Counted from the stretch's first letter, positions 1 to 64,000 are shown. The stretch is 64,000 nt of DNA from Phallusia mammillata (GCA_965637545.1 OZ281495.1:20646001-20710000); one strand, 5' to 3'. Translations and numbers: made by a program. The notes: generated by a model from the sequence alone, not told the origin.

Positions 1-22763: not shown

Positions 22764-23468
22764 TTTAGTTCTCCTTTTCATTGTCAGTAGCTTAAAAATG
22801 GAATGTTTATTTGAAGTTTTTGTACATGCAATCAGCTTTTTAATCCTTTTACCTCTTTTCTATTCGTCCGTTTTGTTGCTGCGCAGTTAAATAATTTCTT
22901 ACAGAATTTTATTTTTTGTTGATGCTACCTATATACATACGACATGCGTATTTTCAATAAACATCTATTTTAGAAACTGCTCTTTTAAACATTATTTCTT
23001 CATATTCTGTAAACATTATTGGTTTTTGGAATACCCAAAATCAAATTTTTAGATAAGCTCTACAAGTCTTGCAAAAGGTTTTAATGGTTGGAAAACAAGT
23101 AGCGTTTATCTGAAGCAGAATAAACATCAAACAGCCATTTTAAGTAAATAAAATGTATTGAAAGTCAGCTGCCAACTGATCAGTAAAGTAGGCAAACTGA
23201 GGAAACATTAACAGGCCGATAAAGCGAAAACTCAAGAATATCACAGTATATGACGTCATCGTCACAGAGCTAGTTTAACTGGCTGAATTCAGTTTAGCTC
23301 ACAATTAAATGAACAAAATATGTACAAAATAAAACAATAAACAAAAACACGCAGTTTAAATTGATACGATATACAGCAAGCAACACTTGTACAGATGCAT
23401 AGCGCAAGCTTCGTAAAGATTAAAAAAATGCGAAAGTAAAAAATAAATAAAAAAATAAAAAAACGAAA

Positions 23469-26400
23469 TTAGAAAAACTTGTAGCCTTCATCATCACAAG
23501 CCCCTCCAGTCGCAACATCAATGAAATCGCGATAATACGCGAGTTTCGTGTAAATTCCGGGTCTGATGTCAGTTTTCACGGTAGAACAGGTACGTGTGCC
23601 TGCGATGGCGATTCCGATTAAATTCCATCTTGAATCTTCATCCTGTTTTACCAGTGGACCACCAGAGTCACCCTGGACGCACAAAACAAATGGTTTGAAA
23701 GGGTATTCTTATTACAAGACAACAATTTTGAATTTCATTTAAAAAAATGAACTAATATCTTCTACCACGCGTACAAATGGCAAAAATATGTCACAAAACA
23801 ATCTGATTGTAGGATTACCAAAAAGAGTCTGTAGGATTACCAAAAACGCAACAATTAGTTACAATTGTAGTGATACAATTGTAGCAACAAAAAGCAACGC
23901 ACGCTTCAAATGAGTATTTTATGATTTGTAAAACTGAGGCTTATATATAAGATAAAGGCTTAGATTCGGACACAAAACTATAGGAAATACAGTTACAGGT
24001 AAACTTACCGCGCAGGCATCTTCCAAATAGGCGCCTTCAGTGCATATCCATGCCTCGTGGAAATGGCTTGGCCAGGAGGACTTACATTTGTTGTTACCGA
24101 TCAGAGGCAAAGTGAGTTCCTTCAGTTTTGATCTGTTTTGGTTTCCGACCTCTGCAAAGACATGACCATTAAATTTTAACTTGATATTCGAAAGATATTG
24201 TTATTTTACACAACAACAACATACGAAGTGTTTCTCCCCATCCAGTAACCCAAACTCGTTCTCCGGAGACCATCATATCTTCTTTCCCTGGAAGGCACGC
24301 AGGCTGCACGTAATTGGAGTATTGGATTGGCTCCTAAACACAAGAAGTATTCAAAGTTGAGTAATCCACCTTTTACCACTAACATATTGTGATTTGAATA
24401 ATAAATCAGGTGTGTTCAACCGAACAATGTCGTTCAACGAGGAAATGCAAATTTAAGTTGTGATATATATACCCTGAGTTTGGCAACTGCAATGTCGTGT
24501 TTGAGAGAACGGAAGTCATATTCAGGATGTGCTTCGAATGACTCAATTTCAAAGACTTGCATCGTGGGTTCTGGCGAATCTCTGTAGTATTTTCCAGCGT
24601 GAATGGCATACACCGATGGGTACTTTCTGCAACAGAAAATAGTTTGTGTTCATCGACCAATCACACACCAATGTGGCGTTAACCCTTAGTGGTCCAGCAA
24701 TTTTACCATGTTCTCCAAGCCAGGTGATTATTGTTGTTTTTTTCATTTTTTATACATCAGGGGGACATACAAAACAACATTCTGTATTTCACAAGATTTG
24801 TGAAGCTTTGGCCCTGACAAAGACTGGTTTTCTAGGTACCTATGCACACACAAGCTAACACACTGTCGTAATCTTTGTTACATCGACTGCGGTTATTGTG
24901 GCAATTGAAGTGAAAAATAAACATACGCACTGCAAACCACAAACACTCACTGAAGTTTCGAGTGCCACTATATCGCAATCTCACGCAATGTCTGGCAGCT
25001 TTAATAGCTCGGGTAACTTTTCAACGGAAAACTGTATAGGTTTGACAGCATTTTAATCAATAATATATGACTTACTCTTTCTGTCCGACCAATTTCACTC
25101 CTCGTCTTTTATAAGCCATGAAACAATGACCAGCAGTGACGATCCAACGTCTGGAAATGATTGTAGCACCGCAAATGTGGATATATCTGTCGTCATCGAA
25201 AAATGTGCGGCGGAAAGATGCCATCCAAGGCCAATACTCGATTCCGCCTGTCCATTGGCCACCTGCAAAATTCAATCGTTAATTTTAAGACACATTTTCC
25301 ATAACTTTATTATTGACTCGAACTACTCACCTACGATGCGATGCGTGATTTGTCCATCTGTGGCTCGATGACCGCAATTTTCTGCGAAATTAAGGTACTA
25401 ACTATGATTTCTGTTTTGATTTAATCAAATTTGAAAAATGCGGGTTATTTTTAGGAAAGGTTAATTTAAACATTTTTTATGTGTGAAATTGTTGTTCTTT
25501 ACCAATTAATTCACTCATTTTTGTTTGGTGTTTGCACAAACCAAAGATGAATCTTACGTGGATAACAGGTTCTGCGAGGAACTGGACGCTTCTCTGTTTC
25601 GTATATAACAGGTATGGATATACTGTCAGGAACAACTACGTTTGGTCGCGTGGTTGAAGGCGTAACTGTTGCTTTGGTGCCCGTTGGTTTGGGTTTGTTT
25701 TTAGAACCGGTCGTACCACCAGAAAGCAGATTGCTGATGAGACTTGAAGTTGGCGAGTTACCTAACAATTGAGAAAGAAGACTTGACATTCCGCCTGCAG
25801 CCGGAGCTGTGCTAGTGGGTTTAAGTCGATTCAAAAGAAGATTTGTCAGAGAGGAGCTGGATCCTCCTGAAGTGGAAGGATTTAAAAGACTGAAAATTTG
25901 CGACATCGAGTCGGATCCCCCATTAGACGGCGGAGGCTGCGTTATTATAGGTGCTGCGGTGACGACAGTGTTTGGTGGATTCAGTAGAGAAAAAATGTTT
26001 AAGGTGTTTCCAGTCTTTGTATTGGTGCTACTGGCTGTAGATGGTTTGTTGATCAAAGAAAGCGCATTAAGAAGATTAGAAGAGCCTCCCGTGGGGTTTT
26101 GACCGCTCATTCCAGAGAGAAGGGAGCTAAAAATATTGTTTGAACTCGTCGAGGATGACTGTTTGTTTTGGCCAAGAATGGAAAAAATATTTGCCAGGTT
26201 GGACGTCGATGAAGTTGTTGTGGTTTTCGGTCGATTTAACATCGACAGCATGTTCATTGAGTTTAACGAGTTGGGTTGATTCGGCTGAAGTAGATTGGAT
26301 GAAGCTGCAGGGTTAACGGTTGTTGAGATCGGTACTGGTTTCCGCAACGATGCAAGAAGACTCATGATGTCCGGGTTTGAAGCTCCACCCATTTGGTTTT

Positions 26401-28521
26401 GAAATATGTTGGCTGTTTGTCGATTATTGTTTTGTCCAAATAGTGGTTGCCCTCCACTCTGTAATCCAGTCAAGCTCTGACCAAACTGTGGTGTGGCGAA
26501 CCCAGGTACATTTGATAAACCGTTGAGCAAAGAACCCCCTCCGATATTTCCAGTGGCTGTACTAACTCTTGGCGGACTTCCTGGCTGGTATTGCGGACGA
26601 ATTCCTTCCCATATCTTTTTTGGTACAACAGATACTGCAGTACTGGTAGTGGGCGTTTCTGCATAAAAACATACAAAATAAAATAAACTTGCACGCAACC
26701 ATTCAAATGCTTCAAATACGCCGTTATGCTTCTGTTTCAAAGCAAGATAATGCTTACAAAGAACATAGCCCCTTTTGTGCCACCTAGCGGTAAATTAACA
26801 TTTTTCCGGTTTAAAATTTACCTGTTTTAGCAGTAGTAGGGATAGTTGTAGTTGTGACTATTGTTGCGATTTTGAAGCAATGTGGGACGCGTTTTCCTCC
26901 AATCGTCTTTACCACCGGATCGTAACAACAGTTAAGCTGCAATAAATAGTATTTAGCGTTATGAGTTCTCTTTTTTAAGATCACGTCAAACACTTACATT
27001 TGTACAAGCTTCGCACTCGCTTTCGCCCGCCTTTCTAGCGTGGCCTCGCGCAATGCAAGACACGCGATTGTTCAAGTTACTCTGACATTTTGATGCGCCT
27101 ACAAAGTACAAAGCGGTGTCAATGGTAATTGCTACGTTAGATTGTTATAAAAGGAAAATATCTTACCTCGAATTTTTTTGAAAAGTCTGTAAGTATTTTG
27201 ACACATCAGCTCGTTTCTGATCTCTCGTGTCAACCTAAAGAGCAATGTATTTTTTACATTTATTTCATCAAATCATATCTGATTCTAAAACATATGTTAG
27301 CTGGGTAAAAACATAATTCATTTATTGCAAGTCATACTTACAAAGGCAGTTCAGATGATGGCGAGTTGTTGGGCGAGGATTCTACAACATCAAAGAAGGA
27401 ATAAGGCTACTGGATACATTCAATAAAAAAATCCACTAATCATTTTTTTACAATTACTAAAACAAAATTTTACAATTACTAAAACACAATTGGACACCGT
27501 GTAGATCAGGGGTCGGCAACCCCTGGCACGCGTGCCATGGTTGGCACCCGAGGTAGTTTTTCATGGCACCCCAACCGATTTGCGTGTTCATATTAAAGTT
27601 ACAATTTAAGCTGTTACACTGCTTGTTTATAGTTTTTATCGTGTCATTGTTATAAAATTGACTGTTACATGTACAAAACACTCTGATTTCCCTTTATTAT
27701 TGATATCTGCTGGCACGAACCACTAATATTTACAAAAACTTTGGGACGTGAGGTCATTAGCACATGAAAATAACAAGTAAATTGGCACGTGTCGCCTAAA
27801 AGGTTGCCGACCCCTGGTGTAGATACACAAGACATTGCCTAAAATTTTGTTTAAACCAATATATTGCTTACTTTTTGCGGTGATGTCAGTCGAAGCGTTC
27901 ATCAAAGCTTTGATCCAATCAGGAATCGGCTTCTCTGTTGTGGGAGCAATCGTGGTTGTAGTCTTAGGTAATGTCGTTGTGGTTTCTACAAAGTTTTCCA
28001 TGTAACACCATGGTACACCTGCAGTGTTTGTAGGTTTATAGCAGCAAGCCCTTTCTATGCATTCCGGGCCCGTAATTCCAGGAAATCCGCAATCTTTTCT
28101 GTAATAAGAAATGTTAAAATAACAAGGATAATCCGTAATCACAGAATGTTTTGTCTGTAAAAACACGATATAAAAGCTGTGTAAACCGTTGTATTGTGAG
28201 AACATCTGCGTTTGTAACAATTAACATCATAAAAACAGAGATCAGAATCGGTTCTATTTCACTTCTTAATAAGTTCTTACATATAATTCTGTTTAGCTAG
28301 TCAGTTTTGTAACTTTTGTTTCACAAACCTCATGTCGTTTGCAATATCTGGGCATTCATATTTGGCGTTGTTGGTTTCTACCACTGCCAAAACAAAACAA
28401 AGAACGTTTAAATTTGCAACAAAAAATATAACATAATGAAATACTAACCTGTTACACTCTGTGCATGTGCAAACATCAAACAGAAGACAAATTTAGTTAC
28501 GATATTCCTTGTCAAGGACAT
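23469..28521 (-). CDS. Secreted mosaic S1A serine protease: signal peptide, trefoil, Thr-rich linker, divergent trefoil, long S/T/N/L/G low-complexity region, trypsin domain (~875 aa)
   Basis: 14 exons: 28521-28449, 28383-28329, 28098-27872, 27381-27342, 27234-27167, 27098-26998, 26936-26822, 26658-25558, 25381-25331, 25262-25076, 24626-24473, 24333-24225, 24151-24009, 23672-23469; all phases match. Trefoil 1 ECPDIANDMRKDCGFPGITGPECIERACCYKP...VPWCY. Activation site R/IVGG. Catalytic triad TAGHC, HDIAV, GDSGGP. Confidence 0.88.
27507..27816. mobile_element. 310-bp hAT-type MITE in intron 3 of the trefoil-protease gene
   Basis: TIR CAGGGGTCGGCAACC / GGTTGCCGACCCCTG. Perfect 8-bp TSD GTGTAGAT at 27499-27506 and 27817-27824. 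Confidence 0.92.
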
Positions 28522-31500
28522 CTTTTTGTTACCAACTTTTGTTACCTGTCATGTGTGAACTGAAAAACACCTTCAAAATAAAGTACAATTCCATGAAACA
28601 TATGCCTACAAAAGCGTGACTATTCTATGTACTGAGCTAACCGATTTAGTTTCGCTAGTACCTGCGTGAATTCTTAGAATGATTCAAAATTGTTGTCAAA
28701 AGCAAGCAACTGATACGATGCACAGTTATTTTATTCGCATGAACATTCCTCTGCAATCCCGCTCCCTTCTTTCCTTGATTCGTGTCAATCTGGCTGCACG
28801 GGCGGTCTTCGCCATTAGAGGTGCATGCTCACAGTTAATCGGACCAAAGGGAGGGCGACGGAACAACAACAAAGCAAAGAATTTGGTATCTAATTATGCG
28901 CAGCCGTGCAGCAGGCCAGGACTGGTTGCAGTGCATGAAAGAATTTAGAAAGTCACTAAGGGGGCGCATTGCCGTAAAAACGTCAAAGGAAATAAAATTA
29001 TTTTCCATTGTGGCGAAACAATAAGGGCGATTATTAATGACAGGCATGGCGAACGTTTTCTGGTTGTTCGAGCGGGAAGCGAGAAATTCACACGATTCGC
29101 AAATTTATGACCCTTATCAAACGACCATATCACATGAACGTATAATTACGACCCATACTTCAAAGGAAACTGCTGTAGCACGCTCAAATAACAAAATTAC
29201 TCGTGACGAAATGTTGCTTCGCGTAATTTTCATCATAATAAGCGAAACCTTCCGCAAGTTTACCTCATAGTGGTGATAATTGTAAAGAAAATCTAAGAGC
29301 ATGACAAGCTGAGTTGAGTAAAATGTCATTAGATTTTATTAAACTAACAGATGCGAATTTTTGCCAAGTTTATAACGAGGTAATTTTTTTGATCATAATT
29401 GCGAAAATTTTTGATCAACTTTAAGCCTAAGCTCTGATAATTTAATTAAAGTTTTCAATGTGGGTATTCAAACAAAGAAGCTAAATATTTGTTTGCAAAT
29501 GAGTATATTTTGTTGACAACGCATTTCTAATAATTGCAGTTCTTGTAATTTGAAATAAGTTTATTTTATTTTATTTGCAACATTTTTGCTTTTGTCTAAT
29601 GTAACTTATTGAATATTCGCAAAACCTTTAAAATATATTTGATTCCTAAAAGTAATGTTTGGTATATGCCCATAATTACGTAACACTTCACTTAACATAT
29701 CAAGGTACGTGGACAGCATCGCAATTAATGATTAGTAAAAGGGCGGAGATATATGCAGCTCATATGACCGTTAATCACTTTGGCAAGGCCACGACATAAG
29801 ACGATCATTTACTCGTAGTGTTGCGTCATTCATGGAGCGGCCGACTCACCGTCTAAATCGCAAGGCCGCTTCTAATCACTATGAGCTGTTTATGTTCACG
29901 CGTGTAGGACCTTGGTTGAACCAGCAGATCTGGTTTTACTTACATAGCAGAATGTAAACCGTTTCATGCGACTGCTGAGAAACGATCGAGCGTTGATTTC
30001 TTGTTTGTTTCATTCAACAACATGTTTTTGGTTCGCAAAAACCTTACGGAACTCTAACGTTTGCTCAAATGCCACATTTCTATTAAGTACCCAAAAGTAA
30101 AAAAAAAAGTTTATGCAACTTAGTTTGTTTCATTTTGAGCCCAGTATGTTGCTCAATAGATTAAACCCTAACCCGAATTACCAATCTAACCATTGCTGCT
30201 TCGATGTAAACTTGGCGGTCAATGGATGTTTAACCCCACTGTGACTTCACAAACCAAGAATGACAAACTTGTGTCACAGCAAAAAATACAAAAAGTAATG
30301 TTCTGTGGTTATATATAATGTATACATATAACTATCGGGCAAAGACGGGATTAGGACCCCTAGCGGCAACCCGGTCAGCATCCGCCGGAATCCCAAATTG
30401 TTGGCCGTGCCTATGAAATTAGGTCTTGCACAGGGAAACAGAAGCAACTGCAAATGGTAGGATAAGCTGGGCACTTTTGGTTTGTAATTTTTTTTAACAG
30501 AGACGACTTGTGTTGAAAAATAAATCCACGTTGTTCAAGTGCAATTAGGGTCTAAAACGGAACTGTTACCCTAAACCAAACAGCACTAATTTTTGCTGGG
30601 CAACTGACTATAGCAAGTTTACCAACAACCCTAAACTTATTGATAGCTTCTTCTCTATGTTAGCGAGTAAAAAAGTTATATTAATGCAAATCCAAAATTA
30701 TTATTATATCGAAGCTTGCACAAAATGTTTCTATTAGTTATTATCATAGCCGACTTTAGGCGAAATAGAGTAGTTATTTCCTTTCTGTGTAGATTGGTAT
30801 AGCGGTCCCGGTTGCTTTAGAAAACCATGAAATCGGAACTTTTGTATCACACAGGTTATGTCAACTACAAGTTTATACACAGTTACACGTTCAGCTTCAC
30901 GTACAGATTCCATACACCATCGTGCGACAGAGAAGGATACACTTCAAAACCAACACACAAAAAATTGCTACATTTCAAAAGCCACCGATTGACTTATACT
31001 GACCATAATAACGTTGCTACATTGTCCAAGATACAAAAAACGTCTACAATCGTTTAAAAAGATACAAAAAGTTGAACATCTGTTTGTGAAAATACACTCA
31101 TGCTAGAAACCATCGCTTTAGTATGCACCGCTCAAAATAATAAGAATCAGTAGAAAACTGTGTATCACTACGTGGTAAATTGAACCATTCCAAACAATTC
31201 TTTAAAATGAAATTTCCCATATTTGTTCACGATATCATTAGGTTGCTTAAAAAAGTGCGTGCAGACATTATGTTATAAAAACGGAAAAATACTGATTGAC
31301 TTAGGATGATGGGAAAAAAACCTGTCTCGTCACGTGATTTAGTCTTCGGGTTAAACATAACAACGATTGCAATGCGATTAGTGATTGAAGAAAACCGAGA
31401 TTGATTTTGATTATTTTCGCACAATAAAATCGTCAAGCCTAAAAAGCGTTATAAGTTAACTGTACAACCCAGGTTGGTTAACATAATTGGTGTTATCGTC

Positions 31501-31771
31501 ATAAAGAGTTGGTTTCACTGAAGTCAAGAAGCTTAGATGAACGTATGACACGCTGTTTACAAAAAGGAAGAAACACATGCACCCGGTATGAAAGAAGAAA
31601 GAATCAGGTATGAAAATAGAAAGCGACGGTTTAAAAGATTCAAGTGCCGATGATAAAACACGCCGCAGAAAAAGCACACTCATATACGTAACGTTGAGCA
31701 CTACTACGATAAAAGTCGATAGTTCGAGGGAGATTTTTATGTACAACACATCGTCCGCTAGGTGACGCCAG

Positions 31772-34700
31772 TTAGGCCATCTGCTGTTGTTCGAAGAATT
31801 TGTATGTGGGATTCTCATAGCCGTTTTGCTGCATTTGAAGCAATTGGCGTTCCTCATTTGTCAGATGGTCGTCCACCTGCACAGTTAATTAGTTTCAAAG
31901 ATTAAGAAATAAACTGCTACTTGTGTTTGAACACTTTTATGAACCTGGTATACGGTTCGATATAATACATGTTAATACCAATGCAAAAAATGTTAAATAT
32001 TGTTCTGTTAAATTTGGTTTTATGCTAGCTTGGCATGCAATAAACCGATATTTTGCCTTGTGTAAAAACATATAAAAACAAAAGCAATGCCAATACGTAA
32101 GTCTTCGCTTATACGATGGTTGTTAACGTAACATATTGTACACAAGGCAGCTTCAAATGTGAGTCTAAATATTGCTGCAAACCTACATACTGGTTTGCAG
32201 CAGCAGCCAACCACATTAAGGTCATCAAATTATGTCAAATCTCTTTGTCGTATTTACCAAATGTCTCAACAACACCGAATCAAAGCTCGCAAAATGACAC
32301 AGAGTGACACATCCGTGGGCTTACTTCGTCAATCATATCTTACGCTTCTACAGACTATAAAATCCTTCGCACATACCAAAGTATATTTTGTACATTTGTC
32401 AGAATGGTTTGTACATTTATGCCGATTCACTCGTTTACGTGCGGAATTTTAGATCAAATCACAACCATATTAGGAAGACACGCAACTAACTGCAGTGTGG
32501 AATATTGAATGCAAATGCTTAAGGTTACCAGTCGGTCGTTTGGGTGGTTGAAAGGTCCAGTGTGCGCCTTGGTCAACGATTATAACAGGGCGACCCGTGG
32601 GGGAAGCTGAATCAATAGGTTATAACATTTAAGTACGGTTGAGCGATAGACCATTTGCGCCAAGTTCGTTTCTTTCGATTTCCCACTGTGCATTGGTAGG
32701 TGGCTGTTAATTAAGAAACGCCAATTCGCACTTACTCGCGATTTTCTTATGCGAGATTCTTGGCATTTGGCGCCACACCTATACGTCAATACATAATAGT
32801 TTTACAAGCTTCTGTTACAATTTACGGCCTTTATATAACAATAGAGTAATATACAGCTTATGTAACCAAGAAGTTACAAAAACACGCTTGGCAGGCGTTT
32901 AGACACGACAAAGCACTGTGAACACACAAAAACTTGTTCCGAACTTATAAGAAATCACAATGATTCAAAGCGTAACTTTCGGAGGAATCGAGTCTCATCC
33001 GAAGAAACTTAAACATTAAATTTAAATTCAAATCAGCGATAAGCGTCTCCTAACGTCAATTACCCTCGCGTTGCGCAAGAAACATACGTCAAGCAGACAA
33101 ACACACAATCGGCAGTGCAAACACATTTCATGGACGCGGTTTCGTGATCAGTCAAGCATATCACGACGGGAAATGTGTGACCTCATCTGATGTTGTTCAC
33201 TGTAGCTGGGTGAACCTTTCAATAAGTGTTGCCGAGTACTGACGCGGTGTTACGCAATTCCAGCTACTTCTCGTTCTCAACAAGTCAACAGGGTTCGACA
33301 AACAACCCAAGACCGCCAGAAATCACACAGAGGTTGAAATAGCGAGAAATTTCGGATTTACCTTGATTTTGGTAAACTGATGACTCATCTTACGTCGCAT
33401 GACAGAGTGATGTACGACAGCCACAATACATATGAGCAGTAGAAGACCAGCACCAGCAATTCCAGCCCATTTCAACCAGGCGGTTTCACTTGTTCTGTCA
33501 GGATCGTCAAAGTAATTCTGCGCGAGAGAAAATGATACAAAAATCGTTAAACAAGAATTGGGAACTAGGTGCAATTGAACAGTACGTGAATTGTCATGGT
33601 CTTTGGAGAGACGAACCCACCCAATCATACTGTTACATGAATAATTTATTAACAAAGTTTGAACGGACAGGTGCTGAATCTTGAGAGCGCTGATAAAACG
33701 AGTTTGCAATCTTTAGTGTCGTAAAATCATTTTTTATTGATAACTTACATCACACATTAAACGTTTAAAAATATTACATTTATACACAATTCAAAAAGTT
33801 TCCAAGCACGCAACTGAAATATAGCGTGCGATTCTTTATTTAAAATCGTGACAGGTACAAGTTTAAGTTCATGTCTTTAGCTTGGAATGTTTGCATCACG
33901 AATTCGGTATATGACTAATGTGATATGACCGATATCTAAAGTGCATTTAACAAAACTTACCATGATCGCTGCGCTGTTTACGTAAACTGGTTCGCCATTC
34001 TCACTTTCTTCGTCATCATCATCAGATTCCACATCGAAATACTGTGAATATAAAAATCAAATTTAGACACCAAACTACGAACCAAATTATTTTCTAACCA
34101 AAATCGCCTTCAGCAGAACCCTAAGGGTTTCGGAAGTTAAGGGAAAGAGTGCAGAAGCAATTCTCCTGGAAGCACAGTCTAGTCGTAAACGTGTAATCGG
34201 CTATGGTGATTCGATGCCGTTCAGTATGTTACTATTTGGGGAAATTCTCACTTACGAAATTGGAAACCACAGGCGACAAGCGGAAAGTAATATTAGACAA
34301 ATCTGAGTTGGCGCGAAACCGAACAGCACATCCATGTGTTAAGTCAAAACACAAATGCTCGGGGCAAATTTAACATATTTTTGACAAATATTATTTGACC
34401 ATTCAATGAAACTACCACCTTGTATTGGCCGAACAATGTTTTTTCGTTGTAGTTAAGTAGACCAGCCGAATGGTTATGGACAAAAAAGTCACAGACTTGT
34501 TGTGTTTACAATAAACCTGCTATATCACAAAACTACATTTTCAATGCATAGTACGCGACCATTGCTGTTGTTGAGTGCTGCGCGGTTAATTGAATTTCGA
34601 GTTTGACAGTTTCCTCTCGTGTAAAGCTGAGGTCGATCAATATTCGTTGCGCAAACGAAGCAAGCTAACAACGGCGGAATTTAAAGAAACTGGAACAGAA

Positions 34701-37700
34701 ATAGACCAGCAAAACCACCCACGTTCTTGTTTACCTTTTTGGTTAAGGACTTGGGGTAAAACGGAATCGATTTTTAAACGGTTTTCACAAGCGTCGGCAA
34801 TAAATTAAGTCAGGGGCATAAATTTGGCTGGGCTGAATTGTCAAAGAACGAATCAAATATACTTCATTGTTTTGTGATAAAGAGCCATATACATACTTTA
34901 GGTTTTTAATAAACAAACCAAAAGACAAAACTATGTTTTTTTTTGTAGAAACACAAATTCCCCAATGATACATAAGACTAGTCTAATCGAGTGAATCTGC
35001 GACTGAACCTACATTTTCAAAGTTGAGTTGTCTTGATTGCATTATTGTTAAAAAGTTAGCATTTTTCCACAATACTTTTTTTCACATTCTGCCCATGGTC
35101 AATGACTGGTTTATGAACAGAAAATAACCTTCAAATTTCAACCATCTACCTCATCTGTGTCTGGTTCGAAATCTGGGTCATCATTTACAATGGCAACCAT
35201 TCCATTGTCCACATCAGTATCAGTGTCTTCATTTTCATCAGGGACAACATCAGCTTCTGCATCTTCTTCATCCTCATCAGTACCTTCCAATTCATCCTCA
35301 TCATAAACATCAAACTCATCTTCATCTCCATCATCATCATATTCTTCACCATCTTCATCATCTAAACCAGTAAAGGAAAGAACATATAAATTATAAATGA
35401 CTTACCTAGTAAAGCCAGTATAATAGATAGTCTATAATCAGTGGCGGAATTCAAATTTTTTGTCAGCCGGTTCTATCACAAAAGTCATATTTTTCAGCCG
35501 GTTTTGTTACAAAAAGTCCATTGACAGTAACCATTAATGCTAACCAGTTCGCTGATCTCATAAAATTTTGTGAGACAGTTCTATAGAACCGGTGCGAACC
35601 AGCTGAATCCCACCACTGTCTATAATATATCTTTGTCTTTTCAACATGAAATATATACAGCAGTAGATGAGAACAAAAACATTTCAAAAGGCTTGTCAAC
35701 ATAATGTCAGAATGATTGAAGGAAAGAAACCATTTGTTACTTGTTTTGGATTTTATTGCAAAAAATAAATGTAAAAATATTTGTAACATATAGAAATTCC
35801 AATTTACCTTCTTCGTCACTGTATTCATATTCTTCTGAATCATAATATTCATCTTCATTGTTTTCCTCTGCAAAATGGGTACACATAATGGTAAATCTTT
35901 TCCAATTGATTTTAACTAAATCTACCTAAATAGTAAATACATACTTTATATGCTTACTAATTGCAGACGTTGTACCAAAAATCATTAATTAGTTTTATAT
36001 TCACATGCACAATTGAAATAAATAAACTTACCAGCAGGTAATCCGCCCTCATCTATTATCGGTTGGTTTTCTACAGAATCAATTTCAATGTCCATTTCAA
36101 AGGAAAACGAAGGTAGCACGCTGTCCATGAATGAACCTTTAAAACCAAAAACAATTTAATCTGTAAACTTTTGAAATTACTTAAGTAGCTATGGATTCAT
36201 CAAACTTTGTTTTAGTGTGCACATGTTAATGTTTGTGTGCTAAATCGTTTTATTGCACTGATTTATGTGTTACGTAATAGCCAGATTCTTACTTAGGTCA
36301 TCTTCCAAATCACTGTAAATTTCGGGATATTGCTCCTGTAATGTTTCTATGGTGTTGGAGATTCGGTCCTAAAAAAATTGAATGTCATGATACACAACCA
36401 ATCATCAGTTGTCTCCATTCATAATTTAGCACCTACATGTGGGATAGAACTGTAGAGTCCTTCATTAAAGTTTAAAAAGTTGTCTTTCTCTTGTATGCTA
36501 ATTTGTGGCAGTTAAAAATGTCACACTTAAATTCGGTGCAGGACACATTGTCTGCCAAATACTAAAACCTAGTACCGAAAAGTACCGAATTTCTAAAACA
36601 TATGTTTTATAGCAACTGTTTATAATCATTAGTTGTAAATCTTTGTACTTTTACAATACAAGTGCAATATAATGTCTTTAGAAAACTTTGAGTGCACCTC
36701 AATTGAGTTCAATCTTGCTTGTAGCTTCTCACTATCTTCAGGCTGAATTTTAATGTGATCTCTGGTGTGCTCGTGGTCTTTTTTCTCTGCTCTAATATAT
36801 TTTTGTAGTGTTGAGAATATTCCTGATATCTGAAACAAACAGAAGAATTGTGTAAGCATAGAAATACTAACTAAACCAACATAAGTTGTAAAAAATAGAT
36901 TTTACTCATGTTTCTGAGCTAGACCGGTACTTGGCACTGAGTGTCTATTCATTTAATGTTCATTTATACCATGCTTAACACAAGTGCAAACTAGAAGGGT
37001 GGCTTAGCACATTTTACTATAGCATATACACTACAACCTATTCTGCAAACTGTAATATATTCTCTATATTTATTTATATTGGGTCCCATATTAGCCAACA
37101 TTTTTATAATCTTGATTTGTTTCTGCAGGCAGAAACTCATGGGTCCCCAAAACCGCAAAGTTGTAAACAGACAACCATAAGAAACGGTGCTATAAAGTCA
37201 AACACAGTGATTGGTAGTGTTACTTAAAAAAACAAGTTATGTAAAGTACAAACTGTCCAAATCTCATGCAATTGAGACATTGTTATAAGTTTGTGTGCCT
37301 AAATAGCATAAAACACTGACATCTCAAAATGGCATATTATACAAACTGTCAAAATGTATTGTTGATTAATTCACCCATTTTGGGGGGTTGGTAGGGTAAA
37401 TATTAGGGCTGCAGGGTGGAACACAATATTTGACAGCTACAAATGCCAAATTCAAAAAACTATCAAAAATTCATCCAAATCGGACGTTTTATAAACAATA
37501 GGTGGCTTAAGCAGTAAATATTGGGGCTACAGGGTGAAACACAATAATCGACGCCCTAAAATGGAACAATGAACAAACTGTCCAAATTTCATCCAAATCG
37601 GACATTGTTTAAAAAATCACCCATTTTTGGGGTCTAGTGGGGTGAATATTGGGGCTACAGGGTAAAACACAACAAACGATGCCCTAAAATGGCACAATGA

Positions 37701-40700
37701 ACAAACTGTCCAAATTTCATCCAATTCGGACATTGTTTAAAAAATCACCCATTTTAGGGGGCTAGTGGGGTAAATATTGGGGCTACAGGGTAAAACACAA
37801 CAAACGATGCCCTAAAATGGCACAATGAACAAACTGTCCAAATTTCATCCAATTCGGACATTGTTTAAAAAATCACCCATTTTTGGGGTCTAGTGGGGTA
37901 AATATTGGGGCTACAGGGTAAACACAACAAACGATGCCCTAAAATGGCACAATGAACAAACTGTCCAAATTTCATCCAAATCGGACATTGTTTAAAAAAT
38001 CACCCATTTTAGGGGGCTAGTGGGGTAAATATTGGGGCTACAGGGTAAAACACAACAAACGATGCCCTAAAATGGCACAATGAACAAACTGTCCAAATTT
38101 CATCCGATTCGGACATTGTTTAAAAAATCACCCATTTTAGGGGGCTAGTGGGGTAAACACTGGGGCTATCGAGTCAAACAAAACAAATGGCACACCTACA
38201 TAACCATATCTACCATCTGTGAAAATTTCATCCAAATCCATCAAACATTTCTTGGCAAAGTGGGGTGGACAAACTTGAGGGAAGAAGAAAAAAAACAGAA
38301 AAAAACAGAAAAAAAAAACAAACAAATCGAGTAAAATCAAAATGTGTCCCCTTCAGGGAAGGGGACCCATAAAAATAAAGTCAAGTTTTAAATCAAACAA
38401 AATCACTTTTTTTCCACAAATGGTGAGCTTGGTTTAATAAATGTGACAAAAATATTGTTCGGTACAAATTTAACAGAAAGTTTTTAAGCCAAAGAATAAC
38501 AAAACTGTAACCAACGTATTGTTGTTGTATTTTTGTGACATCAGACATTTAAGCATGTTTGGCAATAAAATATGAACATGAGTCTGTGAAACAGACCGTT
38601 TTTCCATTCCTACTACAAGGCACTCAGAAAAATCAATAATTACAATCAATTCAGATCGTAATATACCTTGGATTACAATCATAGCATAATAAATCCAATG
38701 AATAAAATAAATATTTTGTACAATAATGAAGTCTTACATCAGGAATATCAGCATTCAGTTGTTGCATGTAGTTATGCAGAGCAGTTTGCCTGTGTTTCAC
38801 CAAAACAGCATCCATTCTGGCTTCATGGAGTGATGACAACTGTTCCTGTTTCTGGTTGTGCTCTAGAACTAAAGCTGCCTTTGTTCGTTGCAAGTCCTAC
38901 AACCAAGATGCATTTGAAACAAACATTTTAAAACATAAAACACACATAAATCATGTGACACCCTGAAACATGTGGAAGTTTGCTTTGTATGTTTATTTAT
39001 TTTTGCAAAAATCTTCTGCAGTGTCCACAATAGTGAGTATCAGGAAAACAACTTAAAAGGTGTATTTGAAACAAATGTGCTCACAGCTTCCAACTTGTTT
39101 CGTTTTTCTGTGATTCCCTTGGGATCAGTAATTGCACTTTCCAGGAGTTGGCTGTTAGCTGCGTCCCAGTCAGTCATCATCTAAGTGGTAAGACAATTAT
39201 GTCAGACTTGAGAGGGGTGAAGAAAAGGTACAGAATAATACGGCAAAAATACACAAAAACCCATCACAGCTCATAATAAATTTAACTTTTCCAAATTTAC
39301 GTTTGTTAATTTGGCTTGATGGTCTTTTAATTCTTGTTGCACGCTTTGAATGTACAACTCATGTTCGTGATCAACGTCCAATGGTGAGCCAAAGTAGTCA
39401 GAAGTAGCAGTTACTTCTTCTGTGGTTGTTGTTGTTGTTGGTGGTGATTGAGTAGCTATATGATAAAGAAAATATTTAATGTAGTGTTCTCACACATCAT
39501 TCTTTACACACAGTTGTATTCATACTTGTAGCAGATGGCTGACATGCACTTTGACAATTTGCTTCCGTCACAAAGTTATTTCTGTTTGCCCCACAACCTC
39601 CATACACAAATTGTGAACATTGGCCAGTTGCAACATCATAATACCACCTTCTAAAGAAGGCTTTGCACATGCCCACAAGCTTTGGCTCAAAACACCTTGA
39701 ATCAATGTCAACTGGTTCTACAAAATGTGAGAAAAAAGCCAATATAAGATATGTTTAGAGCTACAAAGAAATGTATGTGTGTAACACATATATATTTGGA
39801 CAGTAAAAGAAAACCAAATGTGTCTTCAATGTATCAACTATGTTTATAACTTGGGCAGTACAAACAAACAAAATTATTGTAATGCACCAATATTCATTCC
39901 ACCAATTGTAAAATTAAACCTTAAATAATCCAACATTTAGGCCAAGAGCAAACAGCTGAAAAAATAAACAGTTTTGACTTCTTCACCAAATGTTGGTTTC
40001 ATACCTTTCTCCTCTTGCTCACCAATCAACACAGGGCCAAGACCTGGAAAGACTGGTAATTTTGCAACTGGATCAACAACTGTAAAGTTTGCACAGTTGG
40101 TTACTTAGTACGAGAAAATAATGTATAATACCATGAGTGGCATTTAAATTACCAATTGTTGATGGGGCACAGGCATTTGCACACTCCACTGCACTCTTGA
40201 AGTTGTTAGCATTACCACCACAACCACCATAAATGAAATGCTGACATTGGCCAGATTCGGTATCAAAGTAGAAAGCATCAAATGATGCCCTGCATGGGCC
40301 AATATCTTTCGGCATGGAGCATGCTGGATTGTTGTCTACACAAAAAATAAATCATGCACAGAAGTTAAAAGGTAGTTAAAACCAAGCCTACTTTAACATG
40401 GTTTTAAACAAACCTGTTTCTACCGGCAAAGGGTCAACTTCGACTATGTCAGGTTTTGACTTGTGTGAAGGACAACAGACAAATTCAACACCATGCCAAG
40501 CATCAGGAATATCCACACATGGTTTTAGGGGACTAAAGTCTGGTTGAAGACTCATCGACTGCAAGTAACACATGATTGATTTAGCATATTTTACAAAACA
40601 AAACACACAAGGAAAAATACAACACACTGTTTCGAACTGTTGTTCTTGCGATAATCACTGAAAAAGCATAAAGTTTAAAACACATTTGAGTCGTTTCTGA

Positions 40701-42387
40701 ATTGCCTGTGTTTCCAACAAAAGGTGTTTTTATAAGAACTATAATAGACAGGAAGGGGGAATCATTTGAACAATATTTTGACACAACATGTCTGAGAGAG
40801 TGCACTTGAGCAGGAAAAGGGAAATGATGGCCTCTCAAAATCATACACTTTATGTCCAGCTCTCTGGTTGCTATGTAAGGGCGAGGCAATACCAATTTGA
40901 CATAATCCATGTTAACATGTCAAAGGCCTGGAAACGTGACACCAAGGCAGTATGCTGTAACAACAGTGGCTAATATACAATGTAAGAATGGATTAAGTGA
41001 CTCACAAGTTCTTGGCATTTTCCATTTGCCACAGTCGCCCAATAATCGTAAGATTCACATTGAGATACATTATGGACATGCAAAAACTGGCAATCCTCAT
41101 TAACTTGCAGAGCAGGGCTTTGGAATGAGCCAACTAAAAATATAAAACAAATTTAATTTTTAAGCTTTGCACTTTTGCAGTAAGGTAAAAAAAAATACAA
41201 AAATATCTTTGATAGAAGTCATTATGATATTGACTTGCCATTCAAAGTGTAAACTATTGCATACATGAGATTTGTATCCCACATAAAATATGTATTAAAA
41301 GTACAAAAAACTTACTTATGCATTTGACAGGAACCACTGCATGGGGATGTCCTTTGCAAGTTGGGCCTTTCTTCCCTATTGAACACCAGTTCATAATCCC
41401 AACCTTTTCAGTTTCTTTCAACACATTAGTGATGTCCAAGGTTGGGTAGATCTATGATATACACATGTTCGTGTTACCATACTCAACACAGGGTTATATT
41501 TCTTAATGGGATTTTAGTTTACATGTTTAAAATGATAAAAGCATACCTTTTTACAGTACGCCAGCATATCAGAGGCTGAAGACATACAATCTGCATTTCC
41601 ACTTGGGTCAGTCAACCACTGACCTGTCACAACATCTCTATGTTGTGTGTTTTTCCCACATTGCATAGCAATGGCTGCATCATGCTAAACAATGCAGTAA
41701 CGATTACTAATTATACACTAACAACTTTAGCTTATGTTTGTAAGCACATCAAATTGTACAATTTAAGTGTCAGCTGTATCATGAGTGATACTTTTTACAC
41801 CAGGTGGTATTGCTTATAAATTACTAATAAATATTTAATATATAAGCAGACTACAATCTGGTAGAAAAGAAAACTTGGGCCCGGGGAGGTTTATTTATGC
41901 ATTTTCATGTGTATTGTTATACTTAAATGTGTTTCTTGCATAATTACTGTAGCTAAGATTTTTGATCAATAAATGACAACATCTATTTGAGTTGTAAAAC
42001 TACTAACAATGCAGTTAGAACCACAAACACATGTGAAGTGTTAGCACTTAGACTTTAACCCACTTTACATCTTAACATATAAGTGCTAAGTTCCATGAAA
42101 TAGGATTTGCTTTAATATTTCCTGATTAGCAAACACCAGTGACTCTCTGGTAAATAAAATTAAAGCCTATGGCACAAACACTACTTTGGACTTTGACCAA
42201 TGAAGTCAGGTGTTTTGGGCAAGTCAAGCAATTTGGTTTTGGTGCAATAAATCTAGTTTTAACAGTAATGTTTGAACAGTAAAAAAGGGCAGCTATATGC
42301 ACAATGTAACACAAAAAATACCTGCACAGGAGAAGCAGTGCAAACATGTAGCAGCACAATACACAAAAACAGAAAACCACTCATCAT
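31772..42387 (-). CDS. APP: Amyloid precursor protein family member (APP/APLP-like) with two Kunitz domains (~795 aa)
   Basis: 19 exons: 42387-42322, 41684-41547, 41451-41316, 41133-41006, 40558-40414, 40335-40153, 40067-40005, 39717-39526, 39455-39301, 39180-39085, 38896-38738, 36829-36698, 36368-36293, 36136-36032, 35867-35808, 35361-35150, 34041-33961, 33517-33362, 31876-31772; phases match. E1 (IAMQCG...DPSG...YCKKIYP; HGVEFVCCP), two Kunitz domains, E2 (KYIRAEKKD), TM helix, and tail [23 protein letters not shown]. Confidence 0.95.
35439..35618. mobile_element. 180-bp hAT-type MITE in APP intron 15
   Basis: TIR CAGTGGCGGAATTC / GAATCCCACCACTG (12/14). Perfect 8-bp TSD TCTATAAT at 35431-35438 and 35619-35626. 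Confidence 0.88.
37133..38372. mobile_element. Helentron-associated (HINE/DINE-1-like) non-autonomous element in APP intron 11; boundaries approximate
   Basis: 10-bp subterminal inverted repeat ATGGGTCCCC (37139-37148) / GGGGACCCAT (38361-38370). 3' hairpin GTCCCCTTC-agg-GAAGGGGAC (38346-38366). Central tandem array and an A-rich simple repeat before the hairpin. No TSD seen. Confidence 0.6.
37370..38160 (+). repeat. Tandem array of 128-bp units
   Basis: Units start at 37611, 37739, 37867, 37994 and 38122 (partial) and are nearly identical (AAAAAATCACCCATTTT...GGACATTGTTT). About two degenerate units lie upstream at 37370-37610. Confidence 0.95.
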
Positions 42388-42944
42388 TCTTCTCTCTTTT
42401 TTAAGTGTTTTTATCACCCGTAACACAAAAATAAAAACTAACAACAATATAGTAAATTTTCTGAAACCCAAAAATGTCAATTTTAGTTGGGCCTACAAAC
42501 TAATTCCTTGTTGAAATAAGTAAATAACACTTGCGGTTTACAAGTATAACATCTAAACCAATTTATTGTAATTTTGACACAATGAGTTCACCCATGTCAA
42601 CGACATTACATTATGTTGAAATCAAAATGTCACCAAAAAATAAATTGCAGTTAGAGTTCGAACCTTTTTCTCACTTCCATTGAACCCCAATTAGTAATGT
42701 GAAATTCTATCTACTTATACAAAACCAGCAATCTGAAAATATTTTGCATACAGAGTCACGATGATAAACCAAACAGAGCAGTTACTTAAATTAAAGATTT
42801 ATAATCAAACTAATTAAGTACTGAATCAAATTAATCACAATATATTCGACAACAGTACAGAATAACGAAAGGCCAGGTGTTGAAAAATGTTTGGTGCACA
42901 TTTGTACTGAAAAGGACCTTCGTCAAACTCCTGTTTTGGCGTTG

Positions 42945-42987
42945 GCGAACCCCTGGGGTTTGATTGAACCAGGCCTAAGAACCACTG
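42945..42987. mobile_element. Probable one-ended hAT MITE fragment
   Basis: Ends in GAACCCCTGGGG...AAGAACCACTG, resembling the TIR family at 7579/12221. No matching left TIR or TSD found. Confidence 0.35.
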
Positions 42988-45413
42988 GTATATAGGCATT
43001 GTTGTCAAACTAATCGTTGTTAAAAAACAGTTTGTATGCTTGCACTTGTAACTTGCTTAGGTTTAGCATACCAAACATTTATAAATTGATTCAAACCAAT
43101 GTTTACGCTGTTTGAAACTACAACAACTCTTTAGGAGAAAAAAACCTTACTTTTCAGGTTAAAAAAAACCCTTAAGAAACATAAAGCACTTGTTTTAAGC
43201 TAAAGAACAAAACTTTTTTAAACATATTATTTTGGCAGTAAATCAGGCAACTATATGATAAATTTCATACTGCACACAATTTGAAATAATAACAGGTTAG
43301 TATACTGTATTTTTTATACTTTATTCTGACTTAACATATTCTACTAAACCATAGTTTAGTGCTTAACTGCTTATAAGCAGTGTAGGCAATAAATCTGCTT
43401 GGAAGATTTAAGCTGTATAGTGTATATATATGTATGGAAACCAACCATACATACTGGCATGACATCATCAGCTTGCACCGAGGATTTAAGCAACTTATCT
43501 CAACTGTTTAAAGCTAACTCGGAAATCGGCACTCCTCGCAAGTCCCAAATACATGAAGCATGAAGCCATGAACCAAACTAACAATGACCCCACACACGAA
43601 AATACCCAGGCCTTAGTTTCCGAGAGCGAAAGCCAAAAAAGTTCCAGGTCAGATAGGAAACTGAACTGACTGAATACTGAAATACAGTGCATAAGAAAAT
43701 TCGCGGACCTTCGTTTGCCTTTCACATCAGGTGATAAACCAGACACAAAAGCCAGCCTGTCTGCAAGGGAAGATCCAATAATCAACACTTGTGTGGGGAT
43801 TTTCTCTTTACCGAGAGAATAAAATCTAAGTGACGTAATAATAAGCTTCACTTTGCATGTCGAAAAACCGAAAAACATACGTGTTTGTTATTCAATTTTA
43901 AAAAAATATCACATTTTCATATAAGTCACATTTTAATTGCTTACTTGTTTTGTTCATAAGCAAAGATAAATTTTGTGCCTCATTTACGGCCAGGCAAACA
44001 CAACAACAACAAGAGTTTTAAACAAACCTTTGATAGATAATATAGAATTCCTCTTGGACGCTAAATAAAAGCTACATATGTTAACTTGTGTTTAAATTCG
44101 GTTAAAACACAATAAATTTATTTTCCACGACAGCTTTGGCAGATCAAGCTATACATACTAACGTTTCTAAAATGTAGCACAACCGGCCAAAGTGGAAATA
44201 TGAGATAATAAACAGGACATCCATTAAATTTACGTGATATGGCTATGGCACCGATTAGGCAAAAACGAAGCAGACTTTAAAGTGGAATGCCACGCTCTCT
44301 AGTGGTAATTCGAGTAATTAGCTTTTCGTGAACACGTTGCTGGATGATCAGTGAAGTCTCATTTTTATGTTTATTTTATGCTAAATAATACATTTTGTCA
44401 TTATTTGCATCGATTTAGCTCCTTGTATTTGGTCGTAGAACAGTTCACCATGTCCTTACAGTAGGGACAATTAGGATTGGAAACTGTTCCCCGTCTGCGT
44501 TGTCTGTGGGATGTGCGACAGTGCTGTGATTGTGATAGAATAATGTTTGCTAGAAGCCGAATAAAAACCTGCCAAACCGGCGGTTGGGTATAAAATCAGA
44601 AAACCTTTCAGAAAAGCTCCCAACCTTGTCCTGTGCACCCTTTGATTTGAATAAAATCTAAAAAAAAAAATCTAAACTTCCATTAAGTGGAAGCAAAATG
44701 TGTGTGGTGTCTGATTTAGTATGCATTTCAGTGGAGTGTCTTCTAATGACAACTGTGGTCGGGGAATATAGTTATGTAAAATTACGTAAAAGGCGGTTTG
44801 TTACATAACAGACAGGGGCAAATTTTCATTGTGCGTGAACAATCTTAATTTTATTTTTACTTGTGATGGAATCAAGGGGCATTATTGCACCATATCGGCT
44901 CTTGGTAGTTCTTGTTAGAAAAAACATAAGCTGTTTGTAGTTCTGTCGAAATCACTTCGCGGGTTTCAGTTTTAGACAAACTGCGTTAAAGGCTTGTAAG
45001 CAGTGCCGCCCCCGTATACATCATTCTAAAAATTATTCGGCCCAGTGTGAAAAAAGTTTAGTGACCCCTGTTCTCGAGGGTATCGTTACTATCGTCACTG
45101 CATATCTCTTGAAAACATTTGAGTTCAAAAATTAAATATTGCTTTGCATACTTGTTTATTGAAAAGAACAAAAACAAAACACACAACAATATTAATAAAT
45201 ACAAATATCGACATGGCTTTAGCGCATAAATTTCCGTAACAAATATAAAAATGCTAATTAAACGCTTAAGTGCTACCTACATACCATATACAGTGTAAGC
45301 ATAACCTAAGAAACACTTTTGGAAGGTTTGAAGAAACAAAATTTGTAATAACTTAATTATAGTTTGTTGTTCGCTAATGCTTCATGTGCTTAACCCATTA
45401 GCGAAAGTTACCA

Positions 45414-48400
45414 CTAAATAGTGTTGTACTTCATTACAAAACCTTGCTTAGCCACTGTGTTGTCCGAACGGAAAACAACTTTAATAACCAGTTTTTCTCC
45501 ACCTTGACGTGCAACAGTTAGAGCCGCAGGAAGATTGCTGCCGCAGTAAGTACCTGGATAAAACAATGTTGTTTAAAACGTCCTCGAGCAAAGATAAAAT
45601 TTCTTTTTCTTTTAAATTTGCACACACATACATGTAAGATAATTAAAAACAGATAATTTGAAAACTGTCACAAAGTTTAATGCGATGAAACTTGTGTTAT
45701 GGGCAGTTTTGTGTAAAACTAGTACAAATGAAAAACTAACTTACCGATGAGGTTTATAAAACCTTCCCCAGAGTAAACTTGTGTGTAATCATATTTGCAG
45801 TCGTCTTTCGTGGGAGATGGCTCCAAGTCAAATGCCTCAAACTGGATCACTGCTTTTGACGTTGGGCCCGTAACGTAAGACAGCTAAAGAAATATAAATT
45901 GTAAAAGACTGTTAGGCGAAAAAAGTGTCATCTGTCAACCCGGAAATAAACAGAAGCAGTTTAGCACAGATCTTCTTATTTGGCTAAACGGCTGTTATGC
46001 GTCATTCAGCATAGTGTTAGCCAATTCCCTGGCAGCACTGACGAAAATGTCATGTTCGGACTGAAATTTAACATTCGTTTAACTATTTTCGCCTTTTTAA
46101 GTGACTGCTGACGTTTTGCTTGTGGTTTTCAACACTTCAATCAATTCAGAATCGTTCCTACGTTTTTACTTACATCAATTTCCCACAAACAGTTGCTGTC
46201 GTTAGGATATTCGCCTTCGTCAAAGCCTGGACTGGTGATGATACCTTGGTCTTTGTCTTCAATTTTTACTCCACTGTACTTGCAGGCATCGTTGTTTACT
46301 ACAGCAGGTAGCGCTATACAACAAGAAAGGTTGTTGGTTGATTTTTATGTAAAACGCAATCCAGTTTAATTCCAGAATTCACTACATGCAGCTTCAACAA
46401 ACCCAACATCGATTGTTTTGTTTTGTGACGTAACAAATCAATTGTCTATGTATGCTTAAAAAAGTTTCGTTTTAAAAAGCAACAGCACAGTAAAATAAGG
46501 ACATGAACCGCTAAAATTAAACTTTCCCTGTAAGAAAATCTAAAAAAAGATTAAATCATGTACGAGCCTTGTCTTGACTTACAGAGCGTCTGATTAATCC
46601 ACGCCATATAAGGTCCAATTCGCGTATAAATTCCAGCATGTCCTTTTTGTCCACAACCTCTGCCCCACGAAACAATCCCTGACAAAACCCTTTCAGCATC
46701 AGCTAGTTTGCCGAAACGTGGACACGTAAGCGGCCCACCACTATCACCCTGGAACAAAAATAGCTTACGTTTGAAATTTGTGCACAGGTTAATATGTTTC
46801 CAACAGGCAAACTTTCGCTACAAGATAACTTAGTTTCAAAAAAGAAACGGTCCCCCAAATTTCTCCAGCGGTTTCCCAAAATTTGGACTTGCAACTACAA
46901 CTACAGTTTTTGGTATTTAAATAAATCACTTGCGGTCTCTTAAAACTACTTAGCGGTCACCCAAACCAAACCTTAAAAAAAACCTGCCCATATGACTGTG
47001 AAATTTAGCGACATGATGAAGATATGAGAAGTTGTTCTCGTATTAATGTACGTACATATTTGTTGAAAAGGTGTTTAAGAGAGAAGGTAAACATACCTGG
47101 CATGAGTCTTTACTGCCATCCAGATATCCGGCGCAAAGCATTTTGGATGTAAATTCTGCAGAAATTTCCGTGGCTGAGTGATGTAAGCCTTCGCACTGAT
47201 TTTGGAGTAAAATCGGTACCTTTAGCGTCTGCAAAATATCTGGTTTCGTCCTGGGATCGCTAAATCCCCAACCTGAAAAACGTTGCAAGAACTATAACAA
47301 TAAAGGCAACAAGCAAAACTTCAGACGAAGCCTTGCTTATTTTAGCCTATCGTGAACTCCAATCACCTCAGGTAGCTATGGGCAAAAATGTCATGTCAGA
47401 TAAAGTTTAGATTTTCGATGTAAAAGAATTACCCCGATTTAACCAGGAAGTCGTGAAACTAGTCTTTGGATATTTTAGGCAAACGATTACTTGGAAAACG
47501 ACCCACAGAATTACTACCAGTGGAAGTTTCCTTGTTTGCATTTATTTTCAACATAGTACACTTTTTCAACTGTTTCAGATGTTTTATGTTCATGCATAGG
47601 ATATGCATGTAAACGATTTTAAACATTTTTGGTTTCTCCACTTCAACAAATATCTGAAAAAGCGTATTTTTTTAAAAAAAACGCAATAACAAATTATGGT
47701 TTATAATGCGACCGTTGTGCTTAAATCGTTAGAAATGGGACACAAACAACGTACCAGAGATGGTGCACATAGTGTAGGGATACGGATCTTCATCGAAATG
47801 GGGCAAACACGCCGGTACCACGTAGTTATTTAACTCGAAAGGTCGATCAGCCTCTAAAGACATGGAAAATAAACATATTAAATGACTGATGTCGAACTCG
47901 ATCACTTTTACAGCTCACTGCTTACCGAGCATCGCGATATCGTTTTTTAATGTCTGCAAACCAAATTCAGGATGTATGACCACCCGAGCAGCGTAGCGTG
48001 CTTGTTCCTTTGTATCAGACTTGCTGTTCGAGTGATCTCCCGCCACGAGACGATAAACTTTGCGTGCGTTGGGATTTATGACGCTGTAAAACAACAAGGG
48101 GTCGCTTTGGTTTTGAGGTCGGGGGCTAAGTGGAAGTTGTTTTTTAGGGGCAGGAACTTGGCCGAATGGCCTGGCGCGCCTGACCCATATACAGACATAA
48201 AAAACCTGATCGGGATTCGTCCCCGGGAGGTTCCTGGGTTCGAACCCCGTGAAGAAAAGAAAAAAAAAAAAAAAAAGTTGTTTTTTAGTACGAAGATACA
48301 TTACGGCGCTTTAAAAGGCTACAATCTTAAGTTTTTTCGGTATTTGTTTGTTTCTGTTGAGGACTTGTTAAACACGATTCACAAAAGTAGTAGACATTGT

Positions 48401-49256
48401 TTAGTTTAAAAAACAATTAATTTGAAGGACAGACTATAAGTATAAGAGTTAACGTTTACTGTTGACAGGAAGTGTTCGTGAAATGAATCAATATCCTGTA
48501 TTGCGTAATGTAGAACAAAATTAAGCAGCGAGAAAAAACTATTTAGCATTTAACAAAACGTTTGTCAACATAGTATCACACGAAAGGAAATATTTTAAGC
48601 CTTTTTGCATACTTAGCATTCTTTGCATGTAAAATGTACGTTACAAAGTTACAAAGTTTCTAAGTTTGTTTTGCGATTACAATTAAATTGGAAATGTTTT
48701 TACAAAACTCAAAGTATAAAAAAAATTATACTAGGCTATTATAGGTAATGTCAACTTGATTGTCGTGATTCTTGAGAACTGTGGTATCATAAATTTCAAT
48801 GCAGTTTTACCCCTAGTATAGTTTATTTAACATGTCGTAAAAATGACCTTCGTACCTTGCAATAACGCAGTGAGCAGCGGTCAGGGCCCATCTTCTGTTA
48901 ACGATAGTTGCTCCACACTTTCTTATTCTAAATAAAAATGCACATACAATGCCTTGCGACATGCATAAGAAAATTGTAACACATTTAACGTACATGGCAC
49001 TTACTCGTTTTCATACAAATTTACTTGCCACGGCACCTCTCCGTACTGCGCTGTTTCTCCGTTAAAAATTCGAGCAAACCTGGCGTTTTCAAGTGCTGGC
49101 CTGGTTCCGCAAAGTACCTGAGCACCTAGTAATGCAGGTAAACTGTTAAAAGCTAGAGTTCTTCTTTACAACAGATAAAAATAACTTACCAACAGTGATA
49201 AAAAGTAAAAATAACACTGAAGCACCACAAACGTAAGTTAAAAATGAACTTCTCAT
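45414..49256 (-). CDS. Secreted trypsin-like serine protease with one C-terminal CUB domain (acrosin/ovochymase-like architecture, ~425 aa)
   Basis: 10 exons: 49256-49190, 49125-49005, 48927-48856, 48083-47926, 47853-47755, 47272-47097, 46748-46583, 46313-46174, 45883-45745, 45553-45414; phases match. Signal peptide, LCG...R/IFNG activation site, TAAHC, NDIAML, DSCQGDSGGP, VSWG. CUB motifs GIITSPGF...YPNDSNCLWEI, FEAFDLE...CKYDY, GTYCG...FRSD...GF...Y. Confidence 0.92.
46861..46986. mobile_element. Partial copy of the 122-269 MITE family in a protease intron
   Basis: Shares TTCTCCAGCGGTTTCCCAAAATTT...CTTGCGGTCTCTTAAAACTACTTAGCGGTCACCCAAACCAAACCTTAAAAAAAACC with 144-269. Left TIR and TSD not found. 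Confidence 0.75.
48148..48274 (+). mobile_element. tRNA-derived SINE with poly(A) tail, copy 2, in protease intron 3
   Basis: GGGCAGGAACTTGGCCGAATGG...GGGTTCGAACCCCGTG followed by an A-tail. 14-bp TSD AAGTTGTTTTTTAG at 48134-48147 and 48275-48288. Confidence 0.88.
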
Positions 49257-51247
49257 GTTAAAAAGGGTGTTAGGAATCGTTGACAACAGTCTTGTGCGTC
49301 TTGCAGTAAGTTAATTGTTCCTCTAACCTGGTCTCGTGCATCTATATGTCTCATTCGGAGTGTTCCAGTAATTTAAGAGTCTAAATACAAAAGCTGCAGG
49401 AAGTTACGTATGCCCAAGATTACGCCCTGTCACGCATTCAAAGGGTGACACATTATGTGGTGAGTCATCAAAGAAATCACAAAGTAATCCTGTCAGTAAC
49501 TTAAATGACGCAACAGTCGTGCATTGAGATGCTTGGTGGAATTTTCCAAAAGTGGATTTGACACATTTGCTGCTCCTTAAAAACCTCGGCAATAACGAAA
49601 ACTGGACGCAATTGCCATCAAAGGACCTCTAGCGTGACACCCACGATTACCTTAAAAAACGAACTGTCAGAAAAAGCTTCCGGTCTGTAGTTTCGTTTTA
49701 ATAATTACCATACAGGCTGGGTTACAGAAACCAAACAAACTATGTGTTTTAAATGACATAAGTATGACGTTTGTTTTGTGTGACATATACAGACTGAAGG
49801 TTTTACCGGGCAATAAGCCAACCAACACACTAAAAAATTGACCAATTTTTTAAGCTTAAAAGCATTTTAGTCGAATAAACTAGAAATTGCAGTTCGGCAA
49901 AAACTAAGCAGCTTCTTTATTGGAAGTTTGTTTTTCTGCATAACTCTTCCACCCTGAACGAGTGTCTGCATAAGCCGTTCTCAGAACGTTGTATATGCAT
50001 TTGACGATTGATCATAATTTTATTGCCTTTGCACTGCTACAACTGTTATCACATAGAGAAATTATATTAATCCGACTTTCTGAAATGGGGTTACTGTTTT
50101 TTTTTTGTCAACTTTAAATTATTTTAGGTTGCATGGAAGCATAACTTGTTTTACTAAGCGCTACTACTTCTATAAATAAGCAGTTTTTTGCACATGAACT
50201 ACAACCAGATTTATACAACACCAGTATTAAAAGCTGACGCCTAACAGCTGATAACATGTACAAAAAATAGGGTAGGTTTGTCTGTGAGGAAAAGCAAAAC
50301 GACTCGAAGCGTCAGTTTTAACATGTTTGTTTTACCAAATGTTTTAAAAGAACGACCGTACATTGTAATTTAAGCAAATTTTTCAAGTAAAATTGAAAAT
50401 ACATACTACCTGAATAGCACCAAATATTCTGTGATACAACGATGGACAACTCTCTAAGTTATCTATGGTAGCACAAACCACTACAAGAAACCGGTCACGA
50501 TGCGGCGCTATAGATAATTGTTTTTGCAGGAAACGATTCGATTGTAATTTGTAACACAACGTAAAGTACGAGGGAAGTGCCACAGATTGTTCAGTTGTTT
50601 TGCTTATCGTTGCGTTTGCAGCGGCAATGGCATTTTTTTAATTGTTGAACAATGTTGTCGCCCACGTTCCCATTATGCGGTCGTGTTAAATTATCCGTTT
50701 TATAAAAACACTATACAGTTGGCGTGCAATAGCAACATCGTTGGTCTGTAGTTTGTACGTTTATTTTGGTCTGCATTTTTGTTGTTTCTAGTTGTATTGT
50801 AGTTGTGTGTAACAATGTTATTTTCAAATATAAACTGTCAAGTTTCGTATATGTGTAAATTGTCCTATTCAAACAAATGTGCTACTACGTTATAATTAAT
50901 AAAGAAAATACAAATTGGTCTTACCAAAGAGTTTTACAATGGCAAAAAAACTTTACCGATAAATCTTGAGATTTTATAGTACTGTCTTAGTGCAATTAAT
51001 TTTTTATTTTGCAAACCTTTGTGTTCTACTGCAATTCATAATGCAACATTCATTGTCTTTCAGTTAGTATTTGCGAAATATTGTAAAGCAGTGATGGGAG
51101 TGGGACTTATAAGTTGTAAAATTATTAATATTAAGAGTTATTAATATGAATATTCAGGTTTTATAAGTGTTGTTTCAAAATCATTCTTTTGTAATACTTT
51201 CAGCTATAATTTGCTCATCTGCCCTGGACACAATTGTGTTCAGCAGT

Positions 51248-54200
51248 ATGTGGCAACAATCTGAACATCGAAAAATTGCTGAGTCGTATGAGTTAAAGAA
51301 AACATTAGGTCGTGGCCATTTTGCAGTAGTCAAGTTGGCCCACCATGTGTTTTCTGGAGAAAAAGTGGCTGTAAAGGTAATCGACAAAACAAAGATGGAT
51401 CGTATTTCAGCTGATCATCTCCATCATGAAGTTACTTGTATGAAATTGGTTCAGCATCCTAATGTTGTAAGTAACTAAATTGATTTTTTAAAGCTTTTTG
51501 ATGATTTTTCTGGATTCTATTACCTGTATCCTATAATATTTGTTTGTCTACCTTATTAATAAAGATAAAAAATGACCATAAATTTTATTAAAATGGAATT
51601 AATTTTATTTTGTGAAAAATTTATGAGCAATTTTATGTTTTAAATTGTCTTGTTAATAGAGAGTACATAAATTATTTGTCTTTACCTTTCTTTTAGGTTC
51701 GTTTGTACCAAGTCATTGAAACTTCCACCAAACTGTATCTAATCCTTGAGTTGGGAGATGGAGGTGATATGTTTGATTATATTATGAGACATGACAAGGG
51801 TCTGCATGAAGACCAAGCAAAGGAGTATTTCGCTCAGGTAATATATTAAGTCATATTATTGCCAACAGTAAATTGTATTGTAACATTGCACATTCTTGTT
51901 GCAATATTGCAAGGGCCCAAGTCTCAAGGATTTATGTTTGTGAGCTCAAGAAAATGGTTTAAGTTAAAATGTTAATGATTATTTTAATATAGTGAGCTTG
52001 ACCTTTTATAGCCAGGCCTTATACATGAGGGAAATGTGGCTCTAACCACTCATAAATGTCAAGGTACATAGCAAAAGCGTTTAAGCCTAAACTGTTGTGC
52101 TGCCATTGGATTGATATATTTCCAATGCAAAGAGTAAATGTATTTGTTGCTGACACCCCAGGATAATTAAATCATCATCTGTCTGTCACTCTCTCTGTAA
52201 AGGTTATGAATTCCTTTTGCAACAATAGTAGCTGGAATGTGTAGCTGAATACTGTTGAAATGTGATACAAACCATCTGTGTGTTTTTAACAGATTTTTAA
52301 ACATTAGCAATCATGCTGTATTGGTTTCATGTTTCAAAGATGTGACCCTTTGTTAAGTGTTGTTTTTAAAACATAACAAAGGCTGTCGAAATAGTTCATT
52401 TGAAAGGATGTACATTTTATACCATGCGGACCTATTTTTGACATCTATACATTTGTGCTTACAGTCACTCGTAAATCCATTTTAATTGACAGAAATTTGT
52501 CAGTCAATAATCTTGTTAGTGCACTGCGAATGAGATATTATTTTTGGTCATAACGAACGGTGTTAGAAAATCTTCACATTTCTACAGTCAGATTGCAAAG
52601 GTTTCAAGACTTCATCTGTCAATTATACTTTCTTTTTTAAGCCTATTGAACTTCTCTCCTGGGACTTGATTGTCTTGTAACCTTTTGATTAGAACAACCT
52701 CCTTGGTTTGAGGTGGTACAGCATTTTTTATGGTGGCACAACATGGTTCTGTTTTAATTTGGAGTACTTTAAGGTGTACATAATTTAATATCTAAAAACA
52801 TTTTTGGTGGGCCCGAAGTTTAACAACATTTTTTCATTTTTAAGTCACTTTCATTGTTTCAGTTAAATCTATAGAAGACCAATAAATATATTTTGCTTAA
52901 GAAAATAACAAAACATTTTTTTAGATTGTCAGTGCAATAGCATACTGCCACAAACTACATGTGGTCCATCGAGATCTCAAGCCAGAAAATGTTGTTTTCT
53001 TCGAAAGTCAAGGCCTCGTGAAATTGACAGACTTTGGATTTAGTAATCATTACAGGCCTGGTGAAAAGCTTTCAACCTCTTGTGGTTCACTTGCTTATTC
53101 TGCACCTGAAATTTTGCTTGGGGAAGAGTATGATGCCCCTGCTGTTGATGTTTGGAGCCTAGGTAAAGTCACCTTGCTAAACCTAAGTTTGTTGTTATAT
53201 GGCTAGCACTACTCTGGAACACAACACTATGTTATGCGCTACATTGTATGCATAATGTTCACAAACATATAGTAAAACTTTTTCCACTGTTCAAATTAAC
53301 TTTTAATTTTTTAAACAATTTTACTTAAATTAATTTTACTGTATGATGTCTTCTTGTCTTTATTCTATACATTGGCAATAATGCAATTTTTTTAGGTGTG
53401 ATATTGTACATGCTTGTTTGTGGCGTTGCCCCATTCAACGAAGCAAATGACAGTGAGACCCTTATCAATATAATGGATTGCCGCTACACGGTGCTCGACC
53501 ATGTCAGTGAACAGTGTGAGGATCTGATTAAACGAATGATTATACGGTGAGCTACTTGAGTGCACAGAATGTGTTTTATAGATGGTAACACTACTTACTG
53601 GCTTAAGATCAACAGATCAATATTACATCAATAGAAAGCAAGTGATTGACTTGACCTTTTCAATATCTGCAAATGTGATAAGTTGTTGCTTAATGTCTCT
53701 AGTAAATAATTAATGTAACAGCTACATATACAACAATTGCATAGCAGTTTGTTTTTAAAATATAAACCAGTCATCTGCCCAGTATGAAACACTCATACAA
53801 AATTTACAGCCAAAATAAAATGCTGCTGCATTTGACAAATGTAGTTTTATTGATTTTTTTGCAGGACTTATAGTGTTACTTTAAAGTGTGTGTAACATTT
53901 GCACTCGAGGCTATTGAATTAAAAGTAAGACATGTTGTCTTGGAATAAGTAAGCTCAGTAGCATTTCTGTTTGGTAAATATAGTTATTGGTATCTGATTG
54001 CAGTGAACCTTCTCATCGCATGAGTTTGGATGACATAGTTAACCACCCGTGGTTAACTGGGGCTAAGTCATTAAGCAGAGCTCGCAGAAATTCTGTTCCA
54101 ATGTTGACCAGAAATAACATTCCTGCTGATGTGCACAGGGAGATCCTGGAAATTATGGTCAATGGTAAGTATGTGTACCATCCAGCAGGCTGCTTATTGT

Positions 54201-57200
54201 TTTCACAGACGTGCTAAATCAAATTTATTGAGTTTATTAGTGGTTCTTACCTACAAAGTAATATTTTTTGACTGTTAATGCCAGTTTTAGGACTGTAAAC
54301 TGTAAAATTGGCTATGTTTACATGATCAAATTAAGTTTGAAATTAATGAATGTAAGAATGTTTCTGTATAAATTTCTTGTGAAAAATACTTTTACAACAC
54401 AATGCATTTTAGCGGAACTTGCAGATGAAGATGAAATACTCACAGCACTTACAGAAGATCGCTATGATCACATCACATCAACATACTTTTTGCTTGCTGA
54501 GAGAAGTATTGTACAGCAAACCAACAGCAAAGAAAATCAAAGCAGTGATGAAGAAGATTTGTCAGATGACAATGAGACTTCAGGCCGCTTTCAAACATCT
54601 GACTCCAGGCCTGTAACAAATCGTTTAAGACCAATGTATCCAGATGCACATTCAAGTACCATGCAGCCTGTGGCTTTATCTGTTTCACCGCCATGCAATC
54701 AAGCTACACTTATACCATCAGCATCAGTTTCAGTGCCTGCAGATCCTGCAAGACGAAGAACAAGAAGTTCAAGTTCTGAGGATTCAAACTCTTCTCTCTC
54801 TACCTCATTAGAACGCCGATCAAATCCTTCATACATCCGTGAGCATCTCACAATTACTCCTCGCCATGGCTTTAGTGTTGCACATGGAGGAATCGACACA
54901 CTGATTGAGGAGGAGGAACGAAGCCGGTCACAGACCACCACTGATGATGAGGCAGATGCTGCAGATGATATTGCCAATATGGTTAATCCCAAGCTGCTTG
55001 CTTCACAGTGAGTTTAGCAGATCAGAAATGTGATAAACATTGTATAAAATCTGTGTAAGGAAGTCAGGTATCATTTGTGTGGTCCTAGTAGTACTTAATT
55101 TATTGGAAACATTATTTTTATACCTCTTTATAAGCTAATCTTTTTTTTCTGTTTTAGGTTGCAACGAACTCTTCAACTAAAACGCTTCAAAAAACGGAAA
55201 AGCGCACCTGTACTGAATGAAATTTGTGAGGAAACGGAGCTAGAAAATGACATTAGTGAAATTGGTGACGGTATGTCACGGACAGTGGGCCAGCATCACA
55301 CAGGCCGACATTCTATTTCCTCATCCTCACCTACTTCACACAGCGGTCACCATTATAACACCCATCATCAGTCAGGTGGCAGTGGGGTGGTTTTTGATCA
55401 TCAAAAGGAAACTGCACACTATTCTGTTAGACCAGGTATGTTGATGGGCCACAATAGGAAGAAGTACAGATTTAATATGCATAATTCCAGCAAACAAAAT
55501 TATGTTCCAAAGAAATAGTTGCAATGAATCAACGAACTAATGGTGCTGACTCACTGCTAGGCTGTAGACTTTAGCAACTATTTATTCAAACAGGCATTTT
55601 AAGTATGTGTGTAAATATGTTTCAGAGCATTTGACTTAAATGTCACACTATAATTTGAAAACAATTGTATAAGCGGTCAAATGTCAGATTTTGCTGCCAC
55701 ATGCCAAATTGCTTTGTTTGCTTTGAAAGGCATACTAGCCTTAGATGTTGGATTCCACTTTATCACCATTGCCGAGTGGGTGGATTTGATAAGTTGTAGG
55801 CAAAGCAGGAAGTTTAACAGAAACGTGTTGGGCTAGGTTGCCTTCTGAACTACCTAAGTTAATATTTAGTTTTAACTGACTATTTTAGGTTTTCTAGCAG
55901 TATGTGTAAGTTTCATGGGTAAAAATTTCTAAACTTTATTTTGTATGTTTTCCTCAATGTTCTGTATTTTGCAACAGGTCGGGCAATGAGGCGTAGGAAG
56001 TCACAGAAATGTAGCAGTTCTGAAACCAGTGATGATGACAGCGAAAGCAGACGTACCAGTAGCACGAATCTCAGCTCCACTGTTGGCCGAATGATGTTGC
56101 AGCGGCGCAGAGATTCAAGTGATGACAAAGATGATGACCACACAGGTGGCGGGCCAGGTCCAGGAAATTTTCTTCCTGGTGTCAATGAACAAATCACTAC
56201 AGACTGCCAAGACTCTACTGCTGCAGCAGAGGAAGAAAAGGAAAACCCAAAGTCTAGTGATGATGCTAGTGCAGCCGGAAACACTAGAACACATGTAATG
56301 AACAATGTTAGCCAGCATCGCAGTGTGGGCAAAAAGCCGCTGTGCCTCAATGATAGTAATCACAAAATAAACAATATTTTTGGTGTGCGAAGTAAAAGTG
56401 CTGAATCACATACCTCATCATCATACTCAATGTTTACAAGCAGCCGGAGCAGCAGCAGTGCCCGAAGCAGCTGCAGCAGTTTAAGTTCGAACCACCGCTT
56501 GCGCACGCTTGCCAAAAGAAATGGAAGGCTGTCAATGAAAAACTCAAGCTCAACCAGATCAGACACTGGCCTTGTTTTGAGATATCACAAGAACAATGTC
56601 TTGGTAAAGTGCAAATGCAAAAATCTTTCACAAACCTCAAGATCCTCATCATCTTCATCACTTGTTATTTGTGACAACCTCAGGGTTTCAAACAGCCTAA
56701 ACTGTGTTAGTCCTCCAGGCCTTACACATGACAATGGTGTTGATTCTGATAGTGGTTTATCAAGTTCCAGACATCACCGTTCTTGTTCCTTGCCTCGACA
56801 CAGTAAGAGATTAAATCACCCAAACTTTAAGAAGTCAGGGCAGGATGAAGACCAGAGTATGTATCAAACCCTTTTCAGTGAATCAAATGATGAAATATCA
56901 TGTGTTGGAGCTGGACTGGAATCACTGACTGTCAAGCGAAGCAACCTTAGTCTTGCTTCGTCCACATGCAGCGGAAGCAAATTTGTTGTTGACCCTGTGA
57001 ATGAGCTAGCTCCATCTCCAGCCTTGACTCCTTTATCTGAAAATAGAGCACAGACTCTTTCATTTAACTTTTCTGACCACTCCATCAATTTACCTGCAAA
57101 AACAAAAATAACTAAGCCTGAACTTAACAACCTGGAAACAACATTAAGCATGTCAGCCAGCTTGGAAGAACCTGGTTTTAAAAAGCATCAAAATATTCTT

Positions 57201-57341
57201 ACCAAGCTGAACAACTTGAAACCAAATGCAAGACACAGTTCATCACTCGATTCTGGAAGTGTGCTTGGTAGTGGGCAGTTAAAAGTTGAACACAAAATTG
57301 TTAGAAAGGTGAAGGCTCGGAATTGCTGTAGTTTAATGTAA
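51248..57341 (+). CDS. SNRK: SNF-related serine/threonine kinase (~1048 aa)
   Basis: Exons 51248-51466, 51697-51837, 52925-53162, 53396-53546, 54004-54164, 54413-55007, 55158-55435, 55978-57341; phases match. Diagnostic strings [100 protein letters not shown]. Confidence 0.96.
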
Positions 57342-58746
57342 CTTGTGTGAAGTGACATGTTTTGTATTCTGTATGATTTGATTTCAAATGATGACACATT
57401 TACTCAAAATCAAGACTGAATGGCTCACAAAAAACATTGTTTTTAATTTTCTATTTTGAATATAAATTTTGTTAGGCCTACAAACAAAATGTTACTTAAT
57501 GTACCACAGACCTACATCTTGCCAAAAAACTGATTCAACAACATCAGTCTTTTTACTTTTCCAATCATTTAATAAAGTTTGGTAACATATTATTTGCCAG
57601 GGCAAAAATAAAATATCTTGTTTTGCTGTGCAAACAGCATCGCATTTATGATCCATTGATGGGGAATTATAATATAATGATTGAACATAAATTACAATAC
57701 TGGAGAATAAAAGTTACAAACATATGTGATGTAACACCAGGTTATTCAACATACTTTTTTCTCCACATACTAATATGTTTTTTTAAGAGGTACGCTTGTA
57801 TAATGTTGTTGAAAATTTGTTCTACGATTCTTGTATTACAGCATTGAATTGGTTTGAACTTTAACTCAGTGACATGTAAAGTTTAACAAATTTTGGACAG
57901 ACATTGATCTGTACTTTTAATGATGAGCTGAGCGCAACAAAACGTTGCTCACTTACCCCACTTCGAGCTTACTTTGACTTATAACCAGATTTTGCGAAAT
58001 ATGAAATGGTAAAATATATGTTTTGTGAAATTTTACCTTGCGCAACTTAAATTTACTTATTACACAAATATGTACTTTTTGTTCTTTGATGTGACAAGCT
58101 TGTTACTATTTATGTTTGTTTGTAATGTGAGAACATATAAATATTTTTAAGTGTTAGTTCATTGTCATGTGGTTGATGTTAAATTTGTAGCAACTTGTCA
58201 TAGTCTACATATGCTTGTCAAGGTGGCCTAAAGTAGTGATCTGAATCAGTTCCAATTTATTGTCTATTATAGTATTAATCTTGCTACTTTTCTTCCTTGT
58301 CACCTTGTTTTATATTCCATACCTCTGCTGTGTAGATTAGTGTATAATTAATTAATCATCTAAAATGTGAAGCATATGCTTCAAATACTGTACTCCTTAA
58401 AAAATTTAAATTGAAAATTAATAAACTTGAAGTAAATGTAGTAAAACAACACACATAACTAAGATGTTTCTGTGTATGGAGAACCTAATTTTGGTTTATT
58501 TAAATTTATTTTGTTACATGTTGTCTTACCTGCACTTTATTATGTAAACAAGCTACCAGAACTTTTTCACTTTTGTGCAACTGGTAATTGTTTTCAGAAG
58601 ATTTTCATTAAACAACATGGGTGTAACAATCTTAAATAAAAAGGCAGAAAAAAATTCAGACTTTGTAAGGAAACACATTTACACTGGTTTCAAATGCATG
58701 TACTCTGTTACATTTTTGAGTACCATATGTGTGTTTATTTCAAAGG

Positions 58747-58961
58747 CAGTGGTTCTCAAACTTTTTCGTTGCGACGCCTTTGGAAAAGTTTTCTGGACTT
58801 GCGACGCACCAGCAAATAAAAGTTAATGAGGAAACTTATTATTAAAGTTGTGTTTATTGATCCAACAACAAAAAGCCACGAAACGGAATTATTCTGCGAC
58901 GCCCTTGGAAAATTGAAACGACGCACCAGGGATGTTGCAACGCACAGTTTGAGAACTACTG
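58747..58961. mobile_element. 215-bp hAT-type MITE, older, related TIR family but different interior
   Basis: TIR CAGTGGTTCTCAAACT / AGTTTGAGAACTACTG (1 mismatch). Repeated GCGACGC motifs inside. TSD degenerate (TTCAAAGG / CTGTAAGG). Confidence 0.75.
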
Positions 58962-59837
58962 CTGTAAGGGATAAAAATATATTTTAGCTAAATATTTTTT
59001 GTGGCACATTCCCCATGAATATACATGCTTACCTTCAATGCTTTACATGAGCTTCTGAATGTTGTTTCTTTGTACATACAGATATATACAGTATCATCTG
59101 TAGATGGTCTTGGTACATTTGTATTGCATTGAACAGTGTTCTTCACAATAGTAAATTTATTGTCATCTTAAAATTTATTCAATACAAAATTGTGGATATA
59201 TAATGCTTGTTGCTTGGTGTAAAAGTTGCATAGGCTTTGTTTGGATAAAACAGAAGCAAAAGGCAAGCAAAAATATGAAAGTTAGTTTATATGGAGCACC
59301 ACAGGCAACTACCACACTTAAAATGTGAAGCTACTATCATAAGAACTCACAGTAGCCAGGTTTGCTAATTTCCGTTAGGTGGCACACCCAAATATTTTTA
59401 ATGCACTTTGTGTAAAAAATGCTGACGGTAAGGGCTATAAGGGTTGGGCTGAGGTTTTATAATTATAACAACAATAAAATCAACCCCAAACCCAGTTTTT
59501 TATGTTAAATTTAGTCCCTAACCCTATCCCAGTCTCACTGGTAATTTAAATAAGTGCACTCTTTACACCATCTATCGCTATCCAGCAAAACCTTTTCTAC
59601 TGTGAGTTCTTACATTAGCATCTCTACCCGCTTAAATGGGGTACCAAATACTGCAATTACTGTAAGAGTACTACAAATAGGTAAAAAATAAGTGCAGAAA
59701 AGAAACAAACTTGTCCAGGAAAAAAATGCCTGGGGAAGTGGTTTCTGAAACCAGTCGATGTGTATGTTGTCGGATGTCTAATTTAACTTAGATTTAATAA
59801 ATCCAACTATTTTAGACAAAAACTTGTCGGTGTTCTT

Positions 59838-61893
59838 CTAGGGATTTGGTGATTTTGTCACTTTTTTTAATGATTTTCGGTTGAAGTCCACTGTTGAATA
59901 GGATGGTACGTTCTGTTTGCTTTGAGCAAGATCACAATCTGTGACAACCATATCTAGCACACTGTCAAGCAAAGCAGAACAATCTGCTGTACGTTGTGTT
60001 GCTTCATCTTTACACTTCGCCTCTTTGGAGGACATTCCAAGACTATACTCCAATGTATGTAGCAATTTATCTAAATCAGCATCTGTTTCTTGTATTTGTG
60101 AAGGTAAAGAGTGCAGGGGAAGTTTAGTTCGTGGCTTCAATGTAGGTGTGCGTTGTTGTAAAGACGTTATTTGAACCCGATTTGCAGGTAATGGTGGTTT
60201 TCTTGGTGGTTTCAGTGGAGGTGAAGTGGGTGCTTTGCTACTTTGAACAGCCCCAACTTGATGTCTAAACATATCAAATCAAAGTGTGATGTGCTGTTCA
60301 AAATAAAATTGTCAAGTGGACAATGGCAGGTACTAATACTACATGGTATTCTGGTTAGAATACAGAATAGTGTGTAAAATTTGAGAATAAAAGCCACAAC
60401 AAGAATAAATTAGACCACATTCGAGTATTATTTCAATTACAAACCCTCACCCAACCCGAATAGCTTTAACCGTCAGCGCATTCAAAAGTCTGCAAAATTA
60501 TAGTTTTCATAAAAGCCTATTCAAGTCTTTCAAGTACCTTAGAGAGGTTTTCTATAAGCAAGTACAAGTGTCATAAACTATTGAATGTACAAGAGAAAAA
60601 TGTATAGATAAAAAACCTTGGAAAGGGTTGACGGATTTTATGCTGGGTTGTTATAGAGTTGGTTGTATTCTTTTCCATAGGATTGTGATCTTGCGATGGC
60701 TGAAATAAAGCAAACAATACAATTCTAGCAAAAGCATGAAAATTGAAATGCAAACATTGTACCTTGGGAAGACTTTCTGTTACTCCAGTATAGTAGTCCA
60801 AAACTTGAAAGAGTTTGTAAGCATCCATGTCAAGAGTTATAAAATCATATGTTGCTTCACCCATTGGAGATCGTCTTCCAGCAGTTACAGAAAAACTATT
60901 GGCACTAGGTGATGAATAGCTTCTGATAAACATTATTGGCCAAATTGCAATAACTGTCAAATCATTCTGCACAAAAAAGTAAAAAATATATATTTATATC
61001 TCATTATTTTAAAAGGAATTTGACTCTACCTTAAGAGCAAGTTTTACAGTTTCAGGAGTAAAATGCATGATGCAATGGACTTCAGCAGCTCCAATTTGTT
61101 GAAAGACTTTGGTTCTTGTTGTCTTTACAGTAAATTTGTTTCTTTCACAGCCAGAAGGAAGTTTTGTCAGGCCCTTTTAGAACAAACAATGAATCTGATT
61201 TGTATCTTGAGAATTTTGAAATAATTGCATTTATAAGTTTAGTTTTAAACTTGCTTGCATTAAATTGTTTTTTAAAACTTAATTTAAAAAAAAAATGTTT
61301 ACACACCAGTTTGAAGAGTGGAAAATCAAAATTAAAAACCTGTATGCACTTCATCCAAACTGCTGCTTCTTCCAATGATCTCATGTTCATTTGTGTAATA
61401 TTGGTGCATGGGTTGCTCAGTCCATCATTAAACTCCTTTAATCGTAGTTGGTATGATTTGTTTGCACAGATTTCCAAGAAAACACAGTATTTCCAAGGCA
61501 GGAGTGTCAATTTTTCTAAATTTTTAGCAGTAGTACAAAACAAAGCTATTGAGTAACCCACCACAAAAATGTTTAAGAGCGTTCACTGGCCAAGTTGAAA
61601 TCTTACATACCTTGAATCAATTCTTTACAGCACTTTGGTTTCTTGGGAAAAAATCGAATTTCAATGCCACCACTAAAAAGGGTCAGTGTGGAAAACCTAA
61701 AAAAAATCAAGTACGTAAAACAGATTTTCTGTGTCAAGGTATAAGGTTAAGTTTAGTTTAGTTATTGCAGTAATAAATCTTGGCAAGTTATACCATTTTG
61801 TCAAACTACATACCTTGTTTTGAGTTTTGTTTGCTTTGAATTATCACTTGGTCCAATCACTTGCTTGTCCAACCATCCCTCACATAAAAGTCT
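59838..61893 (-). CDS. PH + IRS-type PTB domain adaptor (DOK/IRS/FRS2-like) with Pro-rich tail; 5' end not resolved
   Basis: Exons 61893-61814, 61696-61611, 61545-61340, 61173-61030, 60966-60763, 60699-60617, 60264-59838; phases match. A further exon at 62599-62570 is possible. PH-like start LCEGWLDKQ and end SLEEAAVWMKCIQ. PTB-like WPIMFIRSY...FSVTAGRRSPMGEATYDF...LFQVL. Tail PPLKPPRKPPLP and YSTVDF. Confidence 0.72.
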
Positions 61894-62040
61894 CTGCCAA
61901 GTAAAATTGTGTTTAGTAAACCAGTCTACTTTCTAACATTAGAATAACAGGTATGCTGTCTACTACAGCCTATTTCTGTCTCAATGATTTCAAAGTTACA
62001 TTTGTTTAAATATGAAAGCTCATTTTTGCAAAGCACCTGT

Positions 62041-62296
62041 CCAGTCTGCAGAGTGTGGCAGCTGCCCGAGCGATTTTTTTTTGAAAAAAAATTTTTGCAC
62101 GCCAAGATTTGGGTTTGCACGTGAAAATTTTGCACAAAGGGCATTTAATTGGGCTGTTTTGACCTCTTTTACTTGCTTTACGCCTGCTGAAGTTGGTCTT
62201 GCACGCGAACTTACGGGTCGTGCACGCGCGCACGCGGGACATGTAGGTCCTGCATGCATGAGATCTCGTCGGGAACTGCCATGTTCTGCAGACTGG
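62041..62296. mobile_element. 256-bp GC/CpG-rich MITE with 8-bp TSD
   Basis: Perfect 12-bp TIR CCAGTCTGCAGA / TCTGCAGACTGG. Perfect TSD GCACCTGT at 62033-62040 and 62297-62304. Confidence 0.88.
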
Positions 62297-63375
62297 GCAC
62301 CTGTATCAGCTCAAAAGTTTTGTATGCTAATATTTTTTCAAATAAATTTTATATTCATAAACCCAACTTCCAAGCCATGAGCAATGTTTTATTCCAGTAT
62401 ATGAGCAAAATCTATTGTTTGAGTACACATGTAAATTAAAACAAAAAACATCAATTTGTCTACACTGTACTGCACTATACAATGCATCAATCAACTGTGG
62501 TTACTTACACTTGTATATTCTTTTGTATTCATGATGTATAAATTTCAAAAGTAACCAATTTTTTTTCACCAGGCACAGAACATCATCAAGCACATTATGC
62601 TAATTATCGTTGTATCAGCTTATCAAAACAGCTGTGGAAATAAGCGATAAACGAAAAACAGCTTTCCTAACCACAAGCATCACAAACGCTTGAGGCGATA
62701 AACAAGACGAAAAAGTAGGCCTTATATTAATCCGAATTTTCGCACAACAAGTCTCGCCAACCATGAAACATGTCGTAATATTGTAGTACAAATTATACAA
62801 ACAACTGTTTATGCAAATAACTCTTATCATGGTTTCAGTTTTAGTGTAAAAAATATTCCATCTGCTTTTTTTCACACGAAATTGTTTTGTCAGCAGACTT
62901 TCATTTGTTTGCTTTGTTGGCTGAGCCGGTGAAAACCCTTTTCTGAAAGTACATTTTTTTGTCACGGAAAAAACACTTCTACGATGATGATTGGAAATCG
63001 AAATAAATTTCTTTCCTGGAATAATTTGGTACTAAACAATAAATATTGTAAACACAATGCAAATTGCAAGACCCGCACCAGAAATATGAAAAAAGATACA
63101 GTCGCACAAGTGTCACAAATCTGAGCTTCGTTTGCGAAACAACTACTAGCCTACTGGTTTTCAGACTCTTCATAATTTATGCACTAAAATGTGGGGAACA
63201 ATCTAAAACTACCAGCCCTTTAAGCCTACATTTAGCTAACCTAGGCCGAGTATCAATACCAGATTGTAGAGGCAATTTAATTAAGCTACCTTACCCCAAC
63301 CACAATAAACCAAAAAACACTTTTAACGGACTAAGTTGACACAGCGGGCTGGGTAGGACTGATCGCGCTAAATCT

Positions 63376-63521
63376 CAATGATGGGGAGATTCGAGTCACC
63401 TTTTTTCCAGGACTTGACTCGAGTCTCAGCTTTGAAAAGACTTGACTTAATTCGAGTCTCAGCTGTTAAAAGACTTGACTTGGACTCGTAACACCATGAG
63501 AGTTGACCTTACTCGGACTCG
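63376..63521. repeat. GACTTGACT/CGAGTC motif cluster, probable DNA-transposon end fragment
   Basis: About 2.5 imperfect 31-34-bp units (AAGACTTGACT..CGAGTCTCAGCT) after a CAATGATGGGG start. No partner TIR seen. Confidence 0.45.
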
Positions 63522-64000
63522 GTAGGCCTATAGGCCTAATTTCTCGACAGATAACCTGTTCAGTTGGCTTTAAACAACTAAACAACAGCAGTTTACTGTG
63601 CTATGCGTAGTTATTTTTGCCTAATTTTCAGGTAACGAAGTCGCTGCAGCGCTGATAGAATGCTATCATGGAAAAAAAGCATTTTTTCGCTGGCATTAAG
63701 CGTTGCAGTTGCTGCATGCAGCAAAAACAGGATTTTTAGGTTTTCTAAAACTCCAAAGTATAGACGTTCTTGTCCACGCTGTTAAATGAGTATTAATTAA
63801 CGTACATTGTCACTATTACTTAAGTTAACTTTTATGTTTTAGGGTAAAAAATGTCGCGATGAACCGTTCCTAACCTTTAAGAACTTTCTTTCAAGAACTT
63901 TTTAGGAATTGAGGGTTTAATCTATTTTTATGTAACCTCTGTAGGCTACCTACTGTCATTATTAAAACAATAACCTACTAATATTAATGCCCACATTTCT

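Follow-up and report, generated by a model that had tools for sequence, protein, structure and literature searches.

The closest described counterparts of the protein studied here are vertebrate APP751/770 and APLP2. They share with it the order APP_N, copper-binding domain (CuBD), Kunitz domain, E2, transmembrane segment and YENPTY tail, and in both cases the Kunitz module lies between the CuBD and E2, is encoded by its own frame-preserving exon and carries a basic P1 residue. The vertebrate KPI exons are alternatively spliced, and the APP-KPI of vertebrates (protease nexin 2) acts on trypsin-like serine proteases as a substrate-like inhibitor. Two Kunitz modules within one ectodomain or chain are likewise found in the membrane-anchored HAI-1 and HAI-2 (SPINT1/2) and in the soluble bikunin and boophilin; these proteins are unrelated to the APP family outside the Kunitz modules, and the likeness concerns a possible working mode rather than family. 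A published survey of APP evolution restricted KPI to vertebrate APP and APLP2 (PMC3660159). In Ciona, APP was concluded to be absent (PMC3865767); PMC11728170 refers to a bioinformatic study in which an App orthologue was reported from Ciona. Our literature search, which covered few of the subscription journals, returned no paper on a tunicate APP with Kunitz domains.

The locus described here lies in a 64-kb window, the whole stretch of DNA analysed, from the ascidian Phallusia mammillata, and encodes two Kunitz domains where vertebrate APP and APLP2 have one. It is the single APP-family gene of this ascidian, and both Kunitz exons are included together in its predominant mRNA. We consider it probable that the two domains form a bivalent inhibitor and that the module was already part of APP in the tunicate-vertebrate lineage.

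An APP-family gene with 19 exons

The sequence of the gene is already public as that of an uncharacterised protein. The UniProt entry 'Uncharacterized protein LOC100180559' of P. mammillata (829 aa, here P0146) is its product: each of the 12 exons proven by RNA translates into an exact piece of P0146, the pieces being consecutive (residues 6-565), and seven further pieces of the protein map to window positions 36368-31775, the downstream exons. Profile and sequence searches were run exon by exon, and P0146 was used for whole-protein steps. A run search gave 14 probable RNA runs containing ~35% of the words sampled from a 3.1-kb stretch, roughly the exonic share. Four runs from four studies were mapped on 36600-42550 in the form of assembled contigs, which say nothing about tissue or stage. 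In every run a single contig of 3.0-3.3 kb and even depth joins exons 1-12, and all skipped parts read CT..AC on the plus strand, corresponding to GT..AG introns. The contig of one run (X5) extends past 42462, and the reverse complement of its extra letters ends in ATTCTATTTGAATA, joined at AG. These 16 nt are the Ciona spliced leader (PMC1488885), and the contigs are therefore mRNA and the animal an ascidian; the run type had been presumed to be RNA, and both the spliced leader and the joining of the contigs without introns are strong evidence for it.

The gene is encoded on the minus strand by 19 exons that together specify APP_N, CuBD and E2, followed by the transmembrane segment and the GYENPTY tail. 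Downstream of the trans-splice acceptor (ag, 42462-42461), exon 1 (42322-42461) opens with 5' UTR, contains the start codon (42387-42385) and a signal peptide of 22 codons beginning MMSGFLFLC, and ends at a phase-0 donor at 42322, the joint 41684/42322 being present in four runs. The true start is placed at 42387, the first AUG to follow the leader in an mRNA with its trans-splice site at 42461. The first 30 residues of P0146 are 5' UTR read-through, the deposited start being 30 residues too early, and the product counted from the true start codon is ~799 aa long.

Exons 2 (41547-41684) and 3 (41316-41451), both with RNA joints, encode the two halves of APP_N (Pfam 2.2e-12 and 5.2e-08) and span positions 2-91 of the profile (PF02177). 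The first half of the CuBD (PF12924) is encoded by exon 4 (41006-41133; RNA joints; Pfam APP_Cu_bd 2.2e-08, 35.0 bits) and its end by exon 5 (40414-40558; joint 40335/40414), which adds a short spacer and ends in phase 1. The APP_Cu_bd match of exon 5, a half-domain piece, is slightly below the 26.4-bit cut-off (1.4e-05, 26.0 bits), and the VEFVCCP ending of the domain (GVEFVCCP in exon 5) was read directly. Downstream of the Kunitz exons, exon 9 (39301-39455; P0146 residues 386-436) encodes a threonine-rich stretch and the start of E2, which continues through exons 10 (39084-39180; residues 437-468), 11 (38738-38895) and 12 (36697-36829; joint 36829/38738); exons 9-11 likewise have RNA joints. 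The E2 profile (PF12925) matches exon 11 (4.4e-07) and, weakly, exon 12, and is also precomputed for the full deposited protein. Exon 13 (36291-36367, its low end placed to ~2 nt; residues 566-591) is touched by the loose end of the contig, which runs on beyond 36697 to 36338-36367. The remaining exons were placed by P0146. Exact matches assign residues 592-716 to exons 14-16 (35150-36134: ~36033-36134, 35809-35868 and 35150-35362), the acidic juxtamembrane region after E2, and residues 717-796 to exons 17-18 (33359-34041: ~33961-34041 and 33359-33517), an acidic stretch and the transmembrane segment, seen as a hydrophobic run at residues 760-778. The last exon (31772-31873; residues 797-829) encodes the cytoplasmic tail with GYENPTY, followed by the stop codon, and matches APP_amyloid (PF10515, 3.6e-17), in keeping with a single-pass protein with an APP-type tail. 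The matches of the neighbouring exons to APP_N, APP_Cu_bd, APP_E2 and APP_amyloid bear out the earlier note, which had named the gene as APP from the sequence.

Two features of the membrane-proximal half differ from vertebrate APP. The Beta-APP profile (Abeta, PF03494) is present in fish and shark APPs (precomputed Pfam) but has no match on the transmembrane exon or among the precomputed domains of P0146, and the gene is therefore an APP-family orthologue rather than an Abeta-bearing APP. The Asp/Glu-rich region (33961-36134, minus strand) sits after E2 and adjoins the membrane, whereas the acidic region of vertebrate APP lies between the CuBD and KPI. A six-frame APP_N search of the whole 240-Mb assembly matched exons 2 and 3 and nothing else, and with one APP_N locus this is therefore the single APP-family gene of P. 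mammillata. A word-index search with the E1 region of the Phallusia protein returned only the protein itself.

The neighbourhood of the gene contains trypsin-domain genes on both sides, on the same minus strand (Pfam): one with CUB and trypsin domains upstream (45400-49010) and one with trefoil and trypsin domains downstream (23470-28300). Downstream of the latter are exons of a protein kinase gene (5400-9400, minus strand; Pkinase 9.7e-15 on 7132-7470).

Two Kunitz domains and their predicted activity

The first Kunitz domain (K1) is encoded by exon 6 (40153-40335, minus strand; 183 nt) with the reactive loop GPCRA and Arg at P1 (codon 40291-40289), the second (K2) by exon 8 (39526-39717, minus strand; 192 nt) with the loop GMCKA and Lys at P1 (codon 39664-39662). 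Both exons are phase 1 on either side, and in that frame they translate without a stop codon into one full Kunitz domain each. The cysteine spacing is C-8-C-15-C-7-C-12-C-3-C in both, and Pfam Kunitz_BPTI (PF00014) is matched over positions 1-53 of 53 (K1, 6.6e-21, 74.7 bits; K2, 3.3e-19, 69.3 bits). Ala at P1' and the motifs GGC and NNF are likewise common to the two domains. K1 and K2 are the only Kunitz cysteine patterns when the 64-kb window is read in all six frames. They are joined by exon 7 (40005-40079, minus strand; 75 nt, phase 1 on both sides; joints 40079/40153 and 39717/40005), which carries the motif GLGPVLI. The earlier note had described two complete six-cysteine domains on separate phase-1 exons, and the exon boundaries it gave (40335-40153 and 39717-39526) coincide exactly with the RNA splice joints in four runs; its 21-residue linker exon has to be corrected to 24 whole codons plus two split ones.

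The cores of K1 and K2 are identical at 25/51 amino acids (49%), at 58% of nucleotides and at 22/51 third codon positions. The two are therefore an old pair and not an assembly duplicate, as had been claimed from their divergence. The sole polymorphism seen in K1 is at 40235, a third codon position (TTC to TTT).

An AlphaFold (AF2) model of P0146 residues 232-388, built on a 10-row alignment, contains two helix-hairpin-helix Kunitz units with block pLDDT of 82-92, connected by a linker of low pLDDT (48-54). Foldseek searches with the K1-linker-K2 model placed multi-Kunitz inhibitors on top (boophilin, SmCI, bikunin and HAI-1; top matches 2ody, 1bik and 5h7v), and the single domains of the model superpose on APPI, ShPI-1 and textilinin at 0.7-1.0 A rmsd. 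By sequence, the match to human APP KPI in the PDB (1aap) reached 62.5 bits for K2 and 55.7 bits for K1. Six cysteines, a full-length profile match, the fold and a P1 residue of the serine-protease type thus place both domains in the Kunitz/BPTI family (MEROPS I2).

Most likely, K1 and K2 are each standard-mechanism inhibitors that engage trypsin-like serine proteases in the manner of a substrate, a prediction made because both keep the full canonical scaffold and a basic P1. Some Kunitz domains with an intact scaffold are non-inhibitors or regulators, and the second Kunitz domain of HAI-1 does not inhibit the main target of that protein. By analogy with this domain, or with collagen VI C5, one of the two Phallusia domains could be the working inhibitor and the other a binding or regulatory module. 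The 49% identity of K1 and K2, the differing loop residues beside P1 (GPCRASF in K1, GMCKAFF in K2) and the fact that Clavelina manages without K2 would fit such a division of labour. We nevertheless regard it as unlikely, given that the basic P1, Ala at P1', GGC, NNF and all six cysteines are retained in both domains, and that 13/13 Kunitz domains of the seven-member clade described below keep six cysteines and Arg or Lys at P1, a pattern that fits purifying selection on inhibitor function at both positions. The P1 residue is not basic in all APPs: the KPI loops of bamboo shark APP (P0154) and sawfish APP (P0281) read GPCEA and GPCHA, with Glu and His in the place of the usual Arg, a change that in these cartilaginous fishes would modify inhibition of the trypsin type or remove it altogether.

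The product is a type I membrane protein in which the signal peptide is followed by the growth-factor-like and copper-binding domains, Kunitz 1, a flexible linker of ~38 residues, Kunitz 2, the threonine-rich stretch, E2, the long acidic region, the transmembrane helix and the YENPTY tail. With both domains active, it would be a bivalent inhibitor anchored in the membrane, which may become a soluble one after ectodomain shedding.

Joint inclusion of the Kunitz exons

In all four runs the joints 40414|40335, 40153|40079, 40005|39717 and 39526|39455 connect exon 5, K1, the linker, K2 and exon 9 within one contig, and K1, linker and K2 are thus together in the predominant mRNA. Mutually exclusive use of the two Kunitz exons, or their absence from APP mRNA, either of which would have spoken against a double-Kunitz APP, is ruled out by these contigs.

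With lengths of 183, 75 and 192 nt and phase 1 on both sides, K1, linker and K2 can each be skipped with the frame kept. The earlier note had taken this symmetry to allow 0-, 1- or 2-KPI isoforms through independent skipping, and the three exons might be regulated cassettes like vertebrate exons 7 and 8, the more so as the vertebrate KPI exons are alternatively spliced and fish isoforms are seen with and without PF00014. The Phallusia RNA lends this no support. A single contig of even depth runs from exon 5 through K1, linker and K2 to exon 9 in four runs from four studies, no exon-skipping joint occurs among the best 15 of 17 joints in these runs, with the proviso that contigs drop rare variants, and the two-Kunitz form is the one Phallusia protein present in the databases searched. 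Regulated cassettes are therefore quite improbable, and in the RNA examined the Kunitz exons look constitutive, which is a further difference from vertebrate APP; minor isoforms lacking K1 or K2 may exist.

That the arrangement is an artefact, either an assembly duplication or a gene model or transcript chimera fusing a neighbouring Kunitz gene to APP, is next to inconceivable, as the exon cores are just 58% identical in DNA, the same joined mRNA was obtained in four independent studies and in a deposited transcript-derived protein independent of the DNA, and five other transcripts have the same architecture.

The 1.9-kb intron 11 contains, between 37000 and 38400, numerous short contigs whose depth is high and uneven; they come in several variants, are present in all four runs and are accompanied by a repeat at 38280-38331. 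These look like transcribed repeats or transposable elements.

Kunitz modules across the APP family

A search with the conserved last exon against 1.84 billion cluster representatives gave 125 matches. Among the full-length matches, a single Kunitz domain occurs in cod APP, in killifish APLP2 and in the 'amyloid-beta precursor protein-like' protein of Clavelina lepadiformis (XP_076800742.1, P0002), the closest named relative. No Kunitz domain is present in the full-length proteins of caecilian (APLP1), lamprey, sea urchin, sea cucumber, acorn worm, barnacle, Artemia and mantis shrimp, and the 39-kb acorn-worm locus holds no Kunitz-coding stretch. Two Kunitz domains were found in three marine transcripts from this search and in two more from a region-restricted search. 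These five are proteins from Tara Oceans-type metatranscriptomes or from an SRA assembly (run SRR9618227), and their putative tunicate origin is based on the tree and the shared linker motif; no spliced leader was recognisable at the 5' ends of three of the double-Kunitz transcripts. Together with Phallusia and Clavelina they form a clade with 100/100 support when the Kunitz columns are masked, apart from vertebrates, ambulacrarians and amphioxus, although three of the five are on long branches and their placement is therefore less sure. A search with the Clavelina protein was dominated by multi-Kunitz proteins such as papilins, and a Ciona orthologue was not recovered by any sequence search made.

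Judged from these sequences, two Kunitz domains appear to be the norm in the tunicate-type APP clade. The survey of KPI number that the earlier note had proposed thus returned mostly two in this clade and none in the amphioxus, echinoderm and crustacean proteins or the hemichordate locus examined. What it had held to be new shrinks to the same extent: the double-Kunitz protein stands, yet it was already deposited, if uncharacterised, and its two modules are usual among its relatives.

The linker motif, GLGPV followed by two aliphatic residues, is present in 6/7 APPs of the tunicate clade and in 0/158 of the other APP-like proteins compared; the vertebrate sequences examined lack it, which sets them apart from Phallusia. 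The order around it varies. Phallusia has K1, motif and K2, Clavelina has K1 and motif, and in four marine transcripts the motif precedes both Kunitz domains, the remaining transcript being without it. An orthologue of the K1 exon, of the same length (183 nt) and 65-67% identical, is present in the Clavelina locus together with an orthologue of the linker exon that carries the motif. No second Kunitz-coding stretch was found in the 17-kb locus, in which ~247 bp separate the linker exon from the next exon.

By pairwise likeness, K1 is closest to the Clavelina domain (66%) and K2 to the first domain after the motif in one marine-transcript lineage (58%), and K1 and K2 are each 50% identical to shark APP KPI. 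In a Kunitz-only tree of 34 domains and 53 columns, K1 groups with the Clavelina domain (94/75) and K2 with the second Kunitz domain of one marine transcript (98/79). Such a tree had been suggested as a way of finding the copy that belongs with vertebrate KPI; partners were found for both domains, and neither joined the vertebrate KPI clade with support.

These comparisons suggest that APP of the tunicate-vertebrate lineage already contained the Kunitz module, and that in tunicates the symmetric phase-1 exons may repeatedly have undergone duplication, relocation or loss, as exemplified by the absence of K2 from Clavelina and the position of both Kunitz domains after the linker motif in other lineages. 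More tentatively, and with the balance of our judgement against it, the tunicate-vertebrate ancestor could have had a multi-Kunitz APP, of which vertebrates kept one module as an optional part and tunicates two as a constitutive part, shuffled around GLGPV, the protein acting as a tethered inhibitor of two extracellular serine proteases. If this were true, protease control would be an ancestral chordate function of APP.

The Kunitz-bearing tunicate APPs conflict with the published statement that KPI is confined to vertebrates (PMC3660159). The sister group of the vertebrates has a clear APP orthologue with Kunitz modules, usually two, which would place the recruitment of KPI by APP at the tunicate-vertebrate stem or before it and indicates that the module is labile in evolution, both in its copy number and in its position. 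The accepted workings of Kunitz domains and of APP are left unchanged. The role of the protease-inhibitor part of APP could be tested in this chordate, which is compact and genetically tractable and has just one APP gene.

A different module is found at the corresponding position in amphioxus. The APLP2-like isoform X5 (P0059) has no Kunitz domain and carries an EGF domain (EGF_3, cEGF; residues 221-258) between the copper-binding domain and E2, so that in this annotated isoform an EGF domain occupies the slot held by Kunitz domains in tunicates and vertebrates.
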